A stretch of 64,000 bases of DNA, from assembly GCA_047602425.1 (NCBI GenBank), contig JASGHG010000001.1, forward strand, positions 4,128,001 through 4,192,000, given 5' to 3'. The DNA comes from Nibricoccus sp. (lineage in GTDB: Bacteria; Verrucomicrobiota; Verrucomicrobiia; Opitutales; Opitutaceae). The notes under the pieces were generated by a model that ran no database searches, was not told the origin of the DNA, and worked only from the letters and a program-made list of their open reading frames with translations. Position 1 is the first letter of the stretch, and each line of letters opens with the position of its first letter. Positions 1 to 64,000 of this stretch are shown here, one piece after another. The position numbers and the translations under genes were made by a program.

Positions 1-2
1 CC

Positions 3-1832
3 GCGGGCATTCGCACGATTCGCATACCGGGTGGCTCCCTTTCCGACGAATATCATTGGCGGACGAATACCAATCTGGCCAATATGTGGACTTGGTCCTC
101 GGGCTTCAACAATTTCTCAAACCTGATCACAGGAGTAAACGCCCGGACCTTCGTCACCGTCAACTACGGCACGGGCACACCGGAGGAAGCCGCCGCCTGG
201 GTCGCTTACGCCAACGCCAGTTCGAGCCTTCTCGGCACCGCATCCGACGTGGCCCTCGGTACCGACTCGAAGGGATACAACTGGCAGACCGCCGGCTACT
301 GGTCGAACCTGCGAAACTCCCCAATGCTCGGCGCGAACGACGGCATGAATTTTTTGCGTGTCAGTCGGGCTACGCCTTACGGTTTGAAATATTGGGAAAT
401 CGGCAATGAATGCTACGGTACTTGGGAAACGGATCAACAGGCTGTCGCGCACGATCCCTACACCTACGCGACCCGTGCGAGGGACTACATTGCGAAAATG
501 AAAGCCGTGGACCCGACGATCAAAGTCGGCGTCGTGGCCGTAGCGGGCGAGGATGAAAACGCCAACAACACCAATCATCCAGCGACAAATCCGCGCACCG
601 GCGTCGTGCACAATGGCTGGACGCCCGTCATGCTCACCACGCTCAAGAACCTCGGCGTCACGCCCGATTTTCTGATCTACCACCGTTACGAACAGGCCCC
701 CGCCGTGGATCAGCCCGGTAATCCCGAGGGCGACGCGAAGCTCCTGCAGTCCGCGCTGACCTGGCCGCAGGATGCGGCAAAATTGCGCCAGCAACTCACG
801 GACTACCTCGGCGCCGCCGGCGCGAATGTGGAAATCGTCGTCACGGAAAACAACTCGGTCTACGCCAGTCCCGGCAAGCAGACCACGAGCCTCGTCAATG
901 GATTGTTCCTTGCCGACAGCATCGGCAATGTATTGCAGACCGAATTCAACGCCCTCATCTGGTGGGCGCTTCGCAACGGTCCCTCGAATGGCAACAATAA
1001 CGCAGCCGCGCTGTATGGCTGGCGCAACTACGGCGACTACGGCATTCTCACCAATGTCCCCAGCCCCACCTTTGCAGGCGCTCCCACCACGGCTTACGAA
1101 CCATATCCTACCTACTATGTGATGAAGCTGCTCTCTTACTTTGCCCGTGGAGGCGACACGGTTGTGCGCGCGACGAGCACCAACACGCTTCTTTCGGCCT
1201 ACGCGGTCAAGGCCGCCGACGGTTCGCTGCGTCTGCTGGTGATCAACAAGGACCCGGTAAACACTTACACCGGCACGATCGGCCTCACGGGGTTTACGCC
1301 CGGCACGAATGCCACGCTCTACAGCTACGGCAAAACCCAGGATGACGCAGCCAAACCAACCGGCACCGGCTCGACCGACGTCTCAGTTTCGGCTCTGACC
1401 ATATCTGGCAGCAGTTTCAACACGACCTTCGCGTCCTACTCGGTCAACGTCATTTCCTTGCCGGCATCAACCGGTTCGTCGTCGAGCAGTTCCTCTTCGT
1501 CGAGTTCATCCTCCACCAGCAGTAGTTCGTCCTCTTCCAGTTCCTCATCGAGTTCTTCCAGTTCGTCGAGCAGTTCGTCATCCTCAGGTTCTTCCTCCGG
1601 CGTCGGGCCGAGCAGCGGTCCGACATCCGGCAGTGGCGGCGGCGGCGGACCGGGACTCTGGTATTTCGCCGCATTGGTTGCCGCGGCCGTGCGACACTTG
1701 AGGAAGTGCACATCTTCCCCGCGTAGCCCGGCAAGACGACCGGTCTCGAAACGAGAGCCACGGTCTCGCCGGTTTTCGTTGCTGGTTTATGTGGAAGAAT
1801 ATTGGCAGAAAAATCATCAAAACTGCCGTTAG
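3..1832 (+). CDS. 5'-partial clan GH-A glycoside hydrolase (alpha-L-arabinofuranosidase/GH51-like) with Ser-rich linker and C-terminal Gly-rich/hydrophobic/basic tail
   Basis: Frame is open from position 3 (AGIRTIRIPGGSLSDEYHW...); motifs RIPGG, YWEIGNE, VVTENN; poly-Ser ~1475-1597; GGGGPGLWYFAALVAAAVRHLRK near the end. Confidence 0.75.
   Translation, partial: AGIRTIRIPGGSLSDEYHWRTNTNLANMWTWSSGFNNFSNLITGVNARTFVTVNYGTGTPEEAAAWVAYANASSSLLGTASDVALGTDSKGYNWQTAGYWSNLRNSPMLGANDGMNFLRVSRATPYGLKYWEIGNECYGTWETDQQAVAHDPYTYATRARDYIAKMKAVDPTIKVGVVAVAGEDENANNTNHPATNPRTGVVHNGWTPVMLTTLKNLGVTPDFLIYHRYEQAPAVDQPGNPEGDAKLLQSALTWPQDAAKLRQQLTDYLGAAGANVEIVVTENNSVYASPGKQTTSLVNGLFLADSIGNVLQTEFNALIWWALRNGPSNGNNNAAALYGWRNYGDYGILTNVPSPTFAGAPTTAYEPYPTYYVMKLLSYFARGGDTVVRATSTNTLLSAYAVKAADGSLRLLVINKDPVNTYTGTIGLTGFTPGTNATLYSYGKTQDDAAKPTGTGSTDVSVSALTISGSSFNTTFASYSVNVISLPASTGSSSSSSSSSSSSSTSSSSSSSSSSSSSSSSSSSSSSSGSSSGVGPSSGPTSGSGGGGGPGLWYFAALVAAAVRHLRKCTSSPRSPARRPVSKREPRSRRFSLLVYVEEYWQKNHQNCR
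1727..1776 (+). terminator. Imperfect GC-rich hairpin followed by T-tract (possible intrinsic terminator), overlapping the tail of the GH ORF
   Basis: ccggcaagac...ggtctcg-aaa-cgagagcc...gtctcgccgg then tttt. Confidence 0.4.
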
Positions 1833-1848
1833 GTCCAAAACCGCGATT

Positions 1849-1970
1849 GCCTAACTCACTGGAATCCCGTATCTCTAACGCCATCGCACCCCCTGGATCC
1901 GCCATGCGACCTCACAAAACTTCAATCCCTGATATGCCAACGCTTCGTCCGGCATAATACACTGTTCGGC
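1849..1970 (+). other. Degenerate attC-like site
   Basis: GCCTAAC (1849-1855, RYYYAAC) and GTTCGGC (1964-1970) ending 2 bp before the next ATG; internal L boxes do not pair well. Confidence 0.35.
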
Positions 1971-1972
1971 AA

Positions 1973-2305
1973 ATGAAAGGCGTCTCTATCGCGTCGCTAG
2001 TTTTCGCCGGGCTGCCGCTGGTCATTTATCCGGTAGTTGCGCTGGCGGATATTATGAGTCTCGCAGGACAGTCATCAGGCGCTGAATCTGTCATGTTGAG
2101 TGTCGTTGCTACGACCTGTCAGATCGGCTCGCTCCTGTATCCAGCCGTGTATTTCCTCTGCCTTGCATTGTACCGGAAGAAGATGAAGCAGGATGAGCAG
2201 AAAAGCGCTTTTTGGTTTAGCCTTACACCCATGGCAGTCCTCCTTTTTCTATTTGCGATGTTTTATCTGTGGTCACGCGTGGACCATACAGCATGGGCGC
2301 CTTAA
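1973..2305 (+). CDS. Hypothetical membrane protein (about 3 hydrophobic segments), gene-cassette ORF 1
   Basis: 110-aa ORF preceded by GTTCGGC and followed 6 bp after its stop by the exact complement GCCGAAC. Confidence 0.7.
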   Translation: MKGVSIASLVFAGLPLVIYPVVALADIMSLAGQSSGAESVMLSVVATTCQIGSLLYPAVYFLCLALYRKKMKQDEQKSAFWFSLTPMAVLLFLFAMFYLWSRVDHTAWAP

Positions 2306-2311
2306 GACGGA

Positions 2312-2326
2312 GCCGAACCAGGCGCT
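2312..2326 (+). other. attC site, left part (R'', spacer, start of L''), interrupted by IS110 element
   Basis: GCCGAAC-CAGGC-GCT; joins to ACAGC at 4085 to give L'' GCTACAGC. Confidence 0.7.
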
Positions 2327-2712
2327 CCCCTTTAGGTAAAATCAAGGGGTAAGTTTGATTTTGCCGTCAGGGGGGAGAGGGGCGAGTCCGAGAATGGGCC
2401 TCCAGCTCGTCGGAGGACGAGCCCCGGGGGGCAGGATGTAGCAGGTGGTTTTGGTTACATGAGATGGATATGGTTTTGGCGCTTTAACCAGGAGCCCGGT
2501 CCTCCGCGACGATCCCCATGAGTTGGTCCAGCTTTTGAGGGCTGGCCCGGACGATACTTAAAGGGCGGTAAGACCGGGAGGCCCGCCGTCGGGGCTTTAA
2601 AACATACAGTTGAGCATCAGCGAGGCTGTGCGGAACGGCTGGTGGCCCTCAAGCGGCGGGTTTCCCGGAAAAGCAAAAGTTAATGTCGGCTAAAATAGAT
2701 CAAGGAAGTGGT
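2327..2712 (-). ncRNA. Candidate bridge/seekRNA-encoding 3' non-coding end of the IS110 element
   Basis: ~385 bp with no credible ORF; stems gctcgtc/gacgagc (2405-2422), cccggtc/gaccggg (2495-2578), ccagc/gctgg (2528-2545); short matches to target and donor junction. RNA ends and strand are inferred. Confidence 0.5.
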
Positions 2713-3978
2713 TTAGGCGGCGGAGCGGAAAACGCGCTTCGGGTCGAAGGGTTGGGGCGAGCGTTCAAGGCCGTGGAGCAGTTTGAGGAACTTGCGGGCG
2801 ACCGCGGTCATGGCTTTGCCGCCGCACATGCCGGTGTCGCGTTTGGCGTGGTAGTATTGCCCGTAGAGTTGTCCGTGCACGACGCGTTTGAGGACGGCTT
2901 GGGCGAGGACGTGGCGCAGGCGGGCGCGGCCGCGTTTGGCTTGGCGGAGCTGGCCTTGCATGGTGCCGCTTTGGCGGGGCCGCAGGTTGAGCCCGCCGTA
3001 GCGCCAGAGTTGGCGCACGTGGGCAAAGTCCCGGAGCGGTCCGGTCTCGGCGAGGACACGGGCGAGCATGAAGGGGCTGATCAGGTCGGGATGGGCTTGC
3101 AGGCGGGTGGCGCCGCGGGCGCGCAGGCGTTCGACCAGGGCGATCATTTGCTGGCGGGTGTTGGTTCGGCGGGTGCGCAGCACGGTGAGTTCGGCAAAGA
3201 GGGCGCGCAGGTCCTCGGCGAGCAGGGCCAGCCAGTCGGGGTCGGAGTCGATCAGGGCGCAGCGCTGGGCGTCGGCGAAGAGTCGCTGGATGGTCTTTGG
3301 GCCAACGTGGTGGTTGCGCAGTTTGGCGGTGCAGCGTTCCAGGCCGTCGGCGAGGATCGCGGCGGCGTTCAGGCCGTAGAGTGCGATCGTGGCTTGGGCG
3401 GCGCGGCCTTCGAAGAGCCAGTCGTTTTTAAAGCTCAATTCGGGGAAGAGCGAGAGGAGCAGTTTATGAATCCTGTTTTTACAGCGGGTGGAGTCGCGTT
3501 CGAGCCGGTCGTAGCGGGCGTTGAGTTCGCGCAGGAGCAGCCACTCGCCTTGGAGGGGACGATCGGTCAGGGTTTTGTTCCATTTGGCCAATAGTAAAAT
3601 CGTGCGGGGATCTTTGATGTCGCTTTTGCCGGTATCGTTGTTCTCGACCACTTGCATCTGGTGGACGGCTTCGCCGTTGACCAAGGCGGTGGCGCAGCCG
3701 AGTTGGCGGGCCGCGCGCAGCAGGCGCCGTTCGTATCCGCCGGTGGGTTCGCAGAGGATGCGCACGCCGCCAAGGCCGTGCTGGCGGGCGTGGGTGTTGA
3801 GTTGTTCCAGCCATGAGAGGATGGCCTCATTGCGATTGGCGATATGGCCTTGGTGCGCCTGGGCCCCGAGTTCACCGTACCAGTCCAGTGCTTTTTGCCC
3901 AACGTCGACGGCGATATCCCAGCGAGTTTCCGGTTGCCCGGAGTGCGTTCTGCCATTAAGTGCTTTGTTCGTTATCAT
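2713..3978 (-). CDS. IS110-family transposase/recombinase (DEDD RuvC-like domain plus C-terminal Tnp domain)
   Basis: 421 aa; IAVDVG (D), LCEPTG (E), KSDIKD (D,D); C-terminal GLNLRPRQSG (catalytic Ser position), KRGRARLR and AVARK motifs. Confidence 0.93.
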   Translation of the reverse strand: MITNKALNGRTHSGQPETRWDIAVDVGQKALDWYGELGAQAHQGHIANRNEAILSWLEQLNTHARQHGLGGVRILCEPTGGYERRLLRAARQLGCATALVNGEAVHQMQVVENNDTGKSDIKDPRTILLLAKWNKTLTDRPLQGEWLLLRELNARYDRLERDSTRCKNRIHKLLLSLFPELSFKNDWLFEGRAAQATIALYGLNAAAILADGLERCTAKLRNHHVGPKTIQRLFADAQRCALIDSDPDWLALLAEDLRALFAELTVLRTRRTNTRQQMIALVERLRARGATRLQAHPDLISPFMLARVLAETGPLRDFAHVRQLWRYGGLNLRPRQSGTMQGQLRQAKRGRARLRHVLAQAVLKRVVHGQLYGQYYHAKRDTGMCGGKAMTAVARKFLKLLHGLERSPQPFDPKRVFRSAA

Positions 3979-4084
3979 TGTTAGATTGCGGCTCCGGCTA
4001 AGGAGTGCCGGTTACGTGCTTGTCACCGTCCAGTCCATGCCGGGGCCGCTTCCTTATGTTATCTCATCCGCCTATTAGTAGCAT

Positions 4085-4163
4085 ACAGCGCAACGCCTAT
4101 GATCGTCCATTTTCTTTTTATCCCTGCCCGCTGGTACGGCGTGGCTGACCTGTAACGTTGGCT
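4085..4163 (+). other. attC site, right part (rest of L'', L', R')
   Basis: ACAGCGCAACGCC ... GGCGTGGCTGACC-TGTAAC-GTTGGCT; arms pair with bulged bases; re-joined site is 94 bp. Confidence 0.72.
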
Positions 4164-4175
4164 TAAAAACACGCT

Positions 4176-4457
4176 ATGCGCCTCGGACTGATTTTTATCG
4201 GTATCATACTTATCGTCGGGGGATTTTCCGGCATCAGGAACAACTCGACATATCGCTTATCCCGGACTTACAGCTCTCGTGAGCTTAGGAGTTTGCCGCG
4301 AGAAAAGTGGGGCGACCAGACGGACGATCCAGTGGTGAACTCGCAAGCGATAGGATGGTTAGCGATTGGGTCAGGATGCTTCATAGTGGTCGCGTCGGTT
4401 TCAGTAAGACGACTTCGTTTCCCGCGGGCCAACCAACAACGCTCCACTCGAGAATGA
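4176..4457 (+). CDS. Hypothetical small membrane protein, gene-cassette ORF 2
   Basis: 93-aa ORF with two hydrophobic segments, starts 12 bp after GTTGGCT; complementary GGCCAAC at 4427-4433. Confidence 0.6.
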   Translation: MRLGLIFIGIILIVGGFSGIRNNSTYRLSRTYSSRELRSLPREKWGDQTDDPVVNSQAIGWLAIGSGCFIVVASVSVRRLRFPRANQQRSTRE

Positions 4458-4603
4458 TCATGATGTCTTGTAGTAGCGGAAAGGGACGAACCAATGCCTG
4501 AGGCCAACGGGTAAGGGAAATAGTCGCGGAGAGGGCAGGCTTTGGCGAGCGAAGAGCGCTTACGGAAAGCGATGAGGTCAGGTTTTTTTTAACGGCTAAA
4601 TAA

Positions 4604-4640
4604 AGAAAAGGCCGCGGCTTCTGCCGCGGCCTTTCTTTTT
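4604..4640. terminator. Bidirectional intrinsic terminator
   Basis: aaaggccgcggc-ttct-gccgcggccttt flanked by A- and T-tracts, downstream of the GH74 gene. Confidence 0.8.
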
Positions 4641-4666
4641 GTTCCAAACCGAACGGTTTTGCCCGC

Positions 4667-7600
4667 TCAGAAATGACCTGAGTTTGTGTAGCTCACGCCT
4701 CCGGTCGTGTAGCTGATCGACCAGGTGTCTCCGGTGGAGATGTGCGTGGTTCCGTTGCCATTGGTCGCGGCGTGGAACTGTTTGTTCGTGCCGGCGCCCA
4801 GCGTCTGACCCGAGACGAGGGTGAAGGTATACACGAGACCGTTGTGCGCGTTCGTGATCTGCGAACCGATCGTGTTGTACATGCCGTTATAGACTACGCT
4901 TTGGGTGGGTTGAATGGTAATGGTCACGGTTAGGGCGGTGAGCGGCGACGTATTGGCCAGAACGAGTGATTGATCGTTGTACCAGCCGGAGAGGTTGTTG
5001 GTCACGGAGGCGGTGACACCTCCGCCGCCCGTGCCGCCGCTGCTGGAGGACGAACTCGACGAACTGGAGGAGGACGAACTGCTCGATGAGCTGGAGGAGC
5101 TTGATGACGAGGAACTGCTTGAAGAAGAACTGCTGCTGCTGCTTGATGAAGACGAGCTGCTGCTCGACGAGGAACTGCTCGAGGACGAGCCGCCCGAAGT
5201 ATTCACGGTGAGGGCAATCGTCGTCATGCGCGTGAGCGAGCCGCTGACGCCGGTGACCGTGACGTCGGCTGTGCCAAGGGTGGCGGTGCTACTGGCGGTG
5301 AAGGTGACGGTACTTGTACCTGTCGTTGGGTTCGTGCCGAAGGAGGCGGTGACACCGCTGGGAAGGCCGCTGGCGCTTAAGGTGACGCTGCTAGCGAAGC
5401 CATTCAATTTGTTCACCGTGATGGTCGACGTGGTGGTCGAACTGCGATTGACCGTTGCCGATGTCGGGTTGGCCGAAAGGGTGAAATCGGCGGTGGTGGT
5501 GGCGGTGGAGTAAACGATGCCGCGTCCGTTGGTACCGACGTAACAACGGCCATAGGTGTTGCGATCACCGGTGATGCAAAAGGAGAGGTTGCCGTACTGG
5601 TGAGCGTTGTCGTTGATGCGCGTCCACGAGGCGCCGGCGTTGTCGGATTGATAGATGCCCCAGACGCCGCCGATTTTGCCGGTCAGATAAATTGCCGGGT
5701 AGGTCTGTCCGGTCGCGGCTTTGCCGAACCCGATGGCGTAGGCAAGATCGACGTTGGAGAGCTTCGTAAAGCTCGCGCCAGAATTGGTCGAGTGCCAGAG
5801 ACCGCCCGTGGTGGGGGACGTCGCAACTTGTCCCGCCAGCCAGATATCGCCGGCGAGGCCGAAGACGGCTTTGAACTGTCCATAAGTTGGAAGACCGGTG
5901 GCGGCCGTGGCCGTGAAGGCTGCGCCATTGTTGGTGCTAACGTAGAACGTGCCGTTGAGGAAGCCATAGAACTTTCCGGCGGTGGCACGGTCGGAACGCA
6001 CGCTGGCGCTGGCGGGAATGCCGCTCGAAGCGGTCCAACTGGAGCCGCCCGTGGTGGTGTAGTAAACGCCGACACCGCCGGGGCTCCAGACGATGTTCTG
6101 GTTGTTGACGCAGGAAACGGCCGCCTGCCCGCCGCTGGTGATGCCGGAAGGTTGGGTGCTGGGCTCGTACCAGTTGGCGCCGCCGTCGTTGGAGAGGGCG
6201 ATGCTGCGACCGGGGTCGCCTAAAGTGGTGTTACCGCCATCGCCGGTGCGAACGAGGTTGGAAGGCGCGAGCTCCGAAAAGTCGATGCTGCGATTGGTGC
6301 CCCAAAGGAGTTTGTAGGTACTGGGTTGTACGGTAGTCAGGCTGGTGTGGTTGAAACCACCGATATCGGCGAGCGCGCTGAGCAAGGGAGAACCTGTGGG
6401 CGGACTGATCAGGTCGAGCACGGCGGTTTCCTCGATGCCGAGGACCATGGGCTTGACCGTGAATGTGGCCGTGGTGGCGGGATCCCAGTTGGTGAGATTC
6501 GTGCTGCCGTAGAGCGTGGCGCCGGTGCCGTAGAACATGCGGTTGGAGTTGAACGGATCGATTTGGATGTCGTCGACCATCCAACCGTATTTGAGCGCGG
6601 GCTCGGGGGCGGAGTAGTTGCCGGGTATGGTCAGCCAGGGAGTGACAGTGACGTCGAGAATGCCGCGACGCGACCAGTTGGGGTAACTCGTGTAGTCCCA
6701 AATCTGGCTCCAAGTGGTGCCGCCATTGGTGCTGCGCCAGATGCGGGTGTCGGGCCACCAAGAGTTGAGCGCGCTGACCATGACGGTGGTGGGGACTTGT
6801 TTATCGATGGTGAGGCCGCCGTAGCCGAAGTAGGCGTTGGACGTGTCGGTCGAAGGCACGGGGCTGATGCGTGTCCATACGCCCGTGGCGGTGGCGTACT
6901 TCCAAACATCGCCGAGGCTGCCGTCGTAGGGGCCGGCCTGATTATTGTAGGTCAGATAGAGAAAACCATTCACTGTATCTAAAACGCCGTGGTGCGGCAT
7001 GAAACCGGTGGGCTGACCGGCGACGCGGGTCCAGGACGTGCCGCCATTGGTGGACATGTAGAGGCCATTTTGCAGATCGGCGACGCCGACGTAGATCGTT
7101 TGGGTGGCGCCGCCGGCAGTGCCGGTGCGTTTGTCGAAGGTGACCCAGAGGACGCCGGGCGTGTGGTTGAGGTAGTCGTTGATGTCGCTGGCGGATTGCA
7201 CGTAATTGCCGGCGTTGGGGAAACTCGTGATCTTGCTCCACGTGACGGCGCCATCGGTGCTTTTCCAGAGTCCGTTGCCGTCGGAAGCGGCGTAATAAAG
7301 GATGTTGTCGTTGTTGGGATCGTATTGGAGACGTTCGCCCATGCCGCGGCCGGGCATGTTGCCGCCGATTTTGAATGGCATCTGCGTTTGTGACCACGTG
7401 GCGCCTTGATCGGAAGAGCGGAGCATCACGCCGTTGGAAGGATCCCACGTGTTGGTGTACATGCCGGCGGCAACAACGACCTTGTTGGCATTGAGCGGCG
7501 AGGCGGCGATGCTGGCGCAGCCGAGCAGATGCCAGTCGTCCCAACCGACCCAGTCCATGAGTGGGATCCAAGTGCTGGTGGCTTGATTCCAACGGTAAGC

Positions 7601-7801
7601 ACCGCCGATATCGGTGCGTGCGTAGATGACATTCGCGGAAGCCTGGCTGAACACGACGGCGGGAACATAACCGCCGCCACCGATCTGAACGTTCTGCCAG
7701 GTAGCGGCATGCGCGACGAAAGCGGTGAGGAAAAAGCAGAGCAGGGCGAGCAAGCGCGCGCAGGACGCGCGAAGCGAGGGAACGGCTTTGGGCAGTTGCA
7801 T
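4667..7801 (-). CDS. Secreted GH74 xyloglucanase with Ig-like domain, 50-Ser linker and unassigned C-terminal domain
   Basis: Signal peptide; WQNVQIGGGGYV, YARTDIGGAYRW, GGNMPGRGMGERL, GIEETAVLDL, YVGTNGRGI; repeated SxDxGxTW Asp-boxes; ATG at 7801 preferred to the track start 7912. Confidence 0.9.
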   Translation of the reverse strand: MQLPKAVPSLRASCARLLALLCFFLTAFVAHAATWQNVQIGGGGYVPAVVFSQASANVIYARTDIGGAYRWNQATSTWIPLMDWVGWDDWHLLGCASIAASPLNANKVVVAAGMYTNTWDPSNGVMLRSSDQGATWSQTQMPFKIGGNMPGRGMGERLQYDPNNDNILYYAASDGNGLWKSTDGAVTWSKITSFPNAGNYVQSASDINDYLNHTPGVLWVTFDKRTGTAGGATQTIYVGVADLQNGLYMSTNGGTSWTRVAGQPTGFMPHHGVLDTVNGFLYLTYNNQAGPYDGSLGDVWKYATATGVWTRISPVPSTDTSNAYFGYGGLTIDKQVPTTVMVSALNSWWPDTRIWRSTNGGTTWSQIWDYTSYPNWSRRGILDVTVTPWLTIPGNYSAPEPALKYGWMVDDIQIDPFNSNRMFYGTGATLYGSTNLTNWDPATTATFTVKPMVLGIEETAVLDLISPPTGSPLLSALADIGGFNHTSLTTVQPSTYKLLWGTNRSIDFSELAPSNLVRTGDGGNTTLGDPGRSIALSNDGGANWYEPSTQPSGITSGGQAAVSCVNNQNIVWSPGGVGVYYTTTGGSSWTASSGIPASASVRSDRATAGKFYGFLNGTFYVSTNNGAAFTATAATGLPTYGQFKAVFGLAGDIWLAGQVATSPTTGGLWHSTNSGASFTKLSNVDLAYAIGFGKAATGQTYPAIYLTGKIGGVWGIYQSDNAGASWTRINDNAHQYGNLSFCITGDRNTYGRCYVGTNGRGIVYSTATTTADFTLSANPTSATVNRSSTTTSTITVNKLNGFASSVTLSASGLPSGVTASFGTNPTTGTSTVTFTASSTATLGTADVTVTGVSGSLTRMTTIALTVNTSGGSSSSSSSSSSSSSSSSSSSSSSSSSSSSSSSSSSSSSSSSSSSSSSSSSSGGTGGGGVTASVTNNLSGWYNDQSLVLANTSPLTALTVTITIQPTQSVVYNGMYNTIGSQITNAHNGLVYTFTLVSGQTLGAGTNKQFHAATNGNGTTHISTGDTWSISYTTGGVSYTNSGHF
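5039..5188 (-). repeat. Poly-serine linker (50 consecutive Ser codons)
   Basis: 150 nt of mixed TCN/AGY codons within the GH74 ORF. Confidence 0.9.
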
Positions 7802-8588
7802 GATTTTGGGGGTATTTAAGGGTTCGACAGACGAACCGCGGGCCCTGACCTCGCGCCGGAAACAAGGGTAGAATCCGTGGAATGAGGCTCGAACAAAGCC
7901 CAGATTTAGCATTAAATCAAGGGCAAAGGGCGGAACTGGGGGCAGTCGCGCCGCCAGCGCGACGAGCGAGGAGACCGTTGAGGAATCCGTTCACTGGGCG
8001 CGAAAAATTTGTCCTCGGATTCCGCCTGTAATTCGAACTCAGCGAAGAATCTGTTGAGGCAGCGCGAAAGCTTCGCGCGACACGCTCCGTTGAAATTTTT
8101 GGGCAAGGCATTGTAGCGGGAACCGCGCACGTTCGATGGTGTCGGCAGGCGGACACATCACCTTCGCGACAGAGCTCGCGTTTTAAACGCGCGTTTTTTT
8201 GTGCCCGCGGGCGCCCGCTCGAATCGACGAGCGTGCGTGGAGCACGGACGATTTCGCGCGGCCTTTTCCAATTTGTGAGCTTGCTAATTCGTGCTCGCGA
8301 TTTCCATCGTGTGCAGAAATTTTTCGCGCCCAAATTTGGCGCTTGGCGGCTTTTTTAGCTGGGGGATTGCCCCGATTCGACGTTCGCGAACGCCCCATTC
8401 GAAAAACTTAAGAGCGTGTGAAGCGCGTCTACTCCCTTCGTCAAAAATATCTGTAGCAAAAATCCGAATACAAATTTTTAGCCGGGATTTTTTCAGCTCT
8501 TTGACACGTTCGGTAATTTTTCGCGAAACGTTCTGCGCGCGGAGAAAATGAGCTACTGCACAGTGGATTGCGTGTCGCTGAGGCCCGC

Positions 8589-11327
8589 ATGCAAACGCTC
8601 AAAAAAATTGTTGGCCCGTTAGTTTTAGTTTTTGCGACTCTTCTCGCACGAGTCCCTGCGCAGGCGGCCACGCAGACAGTCGAAGTTGGAAAGTCGGTGA
8701 CGATCTCCGTGTCGGCCGATGGTGCTGCTCCGTTCAGTTATCAGTGGAAAAAAGACGGCGTGAATATCACAGGCGCGACCAACGCCAGCTACACGATTGC
8801 CTCGGCGTCGACGTCGAGCGCGGGCGTTTACACGGCGACGGTTTCGAACTCCTATGGCTCGACCGTTTCCGATAATGCGGTGATTGCGATTGGCAGCGCC
8901 GCAGTCACGGCGCCGACGATCACGACGCAGCCGGTTGCATTGACGGTTGTGCAGGGCAGTGCAGCGACCTTCAGCGTGGCAGCGAGCGGCACTTCGCTCA
9001 GCTACCAGTGGAAGAAGAGTGGCGTCGCAATTTCTGGCGCGACGAACAGCAGCTATACTATTTCAAACACCACGCTCGCGGATGCCGGCAGTTACTCCGT
9101 GACGGTATCGAACACGGCGGGCACGGCGACCTCGCTGGCGGTTGCGCTGACGGTGAACGCGGTTGCCGTTGCGCCGACGATCACGACGCAGCCGACATCT
9201 CTGACGGTCGCGCCCGGCGCTTCCGCGAATTTCTCCGTCGTGGCGAGCGGTTCGTCGCTTTCTTATCAGTGGTCCAAGAACGGCGTAGCGATTTCCGGAG
9301 CCACCAACAGCAGTTGCACGATCGGGTCGGCCACAACCAGCGATGCGGCAAGTTATTCGGTGCGCGTGAGCAACTCTGCAGGCGCCGTCACTTCCTCGAC
9401 CGCCACGCTCACCGTGAGCGCGAGCGTCACTGCGCCGTCGATTACGACGCAACCGGCTCCGCTCACCGTCACGCAGGGCAGCGCGGCCACGTTCTCCGTC
9501 GCGGCAAGCGGCTCCTCACTCAATTATCAATGGTATAAGGGCAGCGTGCCAGTTGCCAACGGCACGGGCTCCAGCGTAACGCTTCCAGCCGTCACTTCAG
9601 CCGACGCGGGCAGCTATTACGTGATTGTGAGCAATTCCGCCGGTACCGCTGTTTCGCTCGTCGTTGGTCTCACGGTGAACGCCGCGGTGGTCACCGCCCC
9701 GACGATTGCAACGCAGCCGGCTTCGCTGACTGTGACGCAGGGCGCGGCCGCCACCTTCACCGTCGCGGCGAACGGCACGTCGTTGAACTATCAATGGTAT
9801 AAAAACGGCGTCGCGATTTCCGGCGCTACAACCATCTCCTACACCCTAGCTTCAACGGTGCTCTCCAGCGCGGGCAGTTACACGGTGGTCGTTTCGAATA
9901 CGGCCGGTTCCGTGACCTCGTCGGCGGCGACGCTCACCGTGAATGCGCCGGTGACCGCCCCGGCAATTACCGCGCAGCCCACGCCGCTGACGGTAGCGCA
10001 AGGCGGCTCTGCCTTGTTCTCCGTCACAGCAACCGGCTCCTCACTGAGCTATCAGTGGTATAAAGGCGGCACAGCGTTGAGCGGCGGCACCAGCAGCAGC
10101 TTCACGATTGGTGCCACGAGTCTGTCTGACGCGGGCAATTACTACGTGATGGTGAGCAATTCCGCCGGCACGGTCACGTCGTCTGTCGTCGGCCTGACGG
10201 TGAACGCCGCCGTGACGACCGCCCCGGCAATTACGAAACAGCCCACCGCGGTGACCGCAACCGCAGGCAGCGCAGCCACGTTCACCGTGACCGCCAGCGG
10301 CACTCCGCTCAACTATCAATGGTACAAAGGCGGCGCGGCACTCGCCGGCGCCACCAGCGCCACCTACACGATCGGAGCTACCGCTTCGTCTGACGCGGGC
10401 AACTATTACGTGATCGTGAGCAATTCCGCCGGCACCGCGGTGTCGCTGGTTGTTCCTCTCACCGTAAGCGCTGCTTCAGCCGCTTCGCCAGACTTTGCCG
10501 AACTCACGCCTACCTCCTACACCGCGCGTGGACAAAACAGCGCCGCGGAAGCAGTCAGCATGCTCTTCGACGGCAAGACCACGACAAAGTGGGTCGACAA
10601 CAGCGCATTCACCTGGGTGCAACTCACCTTCGCGTCACCGACCACACTCGAGGCTTACAGCCTCACGTCGGCCGCAGACACGCCGGGACGCGATCCGGTT
10701 TCATGGACACTTTCGGGTTCCAACGACGGTGTAACGTGGAACGTCATCGACACCCGCTCGGCCGAAACCTGGGCCACACGTCAGCTCACGCGCGACTTCG
10801 TCCTCGCGACAACCTCGGCGGCGTACACCCAGTTCCGATTCAACTTCAACGCGCTCTCGGCGACGGTCACGCAACTGGCTGAAATCGAAATGCACGGTTC
10901 CACCGTCGTCTCGGCCAAGCTCACGCCGTCCACCTATTCGGCGCGCGGTCAGGCGGGCGGCAATTATGCGGTCGCAAAACTCTTCGATGGCAGTGCCTCG
11001 ACGCGGTGGGCCGACTACAGTGCTGCGAGCTGGATCAAGGTTGGCACCTCTGCGCCAACCATCCTGCGCCGCTACACGCTGACTTCGAGCTCGGATAGCG
11101 CTAACTCCGACCCGATTGCCTGGACGCTGTATGGTTCGAACGATGGCACCAATTGGACCGTCATCGAGACGCGCACCGGCCAGTCTTGGAGCAGCCGGAA
11201 ATTGAAACGCGACTTCACGCTCACGACGGCATCGAACAAATACGTTTGGTTCCGCTTCGATTTCCAAGTCGCCTCCGGTTGGACCACCACGCAGCTGGCT
11301 GAAATGGAATTGTTCGGACAACAGTAA
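8589..11327 (+). CDS. Secreted protein with seven Ig-like repeats and two discoidin/F5-8 type C-like domains
   Basis: Signal peptide; repeats APxITxQP...LxYQWxK...DAGxY; two C-terminal units LFDG...TxW...WTLxGSNDGxxWxxI...QLAExE. Confidence 0.85.
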   Translation: MQTLKKIVGPLVLVFATLLARVPAQAATQTVEVGKSVTISVSADGAAPFSYQWKKDGVNITGATNASYTIASASTSSAGVYTATVSNSYGSTVSDNAVIAIGSAAVTAPTITTQPVALTVVQGSAATFSVAASGTSLSYQWKKSGVAISGATNSSYTISNTTLADAGSYSVTVSNTAGTATSLAVALTVNAVAVAPTITTQPTSLTVAPGASANFSVVASGSSLSYQWSKNGVAISGATNSSCTIGSATTSDAASYSVRVSNSAGAVTSSTATLTVSASVTAPSITTQPAPLTVTQGSAATFSVAASGSSLNYQWYKGSVPVANGTGSSVTLPAVTSADAGSYYVIVSNSAGTAVSLVVGLTVNAAVVTAPTIATQPASLTVTQGAAATFTVAANGTSLNYQWYKNGVAISGATTISYTLASTVLSSAGSYTVVVSNTAGSVTSSAATLTVNAPVTAPAITAQPTPLTVAQGGSALFSVTATGSSLSYQWYKGGTALSGGTSSSFTIGATSLSDAGNYYVMVSNSAGTVTSSVVGLTVNAAVTTAPAITKQPTAVTATAGSAATFTVTASGTPLNYQWYKGGAALAGATSATYTIGATASSDAGNYYVIVSNSAGTAVSLVVPLTVSAASAASPDFAELTPTSYTARGQNSAAEAVSMLFDGKTTTKWVDNSAFTWVQLTFASPTTLEAYSLTSAADTPGRDPVSWTLSGSNDGVTWNVIDTRSAETWATRQLTRDFVLATTSAAYTQFRFNFNALSATVTQLAEIEMHGSTVVSAKLTPSTYSARGQAGGNYAVAKLFDGSASTRWADYSAASWIKVGTSAPTILRRYTLTSSSDSANSDPIAWTLYGSNDGTNWTVIETRTGQSWSSRKLKRDFTLTTASNKYVWFRFDFQVASGWTTTQLAEMELFGQQ

Positions 11328-11411
11328 GACCGAAATTCAGGTCGGCGCAGAAACTAAAAACACGTTTTCTGCGCCGGCTGTTCCTTTGTTAAGGCAAGTT
11401 TGGCTCTGTCA

Positions 11412-11444
11412 GGTAGTTTGTCGTTTAATAGATGACAAACTGCC
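11412..11444. repeat. TTGTCA-N9-TGACAA family palindrome
   Basis: ggtagtttgtcgtttaatagatgacaaactgcc. Confidence 0.65.
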
Positions 11445-11621
11445 GGCAGGGCTTTTTAGCAAACCAAGACCGAAGACGCCGAAAAGGGGAGGGCCGACTT
11501 CAACAACGGTCGGACGTCGCGAGTTAGTGGTCGGCGTGGGAATCGACCCTGCGGCGGAAGATTTCCAATGAAGAAGCGGCCTGCTGGTGCCCGGCCGCTT
11601 TTGATTCTGGCAGGAGGTTCG

Positions 11622-12686
11622 TTATTTTTTTGCCAGCTGCCGCATGAGGGTCTGCGCGATGGACTTGAAAATAACGGCGACTTCGCTGTTGGGATCCTTG
11701 ACCACAATGGGTTCGCCGGAGTCGCCACAGGCGCGGATGTCCTCGACGAGGGGAACTTTGCCGAGCAGAACCGTGCCGAGGTCTGCGGCGGTTTTGTCGC
11801 CACCGCCTTCGCCGAACACCGTGTGGCGGTTGCCAATTGGATCGACGAAGTAGCTCATGTTTTCGGCGACGCCGAGAAGCGGGACGTTCACTTTTTGGAA
11901 CATCAGTCCGCCTTTGCGCGCGATCTGCGCGGCGGCGAGCTGCGGCGTGGTGACGAGCACCGCACCGTCGAGCGGGATCGTCTGCACGAGCGAAAGCTGT
12001 GCGTCGCCGGTGCCGGGAGGCAGATCGATCAGAAGGATATCGAGTTCGCCCCAGCGCACATTCTGCACGAACTGTTGCACGGTCTTCATGATCATCGGAC
12101 CGCGCCAGACGACGGGCGTGTTTTCGTCGACGAGGAAACCCATGCTCATGACTTTCACGCCGTGTTTTTCGAGAGGAAGAAGATTGTCGCCATCGACCAT
12201 CGGACGGCTGTTGATGCCGATCATCAGCGGCACGGAAGGACCGTAGATATCGCAGTCCATAAGACCGACACGGCCGGATCGGCCTTGCGCTTCGAGAAGC
12301 TGGGCGAGGGCACAGGCGAGATTGACGGCGAAAGTGGATTTGCCGACGCCGCCTTTGCCGGACGCGATGGCGACGGAGCGCGCGATGCCCGCAGGTGCGG
12401 TGCCGCCACCGAGATTTTGCTGGCCGGGAGCGGGCGGCGTTTTGGCGGCGGAGACGGCGATGTCGACGATACTTGATTTCACGCCGGGCTGGGCGAGCAG
12501 GCATTTTTCAACCTCGGTTTTGAGGTGCAGCGGAATTTTCGGATCGGAAGTGGTGATCGCGAGCGCGACCTTCGCGACACCGTCGGCGAACGCGGCGGAG
12601 CGGACCAAACCGAACGACACGATGTCGCGGCTGAAACCGGGATACTTAACTTGCTTGAGGGCTTCTTTGATCTGGTCGGAGGTCAC
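11622..12686 (-). CDS. mrp: Mrp/ApbC (NBP35-family) Fe-S cluster carrier ATPase
   Basis: ASGKGGVGKST, DCDIYGPSVP, VWRGPM, DLPPGTGDAQL, ENMS motifs. Confidence 0.92.
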   Translation of the reverse strand: MTSDQIKEALKQVKYPGFSRDIVSFGLVRSAAFADGVAKVALAITTSDPKIPLHLKTEVEKCLLAQPGVKSSIVDIAVSAAKTPPAPGQQNLGGGTAPAGIARSVAIASGKGGVGKSTFAVNLACALAQLLEAQGRSGRVGLMDCDIYGPSVPLMIGINSRPMVDGDNLLPLEKHGVKVMSMGFLVDENTPVVWRGPMIMKTVQQFVQNVRWGELDILLIDLPPGTGDAQLSLVQTIPLDGAVLVTTPQLAAAQIARKGGLMFQKVNVPLLGVAENMSYFVDPIGNRHTVFGEGGGDKTAADLGTVLLGKVPLVEDIRACGDSGEPIVVKDPNSEVAVIFKSIAQTLMRQLAKK

Positions 12687-12789
12687 GGTGGAGATTTTTG
12701 AATTGGAAATGTTTTAACGTTGTTAAGAGGGCGTGTCGTGTAAATAGAAATGGCCTGAACTTCTTCACACATACGCAGCAAATTTCTCC

Positions 12790-13971
12790 ATGCAAAAACT
12801 CCTACGCTTTTTTTCCGCCTTGGTTCTGGGTGTAGCAGCCCAATTCGCAGTCGCAGCCGATGATTCTGAATATATTGGAAAAGTCATTGTGCCAGGGGCA
12901 GGCGGCACTCCGATTCGTGTTTCCGGCAACACCGCTGAACTCGACGCGCTGGCCCGCACGGCTTTCGGCGCACACGGCGAGTACCGTCTGGTGGCTTCGG
13001 GCGGTCAATATGAGATTCGTTTTTCCGCCGTCAGCGGAAATTCGGTAAACGTGCAGGTGATTAAGGGTAGTTCGGTAGCGCTCAATCAAAACGTCACCGG
13101 CACCAGCTTGCGCAATGCCTTCTTCCGCGCGGGCGACGTGGCGGTCAAAGCGACGAGCGGCCTGAAGGGCTTTTTTGCCTCTAAGCTTGCGTTCGTCAGC
13201 AATCGCACCGGCAAGGACGAAATTTACGTTGGCGATCTTTTCATGGGCGAAGTCAGACAGCTGACTCGCGACAATGCGCACGCGATGACTCCGCGTTGGT
13301 CGCCGGATGGCACAAAGCTGATCTACACGAGTTATTTTCGGAATTTTCCCGATATCTATTTGATCAACTTGCAAAACAACGACCGCACGAAATTCGCCAG
13401 CTTCCAGGGCACCAACAGCGGCGCGCGCTTCAGCCCGAACGGCCAGCGTGTGGCAATGGTGTTGAGCGGCGAAGGAATACCGGAAATTTATTCGAGCCCG
13501 GCGAGCGGCAGACCGGTGACACGTCTCACGCGTTCGGACGCGGTCAAATCGTCACCGTGTTTTTCTCCTGATAGCAGCCGCATCGTTTACGCATCCGAAC
13601 CTGGTCCGAAGTTGTATATCATGTCGGCCGGTGGCGGCGGTGGGCAGATGATAGGCGGAGGACTGGCCACCACGTATTGCGCGGAGCCGGATTGGAGCGT
13701 GGGTGATCCCAACAAGATCGCTTACACGTTTCGCGAACAAGGAGGCCATTTCCAAATCGCCGTGCACGATCTCAGCACGGGCAAAAGCGAAAAAGTTTCC
13801 AAGGCGGCGTATGACGGTGTCGAACCCTGCTGGCTCGCGGATGGTCGCCATCTGATTTACACGGCGCGTGCAGCCGGCAGCCGGGCCTTGTTCCTGCTCG
13901 ATACCAAGAGCGGCCGGACGGTTCGCATCGGCAATATAACGGCGGAAAAGGCCAGCGTGCTGAACCCGTAA
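12790..13971 (+). CDS. tolB: TolB-like periplasmic beta-propeller protein
   Basis: Signal peptide; PD40-type repeats (PRWSPDG, ARFSPNG, PCFSPDS). Confidence 0.75.
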   Translation: MQKLLRFFSALVLGVAAQFAVAADDSEYIGKVIVPGAGGTPIRVSGNTAELDALARTAFGAHGEYRLVASGGQYEIRFSAVSGNSVNVQVIKGSSVALNQNVTGTSLRNAFFRAGDVAVKATSGLKGFFASKLAFVSNRTGKDEIYVGDLFMGEVRQLTRDNAHAMTPRWSPDGTKLIYTSYFRNFPDIYLINLQNNDRTKFASFQGTNSGARFSPNGQRVAMVLSGEGIPEIYSSPASGRPVTRLTRSDAVKSSPCFSPDSSRIVYASEPGPKLYIMSAGGGGGQMIGGGLATTYCAEPDWSVGDPNKIAYTFREQGGHFQIAVHDLSTGKSEKVSKAAYDGVEPCWLADGRHLIYTARAAGSRALFLLDTKSGRTVRIGNITAEKASVLNP

Positions 13972-14006
13972 CCACCGGGAAATTATTTTAGGCGAGCGCC
14001 CGACAA

Positions 14007-14037
14007 AAAGGCCGCACCGGATTCCGGTGCGGCCTTT
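14007..14037. terminator. Bidirectional terminator between convergent tolB and sodA
   Basis: aaaggccgcaccgg-att-ccggtgcggccttt. Confidence 0.85.
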
Positions 14038-14076
14038 CTCTTATGGTGAATAGCTGAAAAACGAAGCGCCCTGCGC

Positions 14077-14709
14077 TCAGGCGATGGCGGCGAGGTAATT
14101 CTTCTCGGCGGCGTCCCAATCGACGACGTTCCAGAAGGCGGCGATATAGTCGGGGCGACGGTTTTGATAATTCAAATAATAGGCGTGCTCCCAGACATCG
14201 AGGCCGATGACGGGCTTGCCTTCGATCCCGGAGACCGCCTTGCCCATGAGGGGGCTATCTTGGTTGGCGGTGGAACCGATCGCGAGTTTCTTGTCGGCTC
14301 CAACCACGAGCCAGGCCCAACCGGAGCCGAAGCGGGTGGCGCCGGCCTTGGCGAATTCTTCCTTAAACTTGTCGAAACCGCCAAAAGTGCTGTTGATGGC
14401 CTCGGCAAGCTTGCCCTTGGGGGCGCCGCCCTTGCCCGGGCCGAGAATGGTCCAGAAGAAGGAGTGGTTGCTGTGGCCGCCGGCATTATTGCGCACGCCG
14501 CCGCGGATGGCCTCGGGCACCTTCGAGAGATCGGCGATCAGGGCATTGACGTCGAGCGCGGCGAGGGCGGGGTGGTCCTTGAGAAAATTATTCGCGTTGG
14601 TGATATACGCTTGGTGGTGTTTGCCGTGATGGATTTCCATCGTCTTCGCGTCGATGTGCGGCTCGAGGGCGTTGGGAGCGTAAGGCAGTTTTGGAAGTTC
14701 GTAAGCCAT
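14077..14709 (-). CDS. sodA: Mn/Fe superoxide dismutase (Mn-type signature)
   Basis: [41 protein letters not shown]. Confidence 0.95.
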
Positions 14710-14846
14710 GGTTGTTTTCTTTAGTTCGTTTTCTATCTGAGTGAGTAAGATCAACCAGTAGACGGGACCGCGGCGGCGTCAACTCGTCGGGCAAGAATCT
14801 TCATGGGCACGAGTTGCGCTAATTTTGGCGGTGGCGTCAGTATAAG

Positions 14847-15377
14847 TCAGGTTTCTTGGGACCGCTTCAATTTAAAAAACGCCTGGAGCAATTCGAGGCA
14901 CTCGGGTTCAAGCACACCGCCCGCCGTGAGTTCGAGGTGATGATTGACGCGCGGGAGATCGTTGAGATTGGTCGCGCCGCCGAGGCACCCCATCTTCGGA
15001 TCGGGCACGGCGTAGCACACGCGTTTTAGGCGCGACATCAGCGTGGCGCCCGAACACATCGGACAGGGCTCCTTCGTGACATAGAGGGTGGCGCCGTCGA
15101 GCCTCCAGTCGCCGATGCTGGCGGCGGCCTGAGTGAGGGCGAGCATCTCGGCGTGGGCAGTGGGATCGTGGGCGCCCTCGACGGTGTTGTGGGCGGAGGC
15201 AATCACTTCGCCGGCGAGTTCGATTACGCAACCGATGGGCACCTCGTCTTCGCGCCAGGCGTCGATGGCCTGATTGTACGCCAAGCTCATGAAAAACGTA
15301 TCGTCGCGGAGAAGTTGCGAGGGGAATCGTTTTTCAAAAGGGCAATCGAGCGGCAATTTTGATTCAGGAGAGCTCAT
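14847..15377 (-). CDS. tadA: tRNA adenosine deaminase
   Basis: EVPIG, HAE, EPCPMC motifs. Confidence 0.85.
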   Translation of the reverse strand: MSSPESKLPLDCPFEKRFPSQLLRDDTFFMSLAYNQAIDAWREDEVPIGCVIELAGEVIASAHNTVEGAHDPTAHAEMLALTQAAASIGDWRLDGATLYVTKEPCPMCSGATLMSRLKRVCYAVPDPKMGCLGGATNLNDLPRVNHHLELTAGGVLEPECLELLQAFFKLKRSQET

Positions 15378-15529
15378 GAAGATCGGCGAAATGGGCGAAG
15401 ACAGGCCGGTTCAACGGAAACCGCCCAGAGGAAAGCCTTGACTTAGGTGGGGAGCTCAAGTGTTACAAGGTGCTTTTATTGCGGACTTTTATTGCATGAA
15501 CCAAACCTCAGTTGTCACCCAAGCTTTGT

Positions 15530-15793
15530 ATGTCTGACGGCAAAGCGATCGAAGTAGAAGGAAAGATCGTGGCGGTACTTCCCGGCACGATGTTCAAAGT
15601 ACAACTCTCGAACGGCCACGTCGTTCTTGCCCATATCTCGGGCAAGCTGCGCAAGAACTTCATCAAGATCGCCGCAGGCGACAACGTGAAGATGGAGATG
15701 AGCCCCTACGATTTGGAAAAGGCGCGCATCACCTACCGCATGAAGGACGAGCGTCCGGCCAATTTCACGCGTCCGCCCTTGCGGCGTCGCTAA
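15530..15793 (+). CDS. infA: Translation initiation factor IF-1
   Basis: AIEVEG...LPGTMF...[13 protein letters not shown]...SPYDL. Confidence 0.95.
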
Positions 15794-15820
15794 GTTGTCC
15801 GCGGGAGCGGCATTTTGGCC

Positions 15821-16774
15821 ATGGCCCGCCTCCGTCAAAAACACGCTGCGGATCTTGAGCGCAGCAAGGCGCCAGGAGGCTTCGTCGAGGACATCGACGG
15901 TTACATCGCGTTTCTGAAACTCGAACGCGGATTGTCGCGCCACACTCAGACAGGTTATCAAACCGATCTCGATCAATGCGCCAATTTTCTTGCGCGCAAA
16001 GGTGTGACAGATTGGCGAAACGTCACGCCGGCCGAAGTGGAAAGTTGGATTCTTTCATTGAGCGGCAAGGACTACTCGGCGACCAGCCTTGCGCGCAAAC
16101 TCACGGCGTTGCGCGGACTGGCGCGTCACTTGGTCCGCGAGAATTTGCGCAAGGACGATTTCACGCAGTTGCTCGCCGGCCCCAAGCTTCAGCGGCGCAT
16201 TCCTGGGACATTGACGGAACTCGAAGTGGAACGATTGCTGACAGCCCCCGCGGGCGGCGACGCGATGGCATTGCGCGACCGGGCGATTTTGGAGCTGTTT
16301 TATTCGAGCGGATTGCGCGTGTCGGAACTAAGCGGCCTCACGTTGCAACAGGTCGATTTGAAGGAAGGTTTTCTGCGCGTTTTTGGCAAAGGCTCAAAGG
16401 AACGCGTCGTGCCGATTGGCGGCCGGGCGGCGACGGCGTTGGAAACTTACCTTGTCGCCGGCCGCAGTCATTTTGTCAAACCGAAGACAGGCAGCGCGGT
16501 TTTCCTCAGCGAACGCGGCACGGCGATTTCGCGTAAGATGCTTTGGGTGCTCGTGAAAAAATACGCGCTGCGCGCTGGAATCACGAAGACGGTTAAACCG
16601 CATCTTTTGCGACATTCCTTTGCCACGCATCTACTGGGCGGCGGCGCGGATTTGAGGGCGATCCAAGAAATGCTCGGCCACGCGAATCTCGCGACGACAC
16701 AGATCTACACCGCCGTCGAAGAAAAACGCTTGGTCGACCACCACGCGAAATTTCACCCACGCAACAAAGGTTGA
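15821..16774 (+). CDS. xerD: XerD-type tyrosine recombinase
   Basis: LERGLSxHT, RDRAILE, SGLRVSEL, GKGSKER, HLLRHSFATH, QEMLGH, TTQIYT. Confidence 0.85.
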   Translation: MARLRQKHAADLERSKAPGGFVEDIDGYIAFLKLERGLSRHTQTGYQTDLDQCANFLARKGVTDWRNVTPAEVESWILSLSGKDYSATSLARKLTALRGLARHLVRENLRKDDFTQLLAGPKLQRRIPGTLTELEVERLLTAPAGGDAMALRDRAILELFYSSGLRVSELSGLTLQQVDLKEGFLRVFGKGSKERVVPIGGRAATALETYLVAGRSHFVKPKTGSAVFLSERGTAISRKMLWVLVKKYALRAGITKTVKPHLLRHSFATHLLGGGADLRAIQEMLGHANLATTQIYTAVEEKRLVDHHAKFHPRNKG

Positions 16775-16969
16775 AGCTTCGTCGGGGAGCACGTTTCATC
16801 AGGGAAAATGCACCTGTGGCCTGAATCTCCAGGTGCGATGCTTCTCTGAACCATCATTAAGAATTACTCCTACTGACTGACATCACATGACGTAGATCTT
16901 TCGAATCGAAGATTCTACGAACCTATGTTCAAAGATGATAGGGCAGTGCGTATACACCGGAGAAAAGAA

Positions 16970-17006
16970 GAATCCGTTTGTCATCTATTAAATGACAAAC
17001 GGATTC
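16970..17006. repeat. TTGTCA-N9-TGACAA family palindrome with perfect 15-bp arms
   Basis: gaatccgtttgtcat-ctattaa-atgacaaacggattc. Confidence 0.8.
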
Positions 17007-17459
17007 GTGCTTCTAAAAGAAAGGCGCCGAGAAATTCCTGGAGTATGACATCAAACGGGGTCCGCGACCTCCGCTAAAATCAAAGTCAAAAGTGCAGTCT
17101 GGTGCTGTTGGCCCGAATGCGAGGACGGTGCGGATGTTGATGCGATCTGATAGAGGCAGAGTGACGAACGAGACGCACAATCCATAATGTCGATATCGCC
17201 CGTTTTTGGCCTACGGGTCAAAGACCGAACCAATGGCGAGAAGTTAATCGAGGTGAAGATGCGAGGGGAATACCGTTTCATTTTGCAGATCGGTAGGTGG
17301 AGCGAGAGTGGTTTTGCTTCCTATTGCGGTCCCTATGACGATTAGTTTCCGGCATTTGTGGGAACGGGCGGTGAGCGATGGTTATTCGCATCAGGCTCTG
17401 AGGAGATTGTGAGTAACTTGGACTAGCGTATGTGGATCGAGCGGGTACCAACACTCGGC

Positions 17460-17906
17460 ATGAATCTTCAACCCTCGGAAGAAGCGTATTCCGGAGCGGA
17501 CACTGAATGGCGTAGCCCGCGGCCCAAGGTTTTGGTGGTGGACGATGAACCCCTCGTATTGTCGGCAGTTTTTGAAATGCTTGAGCGGTCTGGTTATCAC
17601 GTGGTGTCGGCGCGGTCGGCCGAGGAAGCGGTGGCGAAAATGCTGTTTGAACGATTCGATATTGTACTGACCGATTACCGGCTGGGCGCGAAAGGGGGAG
17701 ATTTTGTGGCGTTGACGGCGCGACAATCCATTCCACCGCTTCCCGTGGTCATTATGACGGGTCTGATCGAGGAATTGCCGGAATGGCTCCGCGGCGGATC
17801 GTTGTCGGTGCCGATCATCCGCAAGCCCTTTCGGCTGGCCGATCTCCTCATGGTGCTGGACTGTGCAATAATGGAGACGGAAGTCGCCGCGTCGCTTCCC
17901 AACTAA
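17460..17906 (+). CDS. Single-domain response regulator (receiver)
   Basis: VLVVDDE, FDIVLTD, VIMTG, KPF motifs; start uncertain (17430 or 17460). Confidence 0.8.
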   Translation: MNLQPSEEAYSGADTEWRSPRPKVLVVDDEPLVLSAVFEMLERSGYHVVSARSAEEAVAKMLFERFDIVLTDYRLGAKGGDFVALTARQSIPPLPVVIMTGLIEELPEWLRGGSLSVPIIRKPFRLADLLMVLDCAIMETEVAASLPN

Positions 17907-18068
17907 GCGGAATTATAAGGCCCGCCCAGGACAACAGTTCTGTACCGTAGCTAAACATCATCGTTCTAGTTGCAAGGCATGTGCGGATTTTAGTCCTAGC
18001 AGATAGTTTGTAGTCTATTAAATGACAAATTGGCTGGGGACGCCCGAAGGATGGGTGTGGCCACAAAA

Positions 18069-18094
18069 AAGCCAGCGAGAGCACTCGCTGGCTT
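18069..18094 (-). terminator. Intrinsic terminator for the pectin-utilisation operon
   Basis: aagccagcgag-agca-ctcgctggctt with adjacent A-tract (U-tract on minus strand). Confidence 0.75.
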
Positions 18095-18132
18095 GGAAAG
18101 GGAGGCAGAGCCTCAATCAGGAATCGGTGCGA

Positions 18133-19587
18133 TTAGAGATCGGTGATGGGTTTGTATACCGGGACGAGCGATTTCATGATCGTCCAGCCGATCAGATAAG
18201 CGACGGCGCAGATGCAGAAGATGATGAAGTAACCGGCTTCGCGGCCGTGGAATCCCATCAATGTCATTCCCGTGTTGTGAGCGTGATCGAAAAGGACGCC
18301 CGAACCTTTGTTAATGATAAACGAGCCCACGCCGCCGGCCATGCCGCCGAAGCCGGTGATGGTGGCGATCGCTTTCCGCGGGAACATGTCGCCGACGGTC
18401 GAGAAGATGTTTGCGGACCACGCTTGATGCGCGGCACAAGCGATGCCGATAATGATAATCGGGAGCCAGTAGGTGTGTTTACCGAGGGGTTGGGCGAAAA
18501 CCGCAACCAACGGAATGAAGGCAAAAATCAACATGGCCTTCATACGGCCGGCATAAGGATTCATGCCCTTTTTAACCACGAAGTAGGAGGGCAGCCAACC
18601 GCCGATGATGGAGAGCAGGGTGATCGCATAGAGAACGAAAACGGCGAATTGGCCTTTGGGATCGGACGACTTGATGCCATACACAGAACTGAGATACGCG
18701 GGAGTCCAGAAGAGGAAAAACCACCACACGCCATCGGTCATGAATTTGCCGACCGCGAACGCCCATGTCTGACGGTATTTCAAGCAGGCGGCGAACGACA
18801 TGCGGTCGTGAGTTGCGTTGCCGGAGGCGGCCTGCACGGCGGCGTCGGTGGCGTGATCTTGTTGGATGTAGGCGAGCTCCGCGGCATTCACACTGGGATG
18901 CTGGTTGGGCTTTTTGTACATGAAGATCCAGAAGCCCATCCAAAGAAAGCCGAGCGCACCGATGATAATAAACGAGGCTTCCCAGCCGTAAGCTGCGGCG
19001 AGCCGAGGAATCGTGATCGGCGCGGCAAGGGCGCCGACGGTGGCACCAGCGTTGAAGATACTGGTCGAGAACGCGCGGTCTTTCTTGGGGAAGTATTCCG
19101 CCGTGGCCTTGATGGCGGCCGGGAAGTTGCCGGCTTCGCCAACGGCGAGCACGAAGCGTGCGAAAATAAAGAGCGCGACGCTAACCGAGGCGATCCGAGC
19201 GACATTGTCGACTCCGCCGATAATGTGGCGGGCTTGCTCAAAACCGACGAACCATTCGCCAGCGAGAATACCCGAAGTGGCGATGCCGCAATAGGCGTGC
19301 AAGCAGGCGCCGATCGACCAGATACCAATGGCCCAGAGGAAACCTTTTTTGGTGTCCATCCAGTCAACGAAACGGCCGGCGAACGCCATGCTGATCGCAT
19401 AAAAAATCGAGAAGAGACCGGTGATCGTGCCGTAGTCGGAATCGGTCCAGTGGAATTCCGGAACGATGAAGTCCTTCCAGGTCAGGGAAAGTACCTGGCG
19501 ATCCAGATAGTTGATGGTTGTGGCGAAAAAGAGGAGTGAGCAGATATACCAACGGTAGTTGGTCTTCTTTTGGGTATCGGGTTGCAT
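18133..19587 (-). CDS. exuT: ExuT-like hexuronate MFS transporter
   Basis: RWYICSLLFFATTINYLDRQ, GEAGNFPAAIK, AHQAWSAN motifs. Confidence 0.85.
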   Translation of the reverse strand: MQPDTQKKTNYRWYICSLLFFATTINYLDRQVLSLTWKDFIVPEFHWTDSDYGTITGLFSIFYAISMAFAGRFVDWMDTKKGFLWAIGIWSIGACLHAYCGIATSGILAGEWFVGFEQARHIIGGVDNVARIASVSVALFIFARFVLAVGEAGNFPAAIKATAEYFPKKDRAFSTSIFNAGATVGALAAPITIPRLAAAYGWEASFIIIGALGFLWMGFWIFMYKKPNQHPSVNAAELAYIQQDHATDAAVQAASGNATHDRMSFAACLKYRQTWAFAVGKFMTDGVWWFFLFWTPAYLSSVYGIKSSDPKGQFAVFVLYAITLLSIIGGWLPSYFVVKKGMNPYAGRMKAMLIFAFIPLVAVFAQPLGKHTYWLPIIIIGIACAAHQAWSANIFSTVGDMFPRKAIATITGFGGMAGGVGSFIINKGSGVLFDHAHNTGMTLMGFHGREAGYFIIFCICAVAYLIGWTIMKSLVPVYKPITDL

Positions 19588-19646
19588 GGATTATCGGATT
19601 TTGAGGGAGGCGGTCGGTTGGGGGAGATGATGCGTTTGGGGAGGCG

Positions 19647-22172
19647 TTATGGTTGGGATTTTTTTTCAACCTTCACGTTAATTCGTTCGAGGCCCTCGAC
19701 GTTCTTGACGATATCATCCCCTTCAACGCCGGCGAAAGAGCAGTTAATAAGGCGGATGTTTTTGACGGGGGACTTTTCGAAGCCTTGCAAATTGAGCACA
19801 CGGGGCGACGAAGTGCCGGTGACGTTTTCGACTTCGACATTGCGGACCTGCGGGAGCCAGGGACCTTTGGCGCCTTCCTCGTAGTTGAAGTCGACGATCA
19901 CGACGGACTTGGCGACCCGGCCGACCTGGACGTTGCGGAAATAAACGTCCTCGATGTAGGCGCCGCGCACGGCGTTGGTCTTGAGGCGGAGCGCGTGATC
20001 GAGCTGGGGGCTGTCCATGCGGCAGTTTTCGGTGAAGACGTTTCGGCAGCCGCCGGAGATTTCACTGCCGATCACGGTGCCGCCGTGGCCATCTTTCATG
20101 ACACAATCGCGAATGATGAGATTTTCCGACGGCATGAGCAGACGGCGTCCGTCGTTGTTGCGGCCGGACTTGATGGCGATGCAATCGTCACCGGTATCGA
20201 AGGTGGTTTTTTCGATCAGGACATCGCGGCAGGATTCGGGGTCGCAACCATCGTTATTGGAGCCGTGGCTGACGATCGTGAGCCCGCGCACGGTGACGTT
20301 GGTGCAAAGCACCGGGTGGACTTCCCACATGGGCGAACGGTTGATGGTCACGCCCTCGATGAGAACGTTTTTGCAGCGGTAGGGCTGGATGAAATTGGGC
20401 CGAAGGTAACTGCCTTCGCCGAAGACACGCTCCGAGACGGGAATATTTTTGGCGGCCATTTCGACGAGCTTGTTGCGGGCCTCATTTTGCAGACTCGGTT
20501 TGCCGGTTTTGGATTGTTTAAGATTCCAGCTCCACCAGGTCTCGGTCGTGGCACCGCCGTCGAGCGTGCCCTTGCCGGTCACAGCGATGTTTTCCTGACC
20601 GTAGGCATAAATGAGCGCGGAGTGGCTCATGAGCTCGGTGCCTTCCCAGCGGGTGAGGACGACGGGATACTTGGACGTGTCGAAGCTGAATTGCAGCGTG
20701 GCTCCCTCGGAGACGTGGAGATTGACGTTGCTCTTGAGGTGAATTGCGCCGGTGACGAACACGCCCTTAGGAACAACAACGCGGCCGCCGCCGGCCTTGT
20801 TACAAGCCTCGATGGCCTTCGCGATGGCAGCGGTGCTGTCGGAGGTTCCATCGGTGGGCGCTCCGAATTCGGTGATAAGGAAATCGCGGGCGGGGAAGAC
20901 CGGATCCTTGATGCGGCTGAGGATGCCTGCGACCTTGGCCCAGCCGGTCGGTTCGAGCTTGAAAAGTTTTTCCAGTTCGATGCCGGCGAGGATGAAGGGG
21001 CCGACACCTTTGAGATCGTTCGAGATGACGTTTTCGCTTACGTAGTACTCGAAGGTTCCAGGACGGTCGGCGCTGAGGCCGGCGACCTCGCAGCATTGGT
21101 TGAGATTAGTTAAACCGTCTTTGCCGGTGGAAATCAGTTTGGCAATGAGGCTCGTGTAGGCCTTGCGGATGGCTGGCACATAACTTTCGGGGAGGTAGCC
21201 CTGGTTCACGCCCTTGGCGAAGCTGTAGATGAACATCGAGGAGCAGGTGGCTTCGAGGTAGTTGCCCTTGCGTTTGCCCTGGTCCATGACCTGGTACCAA
21301 AGACCGGTTTCGGGATCGGCGTGTTTAAAAACGCCCTCGGCCAGTTGGTTGAAGATGGCGATGAGTTCGGGACGGCGCGGATGGTCGACGGGATAGCAAT
21401 CGAGCGCGTCGACAATGCCCATGGCGTACCAACCGATGGCGCGGCCCCAGAAATTGGGGGACTGGCCGGTTTCCTTGTTGGCCCAGTTTTGGACCTTTTT
21501 TTCGTCCCAACCGTGATAAAAGAGTCCGGTTTTTGCGTCGTAGGTGTGTTTGGCTACCGTCGTAATGTGAAGGGCGATGTCGTCGAAGGCGGCGGGATCG
21601 TTGAAACGCAGGGCGTATTCGGAATAAAACGGCTGCGCCATGTAGAGACCGTCGAGCCACATTTGCCACGGGTAACGTTTTTTGTGCCAGAAACCGCCCT
21701 CGCTGGTGCGCGGATGAGTCGCAAGCTGGGAGCGGAGCAGGGCGGCGGCTTTGCGATAGCGTTCATCGCCGGTCAGGCTGTAAAGACGAAGGATGGCTTT
21801 GCCGGGAGCGACATGGTCGATATTGTAGGTTTCGACTTGGTATTTATGGATCGTGCCGTCGTTTTTGACGAAAGAACCGATGAGTTTTTCGACGAACGGC
21901 TGATATTGTTCGGCGCTGAGGCGTTCATCGAGTTTGAGCAAAGAGTAGGCGAGGAGGCCGCTGGTGTAGTCCCACTTTGCACCCTTTTCACCGCGGTAAA
22001 ACAAGGAGTCGCCGGAACGTTTGACCTCGGAATCGGCCATGCGAACGGACCATTGGAGAGGGGAGACACCGCCAAAGTCCTGCAACGGGTCGGCGCCGCG
22101 CAGCAAACTGGCCAGGGTAAAAAGGCTGCTGAACGTCAGCAGATATTTTGTTTTTAACGGGTTACGGATCAT
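19647..22172 (-). CDS. Secreted GH105 (unsaturated rhamnogalacturonyl hydrolase)-GH28 (polygalacturonase) fusion
   Basis: N-half WDY, GGFWHK, QMWLDGLYM, HGWDE, FWGRAIGW; C-half GAIHLKSNV, NNDG, GDDCIAIKSG, GHGG, RLKT. Confidence 0.88.
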   Translation of the reverse strand: MIRNPLKTKYLLTFSSLFTLASLLRGADPLQDFGGVSPLQWSVRMADSEVKRSGDSLFYRGEKGAKWDYTSGLLAYSLLKLDERLSAEQYQPFVEKLIGSFVKNDGTIHKYQVETYNIDHVAPGKAILRLYSLTGDERYRKAAALLRSQLATHPRTSEGGFWHKKRYPWQMWLDGLYMAQPFYSEYALRFNDPAAFDDIALHITTVAKHTYDAKTGLFYHGWDEKKVQNWANKETGQSPNFWGRAIGWYAMGIVDALDCYPVDHPRRPELIAIFNQLAEGVFKHADPETGLWYQVMDQGKRKGNYLEATCSSMFIYSFAKGVNQGYLPESYVPAIRKAYTSLIAKLISTGKDGLTNLNQCCEVAGLSADRPGTFEYYVSENVISNDLKGVGPFILAGIELEKLFKLEPTGWAKVAGILSRIKDPVFPARDFLITEFGAPTDGTSDSTAAIAKAIEACNKAGGGRVVVPKGVFVTGAIHLKSNVNLHVSEGATLQFSFDTSKYPVVLTRWEGTELMSHSALIYAYGQENIAVTGKGTLDGGATTETWWSWNLKQSKTGKPSLQNEARNKLVEMAAKNIPVSERVFGEGSYLRPNFIQPYRCKNVLIEGVTINRSPMWEVHPVLCTNVTVRGLTIVSHGSNNDGCDPESCRDVLIEKTTFDTGDDCIAIKSGRNNDGRRLLMPSENLIIRDCVMKDGHGGTVIGSEISGGCRNVFTENCRMDSPQLDHALRLKTNAVRGAYIEDVYFRNVQVGRVAKSVVIVDFNYEEGAKGPWLPQVRNVEVENVTGTSSPRVLNLQGFEKSPVKNIRLINCSFAGVEGDDIVKNVEGLERINVKVEKKSQP

Positions 22173-22227
22173 TTGGGGGTGTGACGGTGGTGATGGTACA
22201 AACTACCGGGCAAGACGTCGTCGCTGG

Positions 22228-22240
22228 GGAAACCGTTTCA
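22228..22240. promoter_or_regulatory. Possible LacI-family operator
   Basis: GGAAACCGTTTCA contains the AANCGNTT core, between the divergent GH105-GH28 and LacI genes. Confidence 0.35.
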
Positions 22241-22433
22241 GCCAACAAAGTCTAATTCGCGGTTCGTGCGGGAGAACTACTTTACGCGAAAGGAGAAACT
22301 TCGTTGACCCCGGGACTACGATTTGGGGAAGCTGTGTGATCGAAAGGTTCGTTGGTAGCCTATAAAAGGATTCCGTCAACTTTAAGATACGTGTCCGCAG
22401 AAATCGTTTTGTTCTTTTCCGCCCCCTAGTCCG

Positions 22434-23492
22434 GTGAGTATCTCCCAGCCCAAAAAAACTACCCCACAAATCCGCTCTTCGACCGAGTTTGCCCGCTATG
22501 TCGGCCTTGCTCGGACGACGGTCTCTCGCGTGCTTAACGGCCAGCCCGGCCTCAAGCCCAAGACCATCGAGCGTGTACGCCGCGCAATCGAGGAAACCGG
22601 TTTCGTGCCGAACGCCTATGCCCTTCATCTCAAGGGCAAACGCACCGCCACGATCGGCATCTGCGTGGAAAATCTTCTTACGCCGCCCGTCGTGCGCAAA
22701 CTCGCCGCCCTCCAGCATCAGTTGCGCGAGAAAAATTACACGTCACTGATCGAGGTGATCGAGGCCGGCCATGGCGACAAAGTGATCCGTCACTTCCTAT
22801 CCATGCGCGTCGAGGCCGTGGTCTTCATCGGGCATTTCAACGAAGACGAACTCACCCGCCACATTGCTGAGCTCGTCCAGCGCGAGACGCCGCACCTGAT
22901 CATCGACCATTTCGGTATCAAAGGAGCGAATACCGTGACGCTGGATCGTCCGCGCGCCATGCAGATGGTGATGGATCACCTATTCGACCTTGGCCACCGC
23001 CGCTTCGGACTCCTGGCCTTTAACAGTCAGGCGCGCAGCGTGCGCGACCGCCTGCGGGCCACTCAGGAGGCCTTGCTCGCCCGTGGTTTGGTGCTGGAGC
23101 AGGCTATCGAGATGTTCGACGGTGCTTTTCCGCGCACCAACGACTTTGAAGAAGGTCGACGCATCGCCCGCACCGCCGTGGAGCGCGGTAATCTTCCCAC
23201 CGCTTTCATCGCCGTGAACGACGAAGTTGCCATCGGCGCCATGCGTGGTTTGCAGGAAACGGGCGTCCGCGTGCCCGAGGATGTTTCGATCGCCGGTTTC
23301 AACAACCTCGACGTCTGCCTGATGCCCACGCCCGCCCTTACCAGTGTCGATCAACGCATTGAGGAAACGGTGCAATTGGCCGTCGAGGCGCTGTTGCCTC
23401 AACTCGGCCAACCGCCGGCGGCAAAAGCCTCGGTGAAAATGATCGAACCTTTGCTGGTCGTCCGCGGTTCGACCGCGCCGGCGAAAACCTAA
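22434..23492 (+). CDS. LacI-family transcriptional regulator
   Basis: HTH TTVSRVLNG; NDEVAIGA, VPEDVSIAGF, LTSVDQ, LVVRGST. Confidence 0.92.
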   Translation: MSISQPKKTTPQIRSSTEFARYVGLARTTVSRVLNGQPGLKPKTIERVRRAIEETGFVPNAYALHLKGKRTATIGICVENLLTPPVVRKLAALQHQLREKNYTSLIEVIEAGHGDKVIRHFLSMRVEAVVFIGHFNEDELTRHIAELVQRETPHLIIDHFGIKGANTVTLDRPRAMQMVMDHLFDLGHRRFGLLAFNSQARSVRDRLRATQEALLARGLVLEQAIEMFDGAFPRTNDFEEGRRIARTAVERGNLPTAFIAVNDEVAIGAMRGLQETGVRVPEDVSIAGFNNLDVCLMPTPALTSVDQRIEETVQLAVEALLPQLGQPPAAKASVKMIEPLLVVRGSTAPAKT

Positions 23493-23512
23493 AACTCGCC
23501 CCTAGGCGGTTT

Positions 23513-23809
23513 ATGGAGATAGCCGATTTCGCAAGGATTACTTACAATGTGCTCGATGGTACGCCCTTCGACGACTACATCCCAACGTTATGCCTGCCCG
23601 CGCAAAGTAAGCTACTGGCTCTTGAGGGCATTCCGAAAGAAGAAGCGAATGTCAGGGAGATTGTCTTTGATTGGGCGTGTAGAACCGCAGTTAACGGAGA
23701 AGAGTTTCTCGTCGCGTTCCGAGATGGCACGGCGCACTTTCGGATTATTCGGCGTTTTGAAGGAGAAATTCGTGAGGCCTTATATCCGGCGAAAAGACCC
23801 AAATCCTGA
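23513..23809 (+). CDS. Hypothetical protein (98 aa)
   Basis: Fills the gap between LacI and lpxC; visibly lower GC than neighbours. Confidence 0.6.
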   Translation: MEIADFARITYNVLDGTPFDDYIPTLCLPAQSKLLALEGIPKEEANVREIVFDWACRTAVNGEEFLVAFRDGTAHFRIIRRFEGEIREALYPAKRPKS

Positions 23810-23909
23810 AAGTGGTTGGTGAGTGACGAGTTGATGGCTAAGCACTAGGTCAAATCTCCGCGCTTGCGCTTTTCGCGGGCTTCCCGACAGACTCGCGACC
23901 AAATTTCCT

Positions 23910-25238
23910 ATGAAGCAACGCACTCTCGCGAGAGAGGTCTCTGTCCAAGGCACCGGTCTCCACACCGGTGAATCTGTCACTCTCACCATGAAGCCGGCGC
24001 CCACGGGCCACGGCATCGTGTTCAAACGCGTCGATCTCAGCGGCCAGCCCGAGATCAAGCCGCGCGTCGACATGATCACCGACCTCGTTCGCAACACCGC
24101 GATCACCTCCGGTCACGCGAAGCTCAACCAAGTCGAACACGTCCTCAGCGCCCTCCACGGCTGCGGCATCGACAACGTCACGATCGAGATCAACGCCAAC
24201 GAGCCGCCCGTGCTCGATGGCTCGGCGAAGTCCTTCGTCGACATGATCATCAAGGGCGAGCCCGTCGAACAGGACAAGGAACGCGAATATTTTGTCCTCG
24301 AAGAAGCCGTTTCCGTCACCGACGGCAATCGCTCCATCATCGCGCTGCCCTGCGACACGCTCCGCATTTCCTGCACGTCGGCCGACGACCGCGGCATCCA
24401 CACCCAGCATCTGTCGATCGACATCGATCCCGACACTTACATGACGCAGATCGCCGCATCGCGCACCTTCACCGTTTACGAGGACATCGAGCACCTCGTG
24501 AAAATGGGCAAGATTAAGGGCGGCAGCCTCGACTGCGCCGTCGTGATCAAAGGCGACAAAATCCTCTCCAAGGAACCGCTCCGCTTCCCCGACGAGTTCG
24601 TTCGCCACAAGATCCTCGATATTATTGGCGATATCATGTTGCTCGGTCTTCCGGTCAAAGCCCACATCATCGCCGTGCGCCCTGGCCACGCGATCAATTC
24701 GCAGCTCACCAAGAAGCTCGCGGAAAAACTCGAAGAGAAGAAAAAAGGCCCGAAGAAAAAGCCGCGCCCTGCGCACGTCCTCCCGACCGAGACGTCGCTC
24801 GACATCCGCCGCGTGCTCGACACGCTGCCGCACCGTTATCCCTTTGTGATGGTTGACCGCGTGGTCGAATTCATCGGCGCTGAGGAACTCGTCGCGATCA
24901 AGAACGTGACGATCAACGAACCGTATTTCGTCGGCCATTTCCCGGGTGAACCCGTCATGCCCGGCGTGCTCCAGATCGAAGCGATGGCGCAGGCGGCCGG
25001 CATTCTGATGCTCCGCAAAATTTCCAGCGAAGGAAAACGCGCGTTCTTCATGAGCTGCGACAAGGTCAAATTCCGCAAGGCCGTTCGTCCCGGTGACCAA
25101 CTCGTGATCAACGCCAAGCTCACCAAGAGCCGTGGCAACAAGATTGGCGTCGCCGAGTGCAACTGCACCGTCGACGGCATGCTCGTTTCTTCCGCCGAAC
25201 TCATGTTCGCCGTGATGGACGAGGGCGACGAAGCCTGA
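23910..25238 (+). CDS. lpxC-fabZ: Bifunctional LpxC-FabZ
   Basis: [28 protein letters not shown]; then [20 protein letters not shown]. Confidence 0.95.
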
Positions 25239-25248
25239 CCTCAACGCC

Positions 25249-26034
25249 ATGGGCGCAAACATCCATCCCACCGCATACGTCGACAAAACCGCCGTGCTCG
25301 GCGAAGGCGTCGAAATCGGCCCGCTCGCCTACGTCGGCCCCGGCGTGAAGCTCGGCGACCGAACCAAGCTGCATCACCACGCCGCTGTCGAGGGCAATAC
25401 CGAGCTCGGACGCGAGTGCGAGGTTTTTGCCTTCGCCAACATCGGCGGCAAAACGCAGGACTTGAAGTACAAGGGAGGCAACCCCGGTGTGCGCATCGGC
25501 GACCGCAACGTTTTCCGCGAGTACGTCACGGTACACAGCGCGACCTTCGACGGCGACCACACCGTAATTGGCTCTGACAACTTGTTTCTCGCCTACACGC
25601 ACATCGCCCACGAGTGCGTGCTAGGAAATCACATCATCATGAGCAACTACGCTGGTCTCGCCGGCCACGTGCATGTGGAAGATCACGCGTTGATCGCCGC
25701 GTACGGTGGTGTGCATCAGTTTTGCCGCATCGGCAAACATGCGATGATTGGCGGTTGCGCCAAGGTCGTGCAGGACGTTCCTCCATTTTTCATCATCGAC
25801 GGTTCACCCGCGACCGTGCGCACGATCAACAAAGTCGGCCTCGAACGCCATGGCTATACGCCCGAGCAGATGAACAACATCCGCCAGATCTTTCGCATCC
25901 TCTATCGCGACGGTCTCAACCGCTCGCAGGCAATGGAAAAACTCCTCGCGCATCCCGCGGTGAGCTCGGCGGAGTTCCAGCACATGATCGCGTTCATCAA
26001 CAAGAGCGAACGCGGCCTGGCCCCGGCGAATTGA
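25249..26034 (+). CDS. lpxA: UDP-N-acetylglucosamine acyltransferase
   Basis: IHPTA hexapeptide repeats, QDLKYKG, HIAHEC, VHQFCRIG. Confidence 0.95.
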   Translation: MGANIHPTAYVDKTAVLGEGVEIGPLAYVGPGVKLGDRTKLHHHAAVEGNTELGRECEVFAFANIGGKTQDLKYKGGNPGVRIGDRNVFREYVTVHSATFDGDHTVIGSDNLFLAYTHIAHECVLGNHIIMSNYAGLAGHVHVEDHALIAAYGGVHQFCRIGKHAMIGGCAKVVQDVPPFFIIDGSPATVRTINKVGLERHGYTPEQMNNIRQIFRILYRDGLNRSQAMEKLLAHPAVSSAEFQHMIAFINKSERGLAPAN

Positions 26035-26050
26035 AATAGGAGAGGCGATG

Positions 26051-26126
26051 GGTTTGAGGTCATGGGTTATGGGGAGAAATAAATCGTGTTTCCGCTCCCA
26101 TCACCTATCACCCATGACCTATAACC
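26051..26126. repeat. Inverted repeat with 7-nt periodic arms between convergent lpxA and hisI
   Basis: aggtcatggg / cccatgacct; right arm ccatcac-ctatcac-ccatgac-ctataac. Confidence 0.65.
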
Positions 26127-26132
26127 GATAAC

Positions 26133-26597
26133 TTACTTCTTCTTATACACCGTGGCTGGGTCGAAAAGGCGTTCGGACGTGTAGGCGAGCTTGAAGCTCG
26201 TGCCGGCGGCGGCTTCGTCGAGGTTTTCGAGTTTGCGGTAGAAGCAGGATTTGTAGCCGTTGTGGCAGGAGGCGTTGGCGCTGCCGGTTTGTTCGACTTT
26301 GATGAGGAGCACGTCTTGGTCGCAATCGGTGTAGAGTTCTTTCACCCATTGGACGTTGCCGGACTCTTCGCCTTTTACCCAGAGCTTGTTGCGCGAACGG
26401 CTCCAGTAGGTGGCTTTTTTCGTCTTCAACGTGTGCCCGAGCGACTCGGCGTTCATGAAGGCGAACATCAACACCTGGCCTGTGGCGACATCTTGCGTGA
26501 TGCAAGGGATGAGGCCGTCAGCGCCGAATTTCGGTTGGAGCGTAGTGCCGAGTTCGATCTCGGATCGTGTTCGTGCGGGCGGGGAATGACATGCCAC
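26133..26597 (-). CDS. hisI: Phosphoribosyl-AMP cyclohydrolase
   Basis: [30 protein letters not shown]; 5' end uncertain. Confidence 0.93.
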
Positions 26598-26698
26598 GAA
26601 TCACGCCGCCTCGCCGGGTGATGACAATCCAGAAAACGCCCGTGCTACTGTACCGTCACACGACGCCATTGCCTGTGCATCTCTTGAAGCGCCACCCG

Positions 26699-26865
26699 CG
26701 TGACAAACCGCTTGTCATCTATTAGATGACAAGCGGTTTGTCACGGACGTGAAGTTCAAACGGGGACGTTCGCAGGGCTGAGTTTGTCACGTATTTCGTG
26801 ACAAGTGTTTGGGTCTACCTACGGGAAAAGGACGTTTTGGGGCGGAAGAGTAGTACGTGACAAAC
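26699..26865. repeat. Cluster of TTGTCA-N9-TGACAA palindromes including a perfect 47-bp palindrome
   Basis: 26699-26745 has 23-bp perfect arms; 26784-26804 ttgtcacgtatttcgtgacaa; half site 26850-26865. Confidence 0.85.
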
Positions 26866-26971
26866 GTGTGGAGTCGGTATTCGCGTGGGCGTTTTTAAGG
26901 GCGCACGGGGGTGTCCAAGCACCGGCTTTTTTGGGGGTAGGCCTGTGCGGCTGTGCGCTTCCAGCATGGCG

Positions 26972-27280
26972 TTAGGTGGCTAGGCGGTCGGCGAGGGCGA
27001 GGAGGTACTCGTAACTGTAGAGACCGGTGCGGTGGCCGTCGCTGAAGTCGAAGCGGATCGCGTAGTTGCCGACTTGTTCCCAGCCAGTGACTTCGACGCC
27101 GGCGAAACTGGTGCGATCGCTGCCGCCGTGCAATTGGCCGAGGATGTCGCGTTCGCCACGCTGCTCCGCGCTGGGGGAGGCGGCGCGGAGTTTGTCGAAC
27201 GGAAAATAAGTCTCGGTGCCGTCGCTCCACGCGATGGCGACTTCATGTCCGATCAATTGGATGTTTCGCGGTGTTTGCAC
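26972..27280 (-). CDS. DUF971/GBBH-N-like small protein
   Basis: IAWSDG, LRAASPSAE, VGNYAI, FSDGHRTGLYSYEYL; GTG start at 27280 inferred. Confidence 0.8.
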   Translation of the reverse strand: MQTPRNIQLIGHEVAIAWSDGTETYFPFDKLRAASPSAEQRGERDILGQLHGGSDRTSFAGVEVTGWEQVGNYAIRFDFSDGHRTGLYSYEYLLALADRLAT

Positions 27281-27385
27281 GGGCGGCAACGGTGCCCAGG
27301 TGCAGTCGTTTTGCAAGCGGAGTCAACCTAACTTATTGAGACGCTATAATATCAAGTGGCCGGCAAATGTGCCGATAGAAAGGAG

Positions 27386-29959
<2,574 letters not shown>

Positions 29960-30121
29960 CGGTCCCGCATTGCCTCGCAGGTGCGAGATGTTTTGTTCGG
30001 AGACATGGCTTCGTCTGCATCGCGGCGTAAAACCGCTCGTACAATTTGGCCGCAAGGCCGGGCTTATTCCAGGGGCTCTTTCCCTAAAATTTTCACCTTC
30101 CTATCGATCTAGTTAATCACC

Positions 30122-30703
30122 ATGGCGCGCATGTCGGTCAGGCAAATGTGGGCGGCGAAAATTGCGGGGAAACTCGCGTCACCTGTGTCGCCAGATACTG
30201 GATACACGTTGAACCGGCCCGCGTTTGCAGGGCAGGTGTTGGGTATCGATCCGAGTTTGCGCGGTACCGGACTCGCATTGATCGAATTTGCCGCGGGCCG
30301 GCAGCCGGTTTTGTTGCGTTGCAAAACGGTGAACGTGCAGGCGAAGCATCCGATGCCCTTTGCGCTGGCGGAAATTCACCGGGCGGTGACGGCATTTCTG
30401 GCCGATTTCGACGTGCGGCATGTTGCGCTCGAACAGACGATTTATGTGCAGAATTTTCAGACCGCGCAAATTCTGGGTGCGGCGCGGGGCGCGGCGATTG
30501 CGGCGGCGGCATTGCGGGAGAAACCTATTTTCGAATACCCGCCGTTGCGGGTGAAACAGGCGGTCGTCGGCGCGGGTCGCGCGAGCAAGGAACAAATGGC
30601 GCGCACGGTGATGGGCCTGCTCGGCCACGGACGTACTTTGGAATTCGACGAAGCGGACGCGGCGGGCGTGGCGCTGTGTCACGCCTTCACTTGGCGCGGT
30701 TGA
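30122..30703 (+). CDS. ruvC: Holliday junction resolvase
   Basis: LGIDPS, VALE, LGAARG, VKQAVVGAGRASKEQ, DEADA. Confidence 0.9.
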   Translation: MARMSVRQMWAAKIAGKLASPVSPDTGYTLNRPAFAGQVLGIDPSLRGTGLALIEFAAGRQPVLLRCKTVNVQAKHPMPFALAEIHRAVTAFLADFDVRHVALEQTIYVQNFQTAQILGAARGAAIAAAALREKPIFEYPPLRVKQAVVGAGRASKEQMARTVMGLLGHGRTLEFDEADAAGVALCHAFTWRG

Positions 30704-30795
30704 GCGGTTTTGCATGCGGGGACTGCGCGTGGCGAAAGGCAAGACCCGATCTTGCGCTGTGGCATGCCGGCTCGCAGTATTGGGTTTCCTGAGAC

Positions 30796-32460
30796 ATGAA
30801 ACTCGCCGGCGAATATTTCACGTTTCGTCCCAAGCTCCTTGAATCGCTCAAGGATTATACGAGGGAGCGGTTTATGGCCGATCTCATGGCGGGTCTCACC
30901 GTGGGCATCGTGGCGTTGTCGTTGTGTATTGGTTTGGGCATCGCCTCGGGCGTAACGCCGGTGGCCGGACTCTACACCGGCATCATCGGCGGTTTCATCG
31001 TGTCGGCCTTGGGAGGCTCGCGGGTGCAGATTGGAGGACCGGCCGGGGCATTTGTGGGCTTGGTGGCTTTGATTGGTTCGCAATACGGTCTGCAAAACCT
31101 GCTCGTCTGCACCATGCTGGCGGGCGCGATGATGTTCGCGATGGGCGCTTTTCGACTGGGCTCGCTCATTCGTTTCATTCCGCAACCGGTGACCATGGGT
31201 TTCACTTGTGGCATCGCGATCACGATCATGAGCACGGTCGTGCGGGAATTTTGTGGGCTTCAGCTGGATCACGAACCGTCGGAATTTCTGCCCAAGGTGA
31301 TTGCGCTGGTGCGGGCGGCGCCAACAACCAACTGGCACGCTTTGGTGCTGGGAATTGTATCCTTGGGTATAGTTTGGCTTTGGCCGGCGAAATACAGCCG
31401 GCGCGTGCCGGGCTCGATCGTCGCCGTCGTCCTCGGCACGGTTTTTGTATCGCTCGCCGGTTGGCCGGTAGAGACGATTGCGAGCAAGTTTGGCGGTATT
31501 CCGCGGGGGCTCCCGGGATTTACCTTTCCGGCTTTTGATTGGCGCGCGATCGACAAGTTGATCGCACCGGCCTTCACGATTGCAATGTTGGGATCCATTG
31601 AATCGTTGCTGTCGGCGGTCGTGGCGGACGGGCTGATCGATGACCGGCATGATTCCAACCAGGAACTGATAGCGCAGGGCGCTGCGAATTTTATCGTGCC
31701 GTTTTTCGGCGGCATCCCAGTGACGGGCGTCATCGCGCGCACCGCCACGAACATTCGGAATGGAGCAAATTCTCCGGTCGCGGGCATCGTGCACGCGCTT
31801 TTCTTGCTGCTGGTCCTTCTCGTTGCCGCACCGCTGGCGGCCAACGTGCCGTTGGTGACATTGTCCGCCGTGCTTATTGTAGTGGCGATCCGGATGGGCG
31901 AGTGGGACGAGTTTCGCCTGCTGTCGAGGCGGCCGAAGAGTGACGGATTGGTTTTTCTGGTGACCTTTGGCATGACTGTTTGCTTCGATCTGACGAAGGC
32001 AGTGGGCGTGGGCATGGTGCTGGCGGCATTTCTGTTCGTGAAACGCGTGGCCGATACGACGGAGGTTCAATCAATGACCGGTGATGCCAAGGCGGCTCCG
32101 CATGAACGCGTGGCCAACCTGCCCAAAAATGTCATCGTCTATCGTGTTTTTGGTGCATTGCTATTTGGTGCGGCGGACAAACTCGACACGGTATTGCGCC
32201 GCGCAGGCGGCGACACGCGCGTGGTGATTTTGCACATGGCGGCCGTGACGGCGATGGATACCACGGCGCTGGACCGCTTGGAAGACTTGCACATGAAATT
32301 GAAGCGGCGCGGACGCCATTTAATCCTCTGCGGTCCGCACACACAGCCCTTCTTTATGATGGAAAAGGCAGGGTTCCTGGACGCGGTGGGAGCGGATAAT
32401 ATCGCCGGAGATTTGGACGGCGCGGTCGAGCGGGCGAGAGCCCTGGCGGGAGCGAAATAG
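30796..32460 (+). CDS. SulP-family anion/dicarboxylate transporter with STAS domain
   Basis: GGSRVQIGGPAGAF, ESLLSAVVAD, NQELIAQG, GALLFGAA. Confidence 0.92.
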   Translation: MKLAGEYFTFRPKLLESLKDYTRERFMADLMAGLTVGIVALSLCIGLGIASGVTPVAGLYTGIIGGFIVSALGGSRVQIGGPAGAFVGLVALIGSQYGLQNLLVCTMLAGAMMFAMGAFRLGSLIRFIPQPVTMGFTCGIAITIMSTVVREFCGLQLDHEPSEFLPKVIALVRAAPTTNWHALVLGIVSLGIVWLWPAKYSRRVPGSIVAVVLGTVFVSLAGWPVETIASKFGGIPRGLPGFTFPAFDWRAIDKLIAPAFTIAMLGSIESLLSAVVADGLIDDRHDSNQELIAQGAANFIVPFFGGIPVTGVIARTATNIRNGANSPVAGIVHALFLLLVLLVAAPLAANVPLVTLSAVLIVVAIRMGEWDEFRLLSRRPKSDGLVFLVTFGMTVCFDLTKAVGVGMVLAAFLFVKRVADTTEVQSMTGDAKAAPHERVANLPKNVIVYRVFGALLFGAADKLDTVLRRAGGDTRVVILHMAAVTAMDTTALDRLEDLHMKLKRRGRHLILCGPHTQPFFMMEKAGFLDAVGADNIAGDLDGAVERARALAGAK

Positions 32461-32612
32461 AACGTCTGTTTTTTTGGTTTTTTCGAGAAAACTTGGGAAT
32501 TGCGGCGCTCGGAATTGGTTGTAACGAACCGCTGATTATCGTTAAAAATAAAACGCCGGGATCCGCGAAGGACTCCGGCGTCGTGAGAAGGTTTGATAAA
32601 GTCGGCGCCGCT

Positions 32613-33362
32613 TTAGTTGACCGTTACCGAGAAACTGTTGGTCGTGTAGTTCAAGCCGCCGCTGGAGGACGTTATTTCGTAGCCGAACTGGACATTGCCG
32701 ATGGTGATGTCGCCGATCCAACCCTTGCCCTTGATCCAAAGCAGGATCGCTTTGATGTCGACCGTGGCATTGTTGGTTTTGGAGGTGCGGAGGAACGAAT
32801 AGACATTGTTGGCGCCGTTGCTTCCACGGAAGACGTTCCACGTGTGGCCGCCCACCGAGACATTGGTGTAAACAGGCACGGCGTTGCCGGTGGAACTCCA
32901 GTTGTAGGAAATGGGTTTAACATTTCCGCCACCGGTCGCGGTCCCGGTGTAGTTCATCCAGAGCATGATTTCATTGGCATTGCCGCTATCCCAAATGTCG
33001 TAGGTCGATTCCCACGCGCCGCCGCTGGGGGTCGTGGCGCTGAAACTGGACTTGAGGGTGTTGGTTGCGCTCAGTTTTTTCCCAATATATTTGGTGCAAT
33101 TGGGGTAGGACTTGATGCCGCCGGTGTTCGGGTGGTTGGCCCAGACGCCCCAATTACTATAGCTATTGGCCCAAATCGTTTGAGGGCCGGCGCCGGAGCC
33201 CCAGATATTATTGTAGAGCGTGTAACCGCCATTGGACCAAGTGCCCCATTGGGCGGAGGAGGACCAAGTCGCGGCCTTGGCGGCCGGCGCGGAGGTGAGA
33301 CTAACCATCAAGACAGCAGCAAAGGTCGCTGCGAGCGTACGGAGTTTGAACGTGTGGTTCAT
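32613..33362 (-). CDS. Secreted GH12 endoglucanase/xyloglucanase
   Basis: Signal peptide; NNIWG, IKSYPN, YDIW, EIMLW, QFGYEI. Confidence 0.9.
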   Translation of the reverse strand: MNHTFKLRTLAATFAAVLMVSLTSAPAAKAATWSSSAQWGTWSNGGYTLYNNIWGSGAGPQTIWANSYSNWGVWANHPNTGGIKSYPNCTKYIGKKLSATNTLKSSFSATTPSGGAWESTYDIWDSGNANEIMLWMNYTGTATGGGNVKPISYNWSSTGNAVPVYTNVSVGGHTWNVFRGSNGANNVYSFLRTSKTNNATVDIKAILLWIKGKGWIGDITIGNVQFGYEITSSSGGLNYTTNSFSVTVN

Positions 33363-33601
33363 GGTATACGGGGTTGCTTTCGGCGCGCCGGTGAGGGCGC
33401 TGGGGTATGACGGATCGACAACGGAAAGCGGCGTCATCAATGCCGTGCGTGCAGAGGGGTCTGCACAAAGGGGTAGGGTGGGTGGGCTATAAGTATGCTA
33501 ATTTAACATTAAATCAAACGGGGCAAGACCTTTTTGGTAAGATCGAGGGATCCTCGCTTTTATCTGCTGACGTGAGGGGACCGCTCAATTTGCAGACATG
33601 C

Positions 33602-33997
33602 GAAAATGGCCGTGACCTCCGAAGCCCAGCGGGCGAAGTCTCACCAGAATCTTTTATGGGCGAATGCGCGTCCCGAGCCAGATTTTAGATATTGCTCGAA
33701 AGCAAGAGCCTTTTGTTTTTTCGAAAATCCTAGATAGGTCACGAGCCGCCACGGCCTGTTTACTGCGGTCGACACGTTTTTACCCGCATTGTGGTCGGCG
33801 ATGCGTTGACGGAGATTCTCAGTAAACCCGACATAATGTGTTTCCGGATGTGTGATACTTTCGATGAGATATACGTAGTACATGGTTCCTCCTTCGCTGA
33901 AGCTTCGGCGGGCATCCTTCGCTGCAACATTCAGACTGCGGGCTGAAGTTACTATCTGGCGAAGATGGCTGTGCCATCCGAAGCCCAGCGGGCGAAG
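33602..33997. repeat. Direct repeats flanking the GIY-YIG gene
   Basis: Identical 21-mer tccgaagcccagcgggcgaag at 33618-33638 and 33977-33997, within ~37-bp similar units (33602-33638, 33961-33997). Confidence 0.85.
33641..33883 (-). CDS. Small GIY-YIG nuclease (80 aa)
   Basis: MYYVYLI...HYVGFT..L.QR...HN.G...RPW.L...A..FE.YLKSGSGRAF; GGAGG RBS upstream. Confidence 0.9.
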   Translation of the reverse strand: MYYVYLIESITHPETHYVGFTENLRQRIADHNAGKNVSTAVNRPWRLVTYLGFSKKQKALAFEQYLKSGSGRAFAHKRFW

Positions 33998-33998
33998 G

Positions 33999-34087
<89 letters not shown>

Positions 34088-34216
34088 AAGGTGTTCTGCG
34101 GGTCTTTGCCAACAAGACCTGCCAAAAGGGCGAAGGGGTCGAAATAAGGCGTCCTGTTAGAGCGGGGTCAACGGAAAATCTTCACCAAGACTAAATGCAC
34201 GCGAATTCCGCCGGAT

Positions 34217-35299
34217 TTAGCTCTTGGTTGAGGCATCTGCGCCCGTGGTGGCGGCAAAATCAACCGGCACTACGACTTCCTGCGGCTGGGCTTTGCCATT
34301 TTCGACCGCAGGCAGGAAAAGCCAGCGGCCGATTTCCTGACGGGACTGATCCAAATAGGCAGGCGGCAACGCGGGCTCGCAGATGAACGACTCGACGGTG
34401 CCCTTCTCGTTGACCTTGCAATGTATTTGGACGCGCGGCTCTTTCAGTCCTTGGAATTTTTTGCGATCGAGCGGAGTGAAATAGACTTTTGCCGGGACCG
34501 ATTGGTTGGCGCCCGCGACGATCTGCTGGCGGATCGCGAGACGGTGGCGGCCCTGATGGTATTTCGCCTTGGTCGGTTCCATTTCGCGCAGGAGCGCCAG
34601 AAGGTCTTGGAACGGTTTTGTCGGGCCGTGGTATTCGCCGCCTTCGTGAGAATGAAAAACGATATCGCCGTTTCGGTTTACCACCGCGAGTCCGGGGATG
34701 CTGTTGGGTTTCCACTTTTCCAAAACGCCTACGTCTGCGTTGAACTTCACGGTCAACCAAGGCATCTGGACTTCAGCGACGTATTCGGCCTGTTCGCTTC
34801 GACCTTTGTCCCAACTCACGAACAGCACTTCGCATTTTTCGCCAAAGGCTCTGTTGCGAAGGTTATTGTACTGTTGAACGAGTGTCGGGGTGAATCGACG
34901 GCAAGGTCCGCACCAGTGCGCGGAGAAATAAAGCACGTAAAATTCGGGTTCGGCCCGCGTGCCCGGATCGAAGGCGACGAGTTTCCCGTCTTTGAGGATT
35001 TGGAGCCTACCTTTCGTCGCTTTCGCCACTGGGGAAGTGGATTCGGCCCATGGTTTTTCGGCGGGTACGGTGGCGAGATATTGCGCCACTTGGTCAAGGC
35101 TGGCGTCGTCCAGGGAATCGAACGGCAGGAGCATCATGGTCTTTTTGCCCACGATGTGAGCCATGGTGCCGTAGATGCCTGAAATTTTGCCCTCGATGAC
35201 GCCGCTGGGCGTGGTCCATTTTTCTGCACGGATTTCGAAGGTTGCCGCCGTCGTGAGACAGGCAAGAAAGCTGATTTTGATAATTCGCAGGAGGTGCAC
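34217..35299 (-). CDS. Exported thioredoxin-like protein (WCGPC) with TonB-C-like C-terminal domain
   Basis: Signal peptide; LYFSAHWCGPCRRFTP, EVLFVS, MPWL; C-terminal VNEKGTV...WLFLPAVENGK...VVVPVDF. Confidence 0.75.
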   Translation of the reverse strand: MHLLRIIKISFLACLTTAATFEIRAEKWTTPSGVIEGKISGIYGTMAHIVGKKTMMLLPFDSLDDASLDQVAQYLATVPAEKPWAESTSPVAKATKGRLQILKDGKLVAFDPGTRAEPEFYVLYFSAHWCGPCRRFTPTLVQQYNNLRNRAFGEKCEVLFVSWDKGRSEQAEYVAEVQMPWLTVKFNADVGVLEKWKPNSIPGLAVVNRNGDIVFHSHEGGEYHGPTKPFQDLLALLREMEPTKAKYHQGRHRLAIRQQIVAGANQSVPAKVYFTPLDRKKFQGLKEPRVQIHCKVNEKGTVESFICEPALPPAYLDQSRQEIGRWLFLPAVENGKAQPQEVVVPVDFAATTGADASTKS

Positions 35300-35465
35300 A
35301 GTTATTGGGGTGTGGCGAAGCGGGAGTTATTTATCAGTCCGGCCAATTAATTACGCGCATTAGAAGAAGTTTCTCTCATTTCGACGTCAAGCTACGGACG
35401 TTGGTTAGCCTGATATCAGAGGTAAAATTGTATAATTGCTGGATAAAAAGATGACTAAAACCTCC

Positions 35466-35493
35466 TTGCGCGACCTCAAGTGGATGCTACGTT
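35466..35493 (+). promoter_or_regulatory. Putative sigma70 promoter for the nuo operon
   Basis: TTGCGC-N16-TACGTT with extended TGn, 37 bp upstream of the nuoB ATG. Confidence 0.4.
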
Positions 35494-35530
35494 GACCCTT
35501 TCGCTTTAACCACCACTACATCGTTGCATC

Positions 35531-36046
35531 ATGGTTTCTGCCAACACCACCGAGATCGGCCTTAACAGCAAAGTTGAGGGCGAGGTCGTCGTCTCCCGGC
35601 TCGACTCGGTTATCAACTGGATTCGCACCAACTCTGTCTGGCCCATGCCGATGGGTCTGGCTTGCTGCGCGATCGAACTGATGGCGGTGGGCAACGGACG
35701 TTTCGACATCTCGCGCTTCGGCGCTGAGGTGATGCGTTTTTCGCCACGCCAGGCCGATTGCATGATCGTTGCCGGCACCGTTACTTACAAAATGGCCGCG
35801 CAGGTCCGCCGCATTTACGACCAAATGATGTCGCCAAAATGGGTCATTGCCATGGGCGCGTGCGCCAGCTCGGGCGGCATGTACCGTAGTTATTCCACAC
35901 TACAAGGCGTCGACCGCATCGTGCCCGTCGACGTCTATATCAGCGGTTGCCCTCCGCGTCCTGAGGCGATCCTCGACGCGCTCATCAAGCTGCAGGGCAA
36001 AATCAAAACCGAGCACGCTGCCTCGAACCTTTTTAAAAAAGGCTGA
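35531..36046 (+). CDS. nuoB: NADH-quinone oxidoreductase subunit B
   Basis: [26 protein letters not shown]. Confidence 0.97.
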
Positions 36047-36088
36047 GTCACTGAAGCGCATTACACCTTTCGCCTCACGAACCACGAC

Positions 36089-36739
36089 ATGACTGCTCCC
36101 ACCGCAGCCAAGACCGCTCTCAAGGAAAAATTCCCGCAAGTGACCGACCGCGCCAGCACGGATCACGAGGCGGTCAACGTGCCCATGGCCGATCTTGTCG
36201 CGGCGTTAAAATACCTGCGCGACGAACACGCCTTTGACCTGCTGATGGACCTGACGGCGATCGATTGGGCGGAAGGCGCTTCGCCCCGTTTCACGGTCGT
36301 CTATCACCTCTTCTCGTCGCAAAATCTTGGATACATCCGTGTCGCTGCCCACTGCGCGAACGATGTCGAGCCGACAGCCCCCAGCGTGGTCGATCTCTGG
36401 CCCGCCGCCAACTGGCACGAGCGCGAATGCTACGACATGCTTGGCATCAGGTTCACCGCGCATCCCGACCTGCGTCGCATTCTCATGTGGGAAGGCTATC
36501 CGTACCATCCGTTGCGCAAGGAATTCCCACTCGCAGGCATCGAAGTCCCTCTGCCCGATGCTGAAATCAGCGCAGCGACCGGCGTTGCGGCGATTGCCGT
36601 GCCGATGGCGGGCGGACCGTTTGTCGCTTCCTCCGGCGAGATGAACCTCACCGAAGCCGAACCACGCGCCAAGGACGAAAGCTGGAGCGACCGCCGGCCT
36701 CGTCCGGACCAAACCGGACTCAAGCAAGCCAAGAACTGA
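36089..36739 (+). CDS. nuoC: NADH-quinone oxidoreductase subunit C
   Basis: ANWHERECYDM, HPDLRRIL, HPLRKEFP. Confidence 0.95.
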   Translation: MTAPTAAKTALKEKFPQVTDRASTDHEAVNVPMADLVAALKYLRDEHAFDLLMDLTAIDWAEGASPRFTVVYHLFSSQNLGYIRVAAHCANDVEPTAPSVVDLWPAANWHERECYDMLGIRFTAHPDLRRILMWEGYPYHPLRKEFPLAGIEVPLPDAEISAATGVAAIAVPMAGGPFVASSGEMNLTEAEPRAKDESWSDRRPRPDQTGLKQAKN

Positions 36740-36746
36740 CGCGACC

Positions 36747-37976
36747 ATGGCCAACGAAATTTCCATTCCCGACAGCGCTGCGAAGTTTTCTGACGTCGAA
36801 CAATACGGCTCGGAAAAAATGGACCTCTCCATGGGGCCATCGCATCCGTCGACCCACGGCGTGCTCCGTCTCCAACTGGAGATCGACGGCGAGATCGTCA
36901 CCAAGTGCGATCCGGTCGTCGGTTACCTCCATCGTGGTGACGAAAAAATCGCCGAGAACATGACCTACAACCAGTTCGTGCCCTATACGGACCGGTTGGA
37001 TTATCTGGCACCTCTCGCGAACAACATGGCCTACGCCATCGCGGTAGAAAAACTCGCAAATCTCCAAGTGCCGCCACGCTGCCAGGCGATTCGCGTGATC
37101 ACCGCCGAAATGGCGCGCATCTCGTCGCACCTCATGGGTCTCGGCGCGTTCGGTCTCGACGTTGGCGCCTGGACCGTGCTCGTGCTTTCGCTCAACCAGC
37201 GCGAATTCCTCTACAAGCTTTTCGAAGAGCTCACCGGTGCCCGCTTCACCACGAGTTACACGCGCATCGGCGGCGTCACCCGCGACATTCCCGACGGCTG
37301 GCTGCAGAACGTTGAAAAATTCTGCGACCAATTCGAACCCGCGCTCGAAGAAATCCTCTCGCTCCTCACGCGTAACAAAATTTTCCACGACCGCACCGTC
37401 GGCGTCGGTGTGATCTCAAAAGAAGACGCGCTCGCCTACGGCCTGACCGGCCCGAATCTCCGCGGCTCCGGCGTCGGTCTCGATCTTCGCAAGGACAAGC
37501 CGTACTCCGGCTACGAGCAATACGAGTTCGATGTTCCGGTTGGCACGAAGGGCGACAGCTTCGACCGCTACCTCGTGCGTGGCGAAGAAATGCGCCAGTC
37601 CGTCCGCATCATCCGCCAGGTCGTTAAGACGATGCCCGGTGGCGACTGGTTCGCCAAGGATGCCGTCCGCATTTTTGCGCCGCCCAAGGCGAAGGTGCTC
37701 ACCTCGATGGAGGAGCTCATCAATAATTTCATGATCGTGACCGAAGGTCCGCTCATGCCCTCCGGCGAAGTCTACTTCGAGGCGGAAAACCCCAAGGGCA
37801 TACTCGGCTTCTACGTCGTGAGCAAAGGTGGCGGAGTTCCCTGGCGCCTGAAGATCCGCTCACCCTCCTTCTGCAACCTTTCCATCGTCCCAAAAGTTTG
37901 CACCGGCATCCTGATTTCCGACGTCGTCGCGATCCTCGGATCATTCGACTTCGTCATGGGCGAATGCGACCGCTAA
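36747..37976 (+). CDS. nuoD: NADH-quinone oxidoreductase subunit D
   Basis: GPSHPSTHGVLRL, GYLHRG, DRLDY, GECDR. Confidence 0.97.
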   Translation: MANEISIPDSAAKFSDVEQYGSEKMDLSMGPSHPSTHGVLRLQLEIDGEIVTKCDPVVGYLHRGDEKIAENMTYNQFVPYTDRLDYLAPLANNMAYAIAVEKLANLQVPPRCQAIRVITAEMARISSHLMGLGAFGLDVGAWTVLVLSLNQREFLYKLFEELTGARFTTSYTRIGGVTRDIPDGWLQNVEKFCDQFEPALEEILSLLTRNKIFHDRTVGVGVISKEDALAYGLTGPNLRGSGVGLDLRKDKPYSGYEQYEFDVPVGTKGDSFDRYLVRGEEMRQSVRIIRQVVKTMPGGDWFAKDAVRIFAPPKAKVLTSMEELINNFMIVTEGPLMPSGEVYFEAENPKGILGFYVVSKGGGVPWRLKIRSPSFCNLSIVPKVCTGILISDVVAILGSFDFVMGECDR

Positions 37977-37991
37977 CCACGAAACTTTTTT

Positions 37992-38077
37992 AACCGCTAA
38001 TTTTCGCTAATGAACGCTCATTCAAACCAAATTTCCGGTTCGCCGAAATTAGCGTCCATTAGTGCAAATTAGCGGTT
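37992..38077. repeat. Intergenic inverted repeat with 10-nt periodic arms (nuoD/nuoE)
   Basis: aaccgctaat-tttcgctaat-gaacgctcat ... attagcgtcc-attagtgcaa-attagcggtt. Confidence 0.8.
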
Positions 38078-38094
38078 CCCATTTCCGAGTCCGA

Positions 38095-38577
38095 ATGAAT
38101 CTCAAGCCCGAAACACTCCAACGAATCGAAGATGCCATCACGCACTATCCGGTGAAACGGAGTGCGACGCTGCCGCTGCTGCACCTGATTCAGGAGGACG
38201 CCGGCTACATTTCCGACGAGGCGATCGAGTGGGTGGCGCAGAAACTCGAACTCCAGCCGATCAACGTCTACGAAGTGGTGACGTTTTACCCGATGTTCCG
38301 CCGCAAGCCGATCGGACGGCGACACATCAAAGTTTGCCGCACGCTCTCTTGCGCATTGATGGGCGGCTACAAAGTCGCCGGCGAATTCAAAAAAGAGTTC
38401 GGGGTTGATCTCAACGAAATCACGCCCGACGGCGAAGTCACCATCGAGTTCGTCGAATGCCTCGCCAGTTGCGGCACCGCTCCCGTCGTCATGGTCGACG
38501 ACGAACTACACGAGAAAGTCGATTGCGCCAAAGCCCGCGAAATCGCCGCCAAGATCAAGGCCGACGCGAAACGCTGA
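38095..38577 (+). CDS. nuoE: NADH-quinone oxidoreductase subunit E
   Basis: VTFYPMF, VCRTLSC, ECLASC. Confidence 0.95.
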   Translation: MNLKPETLQRIEDAITHYPVKRSATLPLLHLIQEDAGYISDEAIEWVAQKLELQPINVYEVVTFYPMFRRKPIGRRHIKVCRTLSCALMGGYKVAGEFKKEFGVDLNEITPDGEVTIEFVECLASCGTAPVVMVDDELHEKVDCAKAREIAAKIKADAKR

Positions 38578-38613
38578 CCGCTTAAACTTCCACTTTTCAC
38601 TTAAACTTTTCGC

Positions 38614-39966
38614 ATGCCCGCTCCCGCACAACGTCGCCTGATTTTCCAGCACATCGACGAGGCCGGTTACACCAACGACCTCGCTTGTTACGTGCGCAAC
38701 GGTGGCTACGAGATCCTCAAGAAATCCGTCACGCGCAAGCCCGAGGAAATCATTGACGAAGTCAAAAAGTCCGGCCTGCGCGGCCGTGGCGGCGCTGGTT
38801 TTCCCTGTGGCGTGAAGTGGTCGTTGGTCGACCGCAAAAGCGGCAAGCCAATCTACCTCGTGGTCAACGCCGACGAGTCCGAGCCTGGCACATTCAAGGA
38901 TCGCTACATCATTCACCAGGACCCGCACCAGCTCATAGAGGGAATCATGATCTCCTCCTTCGCGAACAACGTGAAGCAGGCCTACATCTATATCCGCGGC
39001 GAATTTCCGATCGGTGCTCGCATTCTCGAAAAAGCCATTGCCGAGGCGCGGGCGGCCAATTTTGTCGGTCCCAACATTCTCGGCACCAATTACAGTTGCG
39101 AAATCTACGTCCATCGTGGTGCTGGCGCCTACATTTGCGGCGAAGAAACCGGTCTGATCGAATCGCTGGAAGGCAAGCGCCCGTACCCGCGCATCAAGCC
39201 GCCGTATTTCCCCGCCGTGCTCGGCCTCTACCAGTGCCCGACGATCGTGAACAACGTCGAGACGCTTTGCCACGTGAAGCACATCGCCGACATGGGCGGT
39301 GAAGCCTTCTCGAAAATCGGCACGCCCAACAATACCGGCACACGTATTCTTTGCGTCTCCGGTCACGTGCAACGCCCTGGCTACTACGAATACGAAGTCG
39401 GCAAGATCACGATGGGCGAGTTGCTCAACGAGGTCTGCGGCGGCCCGTTGCCCGGCCGCAAATTCAAGGCCGTGATCCCCGGCGGTTCATCCGCGAAAAT
39501 CCTGCGTTTTGGCGAAACGTTTACCTTGAAAAACAAGGACGGCTCCACACGCACATTGACCGTCGAGGACATTCCAATGGATTTCGACACGCTTGCCGCT
39601 TGTGGCACCATGGGTGGTTCGGGTGGCGTCATCGTGATGGACGACACCGTCGACATCGTGCAAGCGCTGGCGAATTTGAACGCGTTCTACGCTCATGAGA
39701 GCTGCGGCCAATGCACCCCGTGCCGCGAAGGCTCGCTCTGGATGAAGAAAATCACCAACCGCATGGTCCACGGCGACGCTCGCGCAGAAGATGGCGTGCT
39801 ACTCAATAGCGTGGCCAACCAGATCGCTGGCCGCACCATCTGCGCGATGGGTGAGGCGTGCTCGTGGCCGACCATGAGCTTCGTCCAGAAATTCGGCGAC
39901 GAATTCAAAGCGTATCCCGAATCAAAAGCCACCGCCAATGGCGAAGCCTCACTCAAGCTCATCTGA
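38614..39966 (+). CDS. nuoF: NADH-quinone oxidoreductase subunit F
   Basis: GLRGRGGAGF, NADESEPGTFKDR, GAGAYICGEE, ESCGQCTPCREG. Confidence 0.97.
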   Translation: MPAPAQRRLIFQHIDEAGYTNDLACYVRNGGYEILKKSVTRKPEEIIDEVKKSGLRGRGGAGFPCGVKWSLVDRKSGKPIYLVVNADESEPGTFKDRYIIHQDPHQLIEGIMISSFANNVKQAYIYIRGEFPIGARILEKAIAEARAANFVGPNILGTNYSCEIYVHRGAGAYICGEETGLIESLEGKRPYPRIKPPYFPAVLGLYQCPTIVNNVETLCHVKHIADMGGEAFSKIGTPNNTGTRILCVSGHVQRPGYYEYEVGKITMGELLNEVCGGPLPGRKFKAVIPGGSSAKILRFGETFTLKNKDGSTRTLTVEDIPMDFDTLAACGTMGGSGGVIVMDDTVDIVQALANLNAFYAHESCGQCTPCREGSLWMKKITNRMVHGDARAEDGVLLNSVANQIAGRTICAMGEACSWPTMSFVQKFGDEFKAYPESKATANGEASLKLI

Positions 39967-39971
39967 TTTTG

Positions 39972-40061
39972 AACAGAAGATAACAAAGAGTCCAAAACAT
40001 CGCTCACGCAAAAATTCCAAGCTAACCCGACACCGCTTCGTTTCCTTCGTTACCTTCTGTA
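39972..40061. repeat. Intergenic inverted repeat with 9-nt periodic arms (nuoF/nuoG)
   Basis: aacagaagataacaaag ... cttcgttaccttctgt. Confidence 0.75.
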
Positions 40062-40091
40062 AAATTCATCTCCGAACGTTTTCCTTTAGCA

Positions 40092-41783
40092 ATGTCACAA
40101 CCAACGACCAAACCCGACCTCGTCACCGTCAACATCGACGGCAAGGAGATCGCCGTGCCCAAGGGCACGAACGTGATCGAAGCCGCCCGCTTGGTCGGCG
40201 TGGATGTGCCGCACTATTGCTACCACCCTAAACTCACCGTCGTCGGCAATTGCCGCATGTGCCTCGTCGAGATGGGCCTGCCGGCCGTCGATCCTGCAAC
40301 AAAGCAGCCCGTTGTCGATCCAGCCACCGGCAAGCAGAAGATCAATTGGATGCCGCGTCCCCAAATCGGTTGCGGCACCAACGCCATTCCGGGCCTGCAC
40401 ATCCGCACCAACACGCCGCAGATCAAAGACTGCCGCGAGGGCGTGATGGAATTTCTCCTCATCAACCATCCGCTCGACTGCCCGATTTGCGACCAGGCCG
40501 GCGAATGCAAACTTCAGGAGCAGGCGACGGGTTACGGTCGCGGCTACTCGCGCTTCATCGAGCAGAAGAACGTTAAACCGAAGCGCACCCAGCTCGGACC
40601 GCGCGTTACGCTCGACGACGAACGTTGCGTGCTCTGCTCGCGCTGCATCCGCTTCTCCAAGGAAGTCGCGAAGGATGATGTCCTCGGCTTCATCGATCGC
40701 GGCAGCTACTCGACACTGACCTGCTATCCGGGCAAGCAGCTCGAAAATAATTACTCGCTTAACACCGTCGACATCTGCCCGGTCGGCGCGCTTACGAGCA
40801 CGGATTTCCGTTTCAAGATGCGCGTCTGGTTCCTCAAGCAGACGGACAGCATCGACACCGAATCGTCCGTTGGAGCCAACACCGTGGTCTGGTCGCGCGA
40901 AGGCCAGATCTACCGCATCACCCCGCGTCGCAACGATGAGGTCAATGACACCTGGATGGCCGACAGCGGCCGCACGCTCTACAAGCAAGTCCGCGACGAC
41001 AGCCGCCTGACCGCGATCTCAGTCGATGGCCAGCCTGCCAATCTCGACGCCGCGATTTCCGCCGCAGCCGAACTACTCAAAGCCGGCAACGTCGCCGTTG
41101 TCGGTTCCGGTCGCAGTTCGGTCGAAGAACAATTCCTCACAAAAAAAATCGCCGACGCTCTCAAAGCTTCCGCGCAAATCGTTGCACGAGTGGGAGAGGG
41201 CGATAAGATTCTCGTCTCTGCCGACCGCAATCCGAACACGCGTGGCGCACTCGTCACAGGCATGATCGGCCAACCGCCTTCCGCGCAACTCACCGAACTC
41301 GCCGCCTCGATCGACGCTGGCAAAGTGAAAACCGTTCTCGCAATCAACGAGGATCTCGCTGCCGCCGGTCTTTCGGCCGCGCAGCTCGCGAAAATCAAAA
41401 TCGTTTATCTCGGCACGCACGCTGACACAACGTCTGCTGCCGCGCAGGTCGTGATCCCGACGCTCACGGTTTTTGAAAAGAGCGGCACGTTCATCAACCA
41501 GCAGTTCCGCCTCCAGAAATTCAACGCCGCGGTTCCCGGCCTCGCTGGCGCGACCAACGACGTCGTCGTGTTGACCAAGCTGCTTGCCGCTGTCGGTGGC
41601 GCGAAGTTGTTGCCTGATGTTGCCTCGATTTGGGCCGGCCTTTCCTCCGAGGTTAAACCGCTGGCTGGCCTTTCTTTCGCCGCGATTCCCGACACCGGCA
41701 AAATCATCGACGGCTCCGCCTTTGCCGCGCTCGCCTTCCCCGAGGGCGAAACGCTTCATTTTAAACCCGCCGCCAAGGCCTGA
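40092..41783 (+). CDS. nuoG: NADH-quinone oxidoreductase subunit G (short form)
   Basis: HYCYHP, GNCRMCLVE, HPLDCPICDQAGEC, RCVLCSRC, ICPVGAL. Confidence 0.93.
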   Translation: MSQPTTKPDLVTVNIDGKEIAVPKGTNVIEAARLVGVDVPHYCYHPKLTVVGNCRMCLVEMGLPAVDPATKQPVVDPATGKQKINWMPRPQIGCGTNAIPGLHIRTNTPQIKDCREGVMEFLLINHPLDCPICDQAGECKLQEQATGYGRGYSRFIEQKNVKPKRTQLGPRVTLDDERCVLCSRCIRFSKEVAKDDVLGFIDRGSYSTLTCYPGKQLENNYSLNTVDICPVGALTSTDFRFKMRVWFLKQTDSIDTESSVGANTVVWSREGQIYRITPRRNDEVNDTWMADSGRTLYKQVRDDSRLTAISVDGQPANLDAAISAAAELLKAGNVAVVGSGRSSVEEQFLTKKIADALKASAQIVARVGEGDKILVSADRNPNTRGALVTGMIGQPPSAQLTELAASIDAGKVKTVLAINEDLAAAGLSAAQLAKIKIVYLGTHADTTSAAAQVVIPTLTVFEKSGTFINQQFRLQKFNAAVPGLAGATNDVVVLTKLLAAVGGAKLLPDVASIWAGLSSEVKPLAGLSFAAIPDTGKIIDGSAFAALAFPEGETLHFKPAAKA

Positions 41784-41787
41784 TTTA

Positions 41788-41940
41788 AACAGAAGATAAC
41801 GAAGAGAACAAAGAAATGGTCCTGAAAAATCACATCGTTTCTCCGCTTTCCACTGTTCTGAAAGGTTCGGCAAAGGTTCTACGGCTTCCTCTGATTTCGC
41901 ATACGAATAACCGCTTCGTTTCCTTTGTTAGCTTCTGTTA
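41788..41940. repeat. Intergenic inverted repeat with 9-nt periodic arms (nuoG/nuoH), same family as nuoF/nuoG copy
   Basis: aacagaaga-taacgaaga-gaacaaaga ... accgcttcgtttcctttgttagcttctgtt. Confidence 0.78.
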
Positions 41941-41943
41941 AAA

Positions 41944-43125
41944 ATGGATTTTTTCTTTCAACTTCCCATCTGGCTCCAAGCTGCGATTAAAGGGCTCGCG
42001 GTGATTCTGGTGATTTTCCCAATTGCGGGCGTTTGCTCGATGGCGGAACGCAAGGTCGCTGCCTGGGTGCAGGATCGTCCCGGCCCGAACCGTGCTATTG
42101 TGCCGTGGGTCGCCTGGATTCCATTCGTCGGAAAGTTCCTCCAGCGTCTCGGCGTGTTTCACGTCATGGCCGACGGCGGCAAGATGCTTTTTAAGGAAGA
42201 CTCCACGCCAGGGCATGTGCACAAGTTCTACTTTATCGCCGCGCCGTTGCTTGCGATGATTCCCGCGCTGACGACCGTTACGGTCGTGCCGTTTGGTGCC
42301 TACTTCGACGAGGTGGGTAAAATCATCCCGCTTGTCCTCGCTAATCTCGACGTCGGCTTGCTGGCGGTGTTCGCGATTTCCTCGCTTGGCGTTTACTCGC
42401 TGATTCTGGCCGGTTGGGCGTCGAACTCAAAATACCCCTTCCTCGGCAGCGTGCGCGCTTCGGCTCAGCTTATTTCATACGAACTCTCGATGACGCTGGC
42501 GGTGCTTCCAGTTTTCCTTTGGGTCAATGCGCCTGGTGAGGCTGGCACGTTGGGCCTCGGTCGCGTAGTCGAGTTCCAAAGCGGCACGTGGCACGGTTTG
42601 ACCTCAGCTTCCTGGGGTGGCGCTTGGTTCGGCTTCTTGATGCCGATCTCGGCCTTCATCTTTCTTGTCTGCCTGTTTGCCGAGACGAACCGCCAGCCAT
42701 TCGATACCATTGAATCCGAAGCCGATCTCGTCGGTTCGTTCCATACCGAATACGGCGCCTTCAAATGGGGCTTGTTCTTCGTGGCGGAGTATTCGCACAT
42801 GATCGTGGGTTCGGGCATTTTCATGCTGTTGTTTTGCGGCGGTTGGAACCCGTTGCCTTGGCTCCCGCTCGGGACCGTCGTCGAATGGCTACACCACGTA
42901 ACCGGCTGGGCTTTTACGATTCACCCGCTTTTCGTTGGCCTTCTTTCCATCGCCATCTTCCTCGGGAAGGTACTGGCGATGATTTTCTTCTTCATGTGGA
43001 TCCGCTGGACGGTTCCGCGTTTCCGTTACGACCAAGTGATGAAGATCGGCTGGCGCATTCTGCTGCCGCTTTCCATCGCCAACCTTCTCGTCTACGCGAT
43101 CGCCATCGCGCTCATTCAAAAATAG
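41944..43125 (+). CDS. nuoH: NADH-quinone oxidoreductase subunit H
   Basis: ERK..A..QDRPGPN, GWASNSKY, AETNR.PFD, PRFRYDQ. Confidence 0.96.
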   Translation: MDFFFQLPIWLQAAIKGLAVILVIFPIAGVCSMAERKVAAWVQDRPGPNRAIVPWVAWIPFVGKFLQRLGVFHVMADGGKMLFKEDSTPGHVHKFYFIAAPLLAMIPALTTVTVVPFGAYFDEVGKIIPLVLANLDVGLLAVFAISSLGVYSLILAGWASNSKYPFLGSVRASAQLISYELSMTLAVLPVFLWVNAPGEAGTLGLGRVVEFQSGTWHGLTSASWGGAWFGFLMPISAFIFLVCLFAETNRQPFDTIESEADLVGSFHTEYGAFKWGLFFVAEYSHMIVGSGIFMLLFCGGWNPLPWLPLGTVVEWLHHVTGWAFTIHPLFVGLLSIAIFLGKVLAMIFFFMWIRWTVPRFRYDQVMKIGWRILLPLSIANLLVYAIAIALIQK

Positions 43126-43137
43126 GAATCTTTCGCC

Positions 43138-43677
43138 ATGGCCGTTGTCCCTCTTGAACGAAAACCTCTGACGCTCGCCGAGCGCACCTACCTGCCGCAG
43201 ATTATGCAGGGATTGAAGACCACGATGAAACACCTCGTGGCCAAGCCGGTGACACTCGAATATCCGGAGCAGCGTCCGGTGATCCCGCCCGGCTACCGCG
43301 GCGTGCCGACCTTGGTCAAAGATCCAAATGGTCGTGAAAAATGCGTTTCGTGCCAGCTCTGCGAATTTGTTTGTCCGCCAAAAGCCATTCGCATCACGCC
43401 GGGCGAAATTCCCTTCGACGCGCCCAACGCCCACGTCGAGAAGGCACCCAAGGAATTCGACATCGACATGCTGCGCTGCATTTACTGCGGCATGTGCCAG
43501 GAGGTTTGCCCTGAAGAGGCGATCTGGCTGCAAAATCAGTTTTCGATGACCGGCCTCTCGCGCGAAGAGATGATCAATCACAAGGACCGGCTCTACGAGC
43601 TTGGCGGCACGCTGCCGGACGAACATCGCAAATGGGACAAAAAGAAAGCCGCCGAGGAGCACGGCAACGAACATTGA
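43138..43677 (+). CDS. nuoI: NADH-quinone oxidoreductase subunit I
   Basis: CVSCQLCEFVCP, CIYCGMCQEVCP. Confidence 0.96.
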   Translation: MAVVPLERKPLTLAERTYLPQIMQGLKTTMKHLVAKPVTLEYPEQRPVIPPGYRGVPTLVKDPNGREKCVSCQLCEFVCPPKAIRITPGEIPFDAPNAHVEKAPKEFDIDMLRCIYCGMCQEVCPEEAIWLQNQFSMTGLSREEMINHKDRLYELGGTLPDEHRKWDKKKAAEEHGNEH

Positions 43678-43689
43678 TTTTTATGACGA

Positions 43690-43791
43690 GTTACACAGAG
43701 AACACGAAGGACGCACGGAGAGCACAGAGAACCATTCTGATGCCCTGTGTTATTGGTGACCTCCGCGTCTCCTCTGAGGACTCTGTGTAAC
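43690..43791. repeat. Intergenic inverted repeat with CACAGAG-type periodic arms (nuoI/nuoJ)
   Basis: gttacacagagaacacgaaggacgcacggagagcacagag ... ctccgcgtctcctctgaggactctgtgtaac. Confidence 0.78.
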
Positions 43792-43812
43792 CATTCCGAA
43801 GCTTTTCGTTTC

Positions 43813-44322
43813 ATGCCGAATTTTCTCTTCTACCTTTTCTCCGCGCTTACGGTCGGCTCCGCCCTTGCAGTGGTGTTCAACAAAAACACCGTGAACGCCG
43901 CTGTGTGTCTTTTACTCAGTTTGCTCGGAGTTGCCGGCATCTTCGCCTTGCTCGACGCGCTTTTGCTCTCCGCCTTGCTGATCCTCGTCTACGCCGGAGC
44001 GGTCGTGGCGCTCTTCCTTTTCATCGTCATGCTGCTCAAACCGCAGACTGAAACCAAAAAGCCATACAAAAAGATTTCTTTCATCGCAGGAACGTTGGCC
44101 GCCGCGCTGCTCGGACTGGGCGTCTATAGTTTTGTCTCACGCAGTCAGTTCTCCTCGGCTCCCGCCGCTGAAGCTTTTAGCGCCGGTCTCAAGGAATACG
44201 GCGCGAAACTTTTCACCACCTATCTGCTGCCAGTTCAGGTCGTCGGCTTTCTGCTGCTCGTGGCGATGCTCGGCGTGATCGTGCTCAGCAAGAAATATGA
44301 AGAACAGGAGGAGACCAAATGA
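43813..44322 (+). CDS. nuoJ: NADH-quinone oxidoreductase subunit J
   Basis: [18 protein letters not shown]; operon position. Confidence 0.92.
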
Positions 44323-44624
44323 CCATCGGGCTAAATGAATACCTGATTCTCAGCGCGCTGCTCTTTGCCGTCGGTTTCTTCGGCGTGCTGGTGCGCAAGA
44401 ACACGCTCGTGATCTACATGTGCCTCGAAATGATGTTGGTCGCGTCGACCATCGCGCTTGTCGCGTTTTCACGTTTCAACGGCACCCTCGATGGCAATGT
44501 GTTCGTCTTTTTCATTCTCACTGTGGCTGCGGCCGAGGTCGCCGTCGGCCTTGCCATTATCGTCGCGCTTTTCCGCAAACGTGGCTCCGTTCAAGTCGAA
44601 GATCTTAACGCGCTGAAAAACTAA
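44319..44624 (+). CDS. nuoK: NADH-quinone oxidoreductase subunit K
   Basis: [12 protein letters not shown]. Confidence 0.95.
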
Positions 44625-44627
44625 ACC

Positions 44628-46523
44628 ATGGCGCCCCTCCAACTCGCACTTCTCGTTCTCCTGTTGCCGCTCGCTTCGGCGGCGATCATCGCGCTTTTCC
44701 TGCGTCGGCAGGGCACGCTGGCGTCGTCCATTTCGGTGGGCGCCTGTGCCGCGCTGGCCGTCGCGGCGCTCAAGCTTGTTTTTGGCGATCATCGCTTCGC
44801 CTCTTCCGTTTCGTGGATGGAACTGGGCGGTTGGACGCTTTCGCTGGGTTTTAAATTCGACGATCTCGCCGCGCTCATGCTGGCGATCGTCGCGATTGTC
44901 GGACTCTGCGTTCATGTGTTTTCGCTGGGCTACATGCACGAGGACGGCGCAAAAGCGCGTTATTTTGGCGGACTTTCTGTCTTCATGTTTTCGATGCTCG
45001 GCATCGTTTTTGCCGACAATCTTTTCATGATGTTTATCTTTTGGGAGCTGGTTGGTTTTAGCTCCTGGTTGTTGATCAATCATTTTCATGAAAAGCAGTC
45101 GGCCGCGGACGCGTCGAAAAAGGCATTCATCGTCAATCGGGTGGGCGACTTTGGTTTCCTGATCGGCATCATCTGGTGCTACGCGGCGCTCGGAACCGTG
45201 AATTTAAGCGAAATCGCGATCAAGCTGCCAATAGGCTCGGTGATTACGCCAGCGATTCCGATCCTTCTTTTCTGCGGCGCGGTCGGCAAATCCGCACAAA
45301 TGCCGCTGCACGTCTGGTTGCCCGACGCGATGGAAGGCCCGACGCCCGTTTCCGCACTCATCCATGCTGCGACGATGGTCGCCGCCGGTATCTACATGCT
45401 TTGCCGGATCGAGCCTCTTTTTGCGGCTGCTCCAGCCGCATTGAACGTGGTGATGTGGATTGGTGTGGCTACGGCCGTTTACGCCGCGCTTTGTGCGGTC
45501 ACCCAGAGCGATATCAAAAAAGTTCTCGCGTATTCAACGCTGTCACAACTCGGTTACATGGTGGCGGCGTTCGGTTTGGGGCGTCTCCACGAGGTCCAGG
45601 AAACCGATCAAGGGAAAGTGAACGTTCTGCTGCTCGCCGGTGCCGGGGCGGCCATGTTTCACCTGATGACGCACGCCTTCTTCAAGGCGCTCTTGTTCCT
45701 TGGCTCAGGTTCGGTCATTCACGGCTGCCATCACGAACAAAACATTTTCAAAATGGGCGGACTGGCGAAAAAGATGAAGCTCACCTTCGCGACCTTCACC
45801 ATCGGAGTTCTGGCGATCATTGGAACACCTCTGCTGTCGGGGTTCTTCTCGAAGGATACCATTTTGCTGCTCGCCTTTGAAAAGAACCGGCTGGTTTTTG
45901 GCCTGCTGGCATTCACCGCGGTTTTGACCTCTTTCTACATGGTTCGGCTTTGGAAGCTGGTTTTCCTTGGCAAGCCCCGTGGCGAAAGTGCCGAACACGC
46001 GCATGAAAGCGGCTTCTCCATGATTATCCCGCTGGTCATTTTGGCCCTGCTCGCGATTACCGCTGGCTGGCCCGAGGTGCTCGATTTGAGATGCTTCCGC
46101 ACGATTTTCGACGAGGTTCCCAATGGCCACAACCATGAACACGCCCACCACGTTGTCTTCACTATCAGTTTGATCGTGGTGTTTGTGGGCGCGTTGAGCG
46201 CTTACCTTTTCTACAAACCGGAAGGGAAGGACACCTTGGCGGCAAAGAGCCCGGGCCTGTTTAGCGGGCTGGCGTTGCTCAAGGCTTCGCCAGATGAGAT
46301 TTTCAATTACTACGTCAAAAAGGTGCAGGACCGGTTCGCCCTGGTCATTAACTTTATCGATAACGTCGTTCTTGCCCGGTTGATCGTGGGCGGCTTGGCG
46401 GGTTTTGTCGGCCTGATCAGTCTGGGGGCGCGTGCCCTCTACGTCGGGAGCCTGCATGCCTATGTCTACTGGTTTTTGATCGGCGCGGCGCTGGTCTGGG
46501 GATTTGCGGCTGGAATTTTCTAA
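44628..46523 (+). CDS. nuoL: NADH-quinone oxidoreductase subunit L
   Basis: KSAQMPLHVWLPDAMEGPTPVSALIHAATMV, THAFFKALLFL. Confidence 0.97.
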   Translation: MAPLQLALLVLLLPLASAAIIALFLRRQGTLASSISVGACAALAVAALKLVFGDHRFASSVSWMELGGWTLSLGFKFDDLAALMLAIVAIVGLCVHVFSLGYMHEDGAKARYFGGLSVFMFSMLGIVFADNLFMMFIFWELVGFSSWLLINHFHEKQSAADASKKAFIVNRVGDFGFLIGIIWCYAALGTVNLSEIAIKLPIGSVITPAIPILLFCGAVGKSAQMPLHVWLPDAMEGPTPVSALIHAATMVAAGIYMLCRIEPLFAAAPAALNVVMWIGVATAVYAALCAVTQSDIKKVLAYSTLSQLGYMVAAFGLGRLHEVQETDQGKVNVLLLAGAGAAMFHLMTHAFFKALLFLGSGSVIHGCHHEQNIFKMGGLAKKMKLTFATFTIGVLAIIGTPLLSGFFSKDTILLLAFEKNRLVFGLLAFTAVLTSFYMVRLWKLVFLGKPRGESAEHAHESGFSMIIPLVILALLAITAGWPEVLDLRCFRTIFDEVPNGHNHEHAHHVVFTISLIVVFVGALSAYLFYKPEGKDTLAAKSPGLFSGLALLKASPDEIFNYYVKKVQDRFALVINFIDNVVLARLIVGGLAGFVGLISLGARALYVGSLHAYVYWFLIGAALVWGFAAGIF

Positions 46524-46535
46524 TCGGACAACGCG

Positions 46536-48071
46536 ATGACCACTTGCCCTTTTGATCTTATTTTCCTCTCGATCGTGACACCGCTGGCGGTGGCCGTTGT
46601 GATCGCGCTCGGCCTGCCCAAGGCTTGGGCAACCAAGCTTGCCTACGTCGGCTTCGGCCTTCCGGCCATCATTGCGATTTCTTTGTGGGCGCAATTTTCT
46701 TCGGCGACTCAGGTTGATACTTATGCCTTCAAAACGGTTTATGAAACCGGGTTGGGCAGTCTTGGCATCAGATTGATGCTTGGCCTCAACGGCATTTCGC
46801 TGCCGCTCTTTGTGTTGGCGGGGCTGGTTGGTTTGGCGGCCGGACTGTACGCGATCCATTCAGGCGCAGAACGGCTGAAACTTTACCTCACGCTGCTCCT
46901 CGTGATGCAGGGCGGATTGATGGGCGTGTTCGCGTCGATCGACGTTTTCTTCTTCTATTTCTTCCACGAACTCGCGCTGATTCCGACCTTCATCATGGTC
47001 GGCATCTGGGGTGGACGCGACCGCAACTACGCGGCAATGAAGATGACGATTTATCTCACGCTGGGTGCGATGCTGTCGCTGATCGGCTTGATCGCGATCT
47101 ATGTGAAGAGCGGTGCGGAAACCTTCGACCTTATTTCGCTGCGTCACGTGCTTCTCGCGAATCCGTTACCGGTCTTTGCGCAGAAAAATATTTTCGGTTT
47201 GCTCATGTTTGGCTTTGGCATCCTGGTTTCGCTCTGGCCGCTGCACACCTGGGCGCCGCTCGGCTACGGTGCCGCACCGAGCTCGGCCGCGATGTTGCAC
47301 GCAGGCGTGTTGAAGAAGTTCGGCCTTTACGGCCTGATCCAGATTGCATTGCCCTTGCTCCCCCTTGGCCTTGGTCCTTGGAAGTGGGTGTTGGTCACGC
47401 TGGCGTTGGGAAATATTCTCGTCATCGGTTTTGTGACGATCGCTCAGCGCGACCTTAAGCAAATGATCGGTTTTAGCTCGGTCATGCACATGGGTTATGC
47501 GTTTCTCGGCGTGGCGGCGTTTTCAGTCGTGGGTGCCGGCGGTGTGGTGCTCATGATGGTGGCGCACGGACTTTCGGTGGCGCTGCTCTTTCTGCTTGCG
47601 ACGAGTATTTACGATCGCACGCAGACCTTCGATCTCGGGCAAATGGGCGGACTTGCGCAAAAGACCCCCGTGCTTGCGGCCTTTTTCGTCGCCGCGACCT
47701 TTGCGAGCATCGGCCTGCCGGGCTTCGCCAACTTCTGGGGCGAACTCGCGATTTTTGTTTCGCTGTGGACGCTTTCGCCGTGCGTTGCGGGCTGCGCGAT
47801 TGCAGGTGTGGTGATTTCTGCGATCTACGGATTGCGCGCGGCCGCCAACGTTTTCTTTGGCCAGCCGACGGAGGTGTTCTCAAAGCAGGCAGCAGGACAA
47901 CCGATTGTCGATTTGCGTTGGAGCGAAAAGTTGCCCGCGATCGTTTTGCTGGCTGCATTGCTCTTTGTCGGTTTCTGGCCGAAGTCGATCTCGACCTCGC
48001 TCAACGGCGCCCTGCAGGCCATTTACCCCGCCGCGACTCACGCAGCCACGACCGCCGTGGCCAATAAATAA
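46536..48071 (+). CDS. nuoM: NADH-quinone oxidoreductase subunit M
   Basis: WPLHTW, SSVMHMG, GLPGFANFWGE; operon position. Confidence 0.94.
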   Translation: MTTCPFDLIFLSIVTPLAVAVVIALGLPKAWATKLAYVGFGLPAIIAISLWAQFSSATQVDTYAFKTVYETGLGSLGIRLMLGLNGISLPLFVLAGLVGLAAGLYAIHSGAERLKLYLTLLLVMQGGLMGVFASIDVFFFYFFHELALIPTFIMVGIWGGRDRNYAAMKMTIYLTLGAMLSLIGLIAIYVKSGAETFDLISLRHVLLANPLPVFAQKNIFGLLMFGFGILVSLWPLHTWAPLGYGAAPSSAAMLHAGVLKKFGLYGLIQIALPLLPLGLGPWKWVLVTLALGNILVIGFVTIAQRDLKQMIGFSSVMHMGYAFLGVAAFSVVGAGGVVLMMVAHGLSVALLFLLATSIYDRTQTFDLGQMGGLAQKTPVLAAFFVAATFASIGLPGFANFWGELAIFVSLWTLSPCVAGCAIAGVVISAIYGLRAAANVFFGQPTEVFSKQAAGQPIVDLRWSEKLPAIVLLAALLFVGFWPKSISTSLNGALQAIYPAATHAATTAVANK

Positions 48072-48082
48072 TTTTCGCCGAG

Positions 48083-49603
48083 ATGAATCCCGAAGAACTA
48101 ACCAGAATCGCCGAATCCAACCAATGGCTCGCCATTGTCCCCGAGATATCGCTCGGGTGTCTCGCCTTGGCGTTGTTGGTGCTGGAAATGCTGCTGCCCA
48201 AAAAGGAGCACGGTGCGATCCCGGCAACCTGCCTTGCGGGTCTTCTGGGTGCGCTCGCAGGTTTATTCATCAACTACCGCACGCCCTTCCTCGACCAGGC
48301 GATATTTGGCGGAATGCTGAGGCTGTCGGCAACCGGCCAGTTCATGCGCGTGTTTTTCCTGCTGACGGCGATCCTTGTCACCTGGTTGGGCATGGCTGCC
48401 TTCAAGAAGCAGAAGCTGCCGCGCGTGGAATTTTTTCACATCGTGCTGGTCGTGACGGCGGCGATGATGCTGCTCGCGCAGAGTAATGACTTCGTGATGT
48501 TCTTCGTCGCGCTCGAAACGATCACGGTGGGTTTCTATGTGCTGGTTAGCTATTTCCGCAACAATGCGCTTTCGCTTGAGGCCGGCCTCAAATATTTGAT
48601 CACTGGCGCGCTCAGCTCGGGCATCATGCTTTTCGGCATCGTGTTGCTCTACGGCGTGGCGGGCAACAAGGGCCTGCCCGGGGCCTCGTCGATTTCAATG
48701 AACTTTGGCGCCTTGCAGGCGTTCCTCGAAGCCAATCCCAACAATTTTATCGCGAGCGTGGGCATCGTTCTCGTGCTTTCGGGCGTCGCCTTTAAAATTG
48801 GTGCAGTGCCGTTCCAGATTTGGATTCCCGATGTTTACCAAGGTGCACCGACGCCTGTGACCGCTCTTCTCGCCGTCGGATCAAAAGCCGCCGGTTTTGC
48901 GATTCTCATGGTACTCACCCAAGTGTTCGGCGCGTATCAGAACCTGGTGGAGTCGCTTCTCGCCCTCCTGGCGGCAGTGACGATCATCCTTGGAAATCTC
49001 GGTGCGCTCACGCAGCACAACGTCAAGCGCCTCATGGGACTCTCTGGCGTATCGCACGCCGGCTACCTTTTGCTGGGGGTGATTGCCGCCAATTCCATTC
49101 CACAGGCGGCCGACGCGGTGAACTTCTATCTTGTGGTCTACCTTTTTGCCTCTTTTGCCGTGTTCGGCGTGATGACCCATCTTGCCGGCCCCAACGACGC
49201 GGATCAGGAAATGGAGCACTATACCGATCTCGCACGCCGGCATCCGTTCTACGCCGCTGTGCTGGCGATTGGGCTTGGTTCGCTCGCGGGCATCCCACCG
49301 CTCGCGGGATTTATCGGCAAACTGCTCATCTTCATCGCGGCGTTCAAGGCCGGGCTATTCTGGCTGCTCGCCGTGGCGATTCTGGGCGTGGTCGTTTCGA
49401 TCTATTATTATTTCGGCTGGATCAAGGCCGCGTATTTTTCGCCGCGAAAATTGAATTCTGCCGAGGCCCCGGTGGAACCCGATACAGCCGAAGCGGCGCC
49501 GATCAATGTTGCCACGGTTGCTGTGCTTGCGCTTCTCGCCTTTGCCTCGGTCTTACTTGGCTTCTTCCAGACGCCGTTGACGGCTTGGATCGCGAAATTG
49601 TAG
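48083..49603 (+). CDS. nuoN: NADH-quinone oxidoreductase subunit N
   Basis: EAGLKY, FKIGAVPFQIWIPDVYQGAP, SLAGIPPLAGF. Confidence 0.95.
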   Translation: MNPEELTRIAESNQWLAIVPEISLGCLALALLVLEMLLPKKEHGAIPATCLAGLLGALAGLFINYRTPFLDQAIFGGMLRLSATGQFMRVFFLLTAILVTWLGMAAFKKQKLPRVEFFHIVLVVTAAMMLLAQSNDFVMFFVALETITVGFYVLVSYFRNNALSLEAGLKYLITGALSSGIMLFGIVLLYGVAGNKGLPGASSISMNFGALQAFLEANPNNFIASVGIVLVLSGVAFKIGAVPFQIWIPDVYQGAPTPVTALLAVGSKAAGFAILMVLTQVFGAYQNLVESLLALLAAVTIILGNLGALTQHNVKRLMGLSGVSHAGYLLLGVIAANSIPQAADAVNFYLVVYLFASFAVFGVMTHLAGPNDADQEMEHYTDLARRHPFYAAVLAIGLGSLAGIPPLAGFIGKLLIFIAAFKAGLFWLLAVAILGVVVSIYYYFGWIKAAYFSPRKLNSAEAPVEPDTAEAAPINVATVAVLALLAFASVLLGFFQTPLTAWIAKL

Positions 49604-49709
49604 GCCACGTGCTGGCGGGCGACCAGCACGACGACGTCGGCATTCTGCAAATTTCCCGCTTCGTGCTTGGCGTGATGCGCGCTTTGCGTGAAAACATCCA
49701 CACCGCCGC

Positions 49710-51056
49710 ATGAAAGTCACTGGACTCGCCCTTGTCCCGCCACCCTCCGCCGCTGATCTCCCGAAGGTCACTCCCGAACTCCTCGCCTCGGTTCTCGCGC
49801 GCTACTCGCGCAGCAACGACGGCCTCGGTGCCATCCTCGAAAAAGTCGACCTCGCCAATCCCGATGCCTCGATTGACCGCATCCTGAAATTTGTCGACTA
49901 CGGCCACGCTTCGATCGGCGGCCTCACCGGCGGTCTCGCGATCGCGCTCGACGATGTCTCAATGTGGCTCGCGTACAAAGTCTTTGAAATCTCGCAGATG
50001 GCCGACGGTCAGGAATCGAGCACGCGCTACATCACGATGAACGCGTCAAATGTGCCCTCCGCATCCGAGGTGGGTATTCCCGACGATCTCGCGCCGCGTT
50101 GGCAGGCCTTGCTCGCAAAATCCTTCGCCGCCTACAACGCCGAATACGCGCGGCTCGACGCCGCGGCGATCGCGAATCCCTCGCTCGTGCGCCTGCCGCC
50201 TGACGCGAAGCCGGCCGTAGTCACACGTCTTCGCAAAAACTACGCGCTCGATCGTGCGCGCTACTTCATTCCCTTCGCCACGCGCACCAACCTGGGTCTG
50301 GTGCAAAGCTCGCGCATGTGGGCGCAGACGGTGAAACATCTCGATTCGCTCCCGCATCCTGAAGCTCGCGCCGCCGCGAAGGCGATTCGCGAAGTGCTCC
50401 TGAAAATTTCGCCGCGTCTCATGCGTCACAGCGTCGCCGAAAAATCCTTCGAGGAACAGGCGCGACAAGAACTTGCCGCCAGCTTCAAACTCGGCCTCGA
50501 GCGTCTCTCGACCGCCCCTTTGAACGACGAAGTCTGGGTCAAGGTCGACCGCGACACGCCGCCCTTCCTTGCCGAGACGCAACCGCTTTCCGAGTCCTTG
50601 CGGCACCGAACCAATCGTTATGGATATCAAGGCGTGGCGTCGCGACGGATGCGCGTGACCTTTGCCTGGAATAACATGGCGTTGGCCGAACTCCGCGACC
50701 TCAACCGCCATCGCACCGGCCATCGTTATACGCCGCTCATCCAGGCAGGCTTTTATCTCCCGCCTGAGATCAAGCACAGTGCTCATGCCCAATTGCTCAA
50801 CGAGCAGGCCGACCTCACGCGCGAGCTGATGCAGCGCGGCTCGCCGGCCTATGTGTACTCGCTATTGCTCGGCGCTCAGACGCCATTTGAGCACAGCACG
50901 CACGCCGACAAGTTTATCTACGAAGCCGAACTCCGCACCGGCATGGGCGCGCATTTTCGCTACGCCGAACACCTGAGCGCCACGCTCCGCGAATTCTTTA
51001 AACAAGTCCCAGAAGCAAAAGACTGGGTTGTCGAAGGCACCGCCGAGCCGGAGTGA
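49710..51056 (+). CDS. ThyX-like (flavin-dependent thymidylate synthase family) tandem-domain protein
   Basis: ARYSRS, YGHASIG, QESSTRY, DRARYFIP, RDLNRHR; about twice the length of a single ThyX domain. Confidence 0.65.
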   Translation: MKVTGLALVPPPSAADLPKVTPELLASVLARYSRSNDGLGAILEKVDLANPDASIDRILKFVDYGHASIGGLTGGLAIALDDVSMWLAYKVFEISQMADGQESSTRYITMNASNVPSASEVGIPDDLAPRWQALLAKSFAAYNAEYARLDAAAIANPSLVRLPPDAKPAVVTRLRKNYALDRARYFIPFATRTNLGLVQSSRMWAQTVKHLDSLPHPEARAAAKAIREVLLKISPRLMRHSVAEKSFEEQARQELAASFKLGLERLSTAPLNDEVWVKVDRDTPPFLAETQPLSESLRHRTNRYGYQGVASRRMRVTFAWNNMALAELRDLNRHRTGHRYTPLIQAGFYLPPEIKHSAHAQLLNEQADLTRELMQRGSPAYVYSLLLGAQTPFEHSTHADKFIYEAELRTGMGAHFRYAEHLSATLREFFKQVPEAKDWVVEGTAEPE

Positions 51057-51077
51057 GCTGTTCGGTCTGTTGTTTTT

Positions 51078-51162
51078 GGTAGGGACGACCCGCCGGGTCG
51101 TCCGCCAACGTCGCTTACGAATGACTCGTTAAAACCGGACGGCCCGGCGGGCCGTCCCTACC
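51078..51162. repeat. GTAG-family REP doublet in inverted orientation (REPIN-like)
   Basis: ggtagggacgacccgccgggtcgtccg ... cggacggcccggcgggccgtccctacc; each unit is itself a hairpin. Confidence 0.85.
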
Positions 51163-51168
51163 TCGGAA

Positions 51169-52395
51169 TTACCTGCGGCATAGCACAACGACGAAGAAGC
51201 CATCGCTGTTGTGCTGCGAAGGAAGAATCGTGAGGCCTTGTGGGCTTGGGGTGGCGCTGAAGGTTTGGTTGAAGGGGGTGGTGGCAAATTCCGGATGTGC
51301 GGCGAGGAACTCAGTGACGACGTCTTCGTTTTCGAAATGACTGAGCGAACACGTCGCGTAAACAAGCAGGCCGCCAGGAGCGACGTGTTTGGCGTAGCGG
51401 GCAAGGATTTCGCGTTGGCGCTGGGCGGCGGTTAGAACATCGGCCTCTGAGATCGACCATTTCAAATGGGGCGAACGGCGCCAGGTGCCGGTGCCGCTGC
51501 AAGGGGCATCGACGAGCACGCCATCGAAAAGCGCAGTGGGCGCGGGGGGATGCTGGCGGACCACGATCTGCGAGAGGCGCGCGCGGGCGGCGCGGAGCTT
51601 GAGTTCGGCCAGGGCGTCGTGGCGTGGGTCGAGCGCGGTGACCTGGCCGGTCGGGCCGACGAGGCGGGCGAGTTGCAGAGTTTTTCCGCCAGCGCCGGCG
51701 CAGGCATCGAGCCAGCGCGAACCGGTGGCGGGGCGGACGGCTTCGAGCAAGAGTTGTGAGCCGAGATCCTGCACTTCCACGAGACCTTGGGCGTAGCAAT
51801 CGGTTTTGGTAACGTCGGCTTCGGTGAGCAGTTGGACGGCGCCGGGCAAGAGTGCCGACGGCTGCCACTTCCATTGACGGAAAGTGAATTCCTCAAATAC
51901 GGGCCGCGTGTCCTCGGTTTGGAGGCGGAGCCAGAGCGGGGCGCGGGTGTGAAGGACGTCGATCTCGGGCGATGCAAAGGCGGCCGGGCAATGAGCGCGG
52001 AACCACTCGGGCAGGAGTGGCTCGTTGACGCGGAGGAGGGCGGCTTTTGCAGCGACCGTCGCGGGAAGCGTGGGCCAGTCGGTAGGCAGGGATTGTTTAA
52101 GAGGGCGCGTGGCGTTGTCTTCGGCGGCGAGCCAGACGACGGCGCAAAGTGTTTCTTCCTCGGAGCGGGTGAGCAGAGTTTCAATCCACGGCAGGAACCG
52201 GATCGCGGTGTATAACAATTCCCGATACAAGCGGCGGTCGCGGGAGCCGAAGCGTTTTTCTTTGGCGAGACGTTGCTGGATGCGCGCAGGGAGATTGCGG
52301 TCGTCGCGAAAATGGGGGCGGAGCTCGGCGAGGAGCTTGAGGAAAGTACGGCCTTGATTGGCGGCTACGGGCGAGACTTCAAAGTGTTCGGACAT
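51169..52395 (-). CDS. RsmB/NOP2-family RNA m5C methyltransferase
   Basis: EVQDLGSQ, DACAGAGGKT, VDAPCSGTG, YATCS, DGFF. Confidence 0.9.
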   Translation of the reverse strand: MSEHFEVSPVAANQGRTFLKLLAELRPHFRDDRNLPARIQQRLAKEKRFGSRDRRLYRELLYTAIRFLPWIETLLTRSEEETLCAVVWLAAEDNATRPLKQSLPTDWPTLPATVAAKAALLRVNEPLLPEWFRAHCPAAFASPEIDVLHTRAPLWLRLQTEDTRPVFEEFTFRQWKWQPSALLPGAVQLLTEADVTKTDCYAQGLVEVQDLGSQLLLEAVRPATGSRWLDACAGAGGKTLQLARLVGPTGQVTALDPRHDALAELKLRAARARLSQIVVRQHPPAPTALFDGVLVDAPCSGTGTWRRSPHLKWSISEADVLTAAQRQREILARYAKHVAPGGLLVYATCSLSHFENEDVVTEFLAAHPEFATTPFNQTFSATPSPQGLTILPSQHNSDGFFVVVLCRR

Positions 52396-52533
52396 GGAAA
52401 CACAAATGAACTCAGATGGAGACCGAGGGAAGACAAGACGTCACGCGCAGTGCAAATCCACGTTGTTGCACTTGTGATTGTTCATTTGCCCGATCCAGCA
52501 CATTGGCGGGCCATGCGCCTACCTCATTTCGCC

Positions 52534-54777
52534 TTAGAGGCCGATCAAGCGCGCACTGATGTTGAAGCCGAAACTGCCTTCGCGAGAACGGCCTTCGTAG
52601 CGGCGGACGCCGTATTGAATGCTCCAAATGTTGTTCAGGTTTTGATGGACGGTGAGCGACTGCTCGTTGAAACGACTGCGGCGGGCGTCGTAGTGCAGGC
52701 GCACGACGGCTGAGTAGACTTCGTTGATACGATAACGGGTTTCGCCGATGTACTCATCGATTTGGTGTTGGAGGTAATGGTTCGCGATGCTGAACAGCCA
52801 GACGTTGCCATCGAGAATGGTGAAACGGTTGTTGAATTCGCGCAGCGTGTAATTTTGCGGAGTAAAGCTGTTATAAACGTCATAGCGCAACCAGCGGGCA
52901 GGGGTAAGGCTCAGGCCTGTATGGATGGACGAAACATCTTTTTCGCCGAGGTTGCGGCGGAAGCGATAGTCGCCGGCGACATTGAACGTAAGGAGGTCTC
53001 GCGAGCCATAAGAGGCGTCGCGGGTTTGAAGGGTATTGTCGATCCCGACGCGCAGGACGTTGGTGGATTCGAGGTCGTCGATGTTGCGCTGGTCGGCGAG
53101 TTCGAGCGTAGGCAGAGCGGTGTCGAAGACGCGATCGTCGACTTGCGGGATGTAGCGTTTGCCGCGGTCGGCCGACGGGATGTAGCGATAGGAGAGTTTG
53201 GGCGTCACCAGATGGCGGATGCCGTCGATGCCCCAGCGTTCGTTTTTGTAGTTGTAGACACCACTGGCGCGGAGGCTGGCGTCGGCACCGATTTCACCGA
53301 GGAAACGCGAGTAGGCAGCGCGTCCATTGACGGCGTCGAAATAGTGCGTGAGGCGGGCAGCCGCGACTGGGTTGATGACAAACCATTCACGTGGGGCAAC
53401 AGGACGCTCGAGGGCGTAGAGCCAGTCGATGCGGTTGCTCTTCACGGTGGGGAATGTCTCGTAGGAGACGACGGTGACGTCGTCGATTTTCTCGCTCTGA
53501 GCGTCAAATGCGCGTTCGCGCAAGGCGGCGAGGCTCAGGCTGCCCCGGTTGTAGATTCCGAATCCCAAAAGGCTGGGCAGGTAGTCGGTGCGAAGCTCGG
53601 GGAGGCGTTGTTGGACGCGGTAGAAAGTGTTGGGTTGGATGCGGAGAAAGGTCGAGGAGACGGCGTTGTCGCTGGCATGGGTGGTCTCAAAAAAGGTATC
53701 TGGTTGCTGGTTGCGGTTGAACTCATCGGGGCGAAAATCTCGGGCGACGGCGGAGTCGGTCCAGTAATTGAGCTGGATGTTGGTTGTGGTATTCCGTTTG
53801 AGCGAGACGAAGGCGTCCTGCCATTGGACGAAACCCCGGTCGGAATGAATGGGGCGACCCAGGATGTCCAAGCCCTTGTTGCCATTGTCGTGGATGTAGC
53901 CGGTGTTGAATTCGCCGAACTTGTGATGTTCGTTTTTGGTGATGTCGTAGGTTCCGGAGGGGCCAAAGAGGATGCCGCGCGAACTGTAGAGACCAAGATC
54001 GCCGCCCAAATTGACGCCTTGGGCAAAGGGCAGGTGGAGGCCGAGGTCGGCGAAATAGCCGAGCGTGCCACTGTGACCGACTTTGGCGCTGATGTGCGAA
54101 ATGAGCGGATCGTGGACGTTTTGGTCGATGCGGCGGAAGGGGATCACGGGAGTGTCTCCGGTGCCGAGGCGTGCTTTTTCGGCGACGACATTTTCGCGGC
54201 TGACGACTGAGATTTTTTTTGCGGTGAGCGTGGGAGTGAAGATTCCGGGTTCGCGGTAAAACATTTTTGCGTCGTAGGCCGCAAAGTCGCGCGGTGTGCC
54301 TTCGACGCGACTGGCCTCGATGTAGAGAGGATATTCGCCAAAGCGCAGTCGCGTGCCGCTGAACGTTTTTTCTTTGAGGTGAAAAAGAATTTCGTCGGCC
54401 AGCAGGCGTTTCGCGCCTTGGGGCAGAAGTTCGCTGCCGCGTTCGGAAGTGAGGGCGAGTTTATTGTCGATCGTGAGGACAACGTGGCCACGGGCGCTGG
54501 CGGTTTGCGAGCGAAGGTTGTAGCGGATTTCGTCGGCCGTGAGCAGGACGCCCTCGTAGTCGAGGCGGGCGTTGCCGGTGAGCACTTGATCGCCGGTGCC
54601 TGGATCGGTGTCCATGAGCTCCGCGTTGAACTGCGGCAGGCTGGGAATTTGCGCGCCGGCAATGGCGCAGCAGCAAAGGACAAACAGGGCGGTCAGTAAA
54701 CGGCGGATCACGATCCGCGGAGCAAAATCATGGCGGCGGTCGCAGGCAAGCTCCTTGGCGAGGGCGGTGCGGGGCAT
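52534..54777 (-). CDS. lptD: LPS-assembly outer-membrane protein LptD-like
   Basis: N-terminal jelly-roll-like segment (LTADEIRYN...ASARGHV) and long beta-barrel with HLVTPKLSYRY; start uncertain. Confidence 0.7.
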   Translation of the reverse strand: MPRTALAKELACDRRHDFAPRIVIRRLLTALFVLCCCAIAGAQIPSLPQFNAELMDTDPGTGDQVLTGNARLDYEGVLLTADEIRYNLRSQTASARGHVVLTIDNKLALTSERGSELLPQGAKRLLADEILFHLKEKTFSGTRLRFGEYPLYIEASRVEGTPRDFAAYDAKMFYREPGIFTPTLTAKKISVVSRENVVAEKARLGTGDTPVIPFRRIDQNVHDPLISHISAKVGHSGTLGYFADLGLHLPFAQGVNLGGDLGLYSSRGILFGPSGTYDITKNEHHKFGEFNTGYIHDNGNKGLDILGRPIHSDRGFVQWQDAFVSLKRNTTTNIQLNYWTDSAVARDFRPDEFNRNQQPDTFFETTHASDNAVSSTFLRIQPNTFYRVQQRLPELRTDYLPSLLGFGIYNRGSLSLAALRERAFDAQSEKIDDVTVVSYETFPTVKSNRIDWLYALERPVAPREWFVINPVAAARLTHYFDAVNGRAAYSRFLGEIGADASLRASGVYNYKNERWGIDGIRHLVTPKLSYRYIPSADRGKRYIPQVDDRVFDTALPTLELADQRNIDDLESTNVLRVGIDNTLQTRDASYGSRDLLTFNVAGDYRFRRNLGEKDVSSIHTGLSLTPARWLRYDVYNSFTPQNYTLREFNNRFTILDGNVWLFSIANHYLQHQIDEYIGETRYRINEVYSAVVRLHYDARRSRFNEQSLTVHQNLNNIWSIQYGVRRYEGRSREGSFGFNISARLIGL

Positions 54778-54945
54778 AGTCGGTTGCTGGGTGGCGGTGA
54801 GGGAGGCGCAGATCCTTGGACAGCGTGGCGGACGTTTGTGCCCGGCAATTCTTGGCGCAATGCGATGGATGTTTCTTCTGGTACGGAAATTGCCTGCTAG
54901 ACGTTACATCATTCTGTGTCATGGTAACGTCTAACTCTCTTCCCC

Positions 54946-57159
<2,214 letters not shown>

Positions 57160-57305
57160 AGTTGTCTCAAGCAATCTAAAGCGCACTGCCGACGGGCAGT
57201 GCTAAAGTCTCACTCCAAAAGAAATCGCATCCGATTAAAACCGGAGGAGGTTGGTTCCGACCTGTCAAAGTCGATGCTGTATGGTTCTCCGTTAGCCGAA
57301 TAAGT

Positions 57306-57734
57306 ATGCGCCAAGTAAGCATCATACGTTGTCCCTCCAGGCCGTTTCACTTCACACCACCATTTGGTGGAGGGAACTACGCGTTACTTCTATATATTGC
57401 AGTGACAGATGTTTCTACCGAAGAACAGACCATGATCAGTGCGGCAATTGTCGCTTCAGGTTGCCGATACGCCGTGTGCTATGGTCATCGCTGTTCGAGT
57501 TGGGACGATTCGATCGATTTGGCTGCCGTCGAAAATGGCGAAGAAAAAAGCGCCTTCGTTATGACTACATGGCATGAGAACGATACACCGGAGGACGTTG
57601 CTTTCTTCTTTTGGAATAATACGTCGTTTGATGATTTTACTGCCGAACGCTTGGGCGTTTTTATCCTTGGCCCTGATTCGAAGACTGAAGCATCTCTTGT
57701 AGCTGCCTTCGACTCTTTTCGTCAAAAGACCTAA
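57306..57734 (+). CDS. Hypothetical protein (142 aa), cassette-like context
   Basis: Lower GC; GTTAGCC at 57291-57297 just upstream; stop overlaps ACCTAAT. Confidence 0.7.
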   Translation: MRQVSIIRCPSRPFHFTPPFGGGNYALLLYIAVTDVSTEEQTMISAAIVASGCRYAVCYGHRCSSWDDSIDLAAVENGEEKSAFVMTTWHENDTPEDVAFFFWNNTSFDDFTAERLGVFILGPDSKTEASLVAAFDSFRQKT

Positions 57735-57857
57735 TCTGCCCTTACGATTTCCGTATTCACAATGGTTCGGTCGGCTATTCTGCTTCCCTTTACCTGCAGG
57801 ATACTTGTTTCATTCGATAGTTCAGGGCTCTAAGTGTGTCAAAGGCCTAGCAGACTC

Positions 57858-59354
57858 CTACGCTGCATTCGTCGCGCCATAGCCGAAGAGTTTCCTCTTT
57901 TTGATGGTACTGGCGACGCTGGGGGGAACCATTTGCTCCCAGGAGGCGTCGCCGGCTTTGATGCGGCGGAGGACGTCGCGGGAGAAAATGCTCAGGTGTG
58001 CCTCGTTGTAGCCGGTCACACAGTCAATGTAATGATTCTCCATGAGATGCGCGTAGAGGTTACGCAGGTTGTCGGGTACATGGAGGTTTTTCGCGGTGAT
58101 CAAAACGCGGTTGCTGAAGCCGGTGTTCATCGGGGCGGGCGGCGCGCCACTGGGATTTTGTTCGGCGAGGAAGCGTTCGAAGGCCTGCGCTTGCATCGGG
58201 TAAACATAGAGTTTCACCGCGTAGCGGAAGAGGCGGCCGACGGCTTCGAGAATGCCGCCCGGGAGGCTTTCGTAATATTTTTCGTTGAAGACCTCGAGGA
58301 GGTTGTTGATGCCGAGCGCGACCCCAACCATCTCCTGGGTGTAACGGCGGAAGTACGCGGTGAGGCGGTGGAATTCCGAGTAATTCGAAATCAGGACGGT
58401 GAAGCCGAGTTCGCTCAAAAGATCGACGCGCGAGAGGAAGTCCTGGGAGTCGAGGTCGCCGGCGGCCAGCAGATTGTGCATGGTGATTTCCATGAGCACG
58501 ATCGTTTCCTTGCCCTTGACGAGTGGTTCTTGAACGAATTGCGCGCAAGCACAGTTGATCATGTCGACGTTGACGTGGGTGACAGGGCGGAAGCTGCCGC
58601 GCTCGACGACGATGGCTTTTTTATAGAGGATTTCGGAGGGCTGCAGGACGTCGCCGGCGGGGCCGAACATGACGGCGTTGGTCAGTCCATGCCGCACGAG
58701 GTGAAGCGAGGCGAGGCGGTTGTCGACGTTGGCGAAGGCGGGACCGGAGAACTTCAGCATGTCGACTTCGATGCGGGCAGTGCCGACCTGATCGACGAGG
58801 GAGATGATCAATTTCTCCAAGTCGTCGCGGAGGTAGAAGGCTCCGTAAATGAGGTTCACGCCGACGATGCCGAGCGCCTGCTGCTGAAGGACGTTTTCCT
58901 TGTCCCACATGCGCACGTGCATGATGGCCTCGCTGGGCGTACCGTTAGGTTCGGTTTGAAAACGAATGCCCATCCAGCCATGGCACTCGTTGTTGCCCTT
59001 GTAACTTTTGGCGGAAACGGTGTCGGCGAAGACGAAGAAAGTGGTGTCGGCGCCGCGAGTGGAGGCGAGGCGTTGGTTGAGCAATTCATACTCGTGGCTG
59101 AGCATGAGGCTGAGACGTTCGCGCGAGACGTAGCGCGGGGCCTTGCCATAGATCGCGTCGCTGAAGGCCATGTCGTACGCCGAAATGGTTTTGGCGACGG
59201 TGCCGGCGGCGCCACCGGCTTGGAAGAACCACCGGGCGACCTCCTGGCCCGCGCCGATTTCGGCGAAGGTGCCGTACTTGACGGGGTCGAGATTGACCGT
59301 GAGCGCCTTGCGATTGGTGGTGAGAAGTTCCTTCTGCTGCTCGGTGGGTTCCAT
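57858..59354 (-). CDS. Conserved cytoplasmic protein with nucleotidyltransferase-like C-terminal region; function unknown
   Basis: YGTFAEIGAGQEV, ERGSFRPVT, WEQMVP motifs; no signal peptide. Confidence 0.7.
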   Translation of the reverse strand: MEPTEQQKELLTTNRKALTVNLDPVKYGTFAEIGAGQEVARWFFQAGGAAGTVAKTISAYDMAFSDAIYGKAPRYVSRERLSLMLSHEYELLNQRLASTRGADTTFFVFADTVSAKSYKGNNECHGWMGIRFQTEPNGTPSEAIMHVRMWDKENVLQQQALGIVGVNLIYGAFYLRDDLEKLIISLVDQVGTARIEVDMLKFSGPAFANVDNRLASLHLVRHGLTNAVMFGPAGDVLQPSEILYKKAIVVERGSFRPVTHVNVDMINCACAQFVQEPLVKGKETIVLMEITMHNLLAAGDLDSQDFLSRVDLLSELGFTVLISNYSEFHRLTAYFRRYTQEMVGVALGINNLLEVFNEKYYESLPGGILEAVGRLFRYAVKLYVYPMQAQAFERFLAEQNPSGAPPAPMNTGFSNRVLITAKNLHVPDNLRNLYAHLMENHYIDCVTGYNEAHLSIFSRDVLRRIKAGDASWEQMVPPSVASTIKKRKLFGYGATNAA

Positions 59355-59568
59355 GGGAGGAGAAGAGCCGAAACGGCTGGCTTTTTTTGTGGCACGGAGG
59401 GGCGCCAAAGAAAAGTTTTAGCTCTTAGGGCGGAGGAAAAGTAGCTGGGATTTGTCGCGGTGGCGAGCGGCATTAGCGGGCGTTTTTTCCCGGTAGACGA
59501 CTTGCGGGGAACGCCCCAGCGAAATTCGCTGGATGCCCGGGGACGTTTCACCCAACGTGGCGGGCGAC

Positions 59569-61386
59569 ATGAAAAACTTTTTCACCTCGATGTTGGGGAC
59601 GTTGGCGGCGTTGGCGGTTTGCGCGATGGGCGCGTTCATCATCGGACTGATCATGCTCGGCATGTTGATCGCGATAGGTAACAAAAAGCCCGCGTCCGTC
59701 GAACAAGGCGCGTATCTCGTTTTTGACCTCACGACTTTGATCACGGACGCGCCACCCGAAGCGACGCCGTCGGAATTGCTTTCGGCGCTGGGCAGTGGAG
59801 ACCAGGGACCGCGTCAGTTGCAATTGCGCCAAGTCACTGCGGCGCTGCGTGCGGCGGGCAACGATTCGCGTATCGCCGGCGTTTATTTGCACGGGCATCT
59901 GCCCTCGGGCGGCGGCTCGTTCGGCAACGGTTTCGCAGCGCTCAAGGAAGTGCGCGAAGCGCTGGTCGCGGTGAAGGCCAAGGGAAAACCGGTGGTCGCT
60001 TATCTGGATGTCGCGAGCACGCGCGACATGTATGTCTCCTCGGTCGCGAACGAACTCATGCTCGATCCCTACGGCATCATCTACATGCCGGGTCTTGGTG
60101 CCGAACCGATGTTCTACACTGGCGCTTTTGAAAAGTTCGGCATCGGCGTGCAAGTCACGCGTGTCGGCAAATACAAATCGGCGGTGGAGCCTTTTACGCG
60201 CAAGGACCTGAGTCCGGAAAATCGCGAGCAGTTGCAAAAGCTCCTCGACGACGTCTGGGGCGAACTGGTGGAGGCGACGGCTGACGCCCGCGGTTTGTCC
60301 AAGGCGGATCTGCAGGCGATCGTGGACCGCGAAGGTTTTATCCGCGCCGACGCCGCGCTCGCGGCAAAACTGGTCACGCGTGTGAGCTACCGCGACGAGG
60401 CACTCGACGAACTCAAAACGCGCACCGGCCTCAAGGGCGTGAACAAGCCTTTCAAGCAAATCGCGCTGGCGGAATACATTGATCTGATGGACGGGCCGCA
60501 TATGGCTAAACCCTCCTCGGGCGGGAAAATCGCTGTGGTCTACGCCGAAGGCGTGATTGTCGACGGCAACGGCCAGCAGGACGAGATCGGCGGAACCCGC
60601 TTCGCCCGCGAACTGCGTCGTCTGCGCCAGGACAACGACGTCAAAGCGATCGTGCTGCGCGTCAACAGCCCGGGCGGTTCGGCTTCGGCCTCCGAGCACA
60701 TCCAGCGCGAAGTCCGCCTCGCGAAGCAGGTCAAGCCGGTCATCGTCTCGATGGGCTCCTACGCCGCGTCGGGCGGGTATTGGATTTCCACCTACGGCGA
60801 TAAAATTTATGCCGAACCCACGACAATCACTGGTTCTATTGGCGTGTTCGGCTTGATGATGAACGTGCAAAAACTCGCGGGAAATCTCGGGCTGACCTTC
60901 GACCGCGTGAAAACCGGCAAATACGCCGACTCGATGACGATTTCGCGTCCGAAGACCGAAGAGGAACTCGCGCTCATCCAGCGCGCCGTCGACTGGATCT
61001 ACAGCGAATTCATCACGAAGGTTTCCCAGTCGCGCGGCCTCGAACTTTCGCGCGTGCAGGAAATCGCCCAAGGCCGTGTCTGGTCGGGTGTCGAAGCGAA
61101 GAATCTCGGTTTGGTCGACGAAATCGGCGGGCTTGATGCGGCCATTGCTTTTGCCGCGGAAAAAGCCGGCTTGGGCAACAAATACCAGCTGATCGAATAT
61201 CCCGCGCACAAGGAATTTGCCGAAATGATCGCCGAGCTTTTCAACGGCATCAAACCCGCCAGCTCGCGCGGCGGCGCAATCACGACTATGGTTGACGCGA
61301 TGAAAGACGAACTGCGCTCCCTCGAACAATTCAACGATCAGCAGGGCGTTTACGCCCGCCTGCCGGTTGACATCCGCCTGAAATAA
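59569..61386 (+). CDS. sppA: Signal peptide peptidase A (67-kDa type)
   Basis: VGKYKSAVEPF, RVNSPGGS, AASGGYW, TITGSIGV, QGRVW. Confidence 0.95.
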   Translation: MKNFFTSMLGTLAALAVCAMGAFIIGLIMLGMLIAIGNKKPASVEQGAYLVFDLTTLITDAPPEATPSELLSALGSGDQGPRQLQLRQVTAALRAAGNDSRIAGVYLHGHLPSGGGSFGNGFAALKEVREALVAVKAKGKPVVAYLDVASTRDMYVSSVANELMLDPYGIIYMPGLGAEPMFYTGAFEKFGIGVQVTRVGKYKSAVEPFTRKDLSPENREQLQKLLDDVWGELVEATADARGLSKADLQAIVDREGFIRADAALAAKLVTRVSYRDEALDELKTRTGLKGVNKPFKQIALAEYIDLMDGPHMAKPSSGGKIAVVYAEGVIVDGNGQQDEIGGTRFARELRRLRQDNDVKAIVLRVNSPGGSASASEHIQREVRLAKQVKPVIVSMGSYAASGGYWISTYGDKIYAEPTTITGSIGVFGLMMNVQKLAGNLGLTFDRVKTGKYADSMTISRPKTEEELALIQRAVDWIYSEFITKVSQSRGLELSRVQEIAQGRVWSGVEAKNLGLVDEIGGLDAAIAFAAEKAGLGNKYQLIEYPAHKEFAEMIAELFNGIKPASSRGGAITTMVDAMKDELRSLEQFNDQQGVYARLPVDIRLK

Positions 61387-61391
61387 CTTCC

Positions 61392-61928
61392 ATGAACAAC
61401 CCCAACACGCATCTTTCGCGGGATATTCCGGCCACGGCCATTCCAGCCGGCCATGCCACCACACTGACTGCCGGTAGCAATGTGTTCGTCATGCAAACCC
61501 TTGGTGGCAATGTCACCGTTCGCACGGATCAGGGTTTGTTCCGCATCGCGGCCGAGCACGCGTCGGCGATCATTGGCTTTGAACCGCCGAAGACCACGGC
61601 GGCCGCCGCGGGCGAATTTAGCGAGCAGGCGGTATGGGATGCGATGAAGACCTGCTTCGATCCTGAAATCCCTGTCAATATTGTCGATTTGGGATTGGTT
61701 TATGACATGAGCGTCGAGAAGACGCCGGACGGTGGCCATGCGATTGAAGTGAAAATGACGCTGACCGCGCCCGGCTGCGGCATGGGGCCGGTGATCGCCG
61801 AAGACGCGCGCCAAAAAATCGCCGCATTGCCGACCGTGCGTTCGGCCAAGGTTCACATCGTTTGGGACCCCGTGTGGAATCCCCAAATGATTTCCGCCGA
61901 AGGCCGGCAGAAGCTGGGCATCGAGTGA
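61392..61928 (+). CDS. sufT: Fe-S cluster assembly protein SufT
   Basis: QTLGG N-domain; DPEIPVNIVDLGLVY, MTLTAPGCGMG. Confidence 0.9.
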   Translation: MNNPNTHLSRDIPATAIPAGHATTLTAGSNVFVMQTLGGNVTVRTDQGLFRIAAEHASAIIGFEPPKTTAAAAGEFSEQAVWDAMKTCFDPEIPVNIVDLGLVYDMSVEKTPDGGHAIEVKMTLTAPGCGMGPVIAEDARQKIAALPTVRSAKVHIVWDPVWNPQMISAEGRQKLGIE

Positions 61929-62178
61929 CGGTGTTTCTTCCGCGCTTCCGAAAAAACCTTTTTTACAGGAGGAAACGGAGGGCGCGGAGGAGGTGGAAGG
62001 AAAGGCGAAGGCTGACGTGCGCTGCCCCGACTTGGGGATTTGCCCTCCGCGACTGCCCAATTCTTTTCCCCGAAAGAAAAAATGGGAATTCCAAAACCGC
62101 GTTTTGCCCGGACGAAGGGCAATTTTACCTTCCGCCAATCAGTGAAACCCCGCGCGCCGCGGCAAAATGCCGACGACT

Positions 62179-62454
62179 TTACTTTCCCATTTCCGCGAGA
62201 TCGGCGCGGGCGATTTTCATCTCCTCCAAGATGCGTTGGGCGCGATCGAGCAATTGCAGGCCGGCCGGGGTCAATTTCACGCTGCGGCCGAGGCGGTCGA
62301 AAAGGCGGCAGTCCAATTCTTGCTCAAGCGATTTAATGGCATGGCTGACGGCCGATTGCGTAATGAAAAGTTCGCGGGCGGCATGTGTGAAGCTGCCTAC
62401 GCGAGCTAGTGTGGTAAAAGCTAGCAACTTCCGACTGTCGAGAATGGGAGTCAT
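62179..62454 (-). CDS. LysR-type HTH-only protein (no effector domain)
   Basis: GSFTHAARELFITQSAVSHAIKSLE...LFDR...LTPAG; stops at 91 aa. Confidence 0.8.
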   Translation of the reverse strand: MTPILDSRKLLAFTTLARVGSFTHAARELFITQSAVSHAIKSLEQELDCRLFDRLGRSVKLTPAGLQLLDRAQRILEEMKIARADLAEMGK

Positions 62455-62590
62455 GGCGATTTTTAGCCCGTTTGGCCGCCGTTCTATAGCAAGTGGCGAG
62501 CCACATGCGCCTCCGCATGAAAAGTGCTCATAGTTTTCCAGTACTTTCTTTACTGGGCCCGTCCTCGAAGCTGCGACGAGGAAATCCTTG

Positions 62591-63145
62591 TCAGCTTTTG
62601 CTCAGGTTGCGGGCGATCACGGCGCTTTTCAGGTGGTAATAATAGGCCAGTCCGCCCTGACAAAGAATCGTGGCAAGTCCCACCGAAAGGTAGGTTGTGC
62701 GCATGGCTTTTTTTATGAGTTCGCGAAATCCAGCCTGACTCAGCCCGAACGACTCCGCAAACGTCGTGGGTTCCATACCTTGTGCGCGTTGGGCGTCGTT
62801 GATCATGTTTTCGGCATTCGCCACGGCGGCCAAGACCGCCTTGGGGTTGTAATAAAAATACTGATACGCCGCGTAGCAGAGAATGACGGCCAGCAACACC
62901 AACTGACTTCGTACCAACCAGCGCACGCCAACAATTTCACCCGCTTGCAATTTCCGCCGACCGTTTAATTCCATCCCGCCGACCGCCGCCGCAAGTGCGC
63001 CGACCACTGCGCCCAGCCAGTCCAAACCGAAGGCCGAGATCAGTCCAAAACCGCCGGCGAGAACGACCAGCACGGTGCCGTCGATCGCTGCGATGCGCTG
63101 CACCCGTTTGAGCACTTCGGCAGGGAGGGGCGGGGGCTGGGACAT
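62591..63145 (-). CDS. Hypothetical membrane protein
   Basis: About four hydrophobic segments; ATG at 63145 preferred because the longer ORF overlaps hrpA. Confidence 0.7.
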   Translation of the reverse strand: MSQPPPLPAEVLKRVQRIAAIDGTVLVVLAGGFGLISAFGLDWLGAVVGALAAAVGGMELNGRRKLQAGEIVGVRWLVRSQLVLLAVILCYAAYQYFYYNPKAVLAAVANAENMINDAQRAQGMEPTTFAESFGLSQAGFRELIKKAMRTTYLSVGLATILCQGGLAYYYHLKSAVIARNLSKS

Positions 63146-63239
63146 GGTGGCGTTGTGGGACAAACCTGACGTTTTCACTTTCCGCCCGCCGCGCGTTGAT
63201 GACAAATTAAAACCTTTCCCTTCATCCGCCAGCCGCAAC

Positions 63240-64000
<761 letters not shown>

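What the first reader, a model, noticed from the sequence alone, without database searches (positions are those of the whole stretch)
2327..2712. Structured ~385-bp 3' non-coding end with target- and donor-matching segments: candidate bridge/seekRNA
Seen: nested stems (cccggtc 2495-2501 / gaccggg 2572-2578 enclosing ccagc/gctgg 2528-2545; perfect hairpin 2405-2422). AACCAGGAGC (2486-2495) matches the attC flank AACCAGGCGC at 9/10, next to GGCGCT (2478-2483), which equals the last 6 target bases before the insertion point. ATCCCC (2512-2517), GTAGCA (2438-2443) and TAAAGGG (2559-2565, opposite strand) match the predicted circle junction AGTAGCAT|CCCCTTTA. CATACAG (2603-2609) matches the other IS-target junction. 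Known: IS110 guide RNAs carry short target- and donor-binding segments in internal loops. Inference: this region encodes the guide. Matches of 6-7 nt can occur by chance and I cannot assign loop roles.
Basis: partly seen in the sequence, partly recalled or inferred. Interest (0 to 1): 0.85.

Follow-up and report, generated by a model that had tools for sequence, protein, structure and literature searches.

The report
Bridge RNA of integron-targeting IS110
This stretch most likely encodes the guide ("bridge") RNA that steers a jumping gene into integron recombination sites; the mechanism is known, but this is a separate lineage whose target and donor appear to share only one base.

Summary
Window 2327-2712 is the 3' non-coding end of a 1758-bp IS110 element (421-aa transposase, minus strand). 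All nine genomic copies sit at the same attC base. Homologues settle it. A two-arm RNA on the minus strand (about 2488-2668) has 33 of 35 pairs with compensatory changes. Four loop segments covary with flanking DNA: target guides 2643-2634 and 2610-2605, donor guides 2558-2553 and 2517-2513. Target and donor share one base (52 of 53), and the next base mostly differs (same in 11 of 53). The target-loop bases beside the core follow the donor (50 and 49 of 53): handshake pairing shifted one base from IS621. The clade targets attC (85 of 108 right flanks). It is distinct from the IS1111-attC element ISPa21 (AU p 6e-13), which inserts 1-2 bases away. Expression and activity are not shown. Verdict: new variant of a known kind.

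The parts
2327..4084 (-). IS110-family element, 1758 bp including one copy of the single-base core; nine copies in the genome, all in attC sites
   Evidence: empty site in run X1
2713..3978 (-). 421-aa DEDD/SG bridge recombinase (PF01548 + PF02371; D25, E77, D120, D123, S337-G338)
   Evidence: best fold match IS621, E 9e-14; NF033542 110 bits, below the cut-off of 140
2488..2668 (-). Predicted bridge RNA: basal stem (2668-2663 with 2493-2488) closing a target-binding arm (about 2660-2582) and a donor-binding arm (about 2578-2495)
   Evidence: centroid fold of the window sequence; CM hit 2475-2685 minus; basal stem from the single-sequence fold and near relatives by eye, not part of the 35 tested pairs
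2634..2643 (-).
   Evidence: positions +1..+7 complementary in 34-60 of 66 clusters, z 4.4-7.1; guide variant at 2638 in one genomic copy and in run X1
2605..2610 (-). Target loop 3' guide; matches the left target (window 4085-4088) plus the core
   Evidence: positions -5..-1 match in 45-64 of 69, z 5.2-10.1; independent pairs 8-9 same way, 0 opposite
2603..2604 (-). Target-loop handshake bases; follow the donor (IS left end +1, +2), not the target
   Evidence: 50 of 53 and 49 of 53 versus donor; 12 of 53 and 12 of 53 versus target; only 5-6 changes on the tree
2553..2558 (-).
   Evidence: 52-69 of 69 complementary, z 2.7-9.9
2513..2517 (-). Donor loop 3' guide; matches the last four bases of the IS right end (2327-2330) plus the core
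   Evidence: positions -3..-1 match in 55, 55 and 54 of 55, z 7.5-10.2
2511..2512 (-). Donor-loop handshake bases; lean toward the target (weaker signal)
   Evidence: 36 of 53 and 28 of 53 versus target; at 70% clusters 12 of 19 (z 2.8) and 8 of 19 (not above shuffle)
2312..2326 (+). 5' part of the interrupted attC: R'' 2312-2318, 5-bp spacer, first three bases of L''; 2326 is the shared core base
   Evidence: sequence
4085..4163 (+). 3' part of the interrupted attC: rest of L'', L' 4144-4150, R' 4157-4163; 94 bp when rejoined
2333..2345 (-). Right end: 4-bp sub-terminal inverted repeat arm (2333-2336) and -35-like hexamer (2340-2345) of the predicted circle-junction promoter
   Evidence: best junction promoter score 8-11 of 12 in 54 of 58 clusters; no shuffle control; function inferred
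4071..4084 (-). Left end: core base, donor arm, -10-like element and 4-bp sub-terminal inverted repeat arm (4071-4074)
2346..2487 (-). Lineage-variable GC-rich palindromic spacer between the RNA and the right end (includes hairpin 2405-2422); no guide role found
   Evidence: by eye; 3' non-coding lengths 213-512 nt in 58 clusters

Best explanation
The minus strand of about 2488-2668 encodes a bispecific bridge RNA for the adjacent IS110 recombinase. Shown by sequence comparison: (1) a conserved two-arm fold; (2) a target loop whose two guides read both strands of the attC L''-spacer-R'' segment; (3) a donor loop whose two guides read both strands of the joined IS ends; (4) target and donor share one base, and the bases next to it in the target loop follow the donor. 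Inferred from IS621 and IS1111 work: the excised circle forms a promoter across the joined ends, transcribes transposase plus 3' RNA, and the RNA is processed and bound. The recombinase then cuts the strand that carries the shared T just 3' of it and exchanges strands. The new pairs formed at the two positions beside the core drive insertion forward. The geometry mirrors IS621 (long guide first, short guide plus handshake second), with the site inverted relative to the gene. attC specificity comes largely from guide sequence, which each lineage has tuned to its host's attC.
For: Structure: 92.7% of cells paired versus 64.5% shuffled and 30-45% slid; 33 of 35 pairs compensatory; G-U versus A-C counts 173 to 42 favour the minus strand. 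All four guides covary at 90% and 70% clustering, with the DNA junctions called without the guide being tested. In an unbiased scan of 25,480 RNA-column by DNA-position cells, 7 of the top 9 are predicted guide or handshake pairs. In the host, all 9 occupied attC sites score 12.5 or more of 14 against the guides, versus 7 of 33 empty sites (six IS-junction rows dropped from its 39). IntI-type genes flank two arrays. Mechanistic steps rest on PMC11208160, PMC11208158 and PMC13626964 (passages and named sections) and PMC11187229.
Against: No RNA data: expression, ends and protein binding are not shown. The shuffles ignore kinship. Tree-aware pairs were significant only for target -2 (p 0.008); target +7 gave median p 0.22, the donor-loop handshake 0.125, and the target-loop handshake had only 2-3 pairs. 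The 191-nt window RNA alone folds only z -1.5 versus shuffles. 23 of 108 right flanks lack GTT at +8, and 22 of 68 rejoined sites failed my attC test. No circle junction was seen in four laid runs (contigs cannot show absence).
Confidence: 0.9

Rival explanations
1. Seek-type use: only the target arm (about 80 nt) is the working RNA; the donor arm is a precursor part or serves a secondary step, and the protein reads the IS ends.
For: IS1111 elements yield abundant 70-100 nt seekRNAs, and the 82-nt form sufficed for ISEc11 (PMC11187229). A TBL-only RNA supports one transfer step in CazIS110-1 (10.1101/2025.10.25.684509, passages).
Against: Donor-loop covariation is the strongest signal (54-55 of 55; top cell). 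The terminal repeats are only 4-5 bp. A short RNA could still coexist with the full one.
Confidence: 0.07
2. The one-base core and shifted handshake are an artefact of where I placed the ends, or of shared ancestry; the true core is two bases, as in IS621.
For: Only 5-6 changes on the tree underlie the handshake columns, and the pair test is underpowered. Donor +1 is also read by the donor-loop 5' guide in many members, so indirect coupling is possible. Three loci were left out of the left-end calls by hand.
Against: Nine genomic copies and an empty site fix the ends. Target equals donor at 0 in 52 of 53, at +1 in 11 of 53 and at -1 in 9 of 53. The match is identity with the donor base in three base types, not just association.
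Confidence: 0.2
3. attC targeting needs the folded attC hairpin (structure gate) besides guide pairing.
For: Positions outside the guides are conserved in flanks (T at +10 in 93 of 108, T at -8 in 86 of 109). Insertion is next to the L'' extrahelical base (my reading of the sequence). ISPpu10 uses a target stem-loop (10.64898/2026.03.19.712850, passages).
Against: Those positions are conserved attC features anyway. In the host, most sites scoring 12.5 or more are attC by eye, so sequence alone nearly explains it. About a third of rejoined sites fail the attC test.
Confidence: 0.3
4. The region is only a structured DNA end or terminator, and the matches are chance.
For: Single-sequence matches are at chance level.
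Against: Four-way covariation, strand bias of G-U pairs, and conservation down to about 35% protein identity.
Confidence: 0.02

Closest known systems
IS621 / ISCro4 (IS622) bridge RNA systems (PMC11208160, PMC11208158, PMC13626964; passages and named sections read)
   Same: DEDD + SG recombinase (best structural match). Two internal loops for target and donor, each reading both strands. Invariant T on the cut strand by analogy. Handshake bases that pair with the non-cognate DNA. Short terminal repeats. Junction promoter.
   Different: RNA lies 3' of the gene, not in the left end. Guide order is reversed relative to the gene. Protein is 421 aa versus 326 aa and about 18% identical. One shared base instead of CT. 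Handshake at the two positions directly beside the core (IS621 positions 8-7 by analogy) rather than 7-6. Target is attC, not REP.
IS1111-attC group: ISKpn4, ISPst6, ISPa25, ISPa21 and their seekRNAs (PMC11187229 read in part; targets from Table 1 of PMC13604230; Tetu & Holmes 2008 and Post & Hall 2009 seen only as citations)
   Same: Same attC end and same orientation (antisense to cassettes). 3' non-coding RNA. Top-strand guide before bottom-strand guide. The element at the ISPa21 position of pME-1a also shares a single A between target and donor (my reading).
   Different: Those have 330-350 aa proteins and 11-13 bp terminal repeats; this clade has about 420-440 aa and 4-5 bp. BLASTP to the ISPa21-position protein gives E 3.6. 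Monophyly with it is rejected. The RNA model does not hit its 3' end. The insertion point is 1-2 bases further from R''.
IS110-group elements with a downstream non-coding region (noted in PMC11187229, Fig. 1b text; ISPpu9/ISPpu10 literature)
   Same: Large IS110-type transposase without long terminal repeats, and a 3' non-coding region in some members.
   Different: Nearest annotated plasmid IS110 proteins are only 24-30% identical and fall outside the clade. The row of Durrant 2024 Supplementary Table 1 that resembles this clade by motif has no ISfinder member listed (file cut when stored).

Membership tests
IS110 family bridge recombinase system | N-terminal DEDD RuvC domain and C-terminal SG domain | tested here: met
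   PF01548 and PF02371; E77, D120, D123, S337, G338 invariant and D25 nearly invariant; fold matches IS621. NF033542 score 110 is below its cut-off of 140.
IS110 family bridge recombinase system | Conserved structured RNA in a non-coding end with two internal loops | tested here: met
   CM hit just downstream of the transposase in 141 of 169 loci, 72 of them in the training set
IS110 family bridge recombinase system | Loop bases covary with both strands of target and of donor | tested here: met
   kinship-aware tests only partly powered
IS110 family bridge recombinase system | RNA is expressed, bound by the recombinase and required for movement | not testable with these tools
   no RNA holder listed
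IS110 family bridge recombinase system | Circular intermediate with a junction promoter | tested here: inconclusive
   -35 and -10-like hexamers across rejoined ends in most clusters, no shuffle control; no junction contig in four runs
IS621-type bridge system | Dinucleotide core shared by target and donor; RNA in the left end | tested here: not met
   one shared base: 52 of 53 at 0, 11 of 53 at +1; 5' end 80-121 nt versus 3' end 213-512 nt
IS1111 group / IS1111-attC | Sub-terminal inverted repeats of 11-13 bp with 7/3-bp extensions | tested here: not met
   4 bp here, 4-5 bp in relatives
IS1111 group / IS1111-attC | Transposase of 330-350 aa within the IS1111 clade | tested here: not met
   421 aa; clade support 100, ISPa21-position protein groups with an IS4321-like protein (97-98); AU p 6e-13 on a quick tree with long branches and one attC-group representative
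IS1111 group / IS1111-attC | Long non-coding region downstream of tnp; top-strand guide 5' of bottom-strand guide | tested here: met
   definition from PMC11187229
IS1111 group / IS1111-attC | Insertion at a fixed position in attC, antisense to the cassette | tested here: met
   9 of 9 own copies; 85 of 108 right flanks with GTT at +8; 46 of 68 rejoined sites attC-like versus 7% of shuffles; point differs by 1-2 bases from ISKpn4/ISPa25

The most novel reading that the evidence does not exclude
This is a second, independently evolved clade of integron-targeting bridge recombinases, spread over several phyla. In it the first base of the IS621 two-base core has become a handshake position, so the enzyme recombines sites that share only a single T. 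That would loosen the core-matching constraint of current bridge editors and bias the reaction further toward insertion.
Probability: 0.55. Interest if true: 0.68.

Novelty: new variant of a known kind. Interest (0 to 1): 0.5.

Why it matters
It gives a base-resolved, naturally reprogrammed map of all four guides and the handshake positions for an IS110 clade with no ISfinder member found, ready to test at the bench. It indicates that RNA-guided elements converged on the same arm of attC at least twice, which bears on how integron arrays are disrupted or frozen: about a fifth of this host's attC sites found are occupied (9 of 42). If the one-base core holds up, it widens the sequence space for programmable recombination. 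The underlying principle, bridge/seek RNAs and attC targeting by IS1111, is already published.

Tried and rejected
Rfam scan of window 1-12000: no hit in the region. Single-protein scan of genome contigs: no relative; the alignment query worked. Internal promoter or terminator in 2200-2800: none found. Expression: no RNA holder listed. Circle junction: no joints in X1-X4 contigs, which is no evidence of absence. Stand-alone RNA copies in the host: none; the 9 CM hits are the 9 elements. DNA hairpin folding of rejoined attC sites by minimum free energy was uninformative, so a motif test was used. Exact-motif search of Durrant Supplementary Table 1 found nothing; shorter motifs found one clade-like row. 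PMC5034289 gave no IS1111-attC record. Tree-aware pair tests were underpowered for both handshakes and for target +7. The careful tree did not finish; quick trees were used. Literature searches showed no paper describing a non-IS1111 attC-targeting clade or a one-base core; subscription journals, figures and bioRxiv supplements could not be seen. No earlier scan finding matched by place or sequence.

Full report
OBSERVATION. The ORF at 2713-3978 (minus, 421 aa) carries PF01548 and PF02371, so 2327-2712 is its 3' non-coding end and a co-transcribed RNA would be the minus strand. The genome holds nine copies. All have the same ends, and all are flanked by the two halves of an attC site. One base (window 2326/4084) is common to both junctions. 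A contig of run X1 carries an empty related attC that joins 2325 to 4084. Integron-integrase genes lie beside two of the arrays; one scored above the TIGR02249 cut-off.

HOMOLOGUES. An alignment of 41 of the 120 listed protein hits retrieved 80 metagenome and 77 genome loci. Genome searches added 8 loci from other genomes and 4 own copies, giving 169 loci. From 105 distinct 3' regions I aligned 73, including the window. RNAalifold gave 37 pairs; I removed two lone pairs inside the loops. The remaining 35 are paired in 92.7% of cells, against 64.5% in shuffles and 30-45% when slid, and 33 show changes on both sides. G-U pairs outnumber A-C pairs 173 to 42 on the minus strand. A covariance model hit just downstream of the transposase in 141 of 169 loci; 72 of these were training rows. 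It hit nine places in the host genome, all elements. The fold is a target arm (about 2660-2582) and a donor arm (about 2578-2495), each with one large internal loop. In this element a basal stem (2668-2663 with 2493-2488) closes both. Of the 141 loci, 55 have a named origin, mostly Thermodesulfobacteriota (20) and Verrucomicrobiota (13). A profile search shows a discrete clade: full-length members score above about 260 bits and the next full-length proteins 190 or less.

GUIDES. Left ends were called from a terminal motif without the RNA (109 calls; L002, L130 and L087 left out by hand). Right ends were called in two ways, so that each test avoided circularity: from the donor guide, blind to the target (108 calls), or from the flank, blind to the RNA. 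With one locus per 90% protein cluster:
- RNA 2641-2635 is complementary to target +7..+1 in 34-60 of 66 (z 4.4-7.1). 2643, 2642 and 2634 pair with near-invariant bases (many by G-T wobble) and carry no covariation.
- RNA 2610-2606 matches target -5..-1 in 45-64 of 69 (z 5.2-10.1).
- RNA 2558-2553 is complementary to the left end in 52-69 of 69.
- RNA 2516-2514 matches the right end in 55, 55 and 54 of 55.
Most positions hold at 70% clusters (n 19-25); target +2 falls to z 1.5. In an unbiased scan of 25,480 cells on 40 elements, 7 of the top 9 cells are these guide or handshake pairs; phylogenetic background fills much of the rest. Kinship-aware pairs support target -2 (8-9 same way, 0 opposite, p 0.008). 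They are not significant for target +7 (median p 0.22). In the host, the nine occupied sites all score 12.5 or more of 14 against the guides, versus 7 of 33 empty array sites (after dropping six rows that are IS junctions; many sites are near-duplicates). One genomic copy and the element in run X1 carry a change at 2638 that perfects pairing to the commoner attC variant.

2603-2609 and 2512-2517 are true guides plus handshake bases. 2486-2495 is the 3' strand of the basal stem and is kept in none of the 18 near loci from other genomes. 2478-2483 is unconserved, and 2559-2565 is scaffold beside a guide. 2438-2443 and the hairpin 2405-2422 lie outside the conserved RNA (by eye).

CORE AND HANDSHAKE. 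Target and donor share the base at 0 in 52 of 53 elements, but at +1 in 11 and at -1 in 9. The two target-loop bases after the core match the donor (50 and 49 of 53), not the target (12 and 12). The donor-loop equivalents lean to the target (36 and 28 of 53; weak at 70% clusters). In IS621 the core is CT at positions 8-9, the top strand is cut after T9, handshake guides pair with positions 6-7 of the other DNA, and the bottom cut is staggered (PMC11208158, passages and section 12). Handshake pairing biases toward insertion (PMC13626964, Discussion). By analogy the shared base here is T9 on the opposite strand and position 8 has become a handshake position. This step is inference. It rests on only 5-6 changes on the tree, with 2-3 independent pairs, none opposing. 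A one-base overlap is not unique: the element at the ISPa21 position of pME-1a shows one too (my reading of one copy).

TARGET. GTT lies at +8 in 85 of 108 target-blind right flanks; 13 of the other 23 have it one base off, by eye. 46 of 68 rejoined sites pass an attC symmetry test, versus 7% of shuffled flanks. The cut is inside L'', next to its extrahelical base (my reading; attC box names are recalled). ISKpn4, ISPst6 and ISPa25 use the same segment and orientation, with an insertion point 1-2 bases nearer R'' (Table 1 of PMC13604230).

RELATION TO KNOWN FAMILIES. It works like an IS621 bridge system and has the RNA position and guide order of IS1111 (PMC11187229, introduction to results, discussion and supplement passages). 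It fails IS1111 membership on repeat length (4-5 bp), protein size and tree position. The clade has support 100, and holding it together with the ISPa21-position protein is rejected (p-AU 6e-13; quick trees, long branches, one attC-group representative). BLASTP to that protein gives E 3.6, and the RNA model does not recognise its 3' end. The modelled protein matches IS621 and ISCro4 best. One row of Durrant 2024 Supplementary Table 1 resembles this clade by motif and lists no ISfinder member (file cut). Seven literature searches showed no description of this clade. Tetu & Holmes 2008 and Post & Hall 2009 were seen only as citations, and figures and bioRxiv supplements were not visible, so core lengths drawn in figures could bear on the novelty claim.

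NOT SHOWN. Transcription, RNA ends, protein binding, circle formation and activity.

VERDICT. This is a well-resolved bridge RNA of a separate attC-targeting IS110 lineage, with a probable one-base core: a new variant of a known kind, interest 0.5.

Noticed in passing
G000:C1:290757-292064 (L203): A 1.3-kb IS3-like element (two overlapping ORFs, integrase-core motifs by eye) has inserted into the donor-loop 5' guide of one copy, probably inactivating its RNA.
   Followed up: partly
G000:C1 about 5137500-5138700 (L178): A second, unrelated 370-aa IS110 transposase sits inside the same cassette array, between two copies of this element.
   Followed up: partly
window 1848-1900, 4420-4530: Further attC-like starts flank the 1973-2305 and 4176-4457 ORFs (no Pfam match); this looks like a small cassette cluster. 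The only tyrosine recombinase in the window (about 15.8-16.9 kb) is XerD-like, not IntI.
   Followed up: no
L172 (NZ_CP041734, ISPa21 position): This IS1111-attC element also shares a single A between target and donor, and by eye its 3' end has a donor-matching second loop, which would make its long seekRNA a full bridge RNA.
   Followed up: partly
L131, L043, L041, L105, L061, L051, L045, L161, L072, L154 (+7); L022, L090, L081 (+9): In 13 loci the attC GTT is one base off the usual +8 register, suggesting tolerated bulges or imprecise joints.
   Followed up: no
L135, L139, L144, L153: A sub-branch has long inserts in the apical stems of both RNA arms.
   Followed up: no
L123: A clade member with intact RNA and an attC-like site lies on a contig binned as Halobacteriota; possible archaeal occurrence or mis-binning.
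   Followed up: no
L103, L164/L168: Tandem or nested copies with a duplicated RNA region.
   Followed up: no
window 84-1832 and 4667-7912: Two convergent secreted-glycoside-hydrolase-like genes with long poly-serine linkers flank the cassette cluster (names by eye, 84-1832 had no Pfam hit).
   Followed up: no
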